Shown here in pieces: positions 1 through 64,000 of a stretch of 64,000 nt of DNA; within the stretch, counting starts at the first letter, position 1, and every line of letters begins with the position of its first letter. This stretch comes from a candidate division WOR-3 bacterium. GTDB lineage: Bacteria > Hydrothermota > Tepidihabitantia > Tepidihabitantales > Tepidihabitantaceae. Under the pieces are notes generated by a model. It ran no database searches. It was given only the letters and a program-made list of their open reading frames with translations, and was not told where the DNA came from. A program made the translations under genes and the position numbers. The stretch is from the NCBI GenBank assembly GCA_016867815.1, contig VGIR01000003.1, positions 2,495 through 66,494 on the forward strand, in the 5' to 3' direction.

Positions 1-319
1 GGTGGCAGCGACGTCGGGGTTCGGCGTGATGCTGGCGTCGTTCATCAAGACGACGCGCCAGGGCGGACCGGTGCTCGGCGGCGGCCTCTCCGTTGCCGGG
101 ATGCTCGGCGGCCTTTTCACCCAGGCAGTGCCCAGCATGCCGGCCGCGTTCAACAAGGTCGCCCTGGCCCTGCCCCAGGGCTGGGTGATTCGCGGCTGGA
201 ACCTGGCAATCGCGGGGCGTCCGCCCGCAGACCTGCTGGTGCCGTTCGGAGTGATGCTCGCCTGGGGCGCGGTCTGCTTTGCAGTCGGCGCGCTGGTCTT
301 CCGGCGCAGGTTTGCCTGA
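1..319 (+). CDS. ABC-2 type transporter permease, C-terminal fragment (5' end outside window)
   Basis: ORF 2..319 encodes hydrophobic C-terminal segments; a full-length paralogous ABC-2 permease starts 4 nt downstream. Confidence 0.45.
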   Translation, partial: VAATSGFGVMLASFIKTTRQGGPVLGGGLSVAGMLGGLFTQAVPSMPAAFNKVALALPQGWVIRGWNLAIAGRPPADLLVPFGVMLAWGAVCFAVGALVFRRRFA

Positions 320-322
320 GCG

Positions 323-1504
323 ATGAGACCGACGCTGGCGATTGCGGCCAAGGACCTGAAGCAGATTCTGCTCGACCGGCGCTCGGCCATCTTCCTGGTG
401 TTGATGCCGGTAGTATTCACCGCCTTCCTCGGCATCGCCTTCCGCTGGCCCGGTCACGAAGACCCGCGACCCGAAGTCGGCGTCTGCGACCTCGATTCGA
501 CCGAACTGAGCGGGCTGGTGACCAGCCAGCTTGAGTCGGGTGGCCTGGTCCAGGTTGAGGAGCTCGGCCGCGCTGCCGCGAGCAAGGTTGACGACCTGAT
601 TCGACGCGGCCGCTACGACCTGGTGCTCGTGGTGCGCGCCGGGTACGCGGAGAGCGCGGCCGCAGGCCCGGCGCTGGAAGCCGTGTGCGACCGGAGCGAA
701 CCGAAGGCGCAGGCGGCTTTGCAGGCGGTCGAGGCGGTCGCCGCCCGGCTGGCCGTCTCTGCGCGCGTCGGGAAACTGGTGGCGGGTCAGGTCGGCGCGG
801 GCGCGAGCGCAGAAGAGATGGCGGTGCGGGCAAGTGCCGGCTGGCAGGAGCCGGCGTTCGCGATTCGGCGCGAGGCCTTCGGGCCGGCCCCGGCAAAGCG
901 GCGAGCGGTGCCCAGGGGGTTTGCCCAGTCGTCGCCCGGCACCCTGGTCCAGTTCGCCATCTTCGGGATGATGACTGCCTCCCTGCTGCTGGTGCTGGAG
1001 CGGCGCAGCCGGACCCTGGGCCGGATGCTCTCGGCACCGGTTTCGCGTTTCCAGGTGATAGCCGGGCACGTGCTGGCGATGTTCACGGTGACGTTCCTGC
1101 AAGGGATCCTGCTCATCGGGCTGGGGCAGTTCGCGTTCAAGGTTGACTACCTGAGCGCGCCGGCCGGGGTGCTGGTGGTGCTGGCGGCGCTCTCGCTCTG
1201 GGTGGCGAGCCTGGGGCTCTGCATCGGCGTGATTGCCAGGACCCAGGAGCAGGTGAGCATGTTTTCGATGCTGGCGATGTTCCTGTTCGCGGCCGGCGGC
1301 GGGGCGTGGTTTCCGCTGGAGATTACCGGGCGCGTCTTCTCGTTCGTCGGCCATCTGCTGCCGAGCGCCTGGGCGATGGATGGGTTCCAGAACGTCGTGC
1401 TGCGGGGGCAGGGATTCGGCTCGGCCCTGGTCCCGGCCCTGGTCATCACCGGATACGCCGCGCTCTTCTTTACGGTCGCGGTCTGGCGCTTCCGGGCAGA
1501 GTAA
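323..1504 (+). CDS. ABC-2 family transporter permease
   Basis: 393 aa; N-terminal TM helix, large extracytoplasmic loop, C-terminal cluster of about 5 TM helices typical of ABC-2/YhgE-type permeases. Confidence 0.65.
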   Translation: MRPTLAIAAKDLKQILLDRRSAIFLVLMPVVFTAFLGIAFRWPGHEDPRPEVGVCDLDSTELSGLVTSQLESGGLVQVEELGRAAASKVDDLIRRGRYDLVLVVRAGYAESAAAGPALEAVCDRSEPKAQAALQAVEAVAARLAVSARVGKLVAGQVGAGASAEEMAVRASAGWQEPAFAIRREAFGPAPAKRRAVPRGFAQSSPGTLVQFAIFGMMTASLLLVLERRSRTLGRMLSAPVSRFQVIAGHVLAMFTVTFLQGILLIGLGQFAFKVDYLSAPAGVLVVLAALSLWVASLGLCIGVIARTQEQVSMFSMLAMFLFAAGGGAWFPLEITGRVFSFVGHLLPSAWAMDGFQNVVLRGQGFGSALVPALVITGYAALFFTVAVWRFRAE

Positions 1505-1513
1505 GAGACTTAA

Positions 1514-1643
1514 CACCAAGACACCAAGGCACCAAGGTCCGGACTCGGGAAGGCTGCCAGGTAGGTCAGAGTAGCCCGAGCGCAAGCGCACGCTCAAGCA
1601 CCTGCCAGCCACAAGCCACAAGCCACAAGCCTCAAGCCGAAAG
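1514..1643. repeat. heptanucleotide tandem arrays (CACCAAG x3, then CAAGCC-type x6-8) in convergent intergenic spacer
   Basis: aacaccaagacaccaaggcaccaagg and cgcaagcgcacgctcaagcacc...ccacaagccacaagccacaagcctcaagcc read directly. Confidence 0.9.
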
Positions 1644-1691
1644 AGAGAGCGGGAGCTTTCGCTCCCGCAATCCAAAGGCCGCGTCCCGAGA

Positions 1692-2777
1692 TCAGCCGCT
1701 GGCGCGGACGTGGAAGATGTCGCCGTCGTTCACGATCTCATCTTTGCCGGCGAGCCGGACAAGGTTCTGGGCGTTCGCCCGCTTCATGCAGCCGACGGCC
1801 ATGAACGTCTTGTGCGGTATCACTTCGGCACGGACGAAAGTCTCGGCCAGGCGGGTGTGAATGGCTCCGGCCGCATCGCGGGCGCAGGTGTTGCGCCGGA
1901 TGGTCCATGCCTTCACTTCGTCTTCTCCGACGGTCAGGAATGATATCAGGCCGACGTGCTCGTAGACTACCCGTGACAGGCGTTGGATGCCGCTTTCGGT
2001 GAAGCCGTATTCGCGCAGGAAGAGTTCGCGGTCAGTCTCGTCGAACTGGCTGATGTCCGACTCGATCTTGCCCGACAGCTCGATGTAGGCGAATCCGTTT
2101 GCCGAGCACTGCTCTTTGACGCAGGCCTGGTCAGGATAGGACTTGGCGCTGAGCTGGTGTTCGTCGGTATTGACCGCGACGATGATTGGCTTGGCGGTGA
2201 ACAGGCAGTAGGTGCCGAGGGTCTTGGACTCGGCCGGAGTCAACTCCTGGCGGCTGACTGGTTGCTCGTCCTCCAACTGCTCGCGGACTGCGGTCAGGAG
2301 CTTGCGTTCCTTCTGCTCCTCGTCGCTGAGCTTGTGGCGTTTCCGCTCCGTTTCGGCGATCCGCTCGAGCCGATTTTCGACTACCGCGAGGTCGCGCAGC
2401 AGCAGTTCGGTGCGGATGGTGTCGAGCTGGGCAGCCGGCGTGTCGCATTTGGCCGGCCAGGCGACCGCGGGATTGACAAAGGCGCGGACCACGCAGAGCA
2501 GGGCGTCCGAGTTCTGGATGAACTGCATCACCCGGCTCTTCTCGCCGCGGGTCGCTTCCAGGTCGAAGCCGGGCATGTCGGTGAACGTGAGGCTGGCCTG
2601 GGTGACCTTCTTCGGGTTGAAGATGGACGCAAGCTCGTCCACGCGCGGGTCGTGGACCAGCGCTGTGCCGGTCACGCCGTCCTTACGCCGCGTCGCCGGA
2701 TCGAGTTGCATGCCGGTGAGGAGTGAGAAGAGAGTCGTCTTCCCGCTCGCCGACAAGCCGAATACGCCAATCACCAT
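1692..2777 (-). CDS. ychF: ribosome-binding ATPase YchF (Obg-family GTPase with C-terminal TGS domain)
   Basis: N-terminal P-loop GxxxxGKT (GLSASGKTT); length 361 aa; C-terminal TGS-like region. Confidence 0.85.
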   Translation of the reverse strand: MVIGVFGLSASGKTTLFSLLTGMQLDPATRRKDGVTGTALVHDPRVDELASIFNPKKVTQASLTFTDMPGFDLEATRGEKSRVMQFIQNSDALLCVVRAFVNPAVAWPAKCDTPAAQLDTIRTELLLRDLAVVENRLERIAETERKRHKLSDEEQKERKLLTAVREQLEDEQPVSRQELTPAESKTLGTYCLFTAKPIIVAVNTDEHQLSAKSYPDQACVKEQCSANGFAYIELSGKIESDISQFDETDRELFLREYGFTESGIQRLSRVVYEHVGLISFLTVGEDEVKAWTIRRNTCARDAAGAIHTRLAETFVRAEVIPHKTFMAVGCMKRANAQNLVRLAGKDEIVNDGDIFHVRASG

Positions 2778-2899
2778 CTGGAGGGTCTCGCTTTCCTGGG
2801 TACGGTTTTGCCTTTGCAGACTACTGCCCGCCGGGTCCGGTTCCAGTCACGGGCGCAGGCAGAGCGCGGGAAGTATAGCAGAAAGTAGGAAGTGGTCAA

Positions 2900-3142
2900 G
2901 AGGTCGAGAGGTCGAGGGATAGAGGGAGAGAGGGATAGAGGGATAGAGGGATAGAGGGATAGAGTGTTCGGACCCTTGGTTCTCTTCGTGATTTCGTGCT
3001 TTCGTGGCAGACTGGTCTGGGTTCTCCCGGTGCCTTGGTGTCTTGGTGGTTGAGTCGGCATGAGGGATCAAGGGATAGAGGGATCGAGGGAGAGAGGGAC
3101 AAAGGGATAGAGGGACAAAGGGATGGAGGGATAGAGGGATCG
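2900..3142. repeat. two arrays of 9-bp tandem repeat GGGATAGAG (about 7 and 9 units) flanking CTTCGTG and CTTGGTG heptamer mini-arrays
   Basis: gggatagagggagagagggatagagggatagagggatagag at 2919-2966 and gggatcaagggatagagggatcgagggagagagggacaaagggatagag... at 3062-3142. Confidence 0.95.
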
Positions 3143-3279
3143 CTGGGAAGGGTTCCAGGGTTCGAGGGGTCCAGTGGCCGACCCAGCCGGAGGTCGTGGA
3201 CCGGACATGCAGCCGGGTAACGATCCGTCGTTCATCGTTCTTGACCCCAGCGGTCCCTGTCGGACAGTGCGTTCATCGT

Positions 3280-3325
3280 CACTTCTGACTTCTGCATTCT
3301 GGTCTCTGACTTCTGACTTCGTCCC
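3280..3325. repeat. CTTCTGA heptamer tandem array
   Basis: cacttctgacttctgcattctggtctctgacttctgacttcg. Confidence 0.85.
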
Positions 3326-3372
3326 TTCCTGGGAGCGTGTCTTTGTGGTTACTCCTCTTCCGGTTCTTGGTC

Positions 3373-3402
3373 CCGGACGATTTCTTGACCGGTGAGCAAA
3401 CG
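3373..3402 (+). promoter_or_regulatory. putative sigma70-like promoter of aspS (TTGACC N16 TAGACT)
   Basis: tcTTGACCggtgagcaaacgcggcTAGACTggcgccATG; short leader. Confidence 0.35.
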
Positions 3403-3418
3403 CGGCTAGACTGGCGCC

Positions 3419-4723
3419 ATGCAGCGTACCTTAGCGGCAGACATCGCCAAGCACATCGGTGAAGAAGTCAAGCTCGTCGGCTGGCTGTTTCAGGTCCGCG
3501 AGCTGGGCTCCATCTCTTTCGTCGTGGTTCGAGACCGTACCGGCACCGCGCAGGCGGTGATTCTCGAACCCGCCAAGCACGACCTTTCGCAACTGAAGCG
3601 CGAGAGCCTGGTCGAGGTGTACGGCACGGTGAAGGCCGAGCCGCAGGCGAAGCGCGGGGCCGAACTCCTGTTCAAGGAAGTCAGAGTGCTGGCCGAGCCG
3701 GTGGCAGAGCTGCCGTTCGAGGTGAACCGCTCCAAGAAGAAGCTGAACCTGAAGATCGACTCGGTGCTCGACCACCGGGCGTTCAGCCTGCGCAACCCGG
3801 AGATAGCGGCGCCGTTCAGGGTGCAGGGAGAGATCGTCCGGACCTTTTCCGACTACTTACGCGGTCTGGGGTTCACCGAGGTGCACACGTCCAAGATCGT
3901 GTCGGCCGGGACCGAAGGCGGGACCGCGCTCTTTCCCATCAAGTACTTCGAGCAGACGGCCTTCCTGGCCCAGAGCCCGCAGTTCTACAAGCAGATGCTG
4001 GTGGGCGCCGGGTTCGAGCGGGTGTTCGAAGTCGGCTTCGTCTACCGGGCTGAGGACCACGCGACCTCGCGCCACATCAATGAGTACCTGTCGCTCGACT
4101 TCGAGATGGGATTCATCGATTCGTACACCGACGTGATTGACGTGGAACGCGGCTTCCTGAGGAAGATGGTCGAGAACATCGGCATGGCCTGCGCGGACGA
4201 GATGGCCTTGCTCAAGGCCGAGTTGCCGAAGACAGGCGACATTCCCGAGATTCGACTCAAGGACGCGCTCGCGATCCTGGCGAAGGACTACAAGCGGGAC
4301 ACCAAGGACATGGTCGACCTCGACCCGGAGGGCGAGCGGCAGATATGCGATTACGCCCTGAAGACGCATGGCAGCGAGTTCGTCTTCATCAGCCGCTACC
4401 CGCGCAAGGCGCGGCCGTTCTACACCATGCCCGACCCGGATGACGAGGAATCCACGCTCGGCTTCGACTGCCTGTTCCGGGGCCTTGAGGTGACGACCGG
4501 GAGCCAGCGCATCCACGACTACAACATGTTGGTGGAGAGTATCAAGCGTATCGGCGGAAACCCGGACAGCTTCAACTTCTACCTGGAGATATTCAGGTAC
4601 GCGATGCCGCCGCACGGCGGGCTGGCCATCGGCGCGGAGCGGCTGACCCAGCAGATTCTGAACCTCGGCAACGTGCGCGAGGCAAGCTTCTTCCCGCGCG
4701 ACCGGTTCCGGCTCACGCCGTAG
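3419..4723 (+). CDS. aspS: aspartate--tRNA ligase, archaeal/type-2 (class IIb; possibly non-discriminating)
   Basis: 434 aa; class II motifs FVYRAEDHATSRHINEY, FRYAMPPHGGLAIGAERL, C-terminal FFPRDRFRLTP closely match archaeal-type AspRS; AsnRS not fully excluded. Confidence 0.8.
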   Translation: MQRTLAADIAKHIGEEVKLVGWLFQVRELGSISFVVVRDRTGTAQAVILEPAKHDLSQLKRESLVEVYGTVKAEPQAKRGAELLFKEVRVLAEPVAELPFEVNRSKKKLNLKIDSVLDHRAFSLRNPEIAAPFRVQGEIVRTFSDYLRGLGFTEVHTSKIVSAGTEGGTALFPIKYFEQTAFLAQSPQFYKQMLVGAGFERVFEVGFVYRAEDHATSRHINEYLSLDFEMGFIDSYTDVIDVERGFLRKMVENIGMACADEMALLKAELPKTGDIPEIRLKDALAILAKDYKRDTKDMVDLDPEGERQICDYALKTHGSEFVFISRYPRKARPFYTMPDPDDEESTLGFDCLFRGLEVTTGSQRIHDYNMLVESIKRIGGNPDSFNFYLEIFRYAMPPHGGLAIGAERLTQQILNLGNVREASFFPRDRFRLTP

Positions 4724-4822
4724 CCGCGTTTCACGCACAACGCACGATACATCACTCCGGAGCGGCTGGGTCGGATTTCGGCGTCAGGCTTCAGGCGTGA
4801 GGCTCCTGCCGCCCGCGCCTGT

Positions 4823-4851
4823 TTGACTCTGTTCGGAGGGCCGTCTAGAAT
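4823..4851 (+). promoter_or_regulatory. putative sigma70-like promoter (TTGACT N17 TAGAAT)
   Basis: gtTTGACTctgttcggagggccgtcTAGAATtg upstream of the secreted peptidase gene. Confidence 0.45.
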
Positions 4852-4893
4852 TGTAGAGTGACAGGAGAATGCCAGTACCAGGAGAATAGTGTG

Positions 4894-7053
4894 ATGAAGA
4901 TCTCAGCAGGGCTGATGGCCCTTTTTGTCTTGGCCGTGGCGATGCCGATGCCGGATGCCGGAGCGACTCCGCCCAACGCCGTCCCGTTCGCAACCGCGCG
5001 CCAGGTCGCGCTTAACCGGGCGGCGATCGAGTACCCGGGCGCCCGGCTCGGCACCGTTGTCCCATACGTCGATGAGGACGGGAACGCTGTCGCCTGGATG
5101 TTCCACTTCCGGGTTGACGGGAAGGAGTTCCCGAGATACGAACAGGTCGCGGCCGACGTCCAGGCCGAGCGGCAGACCCTGACCGTGAACACCGATCTGT
5201 CACGCTGGCGATCGCAGTACAGCCACATTCTCGTGTCGGCGCGCCGCGACCGGGCACCGGTAATCCGCTTCGGCTACGGCACTTCCGAGTACTACGCGCT
5301 GGCATCCAGGGCGCAGTCGCGGGCAAGGCAGATGCTCGGACCTGATGCCGGATTGACGCGCATCTACTATGTCAGTCCCACCACCTATCTCGAGTTCACC
5401 AACCGGGCGGGCAAGACGGCCGTGTTTAGCCAGCACTTCGAGCGGACTTGGGATTCGCGTGAGGAGTTCGCCGGTTACGTGACGGAGGCGCGGGCGCAGC
5501 TCCGGCAGCAATACCCGGGCGAGGATGCCGCGGCCGCCAAGCACCATAGCGCACTCTGGGACCGGGCGCTCGACGGCAAACTGGGCAGGTTCAGCGAGGT
5601 ATTCGTGCCGAACATCGGGCTCGCCCCTTTCTATGACTGGAGCTACGGGTGCACGCCGACCTCGGGCGCGATGGTCTGCGGCTACGTGGACCGGGTTCAG
5701 AAGTCGGGCCGGCTGGTAGATTGGTACGTCCAACGCTACGACGGGGTCGAGGGAGAGAGCGACTGGCAAATCCCCAACGTGCAGCGGGAATGCGCCATCG
5801 AGATGAACACCGACACGACGTTCGGCGGTACAAGTATCCTCTTCATTGCCAACGGTCTTCTCCAGGTCGGGTACAACAACGACTACAACGGCTGGGCAGT
5901 GACGAACGTCACGGGCCGGACCAGCAACGACTGGGCCTGGTCTACTATCACCTCGCAGATCAACGCCGGCCACGCGATGATCTGGTCACCCCTGTGGGAG
6001 GCACATTCGCTGGCCTGCTTCGGGTACCGCACCGAGGACAAGTACGTGTACGTCCACAATACCTGGTGGATGCCGGCTGAGTGGTGGGCGCATTCGGGCA
6101 GCGACGTATCTCATGTTGCTGCCGTCACCCCCGACGCCGGAGATGCACGCAACATCCGGCTGACCTATCCGCTGGGTGATACGTTCTACAATTCGACCGG
6201 CCGCGGCGAGGTGCTATACGTCGGCGATACCGTACGCATCACCTGGGAGAGCGGCACGCCGGGCACGAGCGTCGATATCGATGTCTCGACCGATGGCGGG
6301 GCGACCTGGCAGGTCGCGGCCGCCGATGTGGCCGACAGCGGCGCATATCACTGGTACATACCGCCCTCCATTCCCACCTGCGATTCGGTCCGGCTGCGGG
6401 TAGGTCAGTACAGTGGGTCGACTCTGACCTCGGCCGACGGCACGTTCGGTTGTTTCCACGTGCTGAAGGAGCCGGTGCCGCCGCCGCAGATTGCCCCGCC
6501 CAACGGGTTGCCGATACCCTCGGACAACCTCCCGGTTGTACTTGAGGTCGACTCGGTCCGGGCGGCCTGTGACAGCATTCACTTCAAGCTGGTGCAGGGA
6601 CTCGACACCCTGCTGGAGCAGAACGGCACCACGGCTCATTTCCTATTGCCCGATTCCATCCTCAAGTTGAACAAGATCTACAAGTGGATAGTGCGGGGGC
6701 GGAACCAGTGGGGATGGGGCAAGTGGGGCACGCCGTGGTCGTTCCGCGTTGTGGCAGCCGGCGCTCAGGAAGAGAAGCCGTCCGCCGTTCTGCCTGTGTT
6801 CTTGGTGCCGGCAGTGAGTCGGTTGGGCGCCGGCAGCGTCCAGTTCGACGTGCGCATGGCAGCGCCGGGCAGCAAGTTGATTGTGTATGACGCATTCGGT
6901 AGCCTCATCCGCGAACTCGTGGTGGCGCAACCGAGTCGGCTGGCCTGGGACATGACCGATGCGAGCGGCCGGAAGCTGGCGGCCGGGCTCTACTTCGCCC
7001 GCCTTGCCGGTGGCGCGAACCAGCCGAGCGCGAAGCTGGTCCTCCTCGACTGA
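4894..7053 (+). CDS. secreted peptidase C39-like domain protein with Ig-like/GPI-anchored-type beta-sandwich domains and T9SS C-terminal sorting domain
   Basis: start taken at MKISAGL (signal peptide); motif YGCTPTSGAMVCGY resembles peptidase_C39-like Cys site; C-terminus ...LIVYDAFGSLIRELV...GLYFARL...KLVLLD matches Por secretion tail / FlgD-Ig-like pattern. Confidence 0.6.
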   Translation: MKISAGLMALFVLAVAMPMPDAGATPPNAVPFATARQVALNRAAIEYPGARLGTVVPYVDEDGNAVAWMFHFRVDGKEFPRYEQVAADVQAERQTLTVNTDLSRWRSQYSHILVSARRDRAPVIRFGYGTSEYYALASRAQSRARQMLGPDAGLTRIYYVSPTTYLEFTNRAGKTAVFSQHFERTWDSREEFAGYVTEARAQLRQQYPGEDAAAAKHHSALWDRALDGKLGRFSEVFVPNIGLAPFYDWSYGCTPTSGAMVCGYVDRVQKSGRLVDWYVQRYDGVEGESDWQIPNVQRECAIEMNTDTTFGGTSILFIANGLLQVGYNNDYNGWAVTNVTGRTSNDWAWSTITSQINAGHAMIWSPLWEAHSLACFGYRTEDKYVYVHNTWWMPAEWWAHSGSDVSHVAAVTPDAGDARNIRLTYPLGDTFYNSTGRGEVLYVGDTVRITWESGTPGTSVDIDVSTDGGATWQVAAADVADSGAYHWYIPPSIPTCDSVRLRVGQYSGSTLTSADGTFGCFHVLKEPVPPPQIAPPNGLPIPSDNLPVVLEVDSVRAACDSIHFKLVQGLDTLLEQNGTTAHFLLPDSILKLNKIYKWIVRGRNQWGWGKWGTPWSFRVVAAGAQEEKPSAVLPVFLVPAVSRLGAGSVQFDVRMAAPGSKLIVYDAFGSLIRELVVAQPSRLAWDMTDASGRKLAAGLYFARLAGGANQPSAKLVLLD

Positions 7054-7076
7054 GATAGTCCGACGCTAAGAAACTA

Positions 7077-7105
7077 AGGGTCCGGATTCCGGACCCTCTT
7101 GCTTG
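7077..7105 (+). terminator. rho-independent terminator
   Basis: AGGGTCCGGattCCGGACCCT followed by CTTGCTTG. Confidence 0.6.
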
Positions 7106-7173
7106 TGGCCTTTTGCCTCCGTGGCCAGCCCCTTCTGGTTCCGGCGCGCGGGTGGGCTCGGCCAGGAGAGGAG

Positions 7174-8427
7174 TTAGTCGACGGGTTCTGGAGCTGGGAC
7201 TATCGTCGGTCTCGGGTGACGGAAGGCCGGCAGGGCAATCAGGGCGCCCACGAGCACGATACCCGCGCCGAAGAAGAACGGCAGGTTGATGTGCAGACCG
7301 TATAGCCAGCCGGCCAGCACCGGGCCGACTATCCTGCCGAGCGAGTCGAAGGAACTGACCACGCCCATCGTCGCGCCCTGCCCGGCATCGGTCTGCTTCG
7401 ACACGGCAGAACTGAGCCCGGGTCGGACCAACGAACCACCGGCCATGTTGAGGGCCACGAACACCGTTAGCGAAACCAGGTTCCATGACTGCGTCAGGAG
7501 TATGAAGCCGATGGCGGTGCCGACAAGTCCCGCGAGGATGAGACGGTTCTCACCGTAGCGGTTGATCGCCGGGCCGACAAGCAATCCCTGCATCAGCACC
7601 GACACGACGCCGATGACGGTGAAGACCAGCCCCATTTCACGCGGTCCGAACCCGAACCTGTCGAGGGAGAAGTAGGCGAAGATGCCCTCGAGGTTGGCCG
7701 CCGCGAAGCTGGTCAGGAAGGCGATGACGAAGTAGATCGCGAGCTCGCTCCTGAGCGCGTTGGCCAGCTCCCGCAGGCGGTGCGGCTTCTTCTCCCGAGT
7801 GCCGGTGACACGTCGCTCGCGGGGAAGACTCTCAGGCAGGTATGCCCAGGCCAGGGGAATCAGAAGGGCCACCAGTCCGGCCGCCACGAAGAACGGCGCC
7901 TGGAAGCTGTTCGTGAAGTGCGAGACAGACCCGCCGATGGCCGGGCCGAAGATGACGCCCGCACCCATTGCGGCGCCGAATATCCCCATCCCTGCTCCCC
8001 GCTCGTGCTCACCGGTTACGTCCGAGATGAACGCCATCGCCGTGGGCAGAACCGCAGACGAAAGGATGCCGCCCAGGACCCGGGAGACAAAGAGCATTGC
8101 CACGCTGCTAGCGAAGCCGTTGACGAGGTGCGACAGCATGTAGCCGACGAGGCCGATCATGAGTACCGGTTTGCGGCCGATGCGGTCCGAGACCGTGCCC
8201 CAGATCGGGGCGAATATGAATTGGAAGAATGAGAACGTAGCCATAATCATGCCGAGGTGAAGCGACGTCGCTCCCAGGGACTTCGCATACATGGGTAGTA
8301 CGGGTATGATGATGCCGAACCCCATCATCGCCACGAAGAGGCCGAAGAAGAGTATGGCTACGCTGCGGTTTTTCAATAACATGCGCAAGACGATTAGACG
8401 CGCGACACCAGCAGGCCGGTTCGCCAA
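7174..8427 (-). CDS. MFS transporter (DHA1-like multidrug/tetracycline-efflux family)
   Basis: 417 aa, 12 predicted TM helices, MFS motif GxxSDRxGRKP (GTVSDRIGRKPVLM) after TM2. Confidence 0.8.
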   Translation of the reverse strand: MANRPAGVARLIVLRMLLKNRSVAILFFGLFVAMMGFGIIIPVLPMYAKSLGATSLHLGMIMATFSFFQFIFAPIWGTVSDRIGRKPVLMIGLVGYMLSHLVNGFASSVAMLFVSRVLGGILSSAVLPTAMAFISDVTGEHERGAGMGIFGAAMGAGVIFGPAIGGSVSHFTNSFQAPFFVAAGLVALLIPLAWAYLPESLPRERRVTGTREKKPHRLRELANALRSELAIYFVIAFLTSFAAANLEGIFAYFSLDRFGFGPREMGLVFTVIGVVSVLMQGLLVGPAINRYGENRLILAGLVGTAIGFILLTQSWNLVSLTVFVALNMAGGSLVRPGLSSAVSKQTDAGQGATMGVVSSFDSLGRIVGPVLAGWLYGLHINLPFFFGAGIVLVGALIALPAFRHPRPTIVPAPEPVD

Positions 8428-8539
8428 AGCGTCAGCGCGGTCCGCGGCGATCGACCCGCGGGCCGGAAGTGGTGAGGCGTTTGGATGCGGGGGCCGCCGT
8501 TGTCTCTGAGCATGCCCCTCCCCGAAGTCGTGGAGGAGG

Positions 8540-8574
8540 ATAAACGAGAAACCGGGGCAGCAGGGCCGCCCCGG
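8540..8574 (-). terminator. rho-independent terminator for minus-strand gene 8596..9018
   Basis: minus strand reads CCGGGGCGGCCCTGCTGCCCCGG followed by TTTCTCGTTTAT. Confidence 0.5.
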
Positions 8575-8595
8575 TATGCAGCCTAGGTCTGTGGT

Positions 8596-9018
8596 CTATT
8601 GCTGCGGAGGGACAGGCGGGGGCGCGGGCTGGTAGGCGTCGGTCCGGTCGGCCGGCTCGTTCTTGCGCGCTACCCGGATGATGGCAAAACAGGCAAGCAT
8701 GGCCAGGCCGATGAATCCGAAGATGAATCCGCCGGTGTAGTCATTGCCCTGTCTGGCCATCTCGCCCGCGAACAGGGCCAGCCCGAAGGCAAAGAGTATA
8801 GCTCCGGTGATTAGCAGGCCGTAGTAGTTGCCCTTCTGTTTGCGGGGCGGAGGCGGCATCATTCCCTGTTCTATCATCTTCATCCGTTCTTTGTGCCGCC
8901 GGTTCACAACCGCCAGGACAATGGCCAGCAGGGCGATAATCGCCAGTATTGCTGGCGCGAATACCAGCGTGACGACCACAATCCCGGTCGCCGAATCAAG
9001 GAAGGCAGATGGGGTCAT
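8596..9018 (-). CDS. hypothetical small membrane protein with proline-rich C-terminus
   Basis: 140 aa, three hydrophobic helices, PPPP/APPPVPP tail; no recognisable family. Confidence 0.4.
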   Translation of the reverse strand: MTPSAFLDSATGIVVVTLVFAPAILAIIALLAIVLAVVNRRHKERMKMIEQGMMPPPPRKQKGNYYGLLITGAILFAFGLALFAGEMARQGNDYTGGFIFGFIGLAMLACFAIIRVARKNEPADRTDAYQPAPPPVPPQQ

Positions 9019-9030
9019 ATCAGGCTCCTC

Positions 9031-9324
9031 TCACTTACTGATTTCCGTGAGCCGCGCCACCGCACCCACGCTCAATGGACGCGAAGCGCGTACGACGATT
9101 TCACTCACGACGTTGAAGGAGCGGTCGGCCGTGCACACTATCTCCGGCATCAGACCGACCGCGCGACGGGCGGTGCTCTTCAGGGCAAAGCCAAGGGCTA
9201 TCCCGAGCACCAGCACCAGGGCTGGCAGCGCTACCAGCAGGGCTGTCTTGTGGCTGTTTCTGACTTGTGCCATTTCGCCCGTAGGACGTCCGGGCTTGCC
9301 AGTTTGTTGCGCCGGGTGTAACAT
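9031..9324 (-). CDS. hypothetical protein (start uncertain)
   Basis: 97-aa ORF with one TM helix upstream of the 140-aa membrane protein on same strand; weak support. Confidence 0.2.
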   Translation of the reverse strand: MLHPAQQTGKPGRPTGEMAQVRNSHKTALLVALPALVLVLGIALGFALKSTARRAVGLMPEIVCTADRSFNVVSEIVVRASRPLSVGAVARLTEISK

Positions 9325-9344
9325 CCGAGGCAGAACGGCGTCTT

Positions 9345-9923
9345 ATGTCGAGACAGATGGAGATCGCATCCGAAGACGTCCTGGTGAGCCGCTCCGCACG
9401 GGGCGACGAACAGGCGTTTGGGGTGCTGGTTGAACGCTACAAAGGAATGCTGTACTCAATGTCACGTCGGTTGATGAAGGACCCGGGCAGGGCCGAGGAT
9501 GCGGCCCAGGAGTCCTTCATCAAGGCGTGGGCCGCCCTGCCCGGTTTCAAGGGTGAATCGAAGTTCTCGTCGTGGCTCTACCGTATATGCTACAACACGT
9601 GCATCAGCGAGTTGCGCAAACGCAAGCCCGAGGTCGAACTCGACGAGGCGACGGGCGTGCCGGTTGAGGGGCCGGCGCAGGACTTCCTGAACCGCAACAT
9701 CCAGGCCACGATCCAGGAAGAGGTTAGCAGGCTGCCGGACGACTATCGTGCCGCCGTGACCCTGTACCATTTCAGCGGCCTTTCCTACGAGGAGATTGCG
9801 AAGCTGACCCACAAGCCGATGGGCACGGTAAAAGCCCATATCCACCGGGCCCGGGCGGTGCTCAGGACGCGGCTGGTGGAGCGAATCGGCTGGGACAATT
9901 TGAAAGAGGTGATGTGGCAATGA
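9345..9923 (+). CDS. RNA polymerase ECF sigma-70 factor (sigma-24 family)
   Basis: 192 aa; sigma70 region 2 (LYSMSRRLMKDPGRAEDAAQESFIKAW) and region 4 helix-turn-helix (LSYEEIAKLTHKPMGTVKAHIHRAR). Confidence 0.85.
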   Translation: MSRQMEIASEDVLVSRSARGDEQAFGVLVERYKGMLYSMSRRLMKDPGRAEDAAQESFIKAWAALPGFKGESKFSSWLYRICYNTCISELRKRKPEVELDEATGVPVEGPAQDFLNRNIQATIQEEVSRLPDDYRAAVTLYHFSGLSYEEIAKLTHKPMGTVKAHIHRARAVLRTRLVERIGWDNLKEVMWQ

Positions 9924-10390
9924 ACTGCGTTGAAGTCAGACAGGCGGTCCAGGACTACGTGACCCGCGAACTCAGCATCGAGAACCGGCGGCTGTTCGAC
10001 GCCCATCTGGTCGAGTGCGGGGAGTGCCAGCGCGAACTGGCGTTGATGACGGCGCTCGTATCCACGCTTGACCATCAGCCGGTGCTCGAGCCACGACCGG
10101 GGTTTGGCGAGAAGGTGCTTTCATCGCTGCCGCGGCAGCGGAGTCTCGTTTTGAACCCGTGGTGGTCACTGGCGCTCGCGCCGGTACTGGGCGGCCTGGC
10201 GTGGTTGTTTCGGGTTCGGCTTGAGAGGGTGATCCTCGGCCTGGCCGGACAGCTCGGCATCCGGAGCATCAGCCTGCCCGCGCTCACCATGCAGAATGCC
10301 GGAATAGTCGCCGCAGCGGTGGTCGGGGTTGGCCTGCTTGTCACTGCTGGTGGTGCCTGGTTCTGCTGGCGCGTCTATCTCCAGGAATAG
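9914..10390 (+). CDS. anti-sigma factor, zf-HC2 zinc-finger type, membrane-anchored
   Basis: overlaps sigma stop (ATGGCAATGA); N-terminal HxxxC...CxxC motif (HLVECGECQRE); C-terminal TM helix. Confidence 0.7.
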   Translation: MAMNCVEVRQAVQDYVTRELSIENRRLFDAHLVECGECQRELALMTALVSTLDHQPVLEPRPGFGEKVLSSLPRQRSLVLNPWWSLALAPVLGGLAWLFRVRLERVILGLAGQLGIRSISLPALTMQNAGIVAAAVVGVGLLVTAGGAWFCWRVYLQE

Positions 10391-10412
10391 TCCTTCATCC
10401 TCTGAAGAGCGA

Positions 10413-10434
10413 GCGGGGCGCAGACGCGCCCCGC
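10413..10434. terminator. bidirectional rho-independent terminator hairpin
   Basis: GCGGGGCGCagacGCGCCCCGC between convergent genes. Confidence 0.55.
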
Positions 10435-10454
10435 TTCCTCAAGGACCTTTTCTA

Positions 10455-11084
10455 CTACCTAATCAGGCCAAGCCAATCGCCGAGCAGGAATTGGAGTCGG
10501 CCGATGAAGAGCGAGATACGGGCCATCACCGTGTAGCCGAACGATGCGCCGAACCCAACCATGACGAAAATGATGCCGACATAGCTGATCGGCTTGAGCA
10601 CGCCTTTCCGCTCGGCCGAGAAGAAGAAGTAGGTGATCGTGCAGACGACACCGACGAGGATGATTAGCGCCCAGAGACCTGCCTGCCAGTTGGCGAACGT
10701 GGCGCGGGTCACGATTGTCGCCTTGACCTGAGCGATGATGCCGGCCTCAACTGACCGCAGCAGCGACATGCCGGATCCGTAGCCCAGGAAGATGGCAATT
10801 GGGATCCGGACCAGCCACGAGATCTTCGGAATGAACCGCGTGAAGTAGAGCGCGCCGACTATGGCGGCCAGTATCAGCCAGAGCTTCTGGCCGTGCCCGA
10901 CCGGGTCGATCAGGCTGGGCACGAGCACCCGGTGCCAGGTGAAGGTGATGAAGTAGCCGTTGGAGACGCCAACGAAGAGGTGCTCGGCGGCGCGATAGAA
11001 TGGGTTCTCCTTGTACAGGAAGGAGAAGACGGCCAGGGTCATTATGGCCGCTACCCAGACCCAGGGATCGGTGGCGAGGTTCAT
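10455..11084 (-). CDS. hypothetical polytopic membrane protein (gene 4 of conserved membrane operon)
   Basis: 209 aa, about 6 TM helices; 4-nt overlap with upstream gene. Confidence 0.55.
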   Translation of the reverse strand: MNLATDPWVWVAAIMTLAVFSFLYKENPFYRAAEHLFVGVSNGYFITFTWHRVLVPSLIDPVGHGQKLWLILAAIVGALYFTRFIPKISWLVRIPIAIFLGYGSGMSLLRSVEAGIIAQVKATIVTRATFANWQAGLWALIILVGVVCTITYFFFSAERKGVLKPISYVGIIFVMVGFGASFGYTVMARISLFIGRLQFLLGDWLGLIR

Positions 11085-11992
11085 GACTTCCTCCTGCGGG
11101 TGGCGAAGTACCCGATGTTACCGACGACAATGAAGAGGATGATGGCGATGTGGGCCGCGGTCTGGGAGGACATCGCTTCGGTACCGCGGTTGCGGACGCG
11201 CCAGGTCATGCCCAGCCGGTCCATCTTCTCGCGCGTGAGCTGTTCGTACTCGGCCGCGCCGCGCATGCCGGCCAGCATGCCGGTGAACTGGCCGGAGTTG
11301 AGGTAGGTGTAGTAGTCGGCTGCCGACACCGCGGTGGTGCCGCAACCGATGCGGAGGCCGAACTGGGTCTGGGCATAGGCGACCCAGGAGATCGGCATCG
11401 ATGAGCCAGCAACCGAGACGAGGATGCCGACATCGTTGTAGTTCTTGACGTGTCGCGTCATCGGCAGCGATTCGGTTCGCGCACCGTAGTAGTCGACCGG
11501 GAAGACGTTGGTTATCCTCTCGCCCATGCCGAGCATCATTGTCAGGAGCGGCGTGGTCCAGCCCCAGAAGATGAAGTCCTCGCCGCTGATCACCGAATCC
11601 TCGTGCCTGGTAGCGACCGAGTCGAACTCGCGCTTTACTTCGCGCAGGGCGTCCTCGCCGAGGCCAAGCCCGTAGACCGTGGTCGCCACCAGGCCGACGC
11701 GGCGATCGGTGGCGAAGGCGTGGCGCAGGAGCGCCAGGGTCATCGGGTGCAGCTCGGCCTGGGTGTCGGGTGAATAGTCGACCGAGATAATGAGCGCCTT
11801 GTCCTCGGGCATCGAGTCGATGTAGCTGAACATCTGCTGCACCGGCGGTGAGGCAACCGGCTTGATCGGGAAGGGCTTGATCAGCGGCACCATCACGACC
11901 AGCCAGATGACGAGGTAAATCCACCGCCGGTCGATGCGCTGCAGCCTCTCCCAGAAGCCCTTTCGCCCGGCACTGCCTGACGCCGCCATCAC
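11081..11992 (-). CDS. hypothetical membrane protein with N- and C-terminal TM anchors and large central soluble domain (gene 3 of operon)
   Basis: 303 aa; ATGA overlaps on both sides indicate translational coupling. Confidence 0.55.
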   Translation of the reverse strand: MMAASGSAGRKGFWERLQRIDRRWIYLVIWLVVMVPLIKPFPIKPVASPPVQQMFSYIDSMPEDKALIISVDYSPDTQAELHPMTLALLRHAFATDRRVGLVATTVYGLGLGEDALREVKREFDSVATRHEDSVISGEDFIFWGWTTPLLTMMLGMGERITNVFPVDYYGARTESLPMTRHVKNYNDVGILVSVAGSSMPISWVAYAQTQFGLRIGCGTTAVSAADYYTYLNSGQFTGMLAGMRGAAEYEQLTREKMDRLGMTWRVRNRGTEAMSSQTAAHIAIILFIVVGNIGYFATRRRKS

Positions 11993-12654
11993 TCACCTCC
12001 CCCGAGCCAGCCGCGCTCAATGCCGAGGATGATCTTCAGCGACGTGGCGAGGATGCCCAGGCTGATACCGAAGCCGATGCCGCGCTTGGCCGCAGTGTTC
12101 GGCACCGCCAGAATCCACTCGGCGAACGAGGGCAGTTCTCTGACTATCATGCGGGTAAGTGGCACCGCGCCCAGCATCAAGATGAAGGCGGAGACGAGCA
12201 GGAGCGTTGCCTCGAGGTTGCGGGCGCGGAAGGCACGATAGGCGGCCGAGGCCATGAAGAAGGCGAGCAAGGCGAACATCGTCGAACCGAGCGGGACGAT
12301 CAGGCCGGTGAAGAGCGACTGGATGTGGAAGGAGAAGCCGCCGACCTGGGTCGGCAGGAGGCCGGGCCGGGTCGGGTCGATCCCGCCGAACAGGCCGATG
12401 ATGGCGCTGACGAAGAGGGCGACGACTGTGATCCAGCTGTAGCCCCAGTGTTCAGCCTTGCGCTTGATCTTGATGAAGTGGTGGCGCAGGATCGAGCCGA
12501 TGCCGAGGACGATGCTGAACGCGCCGATGACGCGGAGGATGTCGTTGCGGAAAACGGCGTCGGTGTCCTGGATTATCGGGTGCGGAATGATGTAGGTGAG
12601 TACACCGAATATGCCGGTTACCAGCACGATGATCAGGGGGAGTTTTCGTTTCAT
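11989..12654 (-). CDS. hypothetical polytopic membrane protein (gene 2 of operon)
   Basis: 221 aa, about 6 TM helices. Confidence 0.55.
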   Translation of the reverse strand: MKRKLPLIIVLVTGIFGVLTYIIPHPIIQDTDAVFRNDILRVIGAFSIVLGIGSILRHHFIKIKRKAEHWGYSWITVVALFVSAIIGLFGGIDPTRPGLLPTQVGGFSFHIQSLFTGLIVPLGSTMFALLAFFMASAAYRAFRARNLEATLLLVSAFILMLGAVPLTRMIVRELPSFAEWILAVPNTAAKRGIGFGISLGILATSLKIILGIERGWLGGGE

Positions 12655-12663
12655 CGTTTGCCT

Positions 12664-13755
12664 CTAGAGGATGTCGGTGATGCGGATGTCTACCGCCAGG
12701 GCGAGCAGGGTGCCGCCGAGTATCAGCGCGAGGATGATGAGTTTGTTGTAGTCCTGGCCCTTGATTGCCCCGAGCCGGAGCGGCTCGCGCGAGATGTAGG
12801 CCGATGCGGCGTAGAGTTCCTCGCCGATGAGGGTGTAGTCGCAGGCGGTGATGAAGAACGGCAGCTGGCTGACCGCGTCGGTGCCGGCAATCTGCACCGC
12901 GCCCGAGATGGCGCCGGTCTCGGCCAGGATCAGGGACTCGGCCCAGAACATGCCGATGAGGAAGTTGGTGGCCGGTTTCTCCCGGAGCATGATACCGTCG
13001 ACCGCGGCAGCGTAGGCGAACTGCTGGTCGGTGAGGAAGAAGACCGAGTCGGGGTTGAAGGCGTCAGGTCGGCCGACCGAGGCGTAGGACTCTTTGACTA
13101 CCTCGCGCGCCACCGTGTAGACGATCGGGTCACGATTGGGAACAATGAGCGGTGTTCCGAACTTGGCGGTCTTCTTGGCGACCTCGCCGAGGATATTGAG
13201 TGAGGCGATGGTTGCGACATCGTCAATCGTCGACAAACCGGGGACGTAGAGCGTCGGCCGGCCCATTTCGGTGGCGCGGCCGAGCGCTTCCTCGACCGCG
13301 TCCAGCCCGGCGATCCGACGGATGAACATCTTGGCCCCACGCCTTGCCTGTTGGAATGTGTAGAGGAAGATCACGAGGATGAGGGCCGTGCCTATGATAG
13401 ACGGGATTCGGCCGGTGTTGAACCACTGCGGCGCTGCCTTCGCGTAGCCAGATGGTTCGGACTCGCCTTGCAGGGTGTCGGCCTCGGCCAGGACCTTGTA
13501 GCGGTACGGCGTGCCGTTCCCGGCCCCCTCGTCGAAGTAGCGCGAGGCGAGCCGGCCAGCCATGCCGATCGTGTCCCATTCGGTAGCGCCTTCGGCCTGG
13601 CGGAGCACGCGGTAGTTGATGACGCTGCCATCCGGCGAGCGCGTCCATGTCACGGCGATCTTGCCGCCCGCGTCATTCGGTACGTCACGCGCCGCGACAC
13701 CGCCGGGCGGGGGGAGCGTGCATAAGAGCAGCGCGACAATGCAGGATAGCGCCAA
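12664..13755 (-). CDS. hypothetical membrane protein with signal peptide, fibronectin-III-like domain, TM helix and cytoplasmic domain (gene 1 of operon)
   Basis: 363 aa; N-terminal cleavable signal, FN3-like segment (IAVTWTRSPDGSVINYRVLRQ...TPYRYKV), two TM segments. Confidence 0.55.
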   Translation of the reverse strand: MALSCIVALLLCTLPPPGGVAARDVPNDAGGKIAVTWTRSPDGSVINYRVLRQAEGATEWDTIGMAGRLASRYFDEGAGNGTPYRYKVLAEADTLQGESEPSGYAKAAPQWFNTGRIPSIIGTALILVIFLYTFQQARRGAKMFIRRIAGLDAVEEALGRATEMGRPTLYVPGLSTIDDVATIASLNILGEVAKKTAKFGTPLIVPNRDPIVYTVAREVVKESYASVGRPDAFNPDSVFFLTDQQFAYAAAVDGIMLREKPATNFLIGMFWAESLILAETGAISGAVQIAGTDAVSQLPFFITACDYTLIGEELYAASAYISREPLRLGAIKGQDYNKLIILALILGGTLLALAVDIRITDIL

Positions 13756-13906
13756 CTTGCCTCCTAGTTGCTGCCGACAGGCGGCAGCGTAAGCGGGCGG
13801 TCTGGTTTCATCAGGTCAACGGAGTTGTCTAGCCGACTTCTCAGTCTATGAAAACCGGGGTGTGGGTCAACAGCCGCAGGCTGGCTGCACGCCGGCAGAG
13901 CGGTGC

Positions 13907-15337
13907 CTATTCGGTCCAGCGCCGGCGTTCGCGCTCCATCTGCGCGAGGTAGCGTCGGGTTACGCCGGTTGGGTACTTGCCATTGAAGCAGGCGGTACAG
14001 AAACTCGGCACCGCCGAGTTTCCGCGAACGGCGGAGACCAGGCCCTCGTAGGTCTGGTAGACCAGAGCGTCCGCGCCCACGACCTTGCGGATTTGCTCGA
14101 CGGTCCGGTTCTTGGCTACGAACTCACCGCGAGTCATCATGTCGATTCCATAGACACACGGGCAACGGAGCGGCGGTGCGGTGATTGCCAGGAAGACCTT
14201 GCGGGCGCCGGCGTCGCGCACCATCTGCACGATCTCGCGCGAGGTCGTGCCGCGGACGATTGAGTCGTCGACCAGCAAGACATCCTTGCCCTCGACCTGG
14301 GACCGGACCGGGTTGAGCTTCTGGCGAACGGACAGTGCACGACGGTCCTGGCCGTGCATGATGAAAGTGCGGGCGATGTAGCGGTTCTTGATCAGGCCCT
14401 CGCGCAGGCTGATGCCGAGGACAGAGGCGAGCGAGCTGGCCGCGGCGCGGGCAGTGTCCGGTACCGGGACGATGACGTCGGGCTTGAGCCCCTGGCGTGC
14501 GACTTCGAACGCGAGACGCTCGCCGAGCCGCAGCCGGGCCTGGTAGACTTCGATGCCGTCGATGACCGAATCGGGCCGCGCGAAGTACACGAATTCGAAG
14601 ATGCAGGGCCGCGGCGTTCCGGGCCGCACCTGGTTGCGGTGCACCTTGCCCTTGAAATCCACGAAAATGGCCTCGCCGGGCTTCACGTCGGTGAACCCGT
14701 GGAACCCGAGACGGTCGAAGGCGACGCTCTCGGAAGCGAAGGCGAACTCGCCGTCCTGCTGCGAGAAGACCAGCGGCTTGATGCCGAACGGGTCACGGAA
14801 GGCGAGCAGTCCGCGCCGGTGGATCAATGCGACGACCGAGAACGCGCCGTGGACCCGATCGAACACGCCGCGCACCGCTTTGAAGACAGCGGTCGGGGTG
14901 AAGCGCTTGAGATTCGACTGCTCCAGGCCTTCGGCAAACACGTTCAACAGCGGTTCAACGTCCGAGCAGCTGGTAAGCTGGCGGAAGTCGTCGAACATCA
15001 ATTCGCGGCGCAGGTCGGAGTAGTTGGTGACGTTGCCGTTGTGGACCATCGCGATGCCAAACGGGTGGTTGACGTAGAAGGGTTGGGCGTCTTCGGCTGA
15101 GCCGGGTCCGATGGTAGGATAGCGGGTGTGGCCTATCCCGGCACTGCCGGACAGGCGCGACAGATTCTTGACGTTGAAGACATTCGCTACCGTGCCGTTT
15201 CCCTTTTTGAGGTGAAACGTGCCGTCGGAGGTCAGGACGCCGGCCGAGTCCTGGCCCCGGTGCTGAAGCGCCAGCAGACCTTCAACGAGGTCAGCGCCGA
15301 CTTCGCGCCGGGTCAGAAGACCGAGTACGCCGCACAT
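13907..15337 (-). CDS. purF: amidophosphoribosyltransferase
   Basis: N-terminal MCGV (Ntn Cys1), glutamine amidotransferase class-II domain, PRTase domain, C-terminal Cys-rich FeS ligands. Confidence 0.9.
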   Translation of the reverse strand: MCGVLGLLTRREVGADLVEGLLALQHRGQDSAGVLTSDGTFHLKKGNGTVANVFNVKNLSRLSGSAGIGHTRYPTIGPGSAEDAQPFYVNHPFGIAMVHNGNVTNYSDLRRELMFDDFRQLTSCSDVEPLLNVFAEGLEQSNLKRFTPTAVFKAVRGVFDRVHGAFSVVALIHRRGLLAFRDPFGIKPLVFSQQDGEFAFASESVAFDRLGFHGFTDVKPGEAIFVDFKGKVHRNQVRPGTPRPCIFEFVYFARPDSVIDGIEVYQARLRLGERLAFEVARQGLKPDVIVPVPDTARAAASSLASVLGISLREGLIKNRYIARTFIMHGQDRRALSVRQKLNPVRSQVEGKDVLLVDDSIVRGTTSREIVQMVRDAGARKVFLAITAPPLRCPCVYGIDMMTRGEFVAKNRTVEQIRKVVGADALVYQTYEGLVSAVRGNSAVPSFCTACFNGKYPTGVTRRYLAQMERERRRWTE

Positions 15338-15386
15338 CAGTATCCATCTTACCCGCTGAAGCGGGCAGAGTCAAAGCGACGCGCGT

Positions 15387-16265
15387 CTACGTTCCGCGGC
15401 CGTCGAAGTCCGGAGTGTAGTCGCGGGAGGCAGAGGAATGGTCCTGCGCAAAGCCCTCTTCGAAGCCGAGATCGTCAAACCGGTGCCGAACGTCGTCGTA
15501 CTCCTCCTGCGAAATACGGCGGCCCATGCCGGGTAGTTCACCTGCCCGGTGGACCGGGTAGTACTGCGACATCAGGCTGACGCTGGTGCGGGGTCCGAGG
15601 TCATCGTGAATCCACTCAAGCAGCAACTTGCTGTCCTCGGCATGGCCGGGGAGCACGAGGTGCCGGATGATTAGTCCTTTCTCGACTATCCCGTGTCCAT
15701 CGTACCTGTTGCGGCCCACCTGCCGTTTCATCTCCGCGATGGCGGAGGAGGCAAACCGGAAGTAGTCCGGTGCCGACGAGCACATTCGTCCGAGGGCGTC
15801 CGAGTAATACTTCAGGTCGGGAAGGTAGACCTGCACTAGTCCCTCCAGGCGGGCAAGGGTTTCGACCTTCTCGTAGCCGTTCGAATTCCAGACGACGGGA
15901 ACCTTCAGCCTGGCTCGCGCCAGTTCGAGGATCGGAAGCAGCTGGTCGGAGTAGTGCGTGGGGGAGACGAGGTTGACGTTGTGCGCGCCCTGCTGTTCGA
16001 GTTCCTGCATGATTGCCAGGAGCCGGGCCGGAGTCACTTCTCGGCCTTGGCCCTGCTGGGAGATGTCGTAGTTCTGGCAGAATCGACAGCGGAGGTTGCA
16101 GTGGCTGAAGAAGATGGTGCCTGAACCGCGCGTGCCGGAAATGGGCGGCTCCTCCCAGTGGTGGAGCTGGGCAAGCGCGATCTCGAACCGGTCAGTCGCC
16201 CGGCAGACGCCTAGCTCAGTCGACCGGTCGATTCCGCATTCGAAAGGACACGCGCGACATTCCAC
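15387..16265 (-). CDS. radical SAM protein (PflA/activase-like family)
   Basis: CNLRCRFCQN = CxxxCxxC radical SAM cluster motif; 292 aa. Confidence 0.8.
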   Translation of the reverse strand: MECRACPFECGIDRSTELGVCRATDRFEIALAQLHHWEEPPISGTRGSGTIFFSHCNLRCRFCQNYDISQQGQGREVTPARLLAIMQELEQQGAHNVNLVSPTHYSDQLLPILELARARLKVPVVWNSNGYEKVETLARLEGLVQVYLPDLKYYSDALGRMCSSAPDYFRFASSAIAEMKRQVGRNRYDGHGIVEKGLIIRHLVLPGHAEDSKLLLEWIHDDLGPRTSVSLMSQYYPVHRAGELPGMGRRISQEEYDDVRHRFDDLGFEEGFAQDHSSASRDYTPDFDGRGT

Positions 16266-16349
16266 GTGGAATTATACGCGCAGGCGCGGCCGAGGGAACT
16301 GCGGCGAGCCGACTTGACACGTGCCGTATATGTGGTAAGCTAGACCTAG

Positions 16350-17117
16350 GTGAAGCCCGAACGACTTCAGAAGTACCTTGCATCGGCCGGCGTCGGCTCG
16401 CGCCGTCACTGCGAGGAGTTGATCGAGGCCGGGCGCGTCCGGGTCAACGGAGCGATGGCGAAGCTCGGGCAGTCGGTGACGCCCGGCAAGGACCGGGTTG
16501 AATACCGGGGGAGAGAGGTGAAGCCGGAAGCCGAGAAGGTCGTCGTGGCGGTGAACAAGCCGGCCGGCTACCTGAGCGCGTGTTTCCGGGGTCATGAAGA
16601 AGGCTGGCTGGTGACGGAACTGGTTGACCTGCCGTTTCGGCTCTACCCGGTGGGCAGACTCGATCGGGATTCCGAGGGTTTGCTGTTGCTGACGAATGAC
16701 GGGGACATCGCTCTGGAACTCACCCATCCTCGTTACGGCAAGGAGAAGGAGTACGAAGTCGAACTCGACCGGCCGGCCGGTCCGGAGTTGTGCGACCGGC
16801 TGCAGAAGAACGTGCAGTTGGCCGACGGTCCGGCACGGGCGGTTCGCGCCAGTCTGGTCGGGCCGGGCCGGCTCAGCGTTGTGCTTGCGGAAGGGCGCAA
16901 GCGGCAGCTGCGCAGGATGCTCGAGGCACTGGGGTGCAGGGTCGTGCGCCTGCGGCGGGTGCGGATTGCCGGTCTGCGTCTCGGCGAGCTGCCACTGGGC
17001 AAGTGGCGGAGACTGAGCGCTCGGGAGGTGACGGAGAAGCTGGGGCGAGGTTCGGAAGAACGCAGAAGTCAAAAGGCAGAAGTCAGAACGCAGAACCCGG
17101 AAGCGAAGAAGCCGTGA
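16350..17117 (+). CDS. pseudouridine synthase, RsuA/RluB family with N-terminal S4 domain
   Basis: S4 domain (RLQKYLASAGVGSRRHCEELIEAGRVRVNG), catalytic motif GRLDRDSEGLLLLTNDG. Confidence 0.85.
   Translation: MKPERLQKYLASAGVGSRRHCEELIEAGRVRVNGAMAKLGQSVTPGKDRVEYRGREVKPEAEKVVVAVNKPAGYLSACFRGHEEGWLVTELVDLPFRLYPVGRLDRDSEGLLLLTNDGDIALELTHPRYGKEKEYEVELDRPAGPELCDRLQKNVQLADGPARAVRASLVGPGRLSVVLAEGRKRQLRRMLEALGCRVVRLRRVRIAGLRLGELPLGKWRRLSAREVTEKLGRGSEERRSQKAEVRTQNPEAKKP
17054..17100. repeat. CAGAAGT/CAGAACG heptamer array (reverse complement of CTTCTGA family) inside 3' end of pseudouridine synthase CDS
   Basis: cgcagaagtcaaaaggcagaagtcagaacgcagaacc translated as RRSQKAEVRTQNPE tail. Confidence 0.8.
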
Positions 17118-19342
17118 GGGGAAGGCGGTTGGCGGGACTGGTCTGCCTGCTCGCGCTCGGGCTCTGTGCCTGGGCTCAGCAGCCGGTGCGCGAGCCGGTT
17201 GTTGTCGAGCCACCGGTGCGGATTGGCCTCGCGCTTTCCGGCGGCGCGGCACTGGGGTTTGCCCACATAGGCGTGCTCAAAGTGCTGGAGCGCGAGAGTA
17301 TCCCGGTTGTCGCGATTGCCGGTAACAGCATGGGTTCGATGGTCGGCGGCGTCTACGCCGCCGGGTACAGCGCGGCACAGATAGAGAGCCTGGCGCTCAA
17401 CGCGGACTGGAATCTGCTCTTCAGTTCCAGCGTCCCCTTCGGCGCTCAGTATCTTCCCGAACGCCAGCAGGCGCAGCGGTACGTCGTCCAACTCCGACAT
17501 CGGAACCTGGTTCCGTCGCTGCCCGGCGGCCTGGTGCCGCTTCAGAACGTGGAATTCCTGCTCATGCGCCTGCTGTCCAATATCGAGTACCACACCGGCT
17601 TTGACTTTGACAGCCTGCCGATTCCGTACCGCGCCGTGGCCGTTGACCTGGTATCGGGTGAGAAGAAGGTACTGGGACACGGCCGGCTGGAGCAGGCAAT
17701 CCGTGCGAGCAGCGCGATTCCCGGTGTGTTCGCTCCGGAAAGAATCGCTGGCATGGAGCTGGTCGACGGCGGCGTACAGCAGTACCTGCCGGTCGACCCG
17801 CTGGATAGTATCGACGCGAACCTCGACCTGAAGATAGCCGTGTTGACGATGAAACACAACGCGGAGACTGGTGTGTCGCTGATCGACATCGCCTCGCGCA
17901 GCATAGATCTGGTGAGCCCTGACGACCTGAAGAGGCAGAAGGAACTTGCCGATGTTCTGATTGAGCCCAACGTGGATCCGTTCACTCACTCGGACTTCGC
18001 CAGGGCAGCAGGCCTGATCGCGGCGGGCGAGTCGGCGGCCGAGGCCGCTTTGCCGCGCATCCGGGAGCTCATCGGTGCACGCACGCCGGTGCGCTACCGG
18101 CGTCCGATTGCCACCCGGCCATTACCGGTCGTCCGTTCAGTCCAATTCACGGGCCTGCGCGTCACGCGTGAAGGGACGGTACGGAAAGAGGTCCAGACCA
18201 CACCGGGGCAGTACCTTCGGTTCGGTCGTCTCATAGACGACCTGACGCGTTTGTTCCACACGGGCTTGTTCGAAGAGGTGAACTACGGGCTGGAACCGGT
18301 CCCGGGCGATTCGGTTGACGTGGTCATCGAGGTGGATGAGCGTGCCTACGGCTTCTACTCACTTGGTGTTAGCTACGACAACACTGATGAAGTGGCGCTC
18401 GGATTCGAGGTCGGCCAAGGCAACCTCGTCGGCTCCGGCGCCGGCGTCCGTGCGGCACTCGATGTCGGCAATCCGGATGAAGCCAGGTTCGGAATCACCG
18501 GCACGCGTCTGTTCCGGCTGCCGTTCGGCTATCGGCTGGACGGGTTTCTGGGTTCGGTGGATCGAGCCTACTACGACAGCAGCCGTTGGCAGGGTGACTA
18601 TACTGTCAGCTATCGTGGCGCTGTAGCCGAGGCGGGTTACATCCTTGGTCGGGATGCCTTCTTCGACTTCGGATTGAGAGCCTATCGGGCCGGATACCTT
18701 GTGCCCCCCAGGCTGATGCAGGACTCACTGCATCCCGAGTGGATCGTCGGCCCGAGTTTCAGGCTCGAGGCCAGCACATTCCGGGACGCCGACTTCCCGA
18801 CCGCGGGTGCGGCGTCGCGGCTGGAAGTGCTTTCTTCTGCCACACTGCTGAGTGGGACTCACCAGTTTCTGAGGATCGGCTACTCGGCCCAGAGGGCCCT
18901 CCCGGTATGGTCCAGGCTGCTCCTGAGACCGGCTCTGGATGTCGGCATATCTCTGGGTGAGCTGGCGTGGGCCGAGCAGTTCCGCACCGGGGGTGCCGGA
19001 TTCGTGGGGTTCGAGCCCGACGAGTTCACTTCAGCGCAGCGTTTGGTCGCGAAGTTCGGATTGGACTTCCGGCTGTTCCGGCTGTTCGGGCAGGAGAACT
19101 ACCCCGTCTACCTGCAGGTGATGGGCAACGTCGGGACCTTCGAGCCGTGGGACAAGCTGCTTGCATTGTCAGACCTACCTTCGATGCTCCACTGGGGCGC
19201 AGGCGCAGGAGCGCGCGTCAACACGCCGATTGGGCCGGTTCATCTGGTTGTCGCCGCGGGAGACTTCGCCAAGCTGACCGAGCGTAGCAGGCCGCTGGCA
19301 TTCTTCTTCTCGGTGGGGCGCGAGTTCCGCTACACGAGATAG
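17114..19342 (+). CDS. patatin-like phospholipase fused to POTRA and Omp85-type beta-barrel (PlpD-like, type Vd secretion architecture)
   Basis: signal peptide; patatin motifs GGAALG / GNSMGS (GxSxG) and DGG; POTRA-like segment then beta-barrel with C-terminal aromatic residues; start placed at GTG 17114 overlapping upstream stop, track ORF N-terminus overlaps rsuA in another frame. Confidence 0.7.
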   Translation: MRGRRLAGLVCLLALGLCAWAQQPVREPVVVEPPVRIGLALSGGAALGFAHIGVLKVLERESIPVVAIAGNSMGSMVGGVYAAGYSAAQIESLALNADWNLLFSSSVPFGAQYLPERQQAQRYVVQLRHRNLVPSLPGGLVPLQNVEFLLMRLLSNIEYHTGFDFDSLPIPYRAVAVDLVSGEKKVLGHGRLEQAIRASSAIPGVFAPERIAGMELVDGGVQQYLPVDPLDSIDANLDLKIAVLTMKHNAETGVSLIDIASRSIDLVSPDDLKRQKELADVLIEPNVDPFTHSDFARAAGLIAAGESAAEAALPRIRELIGARTPVRYRRPIATRPLPVVRSVQFTGLRVTREGTVRKEVQTTPGQYLRFGRLIDDLTRLFHTGLFEEVNYGLEPVPGDSVDVVIEVDERAYGFYSLGVSYDNTDEVALGFEVGQGNLVGSGAGVRAALDVGNPDEARFGITGTRLFRLPFGYRLDGFLGSVDRAYYDSSRWQGDYTVSYRGAVAEAGYILGRDAFFDFGLRAYRAGYLVPPRLMQDSLHPEWIVGPSFRLEASTFRDADFPTAGAASRLEVLSSATLLSGTHQFLRIGYSAQRALPVWSRLLLRPALDVGISLGELAWAEQFRTGGAGFVGFEPDEFTSAQRLVAKFGLDFRLFRLFGQENYPVYLQVMGNVGTFEPWDKLLALSDLPSMLHWGAGAGARVNTPIGPVHLVVAAGDFAKLTERSRPLAFFFSVGREFRYTR

Positions 19343-19408
19343 AACGCTATACGCCTCACCTACGGCGCTCAACGCCAGATATCGGCTTCCGGCGTCGAAC
19401 ATCAAGCG

Positions 19409-20089
19409 TCATGCGTCACGCGTCCCGCCGCAGGCCCGGACACACAGCCCGCAGATGTACTGGCTGACGTAGCGTTTGCTCTGGAACTCCTTGAGCATTG
19501 CGAAGCAGTCCAGATGCTTGAACTCGGTCTGAGTCTCACCGATGGCCTTGGCAGGGCAGGCCGTGATACAGGCACGGCACGAGCCACAACCGTTCTCAAG
19601 CGGGTGGTCGGGTTCGAGATCGAGGTCAGTCAGGATCGTTACCAGTCTGACTTGCGAGCCGAACCGCGGGGTGACAAGCAGGTTGTTGCGGCCGAGCCAG
19701 CCTAGCCCGGCTCCGACAGCGACACGCTTGTGCGACAGATGGCCCCGTTGGTTCTGCCAGTCAACGAGCTGAGATGCGGCGACGGGCAGCGCCAATGCTC
19801 CCAGGCTTTCAATCAGCGCGGCGAGGTCCAGCCCGAGCCGGTCCAGCGCGAAGTTGACCTGTCGGTAGTGGTGCTCGTATAGCTGGTTTGGATGGTCTTC
19901 GAGCGTTCCGAGAACTGCCGGGGACAAGTGTAGCGCGATGCTGATGGCATTCGGCAGGTCCCGAGTCGTCTTCTCCGGCAGGAGGAAGTCGTCGGTCTTG
20001 ATGTCATTGAGCCGGCAGACGCCGAAGCCAACCGCTCCCCGACTCTTGCACAGCTCCGCGAGTCCCTCTTTGGTCTCTTGTGGTATCAC
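19409..20089 (-). CDS. 4Fe-4S cluster protein, epoxyqueuosine reductase (QueG)-like C-terminal domain
   Basis: [16 protein letters not shown] and second Cys cluster CGLCVRACG; 226 aa is shorter than canonical QueG; overlaps mnmG by 4 nt. Confidence 0.55.
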
Positions 20090-22038
20090 TTGGGTCCCTT
20101 CAGGTAGGCGAGGAGCGCGAACACGGCTGCCGGCGTGATGCCCGTCATGCGCTGCGCCATACCAACTGAGGCGGGCCGATTGCGGGCCAGTCTCTCTCGG
20201 ACTTCGTTTGAAAGTCCGGGTACGCGACCGAAGTCGAGTCTCTCGGGGATCGCGATGGACTCCAGTTCTGCAAACTGACCGAGCTGGCGCTTCATCCGTT
20301 CGATGTAGCCCTCGTATTTCACCTCAAGCTCCACCAGTTCGACAACCTGGTTGCCGAACTGACCGCCATTCGCCATTTGGGCCAGGTCAGTCCATGTCAC
20401 TTCGGGTCTGCGCAGGAGCTCAATGGCTGGGACCGATTCGGCAATCGGCGTTGTGCCGAGCGCCTTGAGTTTCCTGTTGGCTCTGGGCGTGGCCCTGATA
20501 CGGGCCGAGGTGAGCCACTTCGTCGCCTCGTCACACTGGTGCTGTTTCTCCTGAATGCGGCTGTACTGCTTCCCCGTGAGCAGGCCGAGTTCGTATGCGC
20601 GCGGACCGAGGCGCAGGTCGGCGTTGTCTTCACGCAGGAGCAGGCGATACTCGACTCGGGCAGTGAACATCCGGTACGGCTCGTCCGTGCCCTTGGTGAC
20701 GAGGTCGTCAATCATCACCCCGATGTACGAGTCGGCGCGGGTCAGAACGAGTGGCGGTTTCTCCAGCACGCGCAGCGCGGCATTGGCGCCCGCGACAAGC
20801 CCCTGGGCCGCGGCTTCCTCGTACCCGGTGGTGCCGTTTATCTGTCCGGCAAAGTAGAGATTGCGGATGGGGCGGGTTTCGAGTGTAGGGTAGAGCTGGG
20901 TCGGGTCAGAATAGTCGTGCTCGATGGCGTAACCCGGCCTGAGCATCCGGCAATCCTCAAGCCCTTTGATAGAATGGAGCATCCGAAGCTGCAGGTGGAC
21001 CGGTAGGCTCGTCGAGATGCCGTTCGGGTAGCATTCGACCGTGTCCGTGCCTTCGGGTTCGATGAAGATGTGATGACGGTCGCGGTCAGAGAACTTCACG
21101 ACCTTGTCCTCAATGGATGGGCAGTACCTGACGCCTTGCCCCTTGATGACGCCCGAGTAGAGCGGAGACTGCTTCAGGCCCGCACGGACGATGCGGTGCG
21201 TAGTCGGGTTCGTATAGGTGACGTAGCAGCTTGTCTGGTTCTGCGGTGGAGCGTCGGTCCAGTCCGAGAACGGAACCGGCGGCTCATCACCATCCTGCCG
21301 GATCATAGCCTTCAGGTCCAGCGACCGCATGTCCAGCCGCGCCGGTGTACCGGTCTTGAACCGACCGATACTGAATCCCAGTTCGCGCAGGTTCGCGCCC
21401 AGCCTCTGTGCCGGCGCCTCGCCCAGGCGGCCGGCCGGAAAGCTGGTGAGCCCGATATGGACGAGACCGTTCAGGAACGTGCCCGGCGCGAGCACGACTG
21501 TCTTCGCCCGCAACTGCTCTCCCAGCTCCGTCTCGACCCCCACGCACGTCCTGCCCTTCACCAATACTCTCGCCACCGTGCCTTGGTGCAAAAGAGGTCT
21601 GCCCGCCCCTTTGGTTCGGTTCGTCCTTCTGTGTGTCTCCGGCGCTCTGGATTCTGGACTCTCGTCTCTGAATTCTGGACTATCCTCTCCCGATGTCCCT
21701 TCCAGCAGTTGCTTGACCAACCTGCGATACAGCTGTCTATCCACCTGCGCCCGCGACGACCGCACCGCCCGTCCCTTGCTCGTGTTCAGTTGGCGGAAGT
21801 GGATGCCGGCTCTGTCAGTCAGTTGCCCCATCGCACCGCCCATGGCGTCCAGTTCGCGCACCAGTTGTCCCTTGCCGATGCCGCCGACCGCGGGGTTGCA
21901 TGACATCAGGCCGATGGTGTCGAGGTTCTGGGTTACGAGCAGAGTCGAGCAGCCCATCCGGGCCGCGGCCAGCGTCGCCTCGACGCCGGCATGCCCGGCC
22001 CCGACTACTACCACGTCATACGTTTCCTGGTGCTTCAA
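20086..22038 (-). CDS. mnmG: tRNA uridine 5-carboxymethylaminomethyl modification enzyme MnmG (GidA)
   Basis: FAD-binding GAGHAGVEA, MnmG conserved blocks throughout; contains about 30-aa low-complexity insertion encoded by in-frame heptamer array at 21646-21688. Confidence 0.9.
21646..21688. repeat. TCTGGAC-type heptamer tandem array (6 units, 42 nt) in frame inside mnmG
   Basis: tctggattctggactctcgtctctgaattctggactatcctc encodes [14 protein letters not shown] on minus strand, absent from canonical MnmG. Confidence 0.8.
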
Positions 22039-22092
22039 GGTCGAGGTGATTCTAAGTGCTTGGGTGTCTGAGTCAACGCAGCCGCACGATAT
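21961..22092. repeat. reference copy: mnmG 5' end plus divergent promoter region (template of three downstream duplicate copies)
   Basis: ccagcgtcgcctcgacgccggcatgcccggccccgac... aligns with copies at 22848, 23730 and 26980. Confidence 0.85.
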
Positions 22093-22120
22093 TGACTTTC
22101 TCTACCAGCAAGTTACAGTG
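22093..22120 (+). promoter_or_regulatory. putative promoter of cassette 1 (TTGACT N16 TACAGT)
   Basis: atTTGACTttctctaccagcaagtTACAGTgactgcgagATG. Confidence 0.45.
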
Positions 22121-22128
22121 ACTGCGAG

Positions 22129-22449
22129 ATGACGTCCAAAGTCGGACAGGTGCTTGCCGAACTCCGCGCTAGACTGCGAGAGCTGTACGGCGAACGGCTG
22201 GTGAGGCTTGTGCTGTTCGGCTCGCAGGCACGCGGCGACGCCCGGCCGGATTCAGACATAGACGTAGTGGTCGTGCTTCGAGGAGACGTCGATGTCGAGG
22301 TGGAGCGGCGGCGTGTGCTGCCGATCACGGCTGAGTTGTCGCTGGAGCACAATGTCGTAATCCTTTGCGTGTACCTGTCGGAGCGTCGCTTCGGTCAGGA
22401 ACAGAGTCTGCTGCTCCGTAACGTTCGAACGGAAGGCATCGCGGTGTGA
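22129..22449 (+). CDS. nucleotidyltransferase (MNT-type antitoxin of HEPN/MNT module)
   Basis: GS...D...D motif LFGSQARGDARPDSDIDV typical of minimal nucleotidyltransferases. Confidence 0.75.
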   Translation: MTSKVGQVLAELRARLRELYGERLVRLVLFGSQARGDARPDSDIDVVVVLRGDVDVEVERRRVLPITAELSLEHNVVILCVYLSERRFGQEQSLLLRNVRTEGIAV

Positions 22450-22841
22450 ACGAACAGCAGAGAGCGCTGCTGGCGAAGGCGCGTGAGAGCCTGGACGTTG
22501 CCCGCGAGATTGACGCTCGCGGGAGCCATGGATTTGCCGCGTCGCGTGCCTACTACGCCATGTTCTACGTGGTCGAAGCGCTGCTGCTCGACGACGGGCT
22601 TGAGTATGGCAGTCACTCGGCGCTCATCGCTGCCTTCGGCGAGAGATTCCAGAAACCAGGTCGTGTCCCCGCGGGTTTCCATCGGATGTTGCTGGACGCG
22701 GCGGAATGTCGGCAACTCGGTGACTACGAGGTCAACGTTGAGGTCAGCGCAGGCATGGCGGGCGAGCAGATAGCGAACGCTCAGCGGTTCGTCGACCTCG
22801 CGCAGGGAATGCTCGGCTCGTCAACCGAGAACGCGCGCTAG
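22446..22841 (+). CDS. HEPN domain protein (toxin partner of MNT)
   Basis: 4-nt overlap with MNT gene; 131 aa helical protein with Rx4-6H-like HEPN signature region. Confidence 0.7.
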   Translation: MNEQQRALLAKARESLDVAREIDARGSHGFAASRAYYAMFYVVEALLLDDGLEYGSHSALIAAFGERFQKPGRVPAGFHRMLLDAAECRQLGDYEVNVEVSAGMAGEQIANAQRFVDLAQGMLGSSTENAR

Positions 22842-22847
22842 AACGGG

Positions 22848-22975
22848 CCAGCGCCGCCTCGACGCCGGCATGCCCGGCCCCGACCACGATCACGTCATAT
22901 GCCTGCTGCATCGTCCCGCTGATTCTAGATGTTCAGACATGCGAGTCAAACCGGCGACGGCGGAGACGCCCAAGG
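22848..22975. repeat. degenerate duplicate copy 1 of mnmG promoter + first ~26 codons
   Basis: reverse strand encodes [22 protein letters not shown] preceded by TTGACT N16 TAGAAT, matching the mnmG start region. Confidence 0.85.
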
Positions 22976-23001
22976 CCCCAAGTGTCTCCGGCGGCCTTCG
23001 C

Positions 23002-23029
23002 TTTGACTTGACTCCATGACGCAGTATGA
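23002..23029 (+). promoter_or_regulatory. putative promoter of cassette 2 (TTGACT N16 TATGAT)
   Basis: tTTGACTtgactccatgacgcagTATGATgtcc. Confidence 0.5.
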
Positions 23030-23044
23030 TGTCCGCAGCGAATC

Positions 23045-23323
23045 ATGATAGCCAAGAAGGACCGAGACACGATTGCCGAGGTCGCACGCGAGTACGGCGC
23101 GGCCAAGGTCGTGCTGTTCGGCTCGGCAACCTCCGAAGACCGCGAACCAAACGACATCGACTTGGGCGTCAAGGGGATCGAGTCGAGGCTCTTCTTCCGG
23201 TTCTATGGCGAGTTGATGATGCGCCTATCCAAGCCCGTAGACGTCATTGATCTTTCGGTCCGTTCCCGATTCGTGGAGCTGGTCGAGCGCGACGGCGTTG
23301 TGCTATATGCCTCAACTTCGTGA
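23045..23323 (+). CDS. nucleotidyltransferase (MntA-like antitoxin)
   Basis: LFGSATSEDREPNDIDLGV motif. Confidence 0.7.
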   Translation: MIAKKDRDTIAEVAREYGAAKVVLFGSATSEDREPNDIDLGVKGIESRLFFRFYGELMMRLSKPVDVIDLSVRSRFVELVERDGVVLYASTS

Positions 23324-23729
23324 GCGTCTACTGGCCGAAAAGGAGAACGTCGAGCTTGCGCTGACCAATCTCAGTTGTGCGATGGCGCGCACGGACCGGA
23401 CAGTCGTGGAGTTGACGGCTGCGGCGAGCTTCATCAGCAGCGTCTACAACGGAATAGAGAACATGCTGAAGCAGATACTCGCAGACCGCTCAATTGACAT
23501 ACCAAAGTCCGGCATGTGGCATCAGGAGTTGCTCAAACGCTCCGTCGCTGCTGAGGTCGTTTCGCCCGAGCTGGCGCAGGAGCTCAAGGAGTACCTGGGC
23601 TTCCGTCACTTCTTTGTCCATGGCTACGGTTTCATGGTGACCGAGTCGCCTCTTCAGGACTTGGCTTCGCGGCTGCCCGACGTCTGGGCGCGGTTCATGT
23701 CCGAGATCGGCCACGCCCTGGGCGACTAG
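23307..23729 (+). CDS. HepT-like HEPN toxin (DUF86-like)
   Basis: overlaps MNT stop; C-terminal RHFFVHGYG resembles HepT Rx4-6H motif; start chosen at ATG 23307 rather than track start 23247. Confidence 0.6.
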   Translation: MPQLRERLLAEKENVELALTNLSCAMARTDRTVVELTAAASFISSVYNGIENMLKQILADRSIDIPKSGMWHQELLKRSVAAEVVSPELAQELKEYLGFRHFFVHGYGFMVTESPLQDLASRLPDVWARFMSEIGHALGD

Positions 23730-23845
23730 CCAGCGCCGCCTCGACGCCGGCATGTCCGGCCCCGACCACAATCACATCACACGTCTGCTCGCGCTTCATT
23801 GTCCCGCTGATTCTAGGTATTCACAGGCCTGAGTCAAACCGCCGC
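23730..23845. repeat. degenerate duplicate copy 2 of mnmG promoter + 5' codons
   Basis: reverse strand encodes [24 protein letters not shown]. Confidence 0.85.
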
Positions 23846-23850
23846 TCAGC

Positions 23851-23879
23851 TTGACTTTGGTGGGAGTCGGATGCACAAT
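23851..23879 (+). promoter_or_regulatory. putative promoter of cassette 3 (TTGACT N17 CACAAT)
   Basis: cTTGACTttggtgggagtcggatgCACAATgcc. Confidence 0.45.
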
Positions 23880-23935
23880 GCCACGTGGAGACACGTGAAG
23901 CCGCTACCGACCTCTGGAGGGAGAACGACTACACG

Positions 23936-24733
23936 ATGGCCGCCGTTGCCTACTTTGACATGTTCGGCTTCTCTGTCTACCTGCGGAGGAGCGACACGAA
24001 GATCCGCGACGTGCTGACTTGGCTTGATGAGCTGGACCGAGAGACGGACGAGGGGCTCAAACGACGCCACTGCGCATCACAACTCAAGTCGGCTGTCTTC
24101 TCAGACTGCATGGTACGTGCTCTTCCGGTAGGTATCAGCGCGGCAACTTCTGTAGAAACGCTCCTGCTGGATGCTATCCGTGTTCAGAGGCGGTTGACTG
24201 CCACCGTGTGGACACGAAAGGACCAGGAGTTTCATCGGCCTGAGCTTCCGGTGCGAGGCGGCATCAATGTCGGGCAGCTCTACTGGGGCGGACGGCACGT
24301 CTTTGGAGAAGCGCTCGTGGAGGCCGTTGACCTTGAGAAGAAGATGGCGGTCTGGCCGCGCGTGGTCGTGGACCTCGACGTTGAGCTGGACCAGGTTGAT
24401 GAGTGGAGGTACCCGCCGGGTTTCACCGACTTCTTCGCTTGTGGAATTGACGGGTTTCCGCTGCTTCTAGAAGACAACGGGGTCAGATATCTGAACTACC
24501 TCGCGCCTATACAGACGGAGTTTGGCGAGTGGAGTGACATGCAGTTCTACAACAAGTACCTGCGCGACCACAAGTCACTGATCCTCAAGTTCCGTGAATC
24601 CGTCCAGAGGTCCAGCCAGATGATGTGCATCGAGGGCTGGGCGGAGTATCACAACTCTGTCGTGCGACACCTCAAAGAAGACAGACATGCGTCGAGCTAC
24701 TTGAGCAAGAAGGAGCTACTCGTCGATCTGTGA
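23936..24733 (+). CDS. class III nucleotidyl-cyclase-homology-domain protein with unknown C-terminal domain (candidate signalling cyclase)
   Basis: motif order AVAYFDMFGFS (FxDxxGF[ST]), about 45 aa later VFSDCMV (xGDxxM-like), then RGGINVGQLYWGG (RIGIHxGxVxxG-like) reproduces the spacing of adenylyl/guanylyl cyclase catalytic domains; start moved to ATG 23936 because track start 23885 abuts the -10 box. Confidence 0.5.
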   Translation: MAAVAYFDMFGFSVYLRRSDTKIRDVLTWLDELDRETDEGLKRRHCASQLKSAVFSDCMVRALPVGISAATSVETLLLDAIRVQRRLTATVWTRKDQEFHRPELPVRGGINVGQLYWGGRHVFGEALVEAVDLEKKMAVWPRVVVDLDVELDQVDEWRYPPGFTDFFACGIDGFPLLLEDNGVRYLNYLAPIQTEFGEWSDMQFYNKYLRDHKSLILKFRESVQRSSQMMCIEGWAEYHNSVVRHLKEDRHASSYLSKKELLVDL

Positions 24734-24753
24734 AAGAGGAAGGGAGCAAGCAT

Positions 24754-25827
24754 ATGAGGACTGCGTATCTGGCTGTGATAGCCGTGACAGCGCTGCTGGC
24801 GCTGCTTTCCTGCGACCAACAAGCCGAGCACGCCGGCCTATTCCCGGTGAGGGTCAGTGGGAAGTGGGGCTACATCGACAAGAGCGGCGCGATGGTCATC
24901 GACACCCTGTTTGATGAAGCGAGGGACTTCTCCGATGGCCTGGCGTTGGTACGCAAGGGCGGCAAGTATGACTACATAGACGTTACTGGCAAGCTGGTAA
25001 CCGATCTGCAGTTCGAGAACTGCTACTACTCGGACTTTACTGACGGGCTAGCGGCCGTCATTGTGTCCGTCTCGGACAGCCTCCATCAGTCGCAAACATG
25101 TGGCTACATTGACAAGACGGGCAGCCTTGCCATCGACACTGTGTTCTTGTACGGCCACCCTTTCACTGAGGGTTATGCAGCGGTGCTTGTCGACCAGTCC
25201 CTGTGGAGGTGGGGGTACATAGACAAGACCGGCAGGTTCGTCATAGCCGCGCAGTTCAGTGGCGCGGAGTCCTTCTCCGAGGGGCTGGCTGCCGTACTCG
25301 TCGGCGGGTGGAGCGACGGCAGGTATGGCTTCATCGACAAGACAGGCAGGCTCGTCATCAACCCTCAGTTCAGCCAAGTTGGCGATTTCTCCGAGGGCTT
25401 CGCGCCGGTTTGCGTCGCCGTTGGCGACTCCTTCAAGTGGGGCTTTGTCGGCAAGACCGGAAAGCTAGTCATCGATCCGCAGTTCGGGTACGCGTTTCCT
25501 TTCTCTGAGGGCTTGGCCGCGGTGATTGTCGGCGACTACAATACGGGGAAGGGCGGTTTCATCGACAAGACGGGCAAGCTCGTCGTCAGCCCGCAGTTTG
25601 ACTTCTATGGGAATGTCCCCGGTCCATACTCTGAGGGTCTCGCGGCAGTGATGGTCGGCGGACTATGGGGCTACATTGACCAAGCTGGAAGGTACGTGGT
25701 GAACCCTCAGTTCCTCGAAGCCCAGCCTTTTTCCGGTGGACTGGCGCGGGTCTGTACGGACTGGAGCGGGCCTACGCTCGGCTACATAGACAAGACGGGG
25801 AAGTACGTGTGGACGCCGACGAAGTAG
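24754..25827 (+). CDS. WG-repeat (KWGYIDKSG) lipoprotein
   Basis: lipobox LLALLSC; about 9 repeats of [KR]WGYIDKTG...F..A..FSEGLA. Confidence 0.7.
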   Translation: MRTAYLAVIAVTALLALLSCDQQAEHAGLFPVRVSGKWGYIDKSGAMVIDTLFDEARDFSDGLALVRKGGKYDYIDVTGKLVTDLQFENCYYSDFTDGLAAVIVSVSDSLHQSQTCGYIDKTGSLAIDTVFLYGHPFTEGYAAVLVDQSLWRWGYIDKTGRFVIAAQFSGAESFSEGLAAVLVGGWSDGRYGFIDKTGRLVINPQFSQVGDFSEGFAPVCVAVGDSFKWGFVGKTGKLVIDPQFGYAFPFSEGLAAVIVGDYNTGKGGFIDKTGKLVVSPQFDFYGNVPGPYSEGLAAVMVGGLWGYIDQAGRYVVNPQFLEAQPFSGGLARVCTDWSGPTLGYIDKTGKYVWTPTK

Positions 25828-26012
25828 GGCAAGATGGCTCCCAGCGCTAGTGCAGGCGGCGTCACTGGCTGAGATGGGCGGCCCAATGCATCCATGGTGC
25901 TCGCACCTGAGCGGAGTCTTCAACCGGTCGGTTATGGCTGAGGACCGTAGGCAGAAGCGCTGGACGTGAGTCTGTCGCTCCGAGACTTGAATGCCCTCGA
26001 CGGACGCCAAGC

Positions 26013-26930
26013 ATGAGCAAGGTGTTTGCGGAGACATCAACTCCGCCGGTTGCTGGTAAAGCCGTGTGCTGTGTCATTGGTCCAGTGGGCGACCCTGGCA
26101 CGCCCGTCCGCCTGCGTGCCGACTTGGTCTTCGAGCGAATCTTCTCGCCTGCTGCGGATCATTGCGGGTTCTCCGCGTGGCGCGCGGACCGCAGCGTTCT
26201 CCCCGGTCGCATACCTGACGAAGTGCTCCACCACCTGTATGACGACCCCGTCGTGATAGCAGACCTGACGGGGAACAACGGCAGTGTGGCCTACGAACTT
26301 GCAGTCCGCGACTTCTACGGCAAGCCGACCGTTGCTGTCATCGACGAGGGACAGCGCATTCCGTTCTACCAGTCTCAAGTCCGCGTGATCAGGATCAGTC
26401 ATCTGACTGAAGAGGCGATCGAGCGTAGCGTTGCCTCCGTCTCAGCATCGATTGGTGACGCAGTGCGTGCCGCTGTCGTGGCAGACAGCCCGTTCGCAGA
26501 GGCGGTCAGGCTGCGCGACACCCGGCTGAGCGGAGCCGAGGCCAAAGGCGTGTACCTCTATTGCGTAGACCTCGACCTTCATCGCCAGATTCGGGATTTT
26601 CTTGCAGGCCACGGGGTGGCGATTGTCGCGAGGGATGAGCGGCAGGGTCGATTGGGGGGCACTCCAGCGCTGATGCGTGAGATTTGCTGCCAGGCGGCCG
26701 CGGCCGTTGTCGTAATGCGCCGCGACGCGAGAGGTCAGCCGCTGTCTGACACTGACTACGTGCTGGGGGCGGCACAGGCAGCATTCGGCATGGACCGCGT
26801 GATCGCCATGCTGGAGGTGGGCGCAGGATGGCAGGGCCACCTCGCTGGGTACTGGCATGGCTTCCGCAGAGACCCGCTCGACCTCAGCAGCCTCAGGCTT
26901 CGCCTGCTGGAGATGGGACTGGTGAAGTGA
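26013..26930 (+). CDS. hypothetical protein with two tandem nucleoside 2-deoxyribosyltransferase-like (NDT/TIR-like Rossmann) repeats
   Basis: N-half VIADLTGNNGSVAYELAVRDFYGKPTVAVID resembles NDT signature (D..G.n.G...E.G.A...GKP); C-half DYVLGAAQAAFGMDRVIAM is a degenerate second copy lacking the Glu. Confidence 0.5.
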   Translation: MSKVFAETSTPPVAGKAVCCVIGPVGDPGTPVRLRADLVFERIFSPAADHCGFSAWRADRSVLPGRIPDEVLHHLYDDPVVIADLTGNNGSVAYELAVRDFYGKPTVAVIDEGQRIPFYQSQVRVIRISHLTEEAIERSVASVSASIGDAVRAAVVADSPFAEAVRLRDTRLSGAEAKGVYLYCVDLDLHRQIRDFLAGHGVAIVARDERQGRLGGTPALMREICCQAAAAVVVMRRDARGQPLSDTDYVLGAAQAAFGMDRVIAMLEVGAGWQGHLAGYWHGFRRDPLDLSSLRLRLLEMGLVK

Positions 26931-26979
26931 GGCGGGCCATCCGGTCGCCCGCCGCTATCGTTCGTTCGTTAGCGACTCA

Positions 26980-27095
26980 CCGCGCCGCTTCGACGCCGGC
27001 ATGCCCGGCCCCGACGACAATCACATCATACGTCTGCTTGCGCTTCATGGACTCGCTGATTCTAGGAGTTCGCAGGCCTGATTCAGACCGCCGCG
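26980..27095. repeat. degenerate duplicate copy 3 of mnmG promoter + 5' codons (possibly the ancestral pre-insertion copy)
   Basis: reverse strand encodes [22 protein letters not shown]; closest to copy 2. Confidence 0.8.
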
Positions 27096-27099
27096 CGGC

Positions 27100-27128
27100 T
27101 TGACTTCTCGGAGAATCTGATTCACAAT
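27100..27128 (+). promoter_or_regulatory. putative promoter (TTGACT N17 CACAAT)
   Basis: cTTGACTtctcggagaatctgattCACAATgcc; the track ATG at 27127 lies inside the -10 box. Confidence 0.4.
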
Positions 27129-27237
27129 GCCGAGTGGCAAGATGCTACGCTTCTTCCGGCTGCTGGTCTGTGCCAGAGTCGGAAATGTGCGAATGGCGGG
27201 CATCCCACACTGCCGCAACCGTGGGAGGCGCCAGACG

Positions 27238-27645
27238 ATGAGACGCGTATACAGATTGAACGGTGCACAGGTGGGAGTCCTCTGCGGAATCACGGCAGTA
27301 GTGTCATTCCTGATAATCTGGGGTGGTACCGGGTCTACGCAGTTCTACAAGTATCAGACTGAGGACGACGTGTGGACAGCAACCGTTCTCGCCAGCTCCG
27401 TCGGTGGCTTCAAGGGGTTGTGGGACTCGGGGACCCGCAACTACTGCACGTATCTCGACTGTAGCGACGGACAGACACGCAAGTTCTACCTCACGCGCTC
27501 CATCAACCATTACTTTCTGGATTCCGAGAAGCACCCTCTTGAACGAATCGCGCTTGTGGTCGTGCTGGTTGGAGTCATGCTCATCTACACGCTGGGATGG
27601 GCAGTCCAACGCAGACTGCGGGATGACTCAGTTGTTGCTAGGTGA
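27238..27645 (+). CDS. hypothetical small membrane protein (start uncertain; track start 27127 rejected)
   Basis: two TM helices; alternative starts 27142/27193. Confidence 0.4.
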   Translation: MRRVYRLNGAQVGVLCGITAVVSFLIIWGGTGSTQFYKYQTEDDVWTATVLASSVGGFKGLWDSGTRNYCTYLDCSDGQTRKFYLTRSINHYFLDSEKHPLERIALVVVLVGVMLIYTLGWAVQRRLRDDSVVAR

Positions 27646-27671
27646 AGCGTGTTATCAAGGAGGCAGTTCCT

Positions 27672-28199
27672 ATGAAGTCACGTCACAGCGGCCCGGCTAT
27701 TCTGGTGCTGGTTCTTGTATCGCTGGCGGGAGGGCAGAGCCTAACGGAGGTACTGACCGTGGAGGTCGAAGGACAGACCTATGGCGCGGCGTGGCTCGGT
27801 CCGGGTGCTTTTGGCGGCGTGACGGGCCTCGTCTCGACTGGGCAGACCAAGATATGGAAGGGATTTCGGGGCGGCCTGCCTGTATCCGAGGCCGAGTTCT
27901 ACCGCACGGCTGGCTACAACGACATCGCGGAGAAGGCCGAGTCGAGAAAGGGCACAAGCGACTGCCTGACGTGGGGCGGACTCGGCACATGCATTGCAGG
28001 ACTCGCATTGCTGGTCGTAGCCGCCGTCAAGGTGGGTGAATCGGGTGAGGGTCAGCCGGGCCTAGCTATCGCCGGAGTGGGCGGCGCTCTCGGAGGACTG
28101 ACCGTGGAGTTGATAGGTGTCTCGATGCGGGGTCATCTGACGCCAGCCAGCTTCGCGGTCCGCGTCGCCGAGGAATACAACGATCGCCTCAGGCGGTAG
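27672..28199 (+). CDS. hypothetical secreted/membrane glycine-rich protein
   Basis: signal peptide AILVLVLVSLAGG, Gly-rich C-terminal TM segments. Confidence 0.45.
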   Translation: MKSRHSGPAILVLVLVSLAGGQSLTEVLTVEVEGQTYGAAWLGPGAFGGVTGLVSTGQTKIWKGFRGGLPVSEAEFYRTAGYNDIAEKAESRKGTSDCLTWGGLGTCIAGLALLVVAAVKVGESGEGQPGLAIAGVGGALGGLTVELIGVSMRGHLTPASFAVRVAEEYNDRLRR

Positions 28200-28215
28200 G
28201 TAGGCTGGACTGGCA

Positions 28216-28836
28216 ATGACCTCAGACACCGGGTACTGGCTCTGCAGTGCCGTCGCGCAGTCCTTTGCTGCCCTAACCGCGCTGACCGGCCTCTTCGCAG
28301 TGTACAAGCTGCAGACGCTTCGAGGGAACAAAGAGGGTATCCTCTATCGGTTCTTGATCGAACTCGAGAAGACCCGTGCAGAGCTCAACAGACTCGCGCA
28401 GGGTGTTGCGCGTCAGTGGATCGACTCGGTCCCCGATGCCGTTGTTCCCATCACGGGTGAGCACGGATGGAAACAAGTCGTGAAGTCCTACCGGGACGAG
28501 TATGAGGTCCGCCTCGGCGAGGTGGCTAGGGGATGCGGGCCGTCTAATGAGGAGCAGTGGGTCAGCAACAGGCGGGAGTTCTTCAGCGAGTTGATCCGGC
28601 AGCATGACAACACAACCAACCAGCAGAACGGCTGCAGCAAATGGGCGAAGGCAATGACGCTGGCTGACGGAATTATCACCTTGTTCTCGCTTGTCCTGAT
28701 CCTGGGAGTGCCCTATCTTGGGTCTACGCTGCCCGTCAGCTTGGTCGTGCTGCTTGTTCTTGCGGGCTTCGCTCTCGGACTGACTCTCTTCGCGTGTGTG
28801 AAGATACTTGCCATCGGAGAGTTGACGGACTCGTGA
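28216..28836 (+). CDS. hypothetical membrane protein
   Basis: N-terminal TM, soluble middle, two C-terminal TM helices. Confidence 0.5.
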   Translation: MTSDTGYWLCSAVAQSFAALTALTGLFAVYKLQTLRGNKEGILYRFLIELEKTRAELNRLAQGVARQWIDSVPDAVVPITGEHGWKQVVKSYRDEYEVRLGEVARGCGPSNEEQWVSNRREFFSELIRQHDNTTNQQNGCSKWAKAMTLADGIITLFSLVLILGVPYLGSTLPVSLVVLLVLAGFALGLTLFACVKILAIGELTDS

Positions 28837-29048
28837 CCAGGTAGCCACCAGTTCCGCTGCTGCCCGACTTCACACGCTGCACGCAGCTCAGTTGCCAGTG
28901 GTCCGATTGCGCCCCGGATCTCTGGTGACACCCGGGCGGGCACCGCGCTTGGGGATGTTGTTCTCGGAGAGCGATGACCAATTCTGCGAGCCGGTGGAGG
29001 AGAGCCTGGTCGATGTGCGGTTGCTGGTGACCGTTCAGGTTTTCCGCC

Positions 29049-29110
29049 CAAGCGCAAGCTCAAGCACAAGCCGGGCAAGAGCCGCAAGCCTCAAGCCACA
29101 AGCTTCAAGC
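29049..29110. repeat. CAAGCC-type heptamer tandem array
   Basis: caagcgcaagctcaagcacaagccgggcaagagccgcaagcctcaagccacaagcttcaagc. Confidence 0.9.
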
Positions 29111-29164
29111 TATCCGGAAGGTCGTTCTCGTCGAGTGACGTCGGGCTCTGGAAAGCATCGAGCA

Positions 29165-29465
29165 AGCGACTCTCCCGACAGCTCTCCGAGTAGTCCTCCC
29201 AACTCCCCTCCGAATTGCCCGGCGGGCTGCTTTCCGGATTATCTGCTGAGCTACTCTCCGGACAAACTGCGGAGCAGTCCGCGGAACTGCCTTCCCCGCA
29301 GTTCGCCGAGGAGCTCGCCGAGTTCCTCTCCGGATAGCTCTCCGAGTAGCTGACCGAATAGCTGTCCGGGCAGTTCTCCAGATTTCCTTCCGGATAGCCT
29401 GCGGAGCAACCTGCCGGACTGCTTTCCGGGCAGCTTGCCGAACTGCCTCCCGAACAACCTGGGGG
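29165..29465. repeat. degenerate 12-bp minisatellite (consensus CCGGAnAGCTnT, about 25 units), locus 1
   Basis: ccggatagctct ccgagtagctga ccgaatagctgt ccgggcagttct ... read directly. Confidence 0.9.
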
Positions 29466-29600
29466 GCGGGGTAGGGGAGGAGAGTGAATGCCCAATAACC
29501 AATTACTAATGAAGAAGTTAGAACAACTCGGGACTTGCCTCCAGGAGGACATATAGGAAACTGGACGCGTGCGACCGGCCTCAAGTGAGGGGCCGGTTTC
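29466..29600. repeat. conserved ~130-bp flank of the 12-bp minisatellite (second copy at 57489-57640)
   Basis: gggaggagagtgaatgcccaataaccaattactaatgaagaagttagaacaactcgggacttgcctccaggaggacatataggaaactgg is about 75% identical to 57489-57600. Confidence 0.8.
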
Positions 29601-29653
29601 GATGCACGGACCAGGCTGTCAGGTCCGAGCGTCAGGACGCCGGCGAGGCGCGG

Positions 29654-29682
29654 TGCTTGCCAGCGGGGGAGAGGTGACTAGA
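29654..29682 (+). promoter_or_regulatory. putative xylA promoter (TTGCCA N16 TAGAAT) followed by RBS AAGGAG
   Basis: gcTTGCCAgcgggggagaggtgacTAGAATgag ... cctAAGGAGtcgtaaccATG. Confidence 0.45.
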
Positions 29683-29720
29683 ATGAGCACTGGTACAAAG
29701 CCTCCTAAGGAGTCGTAACC

Positions 29721-30920
29721 ATGCCTCTTCTTGATCTCCGGCCGCAAGCAGTGCGCAGGACGCCCGCACAAATGGTCGAACACCTGAAGTCATTCAACCT
29801 CGACCTGAAGTTCTCTGCCGGGATCTGGTTCTTCTCGCCGTCGGAAAGCCGGTTCCATAAGAAGCATGGGCCTGACCTCTCGATCGAGCAGCGGCTGGAG
29901 ATTGCGCGGGGACTGAAGGAGTACGGTCTCGCCGGGCTGGAGGCGCACTACCCGAACGAGATCAACGAGGAGAATGAGAAGCTGTGGCGCGACTTCTGTG
30001 CCGACTCCGGCATGCGGCTGGTGACGGTTGTGCCGCTCCTATTCCGCAGTCCCAAGTTCGAGTTCGGTTCGCTCTCCAGCCCGTTGCCCGAAGCGCGCAA
30101 GGCAGCGATTGAAGTCACGCGGCGCGCGTTTGAGATGAACTGCCGGATGGATACCGATTTCTGCGTTGTCTGGCCCGGGATTGATGGGTATGAGAATCCG
30201 TTTGGCATGGACTTCGCCGCGATGCGCGACCGGTTCGCGGACGGCCTGGCCGAAGCTATGGACTGCGTGCCCGGGGTGCGGGTCGCGTTCGAGCCCAAGC
30301 CGTACGAGCCGCGCGGCCGAATCATCTTCGGTACGACGCCGGAGGGGCTGCTGCTCTGCCACATGGTAGAGGAGAGGCTGCAGAACCCGGAGAACCGGCG
30401 GCTCTTGGTCGAAGGCCATGCGCTCGTCGGGATGAATCCCGAGGTGGGGCATGCGCTGATGGCGTATGAAGACCTGCCGTACGCGTATAGCTGGCCACTA
30501 TCCGAAGGCAGGCTCTGTCACATGCACCTGAACAGCCAACCGCTCGGCAACTTCGACCAGGACCTGAACGTGGGGACTGTGGCGCCGGAACAGATTGAAG
30601 CGCTGCTCTATGTGCTGAAGATGCACGGCTATCAAGGCTGGTTCGGCATCGACATCAATCCCGAGCGCATGCCGGTGGACATGGGCCTGCGCATCTCGAT
30701 GGACGCGCTGCGCGCCGCCAATGACAGGATCACTGATCTTGACCACGAGTCAGTGGTCTTCGCAGTCAACCACCCGGACAAGGCGAGAGGGTGGCTTGAG
30801 GGATACCTCGTGCGCGCAAGGGCTCCACATCCGGAACGCCTGGCGCAGCTTCTACCCGTCGGGCCACAAGCCTCAAGCCACAAGCCGCAAGCTTCGGACC
30901 GGACGGGAGGATCGGAATGA
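29721..30920 (+). CDS. xylA: xylose isomerase (class I)
   Basis: AFEPKPYEPRG, NPEVGHALMA, HMHLNSQ...DQDL match XylA catalytic/metal-binding blocks; C-terminal about 15 aa are translated heptamer array. Confidence 0.75.
   Translation: MPLLDLRPQAVRRTPAQMVEHLKSFNLDLKFSAGIWFFSPSESRFHKKHGPDLSIEQRLEIARGLKEYGLAGLEAHYPNEINEENEKLWRDFCADSGMRLVTVVPLLFRSPKFEFGSLSSPLPEARKAAIEVTRRAFEMNCRMDTDFCVVWPGIDGYENPFGMDFAAMRDRFADGLAEAMDCVPGVRVAFEPKPYEPRGRIIFGTTPEGLLLCHMVEERLQNPENRRLLVEGHALVGMNPEVGHALMAYEDLPYAYSWPLSEGRLCHMHLNSQPLGNFDQDLNVGTVAPEQIEALLYVLKMHGYQGWFGIDINPERMPVDMGLRISMDALRAANDRITDLDHESVVFAVNHPDKARGWLEGYLVRARAPHPERLAQLLPVGPQASSHKPQASDRTGGSE
30863..30895. repeat. CAAGCC heptamer array at xylA 3' end
   Basis: ccacaagcctcaagccacaagccgcaagcttcgg. 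Confidence 0.9.
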
Positions 30921-31273
30921 GGAAGGTGGACGACTACGAAGTATTCAAGCGTGCACATCAACTGACTCTCGACATCTATCGGCTGACGAAGCGCTTTCCC
31001 AAGGACGAGCTGTACTGCCTCACCTCGCAGATGAGGCGCGCTGCATACTCGATACCCACCAACTTGAAGGAAGGCAGCACTGGGACCGAAACGGAGTTCT
31101 TTAGATACGTCCGAATCAGCCTGGGCAGCAAGGAGGAGCTTGCCTATCAGGTTCGGCTCGCCCGCGACCTGGGATACACCTCTGAGATAGACGCTAGGAA
31201 GCTGTCGTCAGAGATCAGCGAGATCGGCGGCATGCTGTTCGGTCTGCTCCGCAAGCGGGGGACCGGAGCTTGA
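30917..31273 (+). CDS. four-helix-bundle protein (23S rRNA intervening-sequence protein family)
   Basis: 118 aa; YEVFKRAHQLTLDIYRLTKRFPK...LYCLTSQMRRAAYSIPTNLKEG... characteristic of TIGR02436-type proteins. Confidence 0.75.
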   Translation: MRKVDDYEVFKRAHQLTLDIYRLTKRFPKDELYCLTSQMRRAAYSIPTNLKEGSTGTETEFFRYVRISLGSKEELAYQVRLARDLGYTSEIDARKLSSEISEIGGMLFGLLRKRGTGA

Positions 31274-31310
31274 AGCTTGAGGCTTGGGGCTTGAGGCCTC
31301 CGTTGCTTGC
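31267..31310. repeat. GGCTTGA heptamer array (inverted relative to 30863-30895)
   Basis: gcttgaagcttgaggcttggggcttgaggcc. Confidence 0.9.
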
Positions 31311-31313
31311 GCC

Positions 31314-32834
31314 ATGAGCCTGCTACTGGGCATCGACATCGGCACTTCGGGATGCAAAGCCGTTCTGATTGCTGGGGACGGGAGTGTTCGCGCGGAGGCT
31401 ACCACCGAGTATCCGATGGCGGTTCCGCGTCCCGGCTGGGCCGAGCAGAATCCTGAAGATTGGTGGCAAGCCACGATTGCCAGCATCAACCAGGTTCTGG
31501 CAAGCGCGAGAGGGGAGAGGGTTGTCGGAATCGGTCTCACCGGGCAGATGCACGGGCTTGTGCTCTTGGACGACGCCGGCAAGGTGCTGCGGCCATGCAT
31601 CATGTGGAACGACCAGCGGACTGCTGCTCAATGCGCGGAGATTGAAGAGAAGGTCGGGCGGGCGAAGCTGATTGAGCTGGCTGGCAAGCCGGCCCTGACC
31701 GGGTTCACTGCGGGGAAGATACTCTGGGTACGCGAGTACGAGCCGGACATCTTCCGCCGCGCACGGCACGTTCTGTTGCCCAAGGACTATGTACGCTATC
31801 GACTCACCGGTGCACTTGCGATGGACGTTGCCGAGGGCTCGGGCACGCTACTCATGGATGTGCGTAGGCGGGCGTGGTCAGATGAACTCCTGATGTCACT
31901 CGACATTCCGCGCGAGTGGCTGCCTTCACTACACGAGTCTCACGAGGTCGTTGCCGCGGTCAGCGCCGCGGCCGCATCGGCCACCGGACTGCGAGCGGGA
32001 ACGCCGGTCGTTGCCGGCGCGGGCGATCAAGCAGCACAGTCAATAGGTACCGGAATCGCGCGCGAGGGCGTCGTCTCCGTGACGATTGGGACTTCCGGAG
32101 TCGTGTTCGCGGCAACGAACCAGTACCGGTTCGACCCGACCGGAGAACTTCACGCCTATTGCCATGCGGTTCCTGATACGTGGCACCTGATGGGCGTTAC
32201 GCTTTCTGCAGGCGGGAGCTTGCGCTGGTTCCGTGACACGCTCTGCGAGAGTGAGAGGGCTGAAGCGCAACGCACCGGCCGCGACGCATACGACATCATC
32301 ACTGAGCTGGCTGGAACGGCGCAGGCCGGTTCGGATGGACTGCTTTTCCTGCCGTACCTGACGGGCGAAAGGACACCTCATGCTGACCCGAATGCACGCG
32401 GTGTGTTCTTCGGTCTGTCACTTCGGCATACCAGGGCGCATATGGCGCGGGCGGTGCTGGAGGGAGTGACGTTCTCGCTGCGCGAGTGCCTGGACCTGCT
32501 GTGCAACCTGGGGCAGAGTTGCCTGCGCGTGCGCGTGTCGGGCGGTGGCTCGCGTTCGGCGTTCTGGCGGCAGATGATGGCCGACGTGTTCGGTACTGAG
32601 ATCGTACAAGTTAACGTGCCGCAGGGCGCCGCCTATGGCGCGGCCTTGCTGGCCGGCGTCGGAACAGGCGTCTATTCTAGTGAAGAGCAAGCCTGCGAGC
32701 GGACCGTGCATGAAACCGAGAGCACCAGGCCGGGGTCGAGCGCCGGCGCCTACACTGAAGCCTACGAGCGCTATCGCGCTCTCTATCCTGCGCTGGCTCC
32801 CGAATTCAAGCGTGCCGGGCGAGCCGAGGCCTGA
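31314..32834 (+). CDS. xylB: xylulokinase (FGGY family)
   Basis: GIDIGTSGCKAVL, GQMHG, LPKDY, GGGSRS blocks closely match XylB. Confidence 0.85.
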   Translation: MSLLLGIDIGTSGCKAVLIAGDGSVRAEATTEYPMAVPRPGWAEQNPEDWWQATIASINQVLASARGERVVGIGLTGQMHGLVLLDDAGKVLRPCIMWNDQRTAAQCAEIEEKVGRAKLIELAGKPALTGFTAGKILWVREYEPDIFRRARHVLLPKDYVRYRLTGALAMDVAEGSGTLLMDVRRRAWSDELLMSLDIPREWLPSLHESHEVVAAVSAAAASATGLRAGTPVVAGAGDQAAQSIGTGIAREGVVSVTIGTSGVVFAATNQYRFDPTGELHAYCHAVPDTWHLMGVTLSAGGSLRWFRDTLCESERAEAQRTGRDAYDIITELAGTAQAGSDGLLFLPYLTGERTPHADPNARGVFFGLSLRHTRAHMARAVLEGVTFSLRECLDLLCNLGQSCLRVRVSGGGSRSAFWRQMMADVFGTEIVQVNVPQGAAYGAALLAGVGTGVYSSEEQACERTVHETESTRPGSSAGAYTEAYERYRALYPALAPEFKRAGRAEA

Positions 32835-32837
32835 ACG

Positions 32838-34298
32838 ATGATACGACCGCAACGGTTCCTCGCTTTCGACCTCGGGGCTGAGTCGGGACGGTCTATGATG
32901 GGAGAGCTGGATGACGGCAGGCTGGGTCTTCGCGATGTGAGCCGTTTCCCGAACCGTATGCTGGAGCTCAATGGACACTTGTTCTGGGATGTCTGGCATC
33001 TGCTGAGCGAGGTGAAGAGCGCGATGAAGGCCTGCGCCGAAGAGCAGCCCATCAGCATCGGCGTAGATACGTGGGGAGTTGACTTCGGTCTGCTCGCGCC
33101 CGATGGAACGCTTCTGGGCCTTCCCTACTCATACCGTGACAACAGGACTGCAGGTGCCATGTCGCTATTCCACAGACTTGTACCTAGGCAGCGAACGTTC
33201 GAGCTTACCGGGATCCAGTTCCTACCTATCAACACGCTGTACCAGCTGTACTCGATGAAGCGTGACAAGTCACCGCTACTCGACGTCGCTTTCAACTTGC
33301 TCTTCATGCCCGATCTGCTGGTCTACTTGCTCACAGGCCGCAAGGCTACCGAGTTCACAATCGCCACCACCTCGCAGCTATACAATCCCACAAAGCAGGC
33401 GTGGTCGGCCGAGTTGCTGAGGGCACTTGGACTGCCCAGGCCTTTCATGCAGGACATTGTACAGCCCGGGACCGAGATGGGACCGCTTGTGCCTTCAGTC
33501 GCATCCGAGGTCGGGCTCAAGACAACGCGCGTGGTAGCCACTGCGAGTCACGACACGGCCGCAGCAGTTGCGGCCGTTCCCGCTGAAGGCACCGGGTGGA
33601 TGTTCATAAGCGCCGGGACTTGGTCGCTCGTAGGTGTCGAAACCGAAACACCAATTGCGACAAGCGCGGCTCTGCGCCACAACTTCACCAACGAGGGCGG
33701 CGTTGGCGGTCGCTTCCGATTCCTGAAGAATGTGACCGGGTTCTGGCTGCTGCAGCAACTTGTTAGGTCGTGGCGCGAGCCAGCCGAATACGGCGCGCTC
33801 GTTAAGGAGGCGGCAGAGGCGCAGCCGCTCGGTGTGGTGCTCGACCCCGATGCAGCCTGCTTGCGTGCTCCCGGGGATATGGGCACGGCCCTGGTCGAGT
33901 TCTGCCGTGGCACCGGGCAGCGGGCCCCTCGCACCCGGGCGGGCCAGGTGCGGGCGATTCTCGAAGGGCTGGCTCTGAAGTACCGGCGGGTCAGGGATGA
34001 ACTGGAGCAGGTCACCGGGCGGAGATTGGACCGTGTTCACGTTGTCGGCGGCGGAGCCCGCAACTGGCTTCTATGCCAGATGACGGCCGACGCACTCGGG
34101 TTGCCCGTGTTTGCCGGTCCGGCTGAGGCCACGTCCGTCGGTAACATCATGGTTCAGGCAATGGCCGCCGGCCTTGTCTCATCGTTGGAGGAGATTCGTG
34201 CGGTCGTGCGTGAATCGTCTGCGGTCAGGCGGTTTCGGCCGAGGCCGTCGAAGGAATGGGATGCTGCGTACAAGCGGTTCAGCGGTATTGTGAGGTAG
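32838..34298 (+). CDS. rhaB: rhamnulokinase
   Basis: FDLGAESGR, DTWGVDFGL, GIQFLPINTLYQL, ATASHDTAAAV, FISAGTWSLVG, TNEGG match RhaB. Confidence 0.8.
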   Translation: MIRPQRFLAFDLGAESGRSMMGELDDGRLGLRDVSRFPNRMLELNGHLFWDVWHLLSEVKSAMKACAEEQPISIGVDTWGVDFGLLAPDGTLLGLPYSYRDNRTAGAMSLFHRLVPRQRTFELTGIQFLPINTLYQLYSMKRDKSPLLDVAFNLLFMPDLLVYLLTGRKATEFTIATTSQLYNPTKQAWSAELLRALGLPRPFMQDIVQPGTEMGPLVPSVASEVGLKTTRVVATASHDTAAAVAAVPAEGTGWMFISAGTWSLVGVETETPIATSAALRHNFTNEGGVGGRFRFLKNVTGFWLLQQLVRSWREPAEYGALVKEAAEAQPLGVVLDPDAACLRAPGDMGTALVEFCRGTGQRAPRTRAGQVRAILEGLALKYRRVRDELEQVTGRRLDRVHVVGGGARNWLLCQMTADALGLPVFAGPAEATSVGNIMVQAMAAGLVSSLEEIRAVVRESSAVRRFRPRPSKEWDAAYKRFSGIVR

Positions 34299-34303
34299 AC
34301 GCC

Positions 34304-35557
34304 ATGAAGGACAGCAGATTGGAGCAGGCTTTCGACCGGGCGAAGGAGCAGTACCAGGGCATCGGCATCGACGTCGAAACAGCGACGGAGATCCTGGGCC
34401 GCGTGCCGCTGTCGCTGCACTGCTGGCAGGGCGACGACGTGACCGGGTTCGAACACGAACGGGCTACGCTGGCCGGATCCGGCCTCGCCGTGACCGGTTC
34501 GTACCTGGGGCGGGCGCGCAACCCGACCGAGCTGCGGAAGGACATGGAGATAGCGTTCTCCCTGATTCCGGGCCGGCATCGCGTGAACCTGCACGCGATG
34601 TATGGTGAGTTCCCCGCCGGCATCGAACGGGACGCAATCGCCCCGGAGCACTACCTCGGCTGGCTCGCATGGGCGCGGGAGCGCGGGCTCGGGCTGGACT
34701 TCAACGCCACCCTCTTCGCGCACGCCAAGGCCGCATCCGGGTTCACTCTGAGCAGCACTGACGAGAGTGTGCGTCGGTTCTGGATAGAGCATGTCCGGCG
34801 CAGTCGCGAAGTCGGCGCGTTCCTCGGCCGCGAGCTGGGAAGTCCCTGCATCCACAACCTGTGGATTCCCGACGGCGCCAAGGACGCGGTCATCGACCGC
34901 TGGGAGCGCAGGAGCGCGCTTCGCAAGGCACTCGATGACGCGTTCGCGAAGTCTTACCCTCCGACCGAGCTGAAGGACTCGGTCGAGAGCAAGCTCTGGG
35001 GAGTCGGCAGTGAGACTTTCGTCGTCGGGTCGCACGAGTTCTACCTTGGCTACGCCTTGAGTCGCGGGCTCCTGCTCTGCCTGGACATGGGACACTTCCA
35101 TCCCACCGAGTCGGTAGCGGACAAAGTGTCGGCCATCCTCCAGTTCTCCGGCGAGCTGCTGATTCACGTGAGCCGCGGCGTACGCTGGGATTCGGACCAT
35201 GTCGTCGTGCTTGATGGCGGGTTGCAGGACGTCATGTCCGAGGTCGTGCGCACGGGAGCACTCGGCCGAGTTCACTTCGCCCTCGACTACTTCGATGCCG
35301 GGATGAACCGGGTCGCGGCCTGGGTCATCGGCGCGCGGGCCGCACTGAAGGCGCTGCTGGCGGCGCTGCTCGAACCTGTGGCACAACTGCGCGAACTGGA
35401 CCAGACTGGAAGGCTGGCTTTGCTCGAACAGGCGAGGATGATGCCGCTCGGGGCAGTCTGGGACTACTGCTGCCTGCGAGCAGGCGTTCCTTTGGAACAG
35501 GATTGGATGGTTGACGTCAGGCGGTATGAGTCCGAGGTGCTGAGTGGCCGGCAGTGA
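34304..35557 (+). CDS. rhaA: L-rhamnose isomerase
   Basis: N-terminus LEQAFDRAKEQYQGIGIDVETA...SLHCWQGDDVTGFE matches E. coli-type RhaA. Confidence 0.85.
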   Translation: MKDSRLEQAFDRAKEQYQGIGIDVETATEILGRVPLSLHCWQGDDVTGFEHERATLAGSGLAVTGSYLGRARNPTELRKDMEIAFSLIPGRHRVNLHAMYGEFPAGIERDAIAPEHYLGWLAWARERGLGLDFNATLFAHAKAASGFTLSSTDESVRRFWIEHVRRSREVGAFLGRELGSPCIHNLWIPDGAKDAVIDRWERRSALRKALDDAFAKSYPPTELKDSVESKLWGVGSETFVVGSHEFYLGYALSRGLLLCLDMGHFHPTESVADKVSAILQFSGELLIHVSRGVRWDSDHVVVLDGGLQDVMSEVVRTGALGRVHFALDYFDAGMNRVAAWVIGARAALKALLAALLEPVAQLRELDQTGRLALLEQARMMPLGAVWDYCCLRAGVPLEQDWMVDVRRYESEVLSGRQ

Positions 35558-37583
35558 CAGGGCTCAGGCTAAAGCCCAAGCCCGCGCAGAGAAGGTTTCA
35601 AGCCGCAAGCCTCAAGCTTCAGGCTCAGGCACTGGACCACAAGACCACTTGGCCACTGGACCACTTCCCTCTCTTCTCTACCCCGATTCCCGGCCGTGGA
35701 CGCGGTGGTGGTGGTTCAATGTCGAACTCCGCGAGGAGGATATCAGGGCACAACTCGAATGGGTGAAAGGGAACGGGTTCGGAGGAGTTGAGCTGGCGTT
35801 CATCTATCCTCTGCCCGGGCAGAAGCGCGGGCCGGACTTCCTGAGTCCGGAATGGTCGCGGAAGGTCGCGCACGCCAAGCGTTGCTGCGAGTCATTGGGT
35901 CTGGGTTGCGACTTCACGTTCGGTACCCTGTGGCCGTTCGGGGGAACCTTCGTATCTGAGGCCGACGCATCTCAGAGATACGACGGGCCGTCACCCCAGG
36001 AACTTGGGCGTTCCTGGGAGTTGCCCGAGGAAGGTAGAATACTCAATCACCTTGACCGACAGGCATTCGGCCGGTACGCAGAGCGGATGGGCGGCGCGCT
36101 CCGCGACGCACTCGACGGCACGAAGTCGGCGCTGTTCTGCGACTCATTTGAGGTGGAGACGGAAGGGCTATGGACACCCGGTTTCGACGATCGGTTCCGG
36201 GAGCTGTTCGGGTACGACGTACTGCCGTTCATGCAGAAGATCGACGAGCATCCCGACGTGCGCTACGACTATCGCAAGCTCATCGCCGACTACATTCTGC
36301 GTGAGTTCTACGAACCGTTCACTGAATGCAGCCACAGGCATTATTCATTCACCCGTGTGCAGTGTCATGGTGCGCCATGCGACCTGCTGGCCGCGTACGC
36401 GGCGTCGGACGTGCCCGAGTCGGAAGCTATCCTCTTTGATCCCGAGTTCAGCCGGATTCCGGCCTCTTCGGCCGCGCTGTCAGGCAGGCCGATCGTATCA
36501 GCCGAAGCGTTCACTTGCCTCTACGGTTGGGTTCCGTATCCCGGACCGGGGCAGCAACAGGGCGAGGAGCAGGTTGCCGACTTGAAACTGCTGGCGGACG
36601 CGCTGTTTGCCAACGGCGTGAACCACGTCTTCTGGCATGGGATGCCTTATCAGCAGCAAGCCCCAAGCCACAAGCCGCAAGCAGGAGCCAGGAAGGCGCA
36701 AGCCCAAGCTCAAGCGCAAGCAGTGCAGCGGAACTGGTTCTATGCGAGCGTGCATGTGGGGCCGGATAGCTCCTTTGCGGATGGGTTACTCGATTTCAAT
36801 GCCTACATGGAGAGAGCCTGTGGAGCGATGAGGCTGGGACGACCCTATTCCGACGTGGCCGTGTATCTGCCGCTCGAAGACCAATGGATGAAGGGCGAGG
36901 TGCCAAAGGAACAGCAGAAGCCAAGCGCCAGGTATCATTGGGAGATGCACTGCCTGCGTCCGCCGGCGGAGTTGGCAGGACGGCAGCCGCTCTGGGTGTC
37001 GGCGTCATTCCTGGAGCGGGCATGGGTCGAGGATGGGGTGCTCCGGGTTGGAGACGCACGCTTCAGTCTTCTCTATGTTGACTGTGAGTGGGTTGACGGT
37101 GACGGCCTCCGCCAGGTGGCGCGTCTGGCAAAGGCCGGTTTGCCGGTGTGTCTCAAGCGGCTGCCCAAGAGGCCCGGCAGGGCTGTGGACAAGCGGGCGG
37201 GGAAGGAGTATCAGTCAACCCTGGAGGCGCTGACCAGAACCGACAACGTGAGCAGCGACCTGGGGAGTCTGACGCAGGAGCCACCGCTGTTGTCCGGCCG
37301 CGATGCACCCGACTTCTGGTGCAGGGCAGTTGACGACGAGTTGCTGTTCTTCTTCGGGCATCCGGCCTCGCGTGGTCTGACCTACCCGATGAAGCACGGA
37401 CAGGCAGCTCAGGCGGGGCAGACCGGCAGAGACCTGAAGTTCAACCTCGGCGACAGCAGCCCGGCATTCGAACTATCTGTCGAGTTCGGGCAGTTTGAGT
37501 CCGTGCTGCTTCGCGCATCCCGAACGGGTCGAGTCGAACGCCTCGATCTCAACTACACGCCGTCCTTCCCGTTCACGGGCTGA
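35544..37583 (+). CDS. putative glycoside hydrolase-like protein in rhamnose cluster (start uncertain; contains in-frame heptamer-encoded insertion)
   Basis: 679-aa ORF; N-terminal about 30 aa and an internal segment (APSHKPQAGARKAQAQAQAQAV) are translations of CAAGCC heptamer arrays. Confidence 0.45.
   Translation: MAGSDRAQAKAQARAEKVSSRKPQASGSGTGPQDHLATGPLPSLLYPDSRPWTRWWWFNVELREEDIRAQLEWVKGNGFGGVELAFIYPLPGQKRGPDFLSPEWSRKVAHAKRCCESLGLGCDFTFGTLWPFGGTFVSEADASQRYDGPSPQELGRSWELPEEGRILNHLDRQAFGRYAERMGGALRDALDGTKSALFCDSFEVETEGLWTPGFDDRFRELFGYDVLPFMQKIDEHPDVRYDYRKLIADYILREFYEPFTECSHRHYSFTRVQCHGAPCDLLAAYAASDVPESEAILFDPEFSRIPASSAALSGRPIVSAEAFTCLYGWVPYPGPGQQQGEEQVADLKLLADALFANGVNHVFWHGMPYQQQAPSHKPQAGARKAQAQAQAQAVQRNWFYASVHVGPDSSFADGLLDFNAYMERACGAMRLGRPYSDVAVYLPLEDQWMKGEVPKEQQKPSARYHWEMHCLRPPAELAGRQPLWVSASFLERAWVEDGVLRVGDARFSLLYVDCEWVDGDGLRQVARLAKAGLPVCLKRLPKRPGRAVDKRAGKEYQSTLEALTRTDNVSSDLGSLTQEPPLLSGRDAPDFWCRAVDDELLFFFGHPASRGLTYPMKHGQAAQAGQTGRDLKFNLGDSSPAFELSVEFGQFESVLLRASRTGRVERLDLNYTPSFPFTG
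35560..35635. repeat. CAAGCC-type heptamer array
   Basis: ggctaaagcccaagcccgcgcagagaaggtttcaagccgcaagcctcaagcttcaggctcaggc. Confidence 0.9.
36655..36725. repeat. CAAGCC-type heptamer array in frame inside CDS 35544-37583
   Basis: cagcaagccccaagccacaagccgcaagcaggagccaggaaggcgcaagcccaagctcaagcgcaagcag. Confidence 0.9.
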
Positions 37584-37654
37584 CCGAACCGGCATGCATC
37601 CGGACCCGGGCCCGGCCAGGATTCCGACACCTGCCCGTCATCGAACAAGGCCTC

Positions 37655-37682
37655 TTGACTCCCGGGAGGATGTTGCTACAAT
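37655..37682 (+). promoter_or_regulatory. putative promoter of RRM gene (TTGACT N16 TACAAT) with about 165-nt structured leader
   Basis: ctcTTGACTcccgggaggatgttgcTACAATtatg; hairpin GGTTGCCaaggggaccGGCAACC in leader. Confidence 0.5.
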
Positions 37683-37847
37683 TATGTGTTGGTTGCCAAG
37701 GGGACCGGCAACCAACAAAGAGTAACCAGGTCCCAAGGTTGCTTGTGTAACGTCAGGTGTCTATGAGTCCAAGTCTGTGCTTAGTCCAGACCCGCCCGTA
37801 GCTCCCTTCAACGATTCTCAAGCGCAAACATACGGAGGTCCGTTATA

Positions 37848-38171
37848 ATGGGTACGCGCATATTCGTAGGGAATCTTCCCTTCAGCGCAACCGAGACGCA
37901 GCTCAACGAGCTGTTCAGTCAGCATGGCGAAGTGACTTCGGTCAGCATCGTGAAGGACAAGTTCACGGACAGGTCACGGGGATTTGCGTTCGTCGAGATG
38001 ACCGCTGCCGATGCAGCGACCGCGGCGATTGCAGCCCTCAACTCGTACCAGATGGAAGGCCGGCCGCTTACCGTCAACGTGGCGCGCGAGCGCACCGAAG
38101 GTTCGCGTCCGCCCCGCGGCAACGATCGTCGTTCGCCGCGTAGCGGCGGCTTCTCCGGCAACCGCTGGTAG
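37848..38171 (+). CDS. RNA-binding protein, RRM (RNP-1/RNP-2) type with Gly/Arg-rich tail
   Basis: RNP-2 IFVGNL, RNP-1 RGFAFVEM. Confidence 0.85.
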   Translation: MGTRIFVGNLPFSATETQLNELFSQHGEVTSVSIVKDKFTDRSRGFAFVEMTAADAATAAIAALNSYQMEGRPLTVNVARERTEGSRPPRGNDRRSPRSGGFSGNRW

Positions 38172-38189
38172 AAGACAAGCGTAAGCTTG

Positions 38190-38220
38190 AGGGGCGGGCG
38201 CAAGCCCGCCCTTTGCTTTG
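38190..38220 (+). terminator. rho-independent terminator
   Basis: GGGGCGGGCgcaaGCCCGCCC TTTGCTTTG. Confidence 0.65.
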
Positions 38221-38263
38221 CGGCCCGTTGACTTGCCGGGGCGCGTCTATATCATCACTGCCT

Positions 38264-38791
38264 ATGAGTGAGCGATTCCCCCAGCTTGCCGGACTGAGTC
38301 GTGAAGATCTGGTCGGACTGATTGAGGATGCAGCGAGGAACTGGCTGGCGCACGACGGACTCTGGTTCCAGGCGGTCGAGCACGCCCACGGAATGGATGC
38401 CGCCATCAAGGCCGACACCGAGGCCTGGCGCGGCTTCACGGTCATTGAGGCGAAGCGTATCATGGAGCGGCACGGAATCGCTCCCGGCGGTGGCATTCCG
38501 GCGTTGGTCAAAGCACTGTCGTTGCGTCTCTATGCCTTCCTCAACAAGCAGGATGTGGTCGAGCAGAGCGAGAAACGGGTTGTGTTCCGGATGCTGGATT
38601 GCCGGGTTCAGTCGGCGCGCAAGAGGAAAGGCCTCGCCGATTTTCCCTGCAAGCCGGTCGGGCTGGTGGAGTACGAATGGTTCGCGAAGACGATTGACCC
38701 GAGGATCGAGACGCGCTGCATTTGCTGCCCGCCGGACGGGCACCCGGATGACGTTTGGTGTGCCTGGGAGTTCAGGCTCAAGGCGGAATGA
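38264..38791 (+). CDS. hypothetical protein
   Basis: 176 aa starting MSERFPQLAG; Cys-rich C-terminus (CICCPPDGH); no confident family. Confidence 0.45.
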   Translation: MSERFPQLAGLSREDLVGLIEDAARNWLAHDGLWFQAVEHAHGMDAAIKADTEAWRGFTVIEAKRIMERHGIAPGGGIPALVKALSLRLYAFLNKQDVVEQSEKRVVFRMLDCRVQSARKRKGLADFPCKPVGLVEYEWFAKTIDPRIETRCICCPPDGHPDDVWCAWEFRLKAE

Positions 38792-38826
38792 CGAAGGACG
38801 AAGTCCGAATGACGAATGACCGAAAG
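38786..38826. repeat. GACGAAG/GACGAAT heptamer array
   Basis: gaatgacgaaggacgaagtccgaatgacgaatgaccgaaag. Confidence 0.85.
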
Positions 38827-38835
38827 CAGACGATG

Positions 38836-39504
38836 CGCGACACGCCGGTGCACGAGCGGCCGAGGGAGAGGCTCGTGAAGGTCGGAGCTGCGAACCTCTC
38901 CGAGGTAGAACTGCTTTCCATCATCATCAGCCGCGGCACCAGGGGAATGCCTGTCCGGGACATCGCCCAACAGCTCGTGAACCAGTTCCACTCCGTGGCC
39001 GACGTCGGACGAGCGAGTGTTGAGGAACTAGTCCGGGTTCCGGGCATCGGCAAGGCCAAGGCGTGCCAGATAGTCGCCGCATTCGAACTGGCCCGACGCA
39101 GTGACGATACTCCCTGCGTCAAGGAACGGGCCGACCTGTCCGACCCGAAGGACGTAGCGAGGCGGGCGCGATTGAGCATCAGGGAATGGCGGAAAGAGTG
39201 TTTCCTGACTTTCTATGTCGACTCGCGGAACCGGCACATAGGTGATGCCGAGGTCTCGGTCGGCAGTCTCGATACTACGCTTGCCCATCCTCGTGAGGTC
39301 TTCGAACGGGCGATCCGGGCCGGGGCAGCGGGAGTCATCGTTGTCCATAACCATCCGTCCGGCGATCCGACGCCCTCCGACGACGATATCCGGCTCACTC
39401 GCCGTCTAACTGAGGCGGGGAAGATACTGGGCATCCGGTTGCTCGATCACGTGGTGCTCTCCCGGGACAGCCACTACAGTTTCCGCAGCCACGCGCTGGT
39501 GTGA
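38836..39504 (+). CDS. radC: RadC-family JAB-domain protein (UPF0758)
   Basis: HERPRERL N-terminus, helix-hairpin-helix region, JAMM motif HNHPSGDPTPS; start could be 38788/38809. Confidence 0.75.
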   Translation, partial: RDTPVHERPRERLVKVGAANLSEVELLSIIISRGTRGMPVRDIAQQLVNQFHSVADVGRASVEELVRVPGIGKAKACQIVAAFELARRSDDTPCVKERADLSDPKDVARRARLSIREWRKECFLTFYVDSRNRHIGDAEVSVGSLDTTLAHPREVFERAIRAGAAGVIVVHNHPSGDPTPSDDDIRLTRRLTEAGKILGIRLLDHVVLSRDSHYSFRSHALV

Positions 39505-39540
39505 GGATTGGGCAGGGGGGCTAGGGACTCGCGACCAGGG

Positions 39541-40344
39541 ATGGACGATATCCGACGACAGCCGTCCGCTTGCAGCACGGCGATCGACAAGGTAGGGGTC
39601 AAGAACCTCAGCTACCCGATTGTGCTGCTGGACAAGGCGCACCGCAAGCAACATACGGTTGCCCGCATCAGCATGTACGTCGATCTGCCGCGAGAGCACC
39701 GCGGTACTTACATGGGGCGCTTCGTCGAAGTACTCAGTCGGTACCATCGAGAGATTGACCTCCATCGGGTGGGCGCGATCCTGCGCGACATGCGTAAGGA
39801 ACTCGAGGCCGACTCGGCGCACCTGGAGATGGAGTTCCCCTACTTCGTCGAGAAGGCGGCGCCCGTCTCAAAGGCGCGCGGGTTGATGGACTACCGGTGC
39901 TGGGTCGTGGCCGAGCTGCGGGACCGGTTTCGCCTGCGGCTCGGGGTAGCGGTCCCGGTCGCGACGCTCTGTCCCTGTTCCAAGGAGATGGTAGAGACGG
40001 GTGCGCACAATCAGCGGGCGGAAATCCGCGTCGCGGTAGAGTTCCGGGAGTTCCTCTGGCTCGAGGACCTGATCGATCTGGTCGAGGACTGTGGTTCGAG
40101 CGAAGTCTACTCGCGGCTCGAGCGGGAAGACGAGAAACACCTGACGGCCCGGGCGCTTGAGAACCCGGCTTTCGTCGAGGACGTCGTCCGGAAGGTGGCG
40201 AAGCGGCTGGACGAGCATCCGCTCGTGACCGGCTACGAGGTCGCGGTAGAGAGCTTCGAATCCATCCATCATCACGATGCATATGCGTACATCTGCCGGC
40301 TCCCGGATGCAGTAGAAGGGGGCAGGACTGGAGGTGGACAATGA
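39541..40344 (+). CDS. folE2: GTP cyclohydrolase FolE2/MptA family
   Basis: KVGVKNLSYPIVL and conserved Cys/His/Glu blocks (CPCSKEM) typical of FolE2. Confidence 0.7.
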   Translation: MDDIRRQPSACSTAIDKVGVKNLSYPIVLLDKAHRKQHTVARISMYVDLPREHRGTYMGRFVEVLSRYHREIDLHRVGAILRDMRKELEADSAHLEMEFPYFVEKAAPVSKARGLMDYRCWVVAELRDRFRLRLGVAVPVATLCPCSKEMVETGAHNQRAEIRVAVEFREFLWLEDLIDLVEDCGSSEVYSRLEREDEKHLTARALENPAFVEDVVRKVAKRLDEHPLVTGYEVAVESFESIHHHDAYAYICRLPDAVEGGRTGGGQ

Positions 40345-40964
40345 GAACACTGGTTGTGAACTGCTATCGCGACAAGGCTGAGGAGAAGATCAAGGGCTAC
40401 GTCGCCCAGGCGGAACGCTTCTCCGAAGCTTTCGAGGTGCCGTGGGGAGTGCTGGAACCGGCGTACGACCTGGATATCTACTCGGCGGTGATCTTCTCCG
40501 GTTCCCAGTGGCTGCTCTCGGTCGAAGCCCCGCCGGCGCCGCTGGTCGAGTTCGTTCGTGACCTGAACGTACCCGCCCTCGGGATCTGCTTCGGTCACCA
40601 ACTGTTCGCCCGAGCTTTCGGTACGCCGGTCTTGCCGGGCGACCTGATAGAGAGAAACGAGACCATCATCATCACCGAGCCGGGCCCGCTGTTTCACCAT
40701 ATGGGACCGGAGATGGAGTTCCTGGAGAGTCATCGCGAGTATGTCGTGCCTGAGCCGATTGAGCGGGCAGGTTGGCATGTCACGGCCCGGTCAGCATCGT
40801 GCCCGGTCGAGGCGATGCATCATCCGACCCGGCCGCTGTACGGTGTGCAGTTCCACCCGGAGCGTTCCGGGGTCAATGGCGAGCAGTTGTTCGACAACTT
40901 CTACAACCAGATTGTCATCCCGTTCGTCAAGGGGAAGTACCAGCATCCGCACGGCCGAACCTAG
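40341..40964 (+). CDS. class I glutamine amidotransferase-like protein
   Basis: GICFGHQ nucleophile elbow and LYGVQFHPE His/Glu motif. Confidence 0.75.
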   Translation: MRTLVVNCYRDKAEEKIKGYVAQAERFSEAFEVPWGVLEPAYDLDIYSAVIFSGSQWLLSVEAPPAPLVEFVRDLNVPALGICFGHQLFARAFGTPVLPGDLIERNETIIITEPGPLFHHMGPEMEFLESHREYVVPEPIERAGWHVTARSASCPVEAMHHPTRPLYGVQFHPERSGVNGEQLFDNFYNQIVIPFVKGKYQHPHGRT

Positions 40965-40991
40965 CGCCGGCGTTCGCCGGTTCGATTCAGG

Positions 40992-42095
40992 CTACAGCCG
41001 GTAGAACTCGAAGCTCGGACCGCGGTCGCGTGAGTACCTGAAACGCAGTGCCCCGGTTCCTTTGCCGTCGAGGTCAGTGAGGATGCCGCCACTCGGGCTG
41101 TACCAGTTGTGGTCGCTGTCCGACCAGAGCACGCGATGCTCGTACGCGGAGTCCCGCGAGAAGATGAAGTACTCCCCCTGCCACACGTAGTCCTGCTGGA
41201 CCATGCCGCCCAGGACGGCAGTCACCCCGCTGACCCTAGCGAAGTCGCAGCCAACCGCTGAGTGCATGGGGTTGCTGTCTCTGACTTTCCGCTGAATCCT
41301 GCCGTCACGGACCACGAACTTCCCAATCTCGCGCAGGCCGCTGGGAGTCCAGTACATCTCATTGTAGGTACAGGCCCTGACATCGGACCTGCCTTCTTCC
41401 ACCAGCAACACTGAATGCCCTGAATTCGATGGGTCGAGCACGCCCACCATCTTGTCAATTGGCGTCGCCCACGAAGGGCCTCCCAGCCCGAGCGCTCCAT
41501 GGTCATTCCAGATCTGAGCGAGGTCCTTGCCAATCCAGCGGCAGACAGACAGCGTGACGGGATGATCGACCCCGTCGGGTTCGAACGCAGGAAGGCTCCG
41601 TACTCCAGCGAGCAGAACTTCGTTGATGGCATCGCGGTCCACATCACCGATGGAGACGTCAAAGCACCACCCGGGACGGCGACCCGAATCAGGCCTCAAT
41701 GTCGCTTCAGCGGTCAGGGCGAACGTGCCTCTGACTAGTTCGTACTTCCGCAACGATCGGCTGCCGGCAACCACGATTTCGTCCAGCCCGTCGCTATCCA
41801 CGTCTCCGGCAGTGACTATGCTGCCCGTGCTCAGCGGTGAACCGCCGTCCGGGGCTGCGATCGGCGCGGGCAGCGGTAGGCTGCATTGAGGCACAAAGCC
41901 TCCGTGCTGGAACGCGAAGGCCACGAGCATCCCGCCGCGCGAGGCCAGCAGGTGTTGACCGCCGGCAGAATCCAGCCGCGCGGCGAATCCAGTCTCGACC
42001 CCGGCGGGCAGCCTACCCGCGAAGGTCGGTGCGGGAAGTGACGCTTCAGTCGCGAACCCGAGCAGAACAAAGGCGAAGACCAGCAGAATCATCAC
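40992..42095 (-). CDS. secreted FG-GAP/VCBS repeat protein
   Basis: signal peptide; GDVDSDGLDEIVVAG and GDVDRDAINEVLLAG repeats. Confidence 0.55.
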   Translation of the reverse strand: MMILLVFAFVLLGFATEASLPAPTFAGRLPAGVETGFAARLDSAGGQHLLASRGGMLVAFAFQHGGFVPQCSLPLPAPIAAPDGGSPLSTGSIVTAGDVDSDGLDEIVVAGSRSLRKYELVRGTFALTAEATLRPDSGRRPGWCFDVSIGDVDRDAINEVLLAGVRSLPAFEPDGVDHPVTLSVCRWIGKDLAQIWNDHGALGLGGPSWATPIDKMVGVLDPSNSGHSVLLVEEGRSDVRACTYNEMYWTPSGLREIGKFVVRDGRIQRKVRDSNPMHSAVGCDFARVSGVTAVLGGMVQQDYVWQGEYFIFSRDSAYEHRVLWSDSDHNWYSPSGGILTDLDGKGTGALRFRYSRDRGPSFEFYRL

Positions 42096-42201
42096 GATCC
42101 AGTGTGCATCAGTACAGCCCGTTTGTCAAGTGTCCACGGTCGCGCACACGTCCGCGCCCCGAGCCCCGTGCGGGCAGCTGGCTACCTAGTCTAGCAGGGA
42201 A

Positions 42202-44442
42202 TTAGAACGTGCGTCCGACCTGGAAGTGCGGCTCCCAGCCCGGGTTCTCTTTGTCGAATCCGTAGCCGAAGTCGAATCCGATAAGCCCGAGCATGGGGAT
42301 TTCCAGTCTGACTCCGACTCCGGCGCCGCGCTTGAGATCAGAGAGGCTGAACTGGTCGATCGAGTTCCAGGCGTTGCCGGCATCGGCGAACGCGAGGAAG
42401 GAGAGCTGCCGAGACACCCGGAGTTTGTACTCGAGCGAGAAGATGGCTTCGGCCCGGCCGCCGATGGCGTAGCCTGACGACTTCGGGCCAATCGATTTCT
42501 CGCCGTAGCCGCGGACGCCGTCCACGCCGGTGCCCCCGGGCGTGAAGCGCTCGTAGATCGGGATTCTGTCCGCGGCTGTGAAACCGGTGATGTAACCGAG
42601 CCGGGTCCGACCCATCAGGCCGAACTTCCAGAACAGAGGGAAGTACTGGCTCATGTCGAAGACATGGCGGTGGAAGCTGATGTCGCCAACCGAAAAGTCG
42701 AACTGGTAGGTGGTGGACGAGCCGGTCAGTGCGTTGTAGATGTAGTCGCGCGAGTCCCGCGTGAAGGTCAGGCTCGGCCTGAATGCCGTCTTGTGCGTTG
42801 TGTCTCCGTAGATGCTGAACAGCGTGTCGGTCGGGTTGTACCCCGACTTGATTGACGTGGGCGGGACGTAGGCATCGATGACGCGCAGAGCAAGGTAGGC
42901 TCGCGTGTAGTCAAGCGGGAGCGGCCGCGAGAAGGAGAGACCGCCTCCGAGTTGCTGCTTGTCGTAGTAGTCATAGGTGTAGGTGTAGTACGAGATGTCG
43001 GCACCGGCCGACATCGGCCGGTCGAACAGCCAGGGCTCAGTGAAACCCAGCTGGACGTTGGTCTTCTTGCTGCCTCTCTCGAGCTTGACGTTTGCGTTCT
43101 GGCCCCGACCGAAGAGGTTGGGTTGCTGGAGCTCAACGTAGCCGGTGACACCATCGGTTGCCGAGTACGTGATACCGGCGCCGACGGTGCCAAAGAATGA
43201 TTTCTCTTTCACCTTGTACACGAGGTCGATTGTGCCGGCCGTGTCGGCGCGGCGGTAGTCGATGGTGACGTCATCGAAGAACCCGAGATTGAAGATGTCG
43301 CGCTGCGAGCGCATCACCTCGGAGCGGCGGAAGGTGTAGCCGGGCAAAGAGCTGACTTCGCGGCGGATGACATTGTCGTGGGTCTGCTCGTTGCCCTCGA
43401 TGCTGACCAGGCGGATGGTCGCCGGCGCGCCTTCGCTGATCTGGTAGGTGATGTCGACGGTGTCGGAGCGCACGTTCTCCACCGGCGAGACCTGCGTGTA
43501 GATGTAGCCTTCCTCGGAGTAGGCTCCGAACAGGTCCTGCAGAGTTGATTGGGCAAGCTTGGTGTTGTAGGGCTCGCCGGAACGGTAGCGGACGAGCTTG
43601 CGCAGGTCCGCTTCTTTCATCACGGAGTCGCCTTCGATGGCCACGTTGCCGAAGTAGTAGCGTGTGCCTTCGGAGACGCTGATCGTGATGCTGGCCCATC
43701 CCTGATCGAATTTCATGTCGTAGTCAAGGACCTTGGCGTCGATGAATCCGCGCTGCTTGTAGAAATCGACGATGCGGTCAAGGTCTTTGACGAACTCGTC
43801 TTCCTTCAGGTTCGCCTTGCGGTACCAGCGCTTCTGACGGTTGGTGAGCTTGATCTCCAACTGTTCATCCGTGAAGTAGTCGTTGCCCTCGATCTCGATG
43901 TTGCGGATTCGGACCGGGTCGCCCTCATCGATCTTGTAGGTCAGCGTCACCTGGTTGAGGGCATCGGGTTGGGCAGTTTCGTTTGCCACCCTGACGAGCA
44001 GGAAGCCCTTCTCTTTGTACAGCTTCAGGATTTCCTGCTCCCAATCGAACACCTTCTTGTCGGTGAGGATCTCTCCTTCCTTGGCCTTGACCTTGGCGTC
44101 GAGGTCCTTTCTGCGGACGCGGCGGAATCCTTCGTAGTCGACCGACTTTAGTTTCGGGAATTCGGTGGCGACAAAGGTGACGCGGACGCCGTCCGCGACC
44201 CTCGAAGTCTCGGCTTCGACCTGGGAGAAAAGCCCGAGGCCGTAGACCCTGCGGATCGCGTCCTCGAGGTTGGTTCGCAGGGCGTTCGCGGTCAGGGCCT
44301 GGCCGCGGCTGAGACCCGCCGTACGGACGATGAGCAGGGTGTCAGCGGTGGCGGCCCGCGCGGAAACGCCAATCAGGATAACCTTGCTGGTGTCAGGCTG
44401 CCCCGGCTGGGCCAGCAACAGGGCGGCGAGCAGCGCTATCAC
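42202..44442 (-). CDS. bamA: outer membrane protein assembly factor BamA
   Basis: 746 aa; multiple POTRA domains followed by Omp85 beta-barrel ending ...QVGRTF. Confidence 0.85.
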
Positions 44443-46877
44443 TGCTGCAGTGTCACCGACGGCTCGGCCATCTTCTCGGCGAAGACCAGTCGGTCGCCGT
44501 CACGGTCAACCAGGACGACGGAGCTCTCCTTGAAGCGACCGCGGAGCAACTCCTCAGCCAGCGGGTCCTCGAGCAGACGGCGCAGCGCCCGCTTGATCGG
44601 CCGGGCTCCGAACTGAGGGTCGAATCCTTCCTGGACCAGAAGCTCCTTGGCGGTAGTCGTCAGCTCAACGGCGAGCTTCTGTTCCTTGAGACGCGTGGAG
44701 AGGTCGCGAAGCTGGATTTCGACGATTTCCTCCATCTGTTTCCGGTCGAGCGGCCTGAAGACCAGCACTTCGTCGACGCGGTTCAGGAACTCGGGGCGGA
44801 AGAAACGTTTCACTTCGGTCATCACCTTGTCGCGGATGGACTCGTAGTTCGCGTCCCCGGTGGTCGCGCCGAAACCAAAGCCGCTCATGCCGCGGATTTC
44901 GGTCGAGGCGATGTTCGAGGTCATGATCACGACCGTGTTCTTGAAGCTCACCTTGCGGCCCAGCGAGTCGGTTATCTGGCCGTCGTCGAGCAATTGCAGC
45001 AGGATGTTGAACACGTCGGGGTGGGCTTTCTCGATCTCGTCGAAGAGTACGACCGCATACTGCTTGCGGCGCACCTTTTCGGTGAGCTGGCCGCCCTCCT
45101 CATAGCCGACGTAGCCCGGCGGCGCGCCGACCAGCCTCGAGACGTTGAATTTCTCCATGTACTCGGACATGTCGAAGCGGATGAGCGCGTCTTCGTCCCC
45201 AAACATGAAGCGGGCGAGCACGCGGGCCAATTCGGTCTTGCCGACTCCGGTGGGGCCGAGGAAGATGAACGAACCGATGGGCCGGCGCGGGTCCTTGACG
45301 CCGGCGCGCGAACGACGGATTGCCTTGGCGATCATCGTGATCGCCTTGTCCTGGCCGATGATGCGCTGGCGGATTTCCTCTTCCATGCGGAGCAGCCGGG
45401 CCGATTCCCGTTCCTCGAGTTTGGCCAGCGGAACGCCGGTCCAATTCGAAACCACGTAGGCGACATCCTCCTCGGTGACGACGGGGAACGAGCCGGCCTT
45501 CTCCCATTCCTTGCGTTTCCGCTTCAGGTATTCGGTCAGCTGCTTCTGCTCGTCGCGGATTTCGGCAGCTTTCTCGAACTCCTGTTTGCGGACCGCTTCT
45601 TCCTTGGCCCGGGCCGCTTTCTCGATCTTCTTCTCCAGTTCGTCCAGCTCGGGATTGATGACCGGTCGCATCAGCTTCACTCGTGAACCGGCCTCGTCGA
45701 TTACGTCAATCGCCTTGTCGGGCAGGAACCGGTCGGAGATGTAGCGGTCGGCCAGGTAGGCCGCAGTCTCCAGTGCCTTCTCGTCGTAGGAGACGTTGTG
45801 GTGGAGTTCGTACTTCTCCTTCAAACCCTTGAGGATGCTGACCGTCTCCTGCGCGCCCGGCGCTTCGACCAGTATCTTCTGGAACCGGCGCTCCAGCGCC
45901 GAGTGCTTCTCGATGTGCTTCCGGTATTCCTCGAGCGTGGTCGCCCCGATAGCCTGCAGTTCGCCGCGGGCAAGCGCCGGCTTGAGGATGCTCGAAGCGT
46001 CAATCGCGCCTTCGGCCGCCCCGGCGCCGACTATCGTATGCAACTCGTCGATGAAAATGATGACGTCGCCCTGGTGCTGAATCTCGTTCATCACCGACTT
46101 GAGTCGCTCTTCGAACTGCCCCCGGTATTTGGTGCCGGCGACGATGGCGGCGAGGTCGAGAGCAAGGACGCGCTTGCTCTTGAGCAGGTTCGGTACCTTG
46201 CCGGCGACAATGCGCTGGGCCAGGCCTTCGACGATCGCCGTCTTGCCGACGCCGGCCTCGCCGATCAGTACCGGGTTGTTCTTCTTGCGGCGGGCGAGGA
46301 TCTGGATGATGCGTTCGATTTCGCTTTCCCGGCCGATGATCGGATCGAGCTTGTCCTCACGCGCGAGTTGAGTCAGGTCGCGGGAGAAGTAGTCGAGCGA
46401 AGGCGTCTTGGTGCGCGACTTCTGCTGAGCAGAGCCCTTTTCCCCGCCCAGCAAGCGGGTGGTCTCGTTTCGCACCAGCTCGATGTCCATGCCCAGCGAC
46501 TGGAGAATCTGGCACGCGACCCCCCGCTCCTCACGCAGCAGTCCGAGGAGCAGGTGCTCGGTGCCGATGTAGGTGTGGTTCATCTTGCGGGCCTCGTCGA
46601 GGGCGTAGTTCAGGCAAGAGCGTGCTTCCTGGTTCAGCGGCACCTCGCCGAGCACGAGGGTCTCGGAACCGGCGTCAACCGCATTCTCCACTGCGCGGCG
46701 CAGGTCGTCGGTGTTGACCCCGAGGTTGGTGAGGACGACGGCGGCCACTCCCTCACCCTCCTTGACTAGTCCGAGCAGCAGGTGTTCGGTGCCGATGTAG
46801 TCGTGGTGAAGTCGGACTGCTTCCTGGCGGGCAAGCGAGATTACTTTCCTAACTCTCTCAGTAAAACGTTCTTGCAT
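44439..46877 (-). CDS. clpC: ATP-dependent Clp protease ATP-binding subunit ClpC (Clp/Hsp100 AAA+ family)
   Basis: two Clp N-domain repeats, two AAA+ modules with Walker A GEAGVGKT and [11 protein letters not shown]-like linker. Confidence 0.9.
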
Positions 46878-46934
46878 GTTCCTTCAGAGTGTAGCTATTC
46901 CCCTCCGGAAGTCAACGCGACCGAGAGCTTCCGG

Positions 46935-49112
46935 CTATTCGCACCCGAGCAGTCGGGCGAGATCGGCGCCGGTGTGAACTGGCGCAAAGCAGGTCTGGTT
47001 GCGGCAGACGAATGCGGTCGGCTTGTTGTCAGTGGCGGCACGGCCATGGGTCAAAGGAATCAGACGTCCGGTAAGAACATCTGGTTGCCTGGCCTTGATG
47101 ACCACGGCGGTGCGATAGTCGTCCGGGGTCGAAGCGAGGAGCGCGGCCATCGCGTCCGCGTCGGACGAGGATTCTGGCAGAAAGAGTACGACTTCGGTCC
47201 CGGGATGGAGGAGCAGGTCTAGCCCGGCGAGCATCAGGCTGAACGCGGGCGGGTAGGTGACCATCGTCCTGTAGAACCGGCGGAGAGTGGCCGCGGCCGC
47301 GCGCTCGTAGTCGTTCCGGCCGCAGAGACGTGCCAGCCGGAGCAGGTTCATCACTGCGACCGAGTTTCCAGACGGCGTCGCCCCGTCGTAGCCGTTCTTG
47401 ATTCGGCTCAGAAGGCCGGCATCGGCGCGGGTGGTGAAGAACCCGCCTTGCTGGTCGAAGAAAAGCTCGAGCATACGGTCGCTCAGACCGAGCGCCGCCT
47501 CGACGTAGCGCGCGTCATAGCAGGCGTCGTAGATGTCGAGCAGTCCCTGGACCACGAACGCGAAGTCAGGGAGTTGGCCCGGCACACTCGTTGCCCCGGT
47601 CTTCAGGAGATGTGCCACTTCGTTCCCGCTGACCATCCTGTTCAGGATGAAATCGGCCAGGGCGCGAGCCAGGTCGAGGTAGCGGCTGTTCGCGAAGGCG
47701 TTTGAGCAACGGGCAAGAGCGGAGAGGGTCAGGCCGTTCCAGTCAGCAAGCACCTTGTCGTCGCGGCGCAGCGCCGGGCGCCGACCCCGCGCCGCGAGCA
47801 GTCGGGCGCGGATCTCCCCGAGTTTCGGCCAGAGCTCATCGAGGGCAACGTGGTGGACGTTGACGACCTGCTCGATGGGAACAGCGGTATGCAGCACGTT
47901 GGTGCCGTCGAAGTTGCCCGGCGCGGACACGCCGTAGAAATCACAGGCGAGCTTCGTCAGGTCCGGACCGACCGCCTGCGCGACCTGCGCCTCAGTCCAT
48001 GTGTAGTACGCGCCCTCCCGACCGCCGGTGTCGGCATCCAGCGAAGCAGCAAAGCCGCCTTCAGGCAGGAGCATCTCTCGTTCCATCCACCCCAGCGTTT
48101 CAACGGCGATCGAGCGGTACGATTCCTCGCCCGTGGCCTGGAAGGCGCGCGCGTAGGTTTGGGCGAGCAAGGCGTTATCGTAGAGCATCTTCTCGAAGTG
48201 GGGCACCAGCCAGATGGTATCGGTCGAGTAGCGATGAAACCCGCCGCCGAGCTGGTCGTATATTCCGCCCTCGGCCATCTTGTGCAGCGTGAGTTCCACC
48301 ATGGCGCGGGCCTGTTCGAACTCCGGCCGGCCCCCCGAATCCCGGAGTTGAGAGCCACGAAAGCCCGAATCCGGATGAAACGAAGCCGATTTCTGCGAAT
48401 CCGCTTCGTTTCGCGTGCTTCGTGTCTTCGTGGCGTGCATCTCGGCTCCCGGTTTGCCCGACAAGCGCAGCAGGAGTGCGAGGTCGGTGGGGTTCGGGAA
48501 CTTGGGTGCGACTCCGAATCCGCCATGCTCAGAATCGAATACCTCCAGCCGCTGCTTGTAGAACCCGCGCAGCGGCGTCTCGTCCATTTCGCCTTCGTGA
48601 TCAGGCAGAGATGAGAGCCGGTTCAGCTCCACGGCGATACGGTTGGCGGCCTCGTCAATCTCGTGGCGCTGCGTGCGGAAGAAATGCAGCGCCGAAAGCA
48701 GCACGCGGTTGAATGCTGCCATGCCCGGACGAGGTCCCGGCGGGAAGTAGGTACCGCCATAGAACGGCTTCAGTTCGGGCGTCAGGAAGACCGAGAGCGG
48801 CCAGCCGGCAGAACCGGTCAGGATGCGCACCGCCTCGATATACACCTCGTCGATGTCGGGCCGCTCTTCCCGGTCCACCTTGATGCTGACGTAGTTGGCG
48901 TTCAGGATCTCGGCGATCTTCGGGTCGGAGAACGATTCGCGGGCCATCACGTGGCACCAGTGACAGGCCGAATAGCCGATGGAGAGGAAAATCGGTTTGT
49001 TCTCTGCCTTGGCCTTACCTAGTGCCTCCTCGCCCCACGGATACCAGTCGACCGGGTTCTCCGCGTGGTCGCGCAAGTACGGGCTGGCTTCGTTCGCGAG
49101 GCGGTTGGACAT
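46935..49112 (-). CDS. thioredoxin-domain protein, DUF255/YyaL family (N-terminal thioredoxin-like + six-hairpin glycosidase-like)
   Basis: [18 protein letters not shown] motif; contains about 40-aa insertion encoded by in-frame CTTCGTG heptamer array. Confidence 0.8.
48375..48437. repeat. CTTCGTG-type heptamer array in frame inside DUF255 gene
   Basis: cgaagccgatttctgcgaatccgcttcgtttcgcgtgcttcgtgtcttcgtggcgtg. Confidence 0.85.
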
Positions 49113-49280
49113 CGAGGAAAGAGACTATTGCGGGCAGAGCCGGAAGTCAACCGGTAGGGTCACGCCTCGTCAACTCGGGTTGCCACCAGGCGCCGATTCG
49201 GATGCCGGGGACTACATGGAGGTTGCTCGATTGGTCAAGGCTGGGTTTGACAGGGATGGGCGTGGGCGTATCATTGCTGT

Positions 49281-51542
49281 ATGAACAGACTGGTGGCTGT
49301 TCTGCTGGGCGCGGCCGTTGCGACTGCGGCATTCGGCCGTGAGCCGAGGTTAGAGGAGCATCTCGCGGTGCGGGAGAGTCTGTCGCGGGTGCATCCGAGG
49401 ATGAGGGCGAGGTGGCTCAAGGAGCGCGGGGTTGAAGACCCGTACTACACGAGCGTCAGGATGCCGGCGACTGAGAGTTCGGGACTCGAGCTAATCGGAC
49501 GTTGGTCATACGGGCCGTCGTATGACGTTGACGGCAGGACCACTCCGAGCGAGACGCTCGTTGCGCTGGCGCGCGGCTCGGGCGTGAGCCTGCTCAGGTT
49601 CTCAAGGCGGGATTCCCTTTCAATCGAGCTTCTCTCGGACATCAATGCCGAGGGGCTGATGTGCCGCGTGAAGGTCGCGGGCACGCTTCTCTACGTCGGC
49701 TCGCGGAAGGGGCTTGAAATCTACAACATCGCCGACGAGCAGAATCCGATGAGGCTCTCGTGGACGCCACTGCCGCTCAACGACTTTGCCCTTCAGGATT
49801 CGCTCGTTTACACCATCAGCGGCTACTATTCCGACGGTGGCGATGACGACTCGTTTCGTATCTACAACGTCTCGAATCCAGCCAATCCGGTCTTCCGCGG
49901 AGCCTGCCGCGACTCAGGCTACCTGGTCTCGGTGGCAGGCAACACGGCGTTCATTGGCGACCGTTGGGGTCTCTACGTCATCGACGTCACCAATCCCGCG
50001 AGTCCGCACCGAATCGGCTCCTGGGGTAGCGCAATCGAGCAGGTGGAGGTCAGAGGGCATCTCTGCTACGTCACGACTTTCAACCCGAACGTGCCGGGCG
50101 ACATCACGTTCCACGTCCTTGACGTTGCCGTTCCGTCGCTGCCATACCAGATTGGCTCGCTGGACTCTGCCGGCGGCAACGATGTCTTCCTCGTCGATAC
50201 GCTGGCGTTTGGAGCAGGCGAGAGCGACTTCAACAGGATGACTATCGTGTCGATAGCAGATTCGACCAGACCCCGCCTGCTAGGCTCTGCCGGAAGGCCC
50301 GGCTGGGGCTATGGCGTCTGGACCAACGGGCTAGCCCAGACTGCCTTCGTTGGTTCCCACTGGACGGGCTTGCAGATATATGACATCGGGAACACGTCGC
50401 TGCCGGTTCGCGACACCTTCCTGCTGGATGCCGACCAAGCCTTGGACGTCTACATCGACAACGACAGGGCCTACGTGGCGAACCAGATGTCCGGACTGAA
50501 GATACTCGACGTCACCGACCCGGCGAGGCCCACCACTGCTGGTTCCTATGACACGGCCGGGCAGAGGCCGTTCATGAGCTCGGTAGTCGCGCGCGACTCT
50601 CTCGCGTTCGTGGATTGGTACGCGGTGCCCGTCTTCAGGGTGATGGAGGTAAGCGATCCATCGCGCCCTTTGATGCTCGGTGGGGTCGACGTGTTCAATC
50701 CGCCCGAGGACATGGTCCTGCGTGACAGCTTCGTTTACTGCGCCGAAATGAACCGCTTCCAGATTGTCAACGTCGCCCGGCCAAGAGAGCCGGTGCTGGT
50801 GGGGAGCTGCAACACGCAGGAGCAAGCGTATGGTCTGTGCGTCGCAGATTCGCTGGCATACGTGGCTAACTACCCGTTTGCCATCATCAACGTGAAGCAA
50901 CCATCGAATCCAAGTGTCGTCGGCACGATTTCCCGCGGTGCGTGGAATGGGACGGTTCGCGACACGTTTCTGTTCCTGTCATCGGGGAGCATTCTTGTCT
51001 ACAGCGTCGCCGACCCAAGCCAACCTCGGCTGCTGGACTCGCTCAGCGTCGGGGCAATCACGTTTTGGGTCGAGGCGGTCGGCTCGCTGCTGTACACCAA
51101 CAACACCGATGGCGTAAGAGTGGTAGACGCAAGCGACGTTCACAACATGCGGGTCCGTGGCTATGCGACTCTTCCATACTCAGTAGGAAGGTTGAGCTAC
51201 GCGTCGCCGCACCTTTATGTCGCGTGCGGGGAGGCCGGTGTTTGCATCTTCGAGTCAACACAGGTTGCCGTCAGCGAAGAACGACACGCCGTTCCGAGAG
51301 GTGGAGGGCTGTTCGTCAAGCCCAATCCGGCTAGGGGCGTAGCCTTGCTCCTGGGAGCGCAGGGTCTCTCGTATCCCGTTGTCGTCCGAGATGTTGCCGG
51401 GAGGGTCGTGCCCCGCGCAGTCGCAAGCCACGAGACCAACGGCGGTTTGACGCTCGACCTGACGGGCGTCCCACCCGGAGTGTACTTTGTCGAGGTTAAG
51501 ACAAGAGAAGAGGCAGCAAGAGTCAAGTTCGTAAGACAATAG
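49281..51542 (+). CDS. secreted LVIVD-repeat beta-propeller protein with T9SS C-terminal sorting domain
   Basis: signal peptide; repeated ...Y.A.G..GL.I.DV[ST]NP..P motifs; tail ...FVKPNPARG...PPGVYFVEVKTREEAARVKFVRQ. Confidence 0.7.
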   Translation: MNRLVAVLLGAAVATAAFGREPRLEEHLAVRESLSRVHPRMRARWLKERGVEDPYYTSVRMPATESSGLELIGRWSYGPSYDVDGRTTPSETLVALARGSGVSLLRFSRRDSLSIELLSDINAEGLMCRVKVAGTLLYVGSRKGLEIYNIADEQNPMRLSWTPLPLNDFALQDSLVYTISGYYSDGGDDDSFRIYNVSNPANPVFRGACRDSGYLVSVAGNTAFIGDRWGLYVIDVTNPASPHRIGSWGSAIEQVEVRGHLCYVTTFNPNVPGDITFHVLDVAVPSLPYQIGSLDSAGGNDVFLVDTLAFGAGESDFNRMTIVSIADSTRPRLLGSAGRPGWGYGVWTNGLAQTAFVGSHWTGLQIYDIGNTSLPVRDTFLLDADQALDVYIDNDRAYVANQMSGLKILDVTDPARPTTAGSYDTAGQRPFMSSVVARDSLAFVDWYAVPVFRVMEVSDPSRPLMLGGVDVFNPPEDMVLRDSFVYCAEMNRFQIVNVARPREPVLVGSCNTQEQAYGLCVADSLAYVANYPFAIINVKQPSNPSVVGTISRGAWNGTVRDTFLFLSSGSILVYSVADPSQPRLLDSLSVGAITFWVEAVGSLLYTNNTDGVRVVDASDVHNMRVRGYATLPYSVGRLSYASPHLYVACGEAGVCIFESTQVAVSEERHAVPRGGGLFVKPNPARGVALLLGAQGLSYPVVVRDVAGRVVPRAVASHETNGGLTLDLTGVPPGVYFVEVKTREEAARVKFVRQ

Positions 51543-51548
51543 GAAGAA

Positions 51549-53855
51549 GTGATGAAGGGAAGCACGTCGAAACTAGTCGTCGTGCTGCTGGTTGCGTTCG
51601 GCTCCACGATGGCGCTCGTCCGCGCCTTCCACACCGAACCAGTGAGCGTGGCGCTGTCGGGCTGGACTGGCACGATGCCGCCGAACAACTACGTGAGTCA
51701 AGTACTAACGATCAACTTCGATGAGCTGGATAGCACGGCGGGTGCTTACTGTGAACTGTTTGCGGGCACGCAGTCCGGAGGCGGGCCATACCACGTCTCG
51801 GTCAAAACGTATCCGGGCAGCGCTGAGGTCGCAAGTGCCAGCCAAGACGGGCACGTGGACCACAAGTGGGTCCGGTTCAATCTCAATGTGCTGCATCCCG
51901 AATCAATCGTGAAGGGCAAGAAACTGGAGTTCCGGTTCACCCGAGGCGTTATGGTCCCCGGGGAGAGCTTTCAGTTCTATTATGACAGCGTGTGCGGATA
52001 CAACTACGGCTTCATGATAGCGCCGACTCTGCAATCCGTGCCGGTGACGGCCGGACTGGCGATGAGGGTGTATGGACGGATGAAGCCGGTCAGCGACGTC
52101 TGGCGAGCCTGCCATGACCACGGAGATGACCCACCCTTTGGCAGCGATAGCGCTCTGTCGGCCCTGGTGAAGGCCAAGTCCATGGGCGTGAAGTGGCTCA
52201 GAGATGACTTCCTGTGTTGGGGCTCGTGGGATAGCCCGGAAAGCCTCAGAGGCAAGATCAAGTCGATCTACAATCGTTACGACAGCATGGGGTTCAACAT
52301 GGTCGGCATTCTTTGCTACGGAAGTGACGACTCGACGAAGAGCAGCGGCCCGCCGGGCTCCGCCGGTTCTTGGGGCAAGTACCCGCCGCGCAACCTGTTC
52401 GCCGATGTGCACAGTGACACCAACTGGTGGGCAGGATACTGCCGGAGCATCATGGAGAACCTTCCCTTGGTGAAATACTGGGAGGTCTTCCCTGAGGCAA
52501 ATGCGGAGTGGTACTGGAAGGACCCGGACATCGCCTACTACCAGGGCCGCAGCGGCCTGTGTTGGGACACGATCGATACGCCCATTGAGCGATGCAGCCT
52601 CTATGTGCGGATGTGCGTCATTGCCGAGAGCGTTGCTCACGAGTCGGGAGGCGGACGGAAGATTATCGGAGGAGCGCCTTGGCGGCTGCGGGATCCCTGG
52701 TGGGTAGACGGAGACACCACGTGCTGCCCGGGCGTGATCTGGCTTGAACACGTGTTTGAGTTGGCCGAGCGCGCCTACGGGGGCATGCAGAACTGCTTAG
52801 ACATCGTGTCAGTCCATCCATACATGTGGACGGATTCGGTGGGTTGTCCGAACCGCTTTTCGGAAGACGAATTCACTATTTGCCTCGACACGGCGCGCCG
52901 GGCCATGCGCGAGGCCGGGCATCCGGACATGGAACTGTGGGCAACCGAGTACGGCTGGCCCCGGTGGAGGCAGCTCATGCCGGACAGCCTCCTGACGGAT
53001 ACACTCGTTCAGGCCGACAACATCTGCAAGTTCTACACCTCAGCGATAGCGCGGCAGGCCGACCCGCGGGGAGGCTATGATAGAGCGACCCACTATGAGC
53101 TGACCAGCCTACACCATCCCGATGCTGATAACCAAGGTTTCGGTCTTCTTGATAGAGAACCAAGTCAGCATCTCATGCCGCACGGTTGGGCATTCACGCA
53201 GGAGTCCTTTCTCACCGGCAAGCGGCTCAACGGGCGGGTCATAACCGGTGACACGGCGGTTGACGACCACACTCGGGTGTATGAGTTCGAAGACACGACG
53301 GCGTTGAAGAAACGGACGTGGGTATGCTGGCAGGACGAGGCCGTAGCGGCCTACACGCCGGTACCGGTGCGGAACGACACGGTCGATACGGTGGCGCTCG
53401 CCTACAACGGGTCGCCGCCGGCCGACGAGAAGGATGCTGAGCAGTCCGGCTGGCTGCACATTGCCCTGGATCCGCGGCCGGCATTCGTGATGGAGAAAAC
53501 CGTCGCCAGTCGCCCGGACCTGGTTGTGGACAGCGTACGGTACTTCCAGCCACCGGACACGATTGCCGTGCGGGCCTGGGTCACTAACAGCGGCAATCGC
53601 TCAACGCCTCTTCAGCAACCGGGGGAACAGCCGTTCCCGACTTGGGCGGTGTTGTATGCGAACGGTGACTCCATAGCCCAGGTGGTCTACACGGGTTCTA
53701 TCGCGGTAAGTGAGCAAGTCTTGTTCGAGTTCGGGCGCGGCGCTGTCCAGATGCCACAGACGGCCCTTCTCGCGGTCAGGGTCAACCCGGGCCAGAGCTA
53801 CGTCGAGCTCGGGACCGGTGACAACAGGGGATACCGACTGAAGCCCCAGCCGTAG
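51549..53855 (+). CDS. secreted glycoside hydrolase-like protein (TIM-barrel, GH5/GH39-like nucleophile ATEYGWP)
   Basis: signal peptide; ELWATEYGWP resembles the [ST]E[YF]G nucleophile motif of clan GH-A enzymes. Confidence 0.55.
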   Translation: MMKGSTSKLVVVLLVAFGSTMALVRAFHTEPVSVALSGWTGTMPPNNYVSQVLTINFDELDSTAGAYCELFAGTQSGGGPYHVSVKTYPGSAEVASASQDGHVDHKWVRFNLNVLHPESIVKGKKLEFRFTRGVMVPGESFQFYYDSVCGYNYGFMIAPTLQSVPVTAGLAMRVYGRMKPVSDVWRACHDHGDDPPFGSDSALSALVKAKSMGVKWLRDDFLCWGSWDSPESLRGKIKSIYNRYDSMGFNMVGILCYGSDDSTKSSGPPGSAGSWGKYPPRNLFADVHSDTNWWAGYCRSIMENLPLVKYWEVFPEANAEWYWKDPDIAYYQGRSGLCWDTIDTPIERCSLYVRMCVIAESVAHESGGGRKIIGGAPWRLRDPWWVDGDTTCCPGVIWLEHVFELAERAYGGMQNCLDIVSVHPYMWTDSVGCPNRFSEDEFTICLDTARRAMREAGHPDMELWATEYGWPRWRQLMPDSLLTDTLVQADNICKFYTSAIARQADPRGGYDRATHYELTSLHHPDADNQGFGLLDREPSQHLMPHGWAFTQESFLTGKRLNGRVITGDTAVDDHTRVYEFEDTTALKKRTWVCWQDEAVAAYTPVPVRNDTVDTVALAYNGSPPADEKDAEQSGWLHIALDPRPAFVMEKTVASRPDLVVDSVRYFQPPDTIAVRAWVTNSGNRSTPLQQPGEQPFPTWAVLYANGDSIAQVVYTGSIAVSEQVLFEFGRGAVQMPQTALLAVRVNPGQSYVELGTGDNRGYRLKPQP

Positions 53856-53898
53856 GCGCAGCGCGCGTGGCTTGCGCTTGAACTTGGGCTTGCGCTAG
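53855..53898. repeat. GCTTGCG-type heptamer array
   Basis: gcgcgtggcttgcgcttgaacttgggcttgcgc. Confidence 0.85.
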
Positions 53899-55421
53899 AC
53901 GAACCGGAAACGGCTGATGAAGTGGCGCATCGGCCGGTCCTGGCCGTAGACGACTTCCACGCCCGGAATCTCGTCGCGGCGACGGTAGAGGATGCCGACC
54001 GCCTCGGCTGCGGACAGCAGGTCGGTGTCTTCATAACAGAGCCTCGGCACGGCGGCGCGGACGTTGTTCACCCTCGGGTCCGATGGAGCTTCCTTGCCGT
54101 CCACCATCTTGCCGAACGCGTAGACGCCAAGCTCGCACATCCGGTGCCCGGCGATCAAGAGCAACGCAGTGAGACTGATGCCCGGGAACTGGTCGTCGCG
54201 CAGCTTGGTACGGGCGAAGAACTTGTCGAGGTCGAGGTAGATGGCGTGGCCGCCGACCGGCTTGACCACCACGCTCGCGTCGCACTGCTCGTCAATCGCT
54301 GCCCCGAACTTCCGTACCTGGTTGATGCGGTGCGTGAGGTACTCCCCATACACGATTGTCTTCAGCCCCTCGACTACGCCCTTGAGGTCGCGGCCGGCAA
54401 GACCTCCATAGGTCGGGTGCCCTTCGACCAGAATCTGGTGTCCGACGAGCATCACCCGCAGTTCAGGGTAGCGCTTGGCCAGCAGACCCTGCTCGTTCAC
54501 GACCAGACAGCCTCCTATGTTCACGAGTCCGTCTTTCTTCAGGCTGATGTGGAACCCGTCAACGTGCTCGAACATCAGCCGAACGACCTCCGCCACGCTC
54601 TTGCCCTTGCAGAGCGGCTCATTCTGCTGGTTGAACCATGCGTTCTCGGCGAACCGGCAGGCGTCGAACAGGAATGGGACTTCGTAGCCGCGGCAGAGCT
54701 TGGCCGTGGCACGGATGTTCGCGAGCGACACCGGCTGGCCGCCGCCGGTGTTGTTGGTGATAGTCATGTAGACGACGGGAATGCGTTCCCTCGTCATTGG
54801 GTCGGCGAGCAGTGCCTCAAGCTGGGCCAGGTCCATGTTGCCCTTGAAGAGCGAGGTCTCGTCCTTGGCTCTCAGGTCGGGGGAGAAGAGGTTGCGCGCC
54901 TCGAAGCAGTTCGCCTCGATGTTCGCCTGCGTGGTGTCGAAATGGCCGTTCGACGGGATGATGTAGAACGGCTCGTTGCCAACGCGCTTCCCCGGAGCGC
55001 CGAGGATTGCAGCCATGCAGGTGAAGAGTCCGTGCTCGGCCGCGCGTCCCTGGTGGAATATGAAGACGTTCTCCTGGTCGCGGTCGCGGTTCTCCCACTG
55101 CGGGCCGAAAGTCTCGACGATCTGGTTCTTGAATTCGAAGTAGCCCTCGTTCGACCCGTAGGACTCATCGCCGAGCAGAAGCTGGGACCACTGCTTCATC
55201 GTCATGGTGGTCGTGCCCGAATCGGTGAGCAGGTCGCAGCCGGGAATCATCGCTGCCGGGAACTTGAAGACGTTAAGTCCTCCCTGCTCCAGCAACTTCC
55301 GACGCAGCTCGCGGTCGTCAATGGAGGAAGGACGGAACGAGACGGCGGCGTTGCGGTACGGTCGGGGCCGACTCTGGGCCTTGCCGAATTCAGATGTCCA
55401 ATCGTCGAGGGTGAATCTCAC
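53895..55421 (-). CDS. tnaA: tryptophanase / beta-eliminating lyase (PLP-dependent)
   Basis: collinear match to TnaA blocks: DLLTDSGT, QGRAAEH, NNTGGGQPVSLAN, FDACRFAENA, PTYGGL, GGHAIYLD. Confidence 0.85.
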   Translation of the reverse strand: MRFTLDDWTSEFGKAQSRPRPYRNAAVSFRPSSIDDRELRRKLLEQGGLNVFKFPAAMIPGCDLLTDSGTTTMTMKQWSQLLLGDESYGSNEGYFEFKNQIVETFGPQWENRDRDQENVFIFHQGRAAEHGLFTCMAAILGAPGKRVGNEPFYIIPSNGHFDTTQANIEANCFEARNLFSPDLRAKDETSLFKGNMDLAQLEALLADPMTRERIPVVYMTITNNTGGGQPVSLANIRATAKLCRGYEVPFLFDACRFAENAWFNQQNEPLCKGKSVAEVVRLMFEHVDGFHISLKKDGLVNIGGCLVVNEQGLLAKRYPELRVMLVGHQILVEGHPTYGGLAGRDLKGVVEGLKTIVYGEYLTHRINQVRKFGAAIDEQCDASVVVKPVGGHAIYLDLDKFFARTKLRDDQFPGISLTALLLIAGHRMCELGVYAFGKMVDGKEAPSDPRVNNVRAAVPRLCYEDTDLLSAAEAVGILYRRRDEIPGVEVVYGQDRPMRHFISRFRFV

Positions 55422-55593
55422 GGGGCGGATTATACAAGCTCACCTCGGCGAGTCAAACCAGCGGAGGTAGACCGTGCATCACGACAGAGACGCCACAAAG
55501 AGAACGCAGGCTAGACCGCCAAGGACGCCAAGGTCTAAAGCGAGCAACCACGGATGAATGCTGATGGACACAGATGGGTTTGGGTCCAGGCCG

Positions 55594-55622
55594 GAGCTTG
55601 TGCTTGAGTTCGGGCTTGCGCC
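55594..55622. repeat. GCTTG-type heptamer array
   Basis: ggagcttgtgcttgagttcgggcttgcgc. Confidence 0.8.
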
Positions 55623-55625
55623 GGA

Positions 55626-57083
55626 TCAGCGCTGCAGGACGACGCGTGCGGTGGCGTGCTCACCAGAGATTTCGCAGCGGATGAAGTAGGCGCCGGCGGG
55701 CAAGTCCGAAGTGGAAAGGGGAAATGACGAAGTCGAGACCTCACGCGAGAGAACCATTCGACCCTGACTGTCGTACATGCGCAGCGTAAGGGGCTTGGAG
55801 CTTGAGGTCGTGGGCGTGAAGCTGACTCTCGTCGCTCCACGGCACGGGTTCGGCTCGCAGGTGAGGGAGAGCGCGGGGGCCCGAGTTGGATTTGCCTTCG
55901 GCTCTGCTACCGCGACGTTGCCCAGCGAATCGGTCTTGATGAGGTAGACGTCATTCTCGACTACGCCGAACGACCGTGTGAGGCCGGTGACAACATAGCC
56001 GCCATCGGCGGTCTGCTGGACCGAACGACCTTCGTCGTAGGGCCCGTCGCCGAAGGTCCTTGTCCACATCGCGCTGCCGTCGGCCCCGGTCTTGATGAGC
56101 CATGCATCGGATGGATATGAACCGTTAGAGGCGGTCAGGCCGCCGACGATGTAGCCGCCATCGGTGGTCTGCTGGACCGAGAAGCCTTGGTCCACGCTCC
56201 GTCCGCCAAAGGTCCTCGTCCACTGCGTATCGCCGCGCGCGTCGGTCTTGATCAGGTAGACATCGCTGCTCTCTGCGCCAAAGGAGGTAGTGGGGGCCAC
56301 GATGATGTAGCCGGTGTCAGTGGTCTGCTGGATGGAACGGCCTCCTTCGCTGCCTGTGCTGCCGTAGGTCCTGGTCCACAGTGTGTCGCCGCCGGCGTCA
56401 GTCTTGACCAAGTACACGTCGTAGCTACTCGGAGAGCGGGCGTTGCCTGCGATGATGTAGCCGTCGTCGACTGTCTGCTGGACCGAGTAGCCGTTGTCGT
56501 TGCCCGTGCCGCCATAGGTTCTGGTCCACATTGTGTCGCCGTGAATGTCGGTCTTTACGAGGTAGACATCGGCCTGTCCCATGCCAAAGGATCTCGTGTA
56601 TCCAGTGATGATGCAGCCGCCGTCGGCAGTCACTTGGACAGAAGGACCACAGTCGTTGGAGTCGCCGCCGAAGGTCTTAGTCCAGAGCGTGTCGCCGTTG
56701 GAGTTGGTCCTAATGAGGTAGACGTCCTCGTTGCCCGCACCGAAGGAGGATGTCTTTCCTGAGATGATGTAGCCGCTATCGGTCGTCTGTCGGACGGAGA
56801 AGCCAAAGTCGTTCGAGTCGCCGCCGAAGGTCCTAGTCCAGAGCGTGTCGCCGAGGGAGTCGGTCTTGATGAGGTATACGTCTGTGTTGCTTCCCTCGAA
56901 GATGGAGGTTTGTCCAGCAATGATGTAGCCGCCGTCGGCGGTCTGTCGGACCGAGAAGCCGCGGTCGTCGCCTATTCCGCCGTAGGTGCGCTGGAAGGTG
57001 ATTTGGGCGGGGAGGAATGAGGGCAAGAGGATTGCGGCCAAGGCGGCCAGGGCCAGAGCGGAAGAGAACCGGTTACGATACAT
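55626..57083 (-). CDS. secreted repeat protein (about 10 copies of a ~47-aa TFGG...DVYLIKTD..GDTLWT repeat) with T9SS C-terminal sorting domain
   Basis: signal peptide starting MYRNRFSSALALAA; tail ...LRMYDSQGRMV...GAYFIRCEISGEHATARVVLQR. Confidence 0.7.
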   Translation of the reverse strand: MYRNRFSSALALAALAAILLPSFLPAQITFQRTYGGIGDDRGFSVRQTADGGYIIAGQTSIFEGSNTDVYLIKTDSLGDTLWTRTFGGDSNDFGFSVRQTTDSGYIISGKTSSFGAGNEDVYLIRTNSNGDTLWTKTFGGDSNDCGPSVQVTADGGCIITGYTRSFGMGQADVYLVKTDIHGDTMWTRTYGGTGNDNGYSVQQTVDDGYIIAGNARSPSSYDVYLVKTDAGGDTLWTRTYGSTGSEGGRSIQQTTDTGYIIVAPTTSFGAESSDVYLIKTDARGDTQWTRTFGGRSVDQGFSVQQTTDGGYIVGGLTASNGSYPSDAWLIKTGADGSAMWTRTFGDGPYDEGRSVQQTADGGYVVTGLTRSFGVVENDVYLIKTDSLGNVAVAEPKANPTRAPALSLTCEPNPCRGATRVSFTPTTSSSKPLTLRMYDSQGRMVLSREVSTSSFPLSTSDLPAGAYFIRCEISGEHATARVVLQR

Positions 57084-57194
57084 GACGACCTCCTGAGACC
57101 ATTTCGTGAGCGTCTGAGATGATAGGCTCGGGGCTGGGCTTGTCAAATGCGCGGGCGCGAACCTACGGTCGTGGGTTGCCGCGGAGGTTGATAC

Positions 57195-57488
57195 CTACCG
57201 GACAGCTTTCTGAATAGCTCGGGACATTGGTCTCCGGATTGCCTGGCAGGTTGCTCTCTGGGCTCGCTTCCGGGCGATTCGCCCGGCAGCCTGTGGAGCT
57301 ATCCGCGGGGCAGTTCTGCCCGGAGCTCTCCGGGCAGTTCGCCCTGCTCCTATCCGGACAGCCTTCCGAATAGCTGACCGAACAGCAGTCCGGATAGCTC
57401 TCCGGATTCCTCACCGGATAGCCTGCGGAGCAGTCTCCCGAACTGCTCGCGGGGCAGCCTCGAGAACAGCTCGCAGAATAGCCTGGGG
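57195..57488. repeat. degenerate 12-bp minisatellite, locus 2 (same family and orientation as 29165-29465)
   Basis: ccggacagcttt ctgaatagctcg ... ccggatagctct ccggattcctca ccggatagcctg. Confidence 0.9.
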
Positions 57489-57640
57489 GACGGGACAGGG
57501 GAGAAAGGAGAATGACGAATAACTAATTGCTAATGGGGAAGTTAGGAAACCGGAAGGCTCGACCGGAGGAGGACATATAGGAAACTGGGAGGGTGCGGCC
57601 AGCCTCAAATGGGGTGTCGGATTGCGCCTGCTTCCGAAGG
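57489..57640. repeat. conserved flank, locus 2
   Basis: gggagaaaggagaatgacgaataactaattgctaatggggaagttaggaaaccgg...ggaggacatataggaaactgg. Confidence 0.8.
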
Positions 57641-57659
57641 AAGTGGGGAGCCTCTTGAT

Positions 57660-57860
57660 GCGGTCCGGGCGAGAGCCGGGACACGACTGCGGACGAAAGC
57701 GCGGACAGCCACGGGCGGATCCCAAATGGGGACAGTCCCACAGAGCGCTTGCGTCGGACTCAGCGCGGGACAGTCCCCATTCGGGCGGGACAGCTCCCGC
57801 ATCCGCCTGCAAGACTGGGGACACGATCCCAAACGTCGGACGTTTGGGTCATGTCCCTGC
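57660..57860. repeat. cluster of GGGACA-type palindromic hairpin elements
   Basis: 19-nt inverted repeat CCCAAATGGGGACAGTCCC / GGGACAGTCCCCATTCGGG (57721-57790) and hairpin GGGACACGATCCCAAACGTCGGACGTTTGGGTCATGTCCC (57818-57857). Confidence 0.85.
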
Positions 57861-58772
57861 GCTGCTTCGTCTGGGGGCGAGGAAGAGGACTGCAATGACC
57901 GGGCGGACAAATGAGCCGCCGTGGGCATCGATGAGCTTGCGAATGGCACGGAAGACTTCGTTCCTGACCTTGGGTGCGAGGATGGCGTGGTCGGACATGG
58001 TCTTCAGCAGTCCGATGTAGCTGTCAGCCGTGTACTCCTTCTGCCACGGGTAGCGGAGAATGGTGACCGGGCCGAACAGGCCCGAGCTCGTGATCTTCCT
58101 GCTCTGCCGTAAGATGCGCTCTTCCGGCGGTTTGGAGAGATGCACCTGCGGAGCGATGCGACGGTAGAGTGCACGCAGGTCGTTGTAGAACCTGTTGTCG
58201 GGGACATCCACGAAGTTCCAAAGCAGGGCCAGCGAGCCGGATGGTCTCAGTACCTTGGCGCAGCGCGTGAAGGCAAGCTTGGCAGGAATCCAGTGGAAGG
58301 CGGTGGCAGACAGGGCAAGGTCAAAGGGCTCGGGGCAATCTGCCCTCGGGACACGATCCGAAATCGCAGGACGATTTCGGTCATGTCCCACGGGCTGCCA
58401 ATCTTCGAAAGCTGTGTTGAGTATCTCGACGTTGGGGAAAGCTGCCAGGTTCTCGCGGCAGAGGCGGGCCATGCTCGCGCCCAGTTCGATGCCCGTGATC
58501 GAGAAGCCGCGGCGGGCGAGGGGTAGAGTTGCTTGCCCGGTGCCGGGGCCGATTTCCAGGATGCGGCCGGCTACCGGGATACCCGACATCCGTACCAGGT
58601 CGTTGAATAGCGGTTCGGGGTAGCCGGGCCGGAACCTGTCGTACAGCCGGGCGCCGGCATCGAACGAGTGCTTTCTCAGTTGATGCCGTTCGCGCGCTTT
58701 CAAGGGGCGGTCCGGGAGTTCGTGCCCACGCATTGATCTGAGTAGTCCTGAGCTTACCGCGCTCCCGGGCAC
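57849..58772 (-). CDS. class I SAM-dependent methyltransferase
   Basis: motif I ILEIGPGTGQAT; carries in-frame hairpin-element insertion at 58348-58389. Confidence 0.7.
   Translation of the reverse strand: MPGSAVSSGLLRSMRGHELPDRPLKARERHQLRKHSFDAGARLYDRFRPGYPEPLFNDLVRMSGIPVAGRILEIGPGTGQATLPLARRGFSITGIELGASMARLCRENLAAFPNVEILNTAFEDWQPVGHDRNRPAISDRVPRADCPEPFDLALSATAFHWIPAKLAFTRCAKVLRPSGSLALLWNFVDVPDNRFYNDLRALYRRIAPQVHLSKPPEERILRQSRKITSSGLFGPVTILRYPWQKEYTADSYIGLLKTMSDHAILAPKVRNEVFRAIRKLIDAHGGSFVRPVIAVLFLAPRRSSAGT
58348..58389. repeat. GGGACA hairpin element copy inside methyltransferase CDS
   Basis: GGGACACGATCCGAAATCGcaGGACGATTTCGGTCATGTCCC; outer stem identical to 57818-57857, inner stem differs but stays perfectly paired. 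Confidence 0.85.
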
Positions 58773-58886
58773 GCGTCCACATCCGGCACTGCGAAAAGCG
58801 AGCCGCGAGTCCTGCCGGAATGGTTGACCGGCAAGGAGAGGGGGCTATCATATTACTCTCTGGAAGAGTACCAAAGGAGCAAAGCG

Positions 58887-61800
58887 ATGAGACAGCTGCT
58901 TGTATTGCTGGTTCTGGTTTCCGTTCCGCTCTCGGCGGCAACGATGACGAGGACCGCGAAGTTCGCTCAGAGCGATCTGGTCATCTCCTCCCAGGACGGC
59001 TTCGACAACATCGAGCTGCCGGGCGGAGTCGGACTGATCCAGCCGGGCGCGCCGCGCGTGCCGCGCGTGGTCGAGGCGCTGGCGATTCCTTCCGGGGCCG
59101 TGCCGACGGGCGTGCAGGTCACGGAAGTGGAGTGGACGACGCTGCCCGGGACCTACAAGATAGGGCCGGCCCAGCCGGACGTGCCCCTGCCGCAGCCCGG
59201 CAAGTCGTTCACGCCCACGCTCTACAAGCAGGACGAGGCCATCTACGGGTCGAGCCAGCCTTACCCCGCCACGGTTGCGGTACTGACCGGCTACGGGACG
59301 ATGGGCGGGTATCGCATCGCTCACGTTGAGCTGCACCCGGTGCGCTACATCCCGACCACCGGTGAGCTGCAGGTAGCGACGAAGCTGAGCTACCGGCTGG
59401 AGCACGCCGGCGGCCTGCCCGCTGCCGTGGCGACGCCGCACCAGCAGACGCTGTTCGGCGACATGGTGCGGTCTTTCGTCAAGAACGCCAGGGACGTCAA
59501 CAAGCATGCACCTCAGGTACGTCGCGCGACGTCGCTGTCACTCCCGTCCGGCCACTATGAGTACGTGGTCATCACCGACTCGGTGATGGACACGGTGTTC
59601 CAGCGGCTGGCGGACTGGAAAACTGCCAAGGGTGTTCCCGGCACGGTCGTGCGGACGAGCTACATCTACGCCAACTACTCCGGATACGACAACCAGGAGA
59701 AGATCCGCAACTTCATCAAAGACGCCCGCACTACCTGGGGCACGATCTACGTGCTGCTCGGCGGCCAGGGCGACTATGTCTCGAATGGCCAGAACATCAT
59801 CCCGACGCGGATGGCGAACTACGGCGAGGACGAGCCCTGCGACCTCTACTATGCCGGGCTCGACGGCACCTGGGACTTCAACAACAACCACACCTACGGT
59901 CAACTCGCCGACTCGGCCGACATGTACTCGGATGTTTTCGTGGGCCGGGCTCCCGTCTACAACGTTGCCATGGCCCGGAACTTCGTGAACAAGGTCCTGA
60001 AGTACGAGCAGGACCCGCCCACCGGCTTCATCAAGAAGATGGGGTTGTACACCGCGATTCTCTGGTCGAGCTACGAGGAGCGGCCGTTGCAGGAGTCGCT
60101 GGCCCGCATGACGCCGTCCGGCTGGTCCGACCAGAAGCTCTATGAACGGACAAGCACGCTCTCCCGTCAGGCGGTCAACGACTCGATGAAAGGCGGTGTC
60201 GGCATGGGCCACTGGAACGGCCACGGCAACCAGAGCGGCATTTACATGGGCTCCAACCCGTTCTTCAATTCGAGCGATGCCGACGCGCTCACTAACGGCG
60301 ACAAGACCGGCATCGTGGTTTCCATTGCCTGCGACTGCGCGGCGTGGGACTGGGTGCCGAACGGCGACTGCCTGGCCGAGCACATGGTCAACCGGGTCGG
60401 CGGCGGCTGCGTCGCCACGATCATGAACACCCGCTATGGCTACGGTGCGCTGAACCAGCAAGGCCAGTACGTGCCCGGTCCGTCCGAGCGGCTGGACACC
60501 ACCTTCTTTGCCGGGGTGTTCTACTACGGGGCGCCGCATACCGGCCAGGCGCTGGCACGCTCCAAAGCCTGCTGGGCGCCCTATGCGGATTCGCTCTACC
60601 AATATGACATGCAGCGGTACTGCATCTACGACCTGAACCTGATCGGCGACCCGGAGACACCGCTCTGGACCGCCGACCCGACGGCCCTCAGCGTCTCCCA
60701 CGCCGGGGTGGTGAACATCGGCAACAACATCCCGTATTCAGTCACGGTGACGGCGGCGATGGACGCGCCGGTGGAGTCGGCGATGGTCTGCCTCAAGAAA
60801 GGCAGCGAAGTGGACGTGAAGGGATGGACCAATTCCAGCGGGCAATTGACGCTCTACGTGTCAGCCCAGACGCCCGGGCAGATGTTCATGGCGGTGAACT
60901 CCCGGAACCACTACATCTTCCAGGATACGGTAACGGTCATCTCCAGTTCGCGCTACGTATCGCACCTGCGTTCGGCCATCTCCGATCCGGGGCCGGGCGG
61001 CAACAACGACTCGATACTCAACCCGGGCGAGACGGTCAAGGTACCGATGTGGGTCAAGAACTGGGGTCAACTGACCGCCAACTCGGTTACCGCCAAGCTG
61101 AGGACCTTTGACCCGAATGCCCAGGTGACCGACTCGGCCAGGACGTTCGGCAACATCAACGCCGGGGATTCCGCCTACACCGGCTCGAACGGGTTCGGCC
61201 TGCGAGTGAACTCGGGCCTGAACAACGGTTATCCGGTCACCTGCTCGCTCTACTGCCGGGATGTGCTCGACTCAACCTGGGTTTCGGTCGTAACCTACTT
61301 GGTCGGCGCACCGGTGCTGGCCAAGCGGGCCGTGACCGTGGTTGACTCGGCCCATGGCGGCAACAACAACGGCCGCATCGACCCGAACGAAACCGTGGAC
61401 CTGATGATCCGTATCGGCAACACCGGTCTCGGCCATGGGTACAACAGCCGCGCCGTGCTCAAGTCCGGTGATGCCCGGTTCACTGTAAGCGATTCGACCG
61501 CGAGCTACGGGCTGATTCGGAAGGGTGACAGCGCCAGCAACGCGTCGGATCTCTTCACCGTCCATGCCGGCTCGATTCCCCCGGAGACGCCGGTCTCCTG
61601 CACGCTCCGCTACTATGCCGACGGCGGGTACACGAAGACCGAGCAGCTCACGATAGTCGTGGGCGAGCTGCGGTCGAGCGACCCCGTTCCGGACGGCCCG
61701 CGCACGCCGGTAGTCTACTACGCCTACGACGATGGCGATTCGCTCTACACCAAGCACCCGGCCTATGAATGGGTTGAGATCAACGGCGTCGGCACGCAGC

Positions 61801-62666
61801 TGAGCTTCTCGCAGAACGACGATGTGACGATGATTAGTTTGCCGGCAGCGTTCGGACCGTTCAAGTTCTATGGCCAGCGCTACACGCAGATCTCGATCTC
61901 TGCCGACGGCTGGATTGCCGGCGGGAACTACACGACGGGCAACTACACCAATACGCAGCTGCCCAGCACAGCGGCGCCACGGGCGGCCATGTTCCTCAAC
62001 TGGGACGACCTGGCGCCTGCCACCGACGGCTCAGGCTACCTCTACTACTACCATGACACCGCCAACCACCGTTTCATAGTCGAGTACGACTCGGTGGAGT
62101 ACTGGAACACCTCAGGCGCGGATAAGTTCCAGGTCATTATCTACGATACTACCGTCACGACCTACACGGGTGACAATGCTTTCCTGGTTCAGTACAAGAC
62201 CGCCAACATGTACACCGGTGCCACGCTCGGCATCCAGGACCAGACCAAGGTAATCGGCATCCAGTGTCTGTTCAACGGCAGCTACCACAAGGCCTGCGAA
62301 CCGATTGCTCCGGGACGGGCGATCCTGTACACGACCGATCCGCCGACAGTCGCTGTGGCGGAAGAGCACAAACCGGCCAGCGTGCCGACGAAGCTGGCTT
62401 TGAGCGTCCGTCCCAACCCCTTGCGCACCCGCGTCTCGCTCTCCTACGCGGTGCCGGTTGCTGGGCGCGTGAGCATCAAGGTGTATGACGCTGCCGGCAG
62501 AGTCGTCCGCGACCTCGTCAACGAGGAGATCGCCGCGGGCCGGTACTCGGCTACCTGGGACGGCAGTTCTGCCGATGGCAGGAGGATTGCCAATGGCGTG
62601 TACTTCTGCAAGCTCGTTTCACCGATCGGGGCGCGTCAACAGAAGCTGGTAGTCGCCCGGCGCTAG
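58887..62666 (+). CDS. peptidase C25 (gingipain-family) cysteine protease with propeptide, Ig-like domains and T9SS C-terminal sorting domain
   Basis: RBS AAAGGAG then ATG 58887; signal peptide; His/Cys region HWNGHGNQSG ... VVSIACDCAAWD; tail ...RVSIKVYDAAGRVVRDLV...GVYFCKLVSP...KLVVARR. Confidence 0.8.
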   Translation: MRQLLVLLVLVSVPLSAATMTRTAKFAQSDLVISSQDGFDNIELPGGVGLIQPGAPRVPRVVEALAIPSGAVPTGVQVTEVEWTTLPGTYKIGPAQPDVPLPQPGKSFTPTLYKQDEAIYGSSQPYPATVAVLTGYGTMGGYRIAHVELHPVRYIPTTGELQVATKLSYRLEHAGGLPAAVATPHQQTLFGDMVRSFVKNARDVNKHAPQVRRATSLSLPSGHYEYVVITDSVMDTVFQRLADWKTAKGVPGTVVRTSYIYANYSGYDNQEKIRNFIKDARTTWGTIYVLLGGQGDYVSNGQNIIPTRMANYGEDEPCDLYYAGLDGTWDFNNNHTYGQLADSADMYSDVFVGRAPVYNVAMARNFVNKVLKYEQDPPTGFIKKMGLYTAILWSSYEERPLQESLARMTPSGWSDQKLYERTSTLSRQAVNDSMKGGVGMGHWNGHGNQSGIYMGSNPFFNSSDADALTNGDKTGIVVSIACDCAAWDWVPNGDCLAEHMVNRVGGGCVATIMNTRYGYGALNQQGQYVPGPSERLDTTFFAGVFYYGAPHTGQALARSKACWAPYADSLYQYDMQRYCIYDLNLIGDPETPLWTADPTALSVSHAGVVNIGNNIPYSVTVTAAMDAPVESAMVCLKKGSEVDVKGWTNSSGQLTLYVSAQTPGQMFMAVNSRNHYIFQDTVTVISSSRYVSHLRSAISDPGPGGNNDSILNPGETVKVPMWVKNWGQLTANSVTAKLRTFDPNAQVTDSARTFGNINAGDSAYTGSNGFGLRVNSGLNNGYPVTCSLYCRDVLDSTWVSVVTYLVGAPVLAKRAVTVVDSAHGGNNNGRIDPNETVDLMIRIGNTGLGHGYNSRAVLKSGDARFTVSDSTASYGLIRKGDSASNASDLFTVHAGSIPPETPVSCTLRYYADGGYTKTEQLTIVVGELRSSDPVPDGPRTPVVYYAYDDGDSLYTKHPAYEWVEINGVGTQLSFSQNDDVTMISLPAAFGPFKFYGQRYTQISISADGWIAGGNYTTGNYTNTQLPSTAAPRAAMFLNWDDLAPATDGSGYLYYYHDTANHRFIVEYDSVEYWNTSGADKFQVIIYDTTVTTYTGDNAFLVQYKTANMYTGATLGIQDQTKVIGIQCLFNGSYHKACEPIAPGRAILYTTDPPTVAVAEEHKPASVPTKLALSVRPNPLRTRVSLSYAVPVAGRVSIKVYDAAGRVVRDLVNEEIAAGRYSATWDGSSADGRRIANGVYFCKLVSPIGARQQKLVVARR

Positions 62667-62684
62667 GCGCGAGACATGAACCGT

Positions 62685-62716
62685 GGGGCGGGCTCTGGCC
62701 CGCCCCTTTTCTTTTC
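62685..62716 (+). terminator. rho-independent terminator
   Basis: GGGGCGGGCtctgGCCCGCCCC TTTTCTTTTC. Confidence 0.75.
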
Positions 62717-62876
62717 GTCCGGCCCGGGGTTCTCTGGTTCGATGCGTCGCTCGCGGAGCACCCGAACCAGCGCGTGGTCTGCGGCCCTTCGCGGCAGGTC
62801 CGGGCCGTCCACCATTGACCCACGGGCTCGCGAAGTTATCATTGTTGGTCTGTTACCACATGCAAAAGGAGTATAA

Positions 62877-64000
62877 GTGAGAAAGTGGCTCGTATTGCTG
62901 GTTCTGATATCGGTTCCGCTGCTGGCCGGTACGGTTACCCGAACGGCAAGCTTCGACAGTGATGATCTGATCTTCTCCACGTATGGCGGGTTCGACAATG
63001 TCGAGCTGCGCGGCGGGACCGGGCTGCTCCAGGTCGGAGCGCCGCGCGTTCCGCTGGCCGTCCAGCGCGTGCTGGTCCCGGCCGGCGCCGTTCCGACAGG
63101 GGTCGAACTCGTGTCCGCAGACTGGACCACGATTCCCGGACGCTACAACCTGGCGCCGGCCCAGCCGGACGTGCCGCTGGCGATGCCGGGCAAGGTCTTC
63201 GACCTGCCCGAGCAGGCACAGGACCAGGCGATCTACTCGGCCAACACCTTCTATCCATCCAGTTGCCTGCGGCTGGGGGAGCCAGCGACGCTGGCCGGGT
63301 ACCGGATGGCGTCGGTGGAATTGCGGCCGGTACGGGTGAACCCGGTTTCGGGCGAGCTGCAACTCGCGACGCGCATCGAGTACCGGATCAGTTACGATGC
63401 CGGCAACAGCGATGCTTTCGTGCCGTCGCAGGAGCAGCGCGACTACTACTCCGCTATGGTGCGGGAGATGGTCGTCAATGACAACGATGTCAACCGCTTC
63501 GCGCCCTCGGTCCGCCGTTCGGCCACGCTCTCACTACCGTCCGGTAACTACGTGTACGTAGTCATCAGCGCACCACCGCTGGACACGTGCTTCGCCAGAC
63601 TGACCGCCTGGAAGACCCTGAAGGGTGTGCCGGCCACGACCGTTCTGCTTTCCTACATCACTGCGAACTACTCCGGCTACGATACGCAGGAGAAGATCCG
63701 CAACTTCATTAAGGACGCGTACCAGACCTGGGGCACCCGCTACGTGCTGCTGGGTGGCTCTGCCGACCACAAGACCAGCGGGCAGAACATCATTCCGACG
63801 CGCGACTGCTGGTACACGACCCTGGGCATCGGGTACTACAATGACGAGGATACGATTCCCTGCGATCTCTACTACGGTGGGCTCGACGGCACGTGGGATG
63901 CGGACAACGACCACGTCTATGGCGAGACGGGAGACCAGGCCGATATGCTGAGCGAGGTGTTCGTCGGCCGGGCGCCGGTGTACAACGTGGCCAAGGCCCA
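62877..64000 (+). CDS. second peptidase C25 (gingipain-family) paralogue, 3' end outside window
   Basis: RBS AAAGGAG then GTG 62877; N-terminal 370 aa collinear with 58887 gene (e.g. ATLSLPSGNYVYVVI, KIRNFIKDA, IIPTR, CDLYYGGLDGTWD, VFVGRAPVYNVA); not in ORF track because no stop in window. Confidence 0.75.
   Translation, partial: MRKWLVLLVLISVPLLAGTVTRTASFDSDDLIFSTYGGFDNVELRGGTGLLQVGAPRVPLAVQRVLVPAGAVPTGVELVSADWTTIPGRYNLAPAQPDVPLAMPGKVFDLPEQAQDQAIYSANTFYPSSCLRLGEPATLAGYRMASVELRPVRVNPVSGELQLATRIEYRISYDAGNSDAFVPSQEQRDYYSAMVREMVVNDNDVNRFAPSVRRSATLSLPSGNYVYVVISAPPLDTCFARLTAWKTLKGVPATTVLLSYITANYSGYDTQEKIRNFIKDAYQTWGTRYVLLGGSADHKTSGQNIIPTRDCWYTTLGIGYYNDEDTIPCDLYYGGLDGTWDADNDHVYGETGDQADMLSEVFVGRAPVYNVAKA

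Follow-up and report, generated by a model that had tools for sequence, protein, structure and literature searches.

A multi-copy, non-coding intergenic element with a fixed array of 27 twelve-base units at two loci of a candidate division WOR-3 contig

Modular interspersed repeats of bacteria include BOX elements (boxA-boxB(n)-boxC), BIME/REP and ERIC sequences, and the heptamer arrays of cyanobacterial STRR repeats. Tandem protein-binding sites are also found in upstream activating regions and in the centromere-like parC and tubC arrays; parC of R1 and tubC, the latter with 12-bp repeats, carry 7-10 tandem sites of 11-12 bp and are accompanied by partition genes. Among RNAs, CsrB, RsmZ and CrcZ carry a short motif repeated many times at regular spacing within one non-coding stretch, while the repeats of type III toxin-antitoxin RNAs are 34-45 nt long and lie upstream of a gene for an endoribonuclease toxin. 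In uncultured lineages of the FCB group such as WOR-3, almost no non-coding elements have, to our knowledge, been described.

Loading (rut) sites of the termination factor Rho have more C than G, with C residues every 11-13 nt over approximately 78 nt (PMC6407284), and stem-loops without U-tracts have been reported at transcript ends in high-GC species (PMC13613805). TIGR arrays are built of 36-nt units, each holding two repeats and two variable 9-nt spacers, and are found beside the gene for the Nop-domain protein Tas (PMC12045711). The element analysed here shows the defining features of each of these nearest known systems in part or not at all.

The window, i.e., the whole stretch of 64 kb that was analysed, contains two copies of a composite element, at 29138-29630 (locus 1, w1) and at 57162-57650 (locus 2, w2). 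A composite repeat at two loci, the second in the same orientation and with the same array-flank arrangement, had been proposed in an earlier note on this DNA, and both claims were borne out. Identity at a lag of 12 bases peaked at 0.58 (29161-29521) and 0.53 (57211-57541), in the only two such regions of the window, and TRF reported arrays of period 12/24/36 at both loci. An exact 21-mer, GGAGGACATATAGGAAACTGG, occurs at 29544-29564 and again at 57568-57588, where the chance expectation is 0; the repeat is thus far above chance. Orientation and arrangement of the blocks are equal at the two loci. The unit given earlier, CCGGAnAGCTnT, is the same as the consensus CCGRRYWGCYYK in another phase, and 27 units per copy were found rather than about 25, the first three of them degenerate. 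An array joined to a conserved flank is indeed present, but the similarity is not confined to the flank: the loci align without gaps over approximately 430 bases, array included, with an identity of 0.69-0.70 in the array and 0.68 in the flank. The repeated unit, so corrected, is the whole array with its flank and approximately 90 bases of downstream hairpin region, and not a variable array next to a conserved flank. Its parts are as follows.

28990-29138, plus strand: remnant of a gene tail, the 3' end of a secreted protein, as read from the sequence (...AQAQAQAGQEPQASSHKLQAIRKVVLVE*, stop codon at 29136-29138)
29138-29461, plus strand: array of locus 1, 27 units of 12 bases, well-formed from 29174; C/G ratio 1.42
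29458-29479, plus strand: G-rich block of locus 1, CCTGGGGGGCGGGGTAGGGGAG, nearly invariant in the family
29487-29521, plus strand: A+T-rich block of locus 1, heptamers AATGCCC AATAACC AATTACT AATGAAG AAGTTAG
29522-29543, plus strand: variable segment of locus 1, the most variable part of the flank
29544-29564, plus strand: 21-mer box of locus 1, GGAGGACATATAGGAAACTGG, containing GGAAACT preceded by A/T-rich bases
29575-29627, plus strand: post-box region of locus 1, with TCAAG at 29581-29585 and two hairpins
57162-57485, plus strand: array of locus 2, 27 units of 12 bases in register with locus 1, well-formed from 57198
57482-57503, plus strand: G-rich block of locus 2, CCTGGGGGACGGGACAGGGGAG
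57511-57546, plus strand: A+T-rich, heptamer-phased block of locus 2, with the mini-ORF cut to ATG ACG AAT AAC TAA (57512-57526)
57568-57588, plus strand: 21-mer box of locus 2, an exact match to that of locus 1
57589-57648, plus strand: post-box region of locus 2, with TCAAA at 57605-57609, then TCGGATTG
57627-57648, plus strand: hairpin of locus 2, CCTGCTTCC-GAA-GGAAGTGGGG

On its plus strand the element thus runs from the 27 x 12 array through a G-rich block, an A+T-rich heptamer-phased block, a variable segment and the 21-mer box to GC-rich stem-loops. C occupies position 1 in 81 % and position 2 in 75 % of the units. The G-rich block of the family reads CCTGGGGGRCGGGRTAGGGGAG; four canonical G-tracts were seen by eye in the L003 variant only, and a G-quadruplex was not retained as an explanation. 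The A+T-rich block comprises approximately 35 bases of AATnnnn heptamers and overlaps an SD-like GGGGAG that is followed, after a gap of 8-10 bases, by an ATG (in locus 1, GGAGGAG, the ATG at 29488 and a 22-codon mini-ORF at 29488-29556). Past it come a variable segment of approximately 22 bases, the 21-mer box, approximately 10 variable bases, a semi-conserved block CCCGCCTCAAATG, TCnGATTC and a GC-rich hairpin. The latter is present in every variant, 40-60 bases past the box. In five variants it is CCCTACTTCC-GAA-GGAAGTAGGG or close to it, and the remaining variants use unrelated hairpin sequences. The two hairpins of locus 1 are CCGGCC...GGCCGG (29575-29596), followed by TTT, and CGGACC...GGTCCG (29607-29627).

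A scan of public collections with the box returned 3 loci in two MAGs labelled 'uncultured bacterium' and 23 metagenome loci, and approximately 16-18 distinct variants were collected in all, from metagenomes of lakes and sediments and from three MAGs. With approximately 16 further distinct variants in metagenomes and MAGs, the repeat is not restricted to two copies, a restriction that the earlier note had listed among the signs of an inert satellite. At least four of the variants came from the Lake Tanganyika samples that also gave the window, and five from another sample set, so that each sample set holds at least 4-5. Two variants were reached without the box as a probe: L030 through a called ORF on its array, and L036/L037 (GCA_002347155.1) through a neighbouring gene. 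Their boxes, GGAGGACATAAAGGAAACTGG and GGGGGGACATATACTAAACTGG, retain GGACATA and AAACTGG, and these two motifs are therefore conserved independently of the way in which most variants were discovered. An nhmmer search for diverged copies in the window and approximately 290 kb of fetched loci yielded none beyond those already known. The box was absent from the viral contigs scanned, and BLAST against plasmids and phages returned nothing. In Rfam 15 there were no matches at the gathering score for the window and five loci, only miRNA-type matches at chance level (E at least 0.1). The AP_endonuc_2 protein encoded next to the element has an 86 %-identical homolog labelled 'candidate division WOR-3 bacterium'; the host lineage of the family is probably this division, the label of the homolog being the sole basis for the assignment.

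An unusual property of the family is the constancy of its length. In a MAFFT alignment, 15 of the 18 variants showed no insertion or deletion over 425 bases. Of the other three, L018 is L002 shortened by exactly one 12-base unit, L020 is short by 4 bases and L019 carries two 1-base insertions. Copies of the main family were 0.68-0.81 identical in register and 0.49-0.52 when slid by whole units, and the units keep their individual identity in register. Locus 2 and L003 are orthologous, with the same flanking genes, the proteins of which are 62-66 % identical (third codon positions 0.54-0.58). Their arrays have diverged to an identity of 0.49, near the out-of-register baseline, yet the exact length is unchanged, while one adjoining spacer grew from 34 to 208 bases and the other shrank from 179 to 102. 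The sequence of the array turns over while its period, the number of units and the spacing of the blocks stay the same. Sequence is thus kept much less strictly than length, and the reading as an inert satellite is not supported.

A functionless dispersed repeat could in principle acquire a uniform length through concerted evolution rather than selection, if it were spread and homogenised by recombination via the conserved 3' tails of secreted-protein genes. Copies do swap segments by recombination. L011 joins the right half of L023 to another left half; in L036, which is orthologous to locus 1, the flank is of the L013 type, as seen in two independent assemblies; and L004 and L016 carry different arrays on one common right flank, both contigs breaking at that point. 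Part of this mosaicism could be assembly chimerism. The L010 variant has the flank but no array. The gene-tail remnant of locus 1, with CAAGCYN heptamer repeats inside, is homologous to the tails of real genes found ahead of the element in L001 and L002. It is 88-98 % identical between locus 1 and its ortholog L023, more than the third codon positions of the neighbouring gene (67 %). The remnant travels with locus 1, and the dispersed unit therefore takes in the 3' end of a gene. In addition, the genome is full of other tandem arrays with periods of 7, 8 and 12 bases, and the AP_endonuc_2 locus differs among close relatives: the element is present in locus 1, L023 and L036, absent in L033 and L034/35, and replaced in L031/L032 by another 12-base array, RGGTCRTCYnnK, of approximately 28 units, with a purine/pyrimidine pattern resembling that of the family unit on the opposite strand. 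All of this would fit a repeat that has no function. Such a repeat would, however, not be expected to remain free of indels at 20-50 % divergence while the spacers next to it changed several-fold, nor to have strongly conserved blocks at fixed spacing. Moreover, between locus 1 and L023, the AP_endonuc_2 proteins of which are 88 % identical, the intergenic DNA is conserved at approximately 80 % against 67 % at third codon (synonymous) positions, albeit with a 40-base segment (29510-29549), around the most variable part of the flank, that is only 55 % identical. On balance, the functionless reading is considered unlikely.

The earlier note had left open a mobile element as well. The loci examined showed neither terminal inverted repeats nor a target-site duplication, nor a linked transposase or clean empty site. 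A MITE or IS-derived element is not supported, as it would be one without these hallmarks, kept at orthologous positions in diverged genomes and with another array as its alternative state. The comparison with BOX, BIME, ERIC and STRR repeats goes further, in that the element is likewise multi-copy and intergenic, often lies just past stop codons, combines an internal tandem part with end modules and forms mosaics. It differs from them in having its internal units fixed at 27 instead of variable in number, in copies that are 50-80 % identical and not near-identical, in its retention at orthologous loci, and in having neither terminal inverted repeats nor an associated transposase, as far as seen.

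Whether the array encodes a repeat protein was the other possibility raised earlier. Both ORFs put forward exist: the minus-strand ORF at 29105-29584 and the plus-strand mini-ORF MPNNQLLMKKLEQLGTCLQEDI (29488-29556), the latter indeed being broken in locus 2, where it reads MTNN*. All three minus-strand frames are largely open over the array, a 68-aa gene has been called by JGI at 29251-29457, and the SD-like sequence and ATG are kept in 12 of the 14 variants. Upon examination of all six frames, however, none was open across all variants, each frame having stops in several of them. The Arg/Ala-rich (A-x-R-x)n frame is interrupted by stop codons in most other variants, and a TAG occupies an identical flank position in locus 2, L003 and L012 in the frame starting from the ATG inside the 21-mer box. 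The comparison between copies revealed no frame-preserving pattern: pN/pS was 0.6-1.07 over all six frames, and the differences in pairs above 78 % identity were shared 102:117:112 by the three codon phases. GC3 was 0.48-0.65 in the three minus-strand array frames, below the 0.70-0.89 of 13 genes in the window. The length of the mini-ORF is not conserved either (4, 4, 4, 5, 14, 16 or 22 codons, and no ATG in L003). The 83-aa array ORF found two relatives alone among 5.8 billion proteins, both of them unannotated ORFs on other such arrays, and thus no sign of a protein family. That the minus strand encodes a tetrapeptide-repeat protein, or the plus-strand mini-ORF a small peptide, is therefore highly improbable. 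The element is non-coding, as one of the earlier alternatives had it; the "satellite" and "mobile" parts of that alternative were not supported. Together, the copies are a multi-copy, non-coding, lineage-restricted intergenic family, approximately 520 bases long. The element also interrupts metagenome assemblies and gives rise to false gene calls.

In 8 of approximately 10 independent loci the array is preceded, at a distance of 6-154 bases, by the end of a co-oriented gene, and in L001, L002, L018 and L020 the gap between stop codon and array is 6-23 bases. The products of these upstream genes are secreted proteins of the beta-propeller, LVIVD or BNR kind that have a tail in common, APGVYFV...KVVLxR. 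The match of this tail with Pfam Por_Secre_tail is weak (E = 0.05 and 0.008); clear matches to this family were obtained with the window genes at 55626-57146 and 49281-51542. Downstream genes vary by locus, and the neighbouring genes overall specify metabolic or secreted proteins. A link to a DGR via the neighbouring bAvd-like gene was rejected, as no reverse transcriptase was seen in the annotated ORFs and the gene also occurs in relatives that lack the element.

No conserved sigma-70 promoter was present at any aligned position on either strand, and the GG-N10-GC spacing of a sigma-54 promoter was, by eye, not found. Approximately 11 of the 15 variants contain CATATA-GGAAACT-18 nt-TCAAA or a variant with one mismatch, a likeness to an ECF-sigma promoter in resemblance only. 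The sigma-E consensus consists of a -35 element GGAACTT and a -10 element TCAAA separated by 15-19 bases, with an A/T-rich upstream region (PMC1312014). In locus 1 the TCAAG at 29581-29585 lies 18 bases past GGAAACT, the former being -10-like and the latter -35-like by resemblance. No further ECF-like site was found in the window. The C/G ratio of the plus strand was 1.0-1.4 in four arrays measured directly and up to approximately 1.6 by per-variant composition.

An array without a promoter, abutting stop codons, with a rut-like strand and an ECF-like box, leads us to favour, tentatively, a cis-acting boundary module at the 3' side of mostly secreted-protein genes; as a reading of sequence, it is a possibility rather than the probable answer. 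The array, if transcribed at all, would be transcribed together with the upstream gene, because there is neither room nor a signal for a promoter of its own. The CC at every 12 bases on the strand with more C than G could then form a periodic platform for an oligomeric nucleic acid-binding factor, for which Rho is the sole known candidate. Stem-loops without U-tracts, together with the G-rich and A+T-rich blocks, might subsequently stop or stabilise the transcript, and the 21-mer box, as an ECF-sigma-like promoter, may restart transcription outward under certain conditions.

The likeness to rut sites lies in the excess of C over G, the C spacing of 11-13 nt, the position just past stop codons and the stem-loops without U-tracts that follow (PMC6407284, PMC13613805). 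The array has the composition of a rut site (PMC6407284), which is a weak criterion in a genome of 62 % GC. Rut sites are also G-poor and unstructured, whereas the array contains 24-31 % G and folds better than shuffled sequences (z = -4.4). The array is also unlike rut sites in measuring 324 nt instead of approximately 78 nt and in being a conserved multi-copy sequence family. Several further points speak against a boundary module. The 27 units amount to approximately four times what one Rho hexamer needs, and so strict a length is more than a simple loading site would account for. The order usually reported for Rho-dependent ends is a stem-loop followed by rut (PMC13613805), and in the element it is reversed. 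Locus 2 and L003 are exceptional in that they have no co-oriented upstream gene and in that the element is opposite to its two flanking minus-strand genes; in three loci the downstream gene is convergent. The hairpins give conflicting hints as to the strand: the locus 2 variant has G-U pairs on the plus strand, and the L012 variant would form a U-G pair on the minus strand only.

The same fixed length and the retention of multiple copies at orthologous loci would also be expected of a stand-alone non-coding RNA gene family with 27 periodic protein-binding motifs, acting as a sponge or scaffold in the way of CsrB, RsmZ and CrcZ. Like these RNAs, the element repeats a short motif many times, at regular spacing, in a single non-coding stretch. 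Folding is better than in shuffled sequences on either strand (z = -4.4 and -3.8), and in the consensus fold of the plus strand 24 pairs are changed on both sides, where column shuffles gave 13.4 ± 2.1. However, the minus strand folds equally well (array consensus -42.7 kcal/mol for the plus and -47.7 kcal/mol for the minus strand), as would be expected from the weak dyad symmetry of the unit. Watson-Crick pairing was 0.42-0.49 at every 6-base centre, with no preferred centre, and an HMM of the array matched its own reverse strand (E approximately 1e-11); therefore, no specific RNA fold is inferred. A single global hairpin over the array was discarded, as every 6-base centre pairs equally poorly. 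The flank is almost structureless (consensus -6.5 and -1.5 kcal/mol). There is no conserved promoter inside or upstream of the element, which at several loci begins only 6-23 bases past the stop codon of the upstream gene. GGA is not conserved in the units (that of L003 has CCAGA), by which a CsrA-type GGA sponge was rejected. The element further differs from CsrB, RsmZ and CrcZ in having no conserved GGA or A-rich motif, no promoter or terminator of its own and no Rfam match, and in a strict phasing of 12.0 nt. An RNA gene family of this kind is thus judged rather improbable.

The weak dyad symmetry of the unit might instead point to a role of the double-stranded DNA, the 27 partly palindromic 12-bp sites being bound by a dimeric or filament-forming protein that would control the promoter-like 21-mer box or be positioned beside it. 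The match of the array HMM to its own reverse strand agrees with this. So does a partial dyad that is kept across differing units (CCGG/AGCT in the main family, TCTGnCAGA in L003, a score of 0.43 in L032), as do the fixed spacing of the blocks and the differing orientation in locus 2. A drifting sequence with a kept pattern is what would be expected under co-evolution with a binding protein. As in parC and tubC, tandem and partly symmetric sites of 11-12 bp adjoin a promoter-like sequence; unlike there, the units number 27 instead of 7-10, several copies are chromosomal and partition genes are not found nearby. With at least 4-5 chromosomal copies, the element is not a plasmid partition site. 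No gene for a candidate binding protein was linked to the copies, a unit of 12 bp differs from the helical repeat of DNA, and the dyad is weak (0.41-0.48 against a background of approximately 0.25). Furthermore, the neighbouring genes have sigma-70-type promoters of their own outside the element (TTGCCA-16-TAGAAT at 29657-29684; TTGACA-16-TATCAT at 57146-57119). These objections make a DNA-level role the less likely outcome, and by some distance from an even chance.

Two other systems with short repeats were considered. TIGR and CRISPR loci are short-period tandem arrays that, like the element, occur in uncultured prokaryotes; the element was rejected as such an array given its period of 12, the lack of spacers, units that are common to the copies and no adjoining Tas or Cas gene. 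The repeats of type III toxin-antitoxin RNAs were likewise set aside, the unit of the element being 12 nt and the downstream genes differing among loci.

A tandem array in which both the period and the number of units are fixed across paralogs and orthologs is rare among bacterial repeats, and such constancy with a drifting sequence points to an interaction that is periodic and length-dependent, not sequence-specific. One reading, speculative and rather doubtful, is that the array is a length-measured RNA or DNA scaffold for a cooperative oligomeric protein and, with the ECF-like box, makes up an undescribed, WOR-3-specific boundary or regulatory nucleoprotein element; other 12-base arrays, such as that of L032, might, as part of this reading, be variants of the same scaffold principle. 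If the array does act as a platform for Rho or another oligomer, or as a scaffold RNA, the element would offer a handle on transcription-unit boundaries around abundant secreted-protein genes.

At the position orthologous to locus 1 (AP_endonuc_2 identity 85%), the relative L032 carries a different 12-base array, without the conserved flank of the element. Its purine/pyrimidine pattern resembles that of the family unit when the opposite strand is read, and no genes were called in the 1.4 kb that holds it. This array and the other features recorded in the window and at related loci elsewhere (L numbers) are as follows.

L032 1631-1955: RGGTCRTCYnnK array, ~28 units, with a degenerate continuation to ~2270; also in L031
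Window 1607-1638, 29049-29110, 30863-30892, 31267-31294, 35599-35666, 36657-36721 and 53870-53896: CAAGCYN/AGCCACA heptamer tandem repeats
Window 2821-3241: divergent intergenic region of 400 bases, filled with octamer repeats
Window 56601-56968: 156-base tandem repeat, 2.4 copies, within the secreted-protein gene 55626-57146
Window 26013-28836: four co-oriented genes upstream of locus 1
Window 30917-31273: 23S_rRNA_IVP / bAvd-like four-helix-bundle gene, overlapping the AP_endonuc_2 stop codon
L015 4436-4945: second gene of the 23S_rRNA_IVP / bAvd-like family, 207 bases downstream of the element
L033 5568-6179: Y1_Tnp (IS200/IS605-type) transposase gene, immediately following a sugar-kinase gene
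L011 versus L023 (a locus 1 ortholog) and L020; L004 versus L016; L028 and L029 contig ends: breaks or mosaics

The heptamer repeats recurrently lie at gene ends or shortly past them, the single intragenic case being that at 36657-36721, within the Glyco_hydro_106 coding sequence. A string coding for PQASSHKPQAS occurs both at the end of the AP_endonuc_2 gene and in the remnant of a gene tail that precedes locus 1, and in L003, L006, L020 and L022 heptamer arrays adjoin the 12-base arrays. The octamers of the intergenic region (GAGGGATA, in runs of ~6 and ~10) are accompanied by other repeats of 7-8 bases (TTCGTGA, GGTGCCTT and ACTTCTG), and the region is flanked by genes for a YchF-like GTPase and a class II aminoacyl-tRNA synthetase. 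The 156-base repeat is coding, not non-coding, DNA and specifies repeated protein modules (TRTFGG...DVYLIKTD).

The four genes upstream of locus 1 had no Pfam matches. The first gave a weak TIR-like match (PADLOC, E = 0.003) and the remaining three resemble membrane proteins; the set may be a defence-type cassette. The bAvd-like gene next to AP_endonuc_2 is absent from the relatives L034 and L035, and no reverse transcriptase was seen among the annotated ORFs. L033, the carrier of the transposase gene, is a relative without the element.

Metagenome contigs either end within the element or join differing left and right halves there. These breaks and mosaics arise either because copies have genuinely recombined or because the assembly is chimeric at the repeat.

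Follow-up and report, generated by a model that had tools for sequence, protein, structure and literature searches.

The window analysed here, the whole 64-kb stretch of DNA, contains a gene for a class I SAM-dependent methyltransferase and, within and downstream of it, a set of short palindromic elements (Table 1). The mechanical open reading frame extends on the minus strand from 57849 to 58772, and the N-termini of orthologues point to the Met of MRGHELPDRPLKARE as the probable start. The original prediction had reported two hairpins with alike outer stems at 57818-57857 and 58348-58389, whose inner stems differ and nevertheless pair. Both hairpins are present there, and the pattern GGGACANGA-N14-30-TCNTGTCCC matches the 64-kb window twice, as against no match in 100 shuffles. 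On the minus strand hairpin 2 reads 5'-GGGACATGACC GAAATCG TCCTG CGATTTC GGATCGTGTCCC. The outer stems are common to the two hairpins, whereas the 9-bp inner stems read CCCAAACGT/ACGTTTGGG in one and CCGAAATCG/CGATTTCGG in the other; four positions are changed, and each change is compensated, with pairing kept. Searches for tRNA and tmRNA genes found none.

Table 1. Coordinates of the methyltransferase gene and the palindromic elements in the window
Feature	Position	Strand	Description
Solitary head GGGACACGA	57678..57686	+	minus strand reads ...GTCGTGTCCC
Type-B element	57721..57785	.	two GGGACAGTCCC head-to-head palindromes with a 27-nt spacer, flanked by paired CCCAAATG/CATTCGGG
GGGACAGCTCCC	57787..57798	.	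short head-to-head palindrome, imperfect; lies between the type-B element and hairpin 1
Hairpin 1	57818..57857	-	40-nt element at the methyltransferase gene 3' end; first arm holds the stop codon
Methyltransferase (host gene)	57849..58733	-	class I SAM-dependent; Pfam Methyltransf_25/11/12/23
Hairpin 2	58348..58389	-	42-nt palindromic element, in-frame insert in the methyltransferase

A covariance model of the hairpin family, a search that the original prediction had proposed, was run on the 64-kb window and returned only the two hairpins as strong matches, with E of about 1e-11 (hairpin 2, 61 bits, E 6e-12; hairpin 1, 60.2 bits, E 9.5e-12), together with the two GGGACAGTCCC palindromes as weak ones. 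Copy density in the window is thus low, at two hairpins per 64 kb. Beyond the window, where a lack of further copies would have spoken against the original prediction, the exact pattern of the 23-nt outer stem, GGGACATGACC-N12-26-GGATCGTGTCCC, was found at at least 120 loci in at least 10 phyla. Among the matches listed are MAGs of WOR-3, Aminicenantes/Acidobacteriota, Armatimonadetes, Planctomycetota, Desulfobacterota, Alphaproteobacteria, Chloroflexi, Firmicutes, Actinomycetota and Myxococcota, and several MAGs contribute from 8 to more than 12 of the listed loci each. IMG/VR contained 11 copies on 9 stretches, all 11 matches being to the asymmetric form, as opposed to none for each of two symmetric-arm forms. 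Every copy has the head GGG(G)ACA. The two flanks of a hairpin either form pairs (C-class) or have the sequence GCGC..AAGC (G-class). Covariation of the inner stems, previously taken as the sign of a selected structure, is borne out across the family. Of 115 distinct copies, 92 are fully paired at the first six inner positions. The covariation score of 0.299 exceeds the 0.083 of shuffles, and double-sided changes number 114 as compared with 31.5, neither value being reached in any of 500 shuffles; the signal collapses once the pairing partners are slid. No more than 530 nt separates the two window copies, and the window has no others, as would be the case if a short piece of the methyltransferase locus had been duplicated and had then drifted, without any wider significance. 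We give this explanation next to no chance of being correct: the loci elsewhere with identical outer stems already refute it, four differing paired positions are not expected from a simple duplication, and other members of the family occupy these sites in orthologues.

The methyltransferase itself offers a comparison of occupied and unoccupied sites. Its homologues (1621 were found) have a base length of 271 aa, and insert-bearing forms reach 373 aa. Read in the frame of the gene, hairpin 2 encodes GHDRNRPAISDRVP, as originally proposed, and the suggestion that it is a MITE- or Rickettsia-element-like insertion, rather than conserved protein sequence, is supported by relatives that lack these residues. 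Orthologous methyltransferases with 75-82% identity have no insert there, and at this place loci L201 and L205 read TGG GAG GYC GAG CCT GAC GGA TTC GAC without interruption. In other orthologues the site is occupied, either by this hairpin, by hairpins nested in one another or by a second element, GGGACWGTCCC. Locus L202 has the hairpin there, identical at 40 of 42 nt, and L204 carries one hairpin nested within another. The polymorphism looked for in relatives includes empty, filled and nested sites. Compared with the empty sites the insertion in the window amounts to 54 nt, of which 42 nt are hairpin and 12 nt are unexplained. Hairpin 2 adds 14 residues in a loop after FEDW, and in an AF2 model of moderate quality (mean pLDDT 70.9, 32-sequence alignment) pLDDT falls below 50 at residues 131-146; the model supports a predicted low-confidence loop at the insert and carries no more than that. 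At the 3' end of the gene, the first arm of hairpin 1 provides the stop codon, with GGG ACA TGA read as G, T and stop. Orthologues end in ...AGT or in ...RRDMTQF(R/L) before the stop, which is the same head read in two different frames, and the gene of L201 ends in ...KR with the hairpin absent. The best explanation is that hairpin 1, as a second copy of the element, took over the original gene end and now gives its TGA stop.

Downstream of the stop lies a denser group of related sequences. A 19-nt imperfect inverted repeat and GGGACA cores at 57678 and 57787 had been noted here from the outset, and all are present, the repeat at 57721-57739 / 57767-57785 with 89% complementarity. This GGGACAGTCCC inverted repeat is an element related to the hairpins, and the type-B element that it forms folds as a single long hairpin (-43.8 and -52.1 kcal/mol). 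Its orthologue in L202 lies at 1495-1543, and it recurs with the same spacer in frame within the methyltransferase of L203, at 2429-2477. The homologue of GGGACAGCTCCC in L202 is GGAGCTGTCCC, directly after the GGGACATGACC arm of that locus. The solitary head aligns with the right arm of a single hairpin that occupies this place in the syntenic L205 (window ...cagtcgTGTCCCggctctcgcccggaccgcatc, L205 ...gggatcgTGTCCCgagtctcgccagaccgcatc, L202 ...gtcgcGTCCCgagtctcgcccgaaccgcatc). Judged from this alignment, it is probably an outer arm left over from an older hairpin, whose two halves about 170 nt of nested elements now keep apart. The best explanation for the stretch 57678-57857 is a nest of palindromic elements. 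The original view of a palindromic-element family with an in-frame insertion is therefore supported by these comparisons; the link to a transposase class already in the literature, described below, was beyond its reach.

At two loci, members of the family flank a transposase gene. In locus L096 (Magnetovibrio) and in L026, hairpins with the 23 outer-stem bases of the window flank a 212-aa gene that matches Pfam Y1_Tnp (E 1e-10 and 3e-13, respectively), and the best NCBIfam match of the L096 gene is REP_Tyr_transpos at 68.5 bits against a cut-off of 80. Both loci belong to Alphaproteobacteria; tblastn found no Y1 gene at the other 118 hairpin loci among the matches listed, the WOR-3-like ones included, and none in the 64-kb window. 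We then have a larger sample in metagenomic Y1 homologue loci, where, counting only those with enough flank, GGGACA lies within 200 nt upstream in 55 of 76 and TGTCCC within 260 nt downstream in 52 of 70, as compared with backgrounds of 0.06 and 0.03 per 200 nt and with wrong-orientation counts of 8 and 9. At these loci each end repeats the other in inverted orientation over about 25-30 nt (one example being GGAATTCC GGGGACA CCATACTTAATT), and most flanks of the Y1 genes read GGGGACAC or GGGGACAG. Most of the loci end in the GGGGACA-CCATAC type and not in the TGACC/CGATCC sub-head of the window copies. In 80 Y1 loci the Y1 gene is the only conserved gene between the repeats, and the elements measure about 0.8-0.9 kb. 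The aligned proteins are about 220 aa long with the motifs NHVH, WQ and YVELNP; the nearest solved structure is 4ER8, TnpA-REP, with further PDB matches to 2XM3 and 2XMA.

This arrangement corresponds to TIRtrons, whose transposases (TIRYTs) lie between inverted repeats that share GGGGWSAS (Di Nocera 2013, BMC Genomics 14:522, PMC3733652). Quentin 2018 (PMC6006769) treats TIRYT as equivalent to TnpAY1 subclass 2.1, and the motif table for the subclass (Table 1 of that paper) agrees with the motifs found here. TIRYT also corresponds to RAYT group 1 of Bertels et al. 2017. Proteins of the TIRYT type measure about 220-240 aa and carry the motifs NHVH, W[EQ] and Y[IV]ELNP. In the window the GGGGWSAS motif is present in hairpin 1 on the plus strand (ctGGGGACACgatcc) and in the type-B element (GGGGACAG), while the other arm of hairpin 1 (GGGACAT) and hairpin 2 (cGGGACAC) depart from it at one position each. 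Like TIRtrons, the loci described here have a Y1/HUH gene between long inverted repeats with that motif (GGGGACAC and GGGGACAG fit it), their protein motifs (NHVH / WQ / Y[IV]ELNP) and length agree, and their repeats are likewise found dispersed, as dimers and in clusters (PMC3733652). They differ in that the dispersed form is a compact, asymmetric hairpin of 38-48 nt with 23 invariant outer bases over at least 10 phyla, and in that about one fifth of the copies lie in frame within genes. TIR families were described as only "moderately abundant" and from few cultured species (Di Nocera 2013, PMC3733652). Looked for as literal strings in the literature, the head and arm sequences matched unrelated primers only. 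The repeat-flanked Y1 class (TIRYT/TIRtron, subclass 2.1) was thus already known and the hairpin family fits this kind; what is notable is the conservation of an asymmetric hairpin across phyla, its frequent in-frame position in genes, and the nesting.

The intragenic copies were counted with a codon-position GC filter, since in these high-GC genomes open-frame length alone (25 sense versus 24 antisense copies) was too noisy. In this count 26 of 143 copies (about 18%) lie in coding-like frames, 16 in sense and 10 in antisense orientation, and eight of the host ORFs that a hairpin spans are real domain proteins by Pfam. The occurrence of coding copies in both orientations argues for behaviour at the level of DNA rather than of sense RNA. 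It bears on the proposal that the hairpins are functional RNA structures (3'-end stabilisers, terminators or protein-binding sites) kept by selection on the transcript, their likeness coming from a shared RNA-binding partner. Folded as RNA from the plus strand, hairpins 1 and 2 reach -24.3 and -24.1 kcal/mol (z -5.2 and -4.9), and from the minus strand, the sense strand of the methyltransferase, -28.3 and -29.3 kcal/mol (z -6.3 and -7.5), the minus strand folding better because a C.A mismatch turns into G.U. This preference, the covarying inner stems and the position of hairpin 1 exactly at the methyltransferase 3' end are what an RNA element would display, and many REPs have been argued to act as RNA elements (Di Nocera 2013, PMC3733652). 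Nevertheless we consider the proposal unlikely, since the copies nest and vary in presence among orthologues, their arms also form the inverted repeats around a transposase gene, and neither hairpin is followed by a T-run. Rfam likewise gave no match at gathering score in the whole window and nothing over the hairpins at E<=1. Individual copies may have been co-opted for a secondary RNA role. The lack of a T-run also sets the hairpins apart from intrinsic terminators, as does the Rfam result from known RNA families.

A mobile-element origin could also be of another kind. If the hairpins were classical DDE-type MITEs with repeats that happen to start in GGGGACA, they would be mobilised by another enzyme, with the Y1 gene as cargo or neighbour; two inverted repeats around a loop are indeed a MITE-like architecture, and the Y1 genes are bounded by inverted repeats and not by subterminal hairpins of the IS200/IS605 type. 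We regard this as very unlikely, since Y1 is the sole conserved gene between the repeats of the 80 loci and, the elements being about 0.8-0.9 kb, there is no room for a DDE gene. A target-site rule sought in empty versus filled methyltransferase sites and in flank logos gave no consistent target, and no direct target-site duplication was seen flanking the copies, as a classical MITE with such inverted repeats would have. Moreover, the bulge and the mismatch are conserved, which suggests that it is a folded single strand that is recognised. Other repeat classes were also considered. CRISPR arrays do not agree with copies that are single or nested at irregular spacing. The attC sites of integrons carry the core sites RYYYAAC ... 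GTTRRRY at the outer stem (R''/R'); here the R'/R'' cores are absent, and the outer stem is GGGACAYGA / TCRTGTCCC with no GTTRRRY.

We therefore consider it likely that the hairpins are non-autonomous, REP/MITE-like palindromic DNA elements whose arms are TIRtron terminal inverted repeats and which are moved by a TIRYT. Each hairpin would consist of two such repeats joined head to head with a short loop between them, the TIRtron itself being a Y1/HUH gene of the TIRYT class (TnpAY1 subclass 2.1, Bertels group 1) between GGGGWSAS-headed repeats, here GGGGACA. The hairpin would fold in single-stranded DNA, where a TIRYT could recognise it by its conserved head, bulged base and mismatch, cut it and rejoin it, in parallel with the action of the TnpA of IS608/ISDra2 and of E. 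coli TnpA-REP on single-stranded DNA hairpins. An intragenic copy would presumably survive only when its length is a multiple of three, its frame is free of stops and its site is a tolerant surface loop. Filled and empty orthologous sites, the nesting in L204 and the type-B element at two different places all count for a mobile element; that a TIRYT is what mobilises the hairpins is inferred. To our knowledge, no TIRYT enzyme has been experimentally shown to move anything.

Several better-studied systems share parts of this picture. Rickettsia palindromic elements are about 100-150 bp long. Like them, and like intragenic GTAG/CGTC REPs, the intragenic hairpins are in-frame palindromes that add a peptide at a tolerant site while the gene stays open; the Rickettsia elements differ in being unrelated in sequence and without an associated transposase. 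They are CGTC-tagged (Di Nocera 2013, PMC3733652), and no such terminus is present on the 40-42-nt element with its GGGACA head. REPs and REPINs with their RAYT (E. coli, Pseudomonas fluorescens) are similar in that short imperfect palindromes flank a single Y1 gene in inverted orientation, as in L096 and L026, in that stems covary and copies cluster and nest, and in that termini sometimes supply the stop codons of neighbours, GTAG REPs providing TAG (PMC3733652). The hairpins differ from them in lacking a GT[AG]G head at the foot, in a transposase of another subclass that falls short of the REP_Tyr_transpos cut-off, and in location, since REPs are extragenic whereas hairpin 2 and many other copies are intragenic. 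With the TnpA of IS200/IS605 elements (IS608, ISDra2; 2XM3, 2XMA) the Y1 protein shares a homologous HUH/Y1 catalytic core, and here too the enzyme could plausibly recognise a hairpin that is imperfect and has an extrahelical base; however, the ends of these insertion sequences are not mutual inverted repeats, and they insert beside a fixed tetranucleotide, a rule not seen here.

A bolder reading, which we hold to be doubtful, is that the GGGGACA hairpin is one horizontally spreading micro-transposon lineage, kept near-invariant over at least 10 phyla by one conserved TIRYT that reads the asymmetric fold in single-stranded DNA and prefers earlier copies, head-like sequences and coding DNA. If it were true, the lineage would be a recurrent source of protein loop insertions; insertions of this sort are seen at the hot spots of the methyltransferase, in amidohydrolases, in a restriction-modification methylase and in secreted proteins, where they lie in the secretion-tail region. 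It would also give a repeat partner to group 1 RAYTs, or subclass 2.1, the largest class of RAYT-like Y1 proteins, around whose genes Quentin 2018 found no REP-like sequences (PMC6006769). Since the hairpin is compact and can be synthesised, and its conserved bulge and mismatch make it a candidate substrate, TIRYT activity should be easy to test biochemically. The methyltransferase gene, with empty, filled and nested alleles, forms a natural series for the entry of palindromes into coding sequence, and this series is useful for the tolerance of Rossmann-fold loops to insertion. For the annotation of MAGs, hairpin repeats of this kind make stop codons, lengthen ORFs and inflate protein lengths. 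The methyltransferase stop codon within hairpin 1 had escaped the original prediction, and the transposase gene of L096 likewise ends in GGG ACA TGA.

Both palindromes singled out by the original prediction, two hairpins with common outer stems and different but paired inner stems, were present in the window, and all four of the positions that differ between their 9-bp inner stems were compensated. A loose pattern (GGGACANGA-N14-30-TCNTGTCCC) matched only hairpins 1 and 2 in 64 kb and had no match in 100 dinucleotide-preserving shuffles. Both were much more stable when folded than shuffled sequences, most of all as RNA of the minus strand, the sense strand of the surrounding gene (-28.3 and -29.3 kcal/mol for hairpins 1 and 2, z -6.3 and -7.5), on which the C.A mismatch becomes a G.U pair and one bulged A remains. 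A covariance model made from the family detected no copies in the window beyond these two. The 19-nt inverted repeat reported nearby proved real (arms 57721-57739 and 57767-57785), and the further GGGACA cores, at 57678 and at 57787, were present too. Judged by the window counts, with GGGACA and TGTCCC totals near chance and elements confined to the methyltransferase locus, the genome does not look overrun by such elements.

Positions of the hairpins, the methyltransferase gene and hairpin-bearing ORFs in other loci
Feature	Position	Strand	Sequence or description
Hairpin 1	window 57818-57857		GGGACACGATCCCAAACGTCGGACGTTTGGGTCATGTCCC
Hairpin 2	window 58348-58389		GGGACACGATCCGAAATCGCAGGACGATTTCGGTCATGTCCC
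Class I SAM-dependent methyltransferase	window 57849..58772	-	ORF; Pfam Methyltransf_25/11/12/23
Host ORF			Peptidase_M28 protein
Host ORFs			beta-propeller, BNR and LVIVD proteins; insert at same C-terminal-tail position in each
In-frame hairpin hosts	L109 4101-5375; L105 1408-3951; L045 2276-4525; L091 781-2655		two amidohydrolases; Eco57I/N6-type DNA methylase; pyruvate:ferredoxin oxidoreductase subunit
C-terminal-tail hairpins	L011 3242-3284; L035 263-302; L070 2731-2773; L080 2202-2241		

The methyltransferase has 1621 homologues in the database. Among its close orthologues (68-82% identity) the length goes from a base of 271 aa to as much as 373 aa. All of this variation falls at two sites, one following FEDWxxx and the other following NFxDxPD (alignment A1); we compared these sites at the DNA level in several orthologue loci (L201-L205). 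The first site was empty in L201 and the syntenic L205, where TGG GAG GYC GAG / CCT GAC GGA TTC GAC runs uninterrupted. Since the residues of hairpin 2 are not conserved among the orthologues, this copy is an insertion, as had been proposed. L202 shares this 42-nt hairpin in the corresponding position, with 40 of 42 nucleotides identical, although the proteins are only ~75% identical. At L204 one hairpin is nested in the loop of another, and L203 carries GGGACTGTCCC-type elements at the first and also the second site. Recurring peptides of the inserts are translations of the repeats: GTVP corresponds to GGGACAGTCCC, DCP to the complement of GGGACAGTCCC, and GHDR and RDMT to GGGACATGAC read in two frames. 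Hairpin 1 supplies the stop codon of the gene (..AGT* = GGG ACA TGA); orthologues ending in AGT* or RRDMTQF(R/L)* use the same head (the GGG(G)ACA motif) in two frames, and the L201 protein, without the hairpin, ends in KR*. An AlphaFold2 model, only moderate overall, positions inserted residues 131-146 between the FEDW segment and strand FDLALSA, with pLDDT <50 and without secondary structure. At 58200-58206 in the window, native VDVP codons spell the head GGGGACA on the plus strand, exactly at the second insertion site, where L203 has an in-frame GGGACTGTCCC...GGGACTGTCCCC element; this may hint that head-like sequences attract insertions.

Downstream of the methyltransferase the elements form a nest. 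On the minus strand, hairpin 1 is followed by GGGAGCTGTCCC, by a 65-nt type-B element (two head-to-head palindromes around a spacer) and by a solitary ...GTCGTGTCCC at 57686-57678. This solitary head lines up with the right arm of L205's one hairpin at this position, with matching flanks (TGTCCCggctctcgcccggaccgcatc versus TGTCCCgagtctcgccagaccgcatc), and the simplest reading would be an old hairpin later invaded by further elements. The type-B element is orthologous in L202, and it is also found, its spacer GCGCTGAGTYCGACGCAAGCGCTC unchanged, as an in-frame part of the L203 methyltransferase; the type-B family has therefore also moved. A non-coding module of ~450 nt occurs twice in the window (57163-57610 and 29100-29600) and also in the syntenic L205 (10866-11317, about 73% identity). 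The module is made up of an array with 12-nt periodicity (unit about TCCGGATAGCTC) and, after it, a conserved AT-rich block (..AATGACGAATAACTAATTGCTAATGGGGAAGTTAGGAAAC..GGACATATAGGAAACTGG..), and had no match in Rfam.

Further copies of the family were found beyond the window: scanning one genome per species with GGGACATGACC-N12-26-GGATCGTGTCCC (23 fixed bases) gave at least 120 loci, many MAGs having multiple loci each. The matches listed span WOR-3, Aminicenantes/Acidobacteriota, Armatimonadetes, Planctomycetota, Desulfobacterota, Alphaproteobacteria, Chloroflexi, Firmicutes, Actinomycetota and Myxococcota MAGs. Both the inner stem and the length of the loop are variable, yet lineage-typical, and among the matches listed the six innermost-adjacent positions were fully paired in 92 of 115 distinct copies. 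Covariation of the inner stems also held across the family. On an ungapped arm alignment, in which the eleven outer pairs are fixed by the search pattern and hence uninformative, the six variable pairs carried 114 double-sided changes against 31.5 in shuffles (a value of 114 was reached in 0 of 500), and the signal collapsed once the partners were slid. The arms are asymmetric (TGA-CC versus CGATCC), giving the bulge and mismatch; IMG/VR returned 11 matches to the asymmetric form and 0 to each of two symmetric-arm forms, and the asymmetry is a conserved trait rather than decay. Many copies have outward extensions. Those of the C-class have eight paired flanking bases (GGAAWTCG ... CGAWTTCC), and the G-class, to which hairpin 2 belongs by inner stem, is usually flanked by GCGC ... 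AAGC; solitary heads often adjoin. The eleven IMG/VR matches, all exact-pattern hairpins, are spread over nine stretches of contigs classed as viral (L206-L214).

Filtering by GC content at codon positions placed 26 of the 143 copies in coding-like frames (16 sense, 10 antisense), and the presence of both orientations speaks against a function as sense RNA alone. The intragenic copies that survive are translated as RDMTExxxxxSDRVP or GHDR...SDRVP, and the head gives TGA in one sense frame, which in 20 of the 143 closes a frame open for 100 codons or more; these patterns are consistent with a survival filter. Eight hairpin-host ORFs were confirmed as real proteins. In WOR-3-like MAGs, four distinct secreted-type proteins carry the in-frame RDMTExxxxxSDRVP insert at one shared position of the C-terminal tail, between ..LP and ..LLDxxGR.

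L096 (Magnetovibrio) has four hairpins around a gene of 212 aa, its stop codon again GGG ACA TGA, and in L026 a hairpin adjoins the same gene. The protein matches Pfam Y1_Tnp (E 1e-10 and 3e-13 for the two loci); its best NCBIfam match, REP-associated tyrosine transposase, scored 68.5 bits, below the cut-off of 80. It is ~220 aa long with motifs NHVH, WQ and YVELNP, and among solved structures E. coli TnpA-REP (4ER8) is the closest, with the ISDra2 transposase next. There are at least 8000 homologues, the best 120 being 63-77% identical across phyla; we aligned 23 (A2) and fetched 80 metagenomic loci (L121-L200). Where the flank was long enough, GGGACA occurred within 200 nt upstream of the gene in 55 of 76 loci and TGTCCC within 260 nt downstream in 52 of 70; backgrounds per 200 nt are 0.06 and 0.03, and just 8 and 9 loci showed the motif in the wrong orientation. 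The element ends are mutual inverted repeats of ~25-30 nt (e.g. GGAATTCC-GGGGACA-CCATACTTAATT), and complete GGGGACA...TGTCCCC hairpins lie on one or both sides in L172, L175, L184, L183 and L158. Since the gene ends are head-bearing inverted repeats, the window hairpins look like two ends of the Y1 element joined around a loop. Neither the 64-kb window nor the WOR-3-like hairpin loci examined held a Y1 gene, most of the transposase gene ends have the sub-head CCATAC, different from that of the window copies, and no target-site rule was found for the hairpins. Across the fetched flanks, the left repeat commonly precedes ..ATTATTGAC(A), which may be a -35 box of the transposase gene, and the right end is often followed by short tandem repeats of the repeat's outer part (such as AGAATTACC in L122, with similar ones in L134 and L195); additional left heads in tandem are seen in L138, L139, L145 and L147.

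Y1/HUH tyrosine transposases with flanking inverted repeats are termed TIRYTs, and Di Nocera et al. 2013 (PMC3733652) described 'TIRtrons', TIRYT genes between long inverted repeats sharing GGGGWSAS, with moderately abundant families of these repeats, as dimers or clusters, in a few species; they also list in-frame intragenic GTAG/CGTC REPs and REP termini supplying stop codons. According to Quentin et al. 2018 (PMC6006769), most TIRYTs fall in TnpAY1 subclass 2.1 (NHVH, W[EQ], Y[IV]ELNP, median 238 aa), which is equivalent to Bertels group 1 and for which they found no REP-like sequences. In Bertels et al. 2017 (PMC5581495), group 1 is both the largest group and the one with the widest distribution, and its association with repeats is only weak. 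Canonical REPs carry a GT[AG]G head; because our hairpins lack it and many copies are intragenic, we rejected that identity and filed them as putative TIRYT-associated repeats. Three features add to what has been published: the near-invariance of the outer stems across many phyla, the conserved bulge and mismatch, and the large proportion of copies that are nested or lie in frame within genes. The original interpretation, a palindromic family with an in-frame insertion, stands.

The asymmetric hairpin is conserved, its arms are identical with TIRYT gene ends, and it is present or absent at orthologous sites, nested, and in frame in both orientations. IS608/ISDra2 TnpA and TnpA-REP act on folded single-stranded DNA. 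By analogy, a TIRYT enzyme would recognise the head, bulge and mismatch of the folded strand and would cut and rejoin that strand; new copies would preferentially land in or beside older ones, and intragenic copies would persist only in a tolerant loop, with an open frame and a length divisible by three. We know of no experimental demonstration of TIRYT activity.

The methyltransferase is set between genes for large secreted proteins (window 58824-62666 and 55626-57146), regions matched by neighbours in the syntenic L205 (1849-9675 and 12283-16674). Precomputed Pfam annotation of the L205 neighbours gives Peptidase_C25 together with FlgD_ig/Por_Secre_tail on one side; on the other, three ORFs match FlgD_ig or Por_Secre_tail. 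The window's neighbour ORFs (1280 aa and 506 aa) align at the DNA level to their L205 counterparts, the synteny being at ~75% nucleotide identity.
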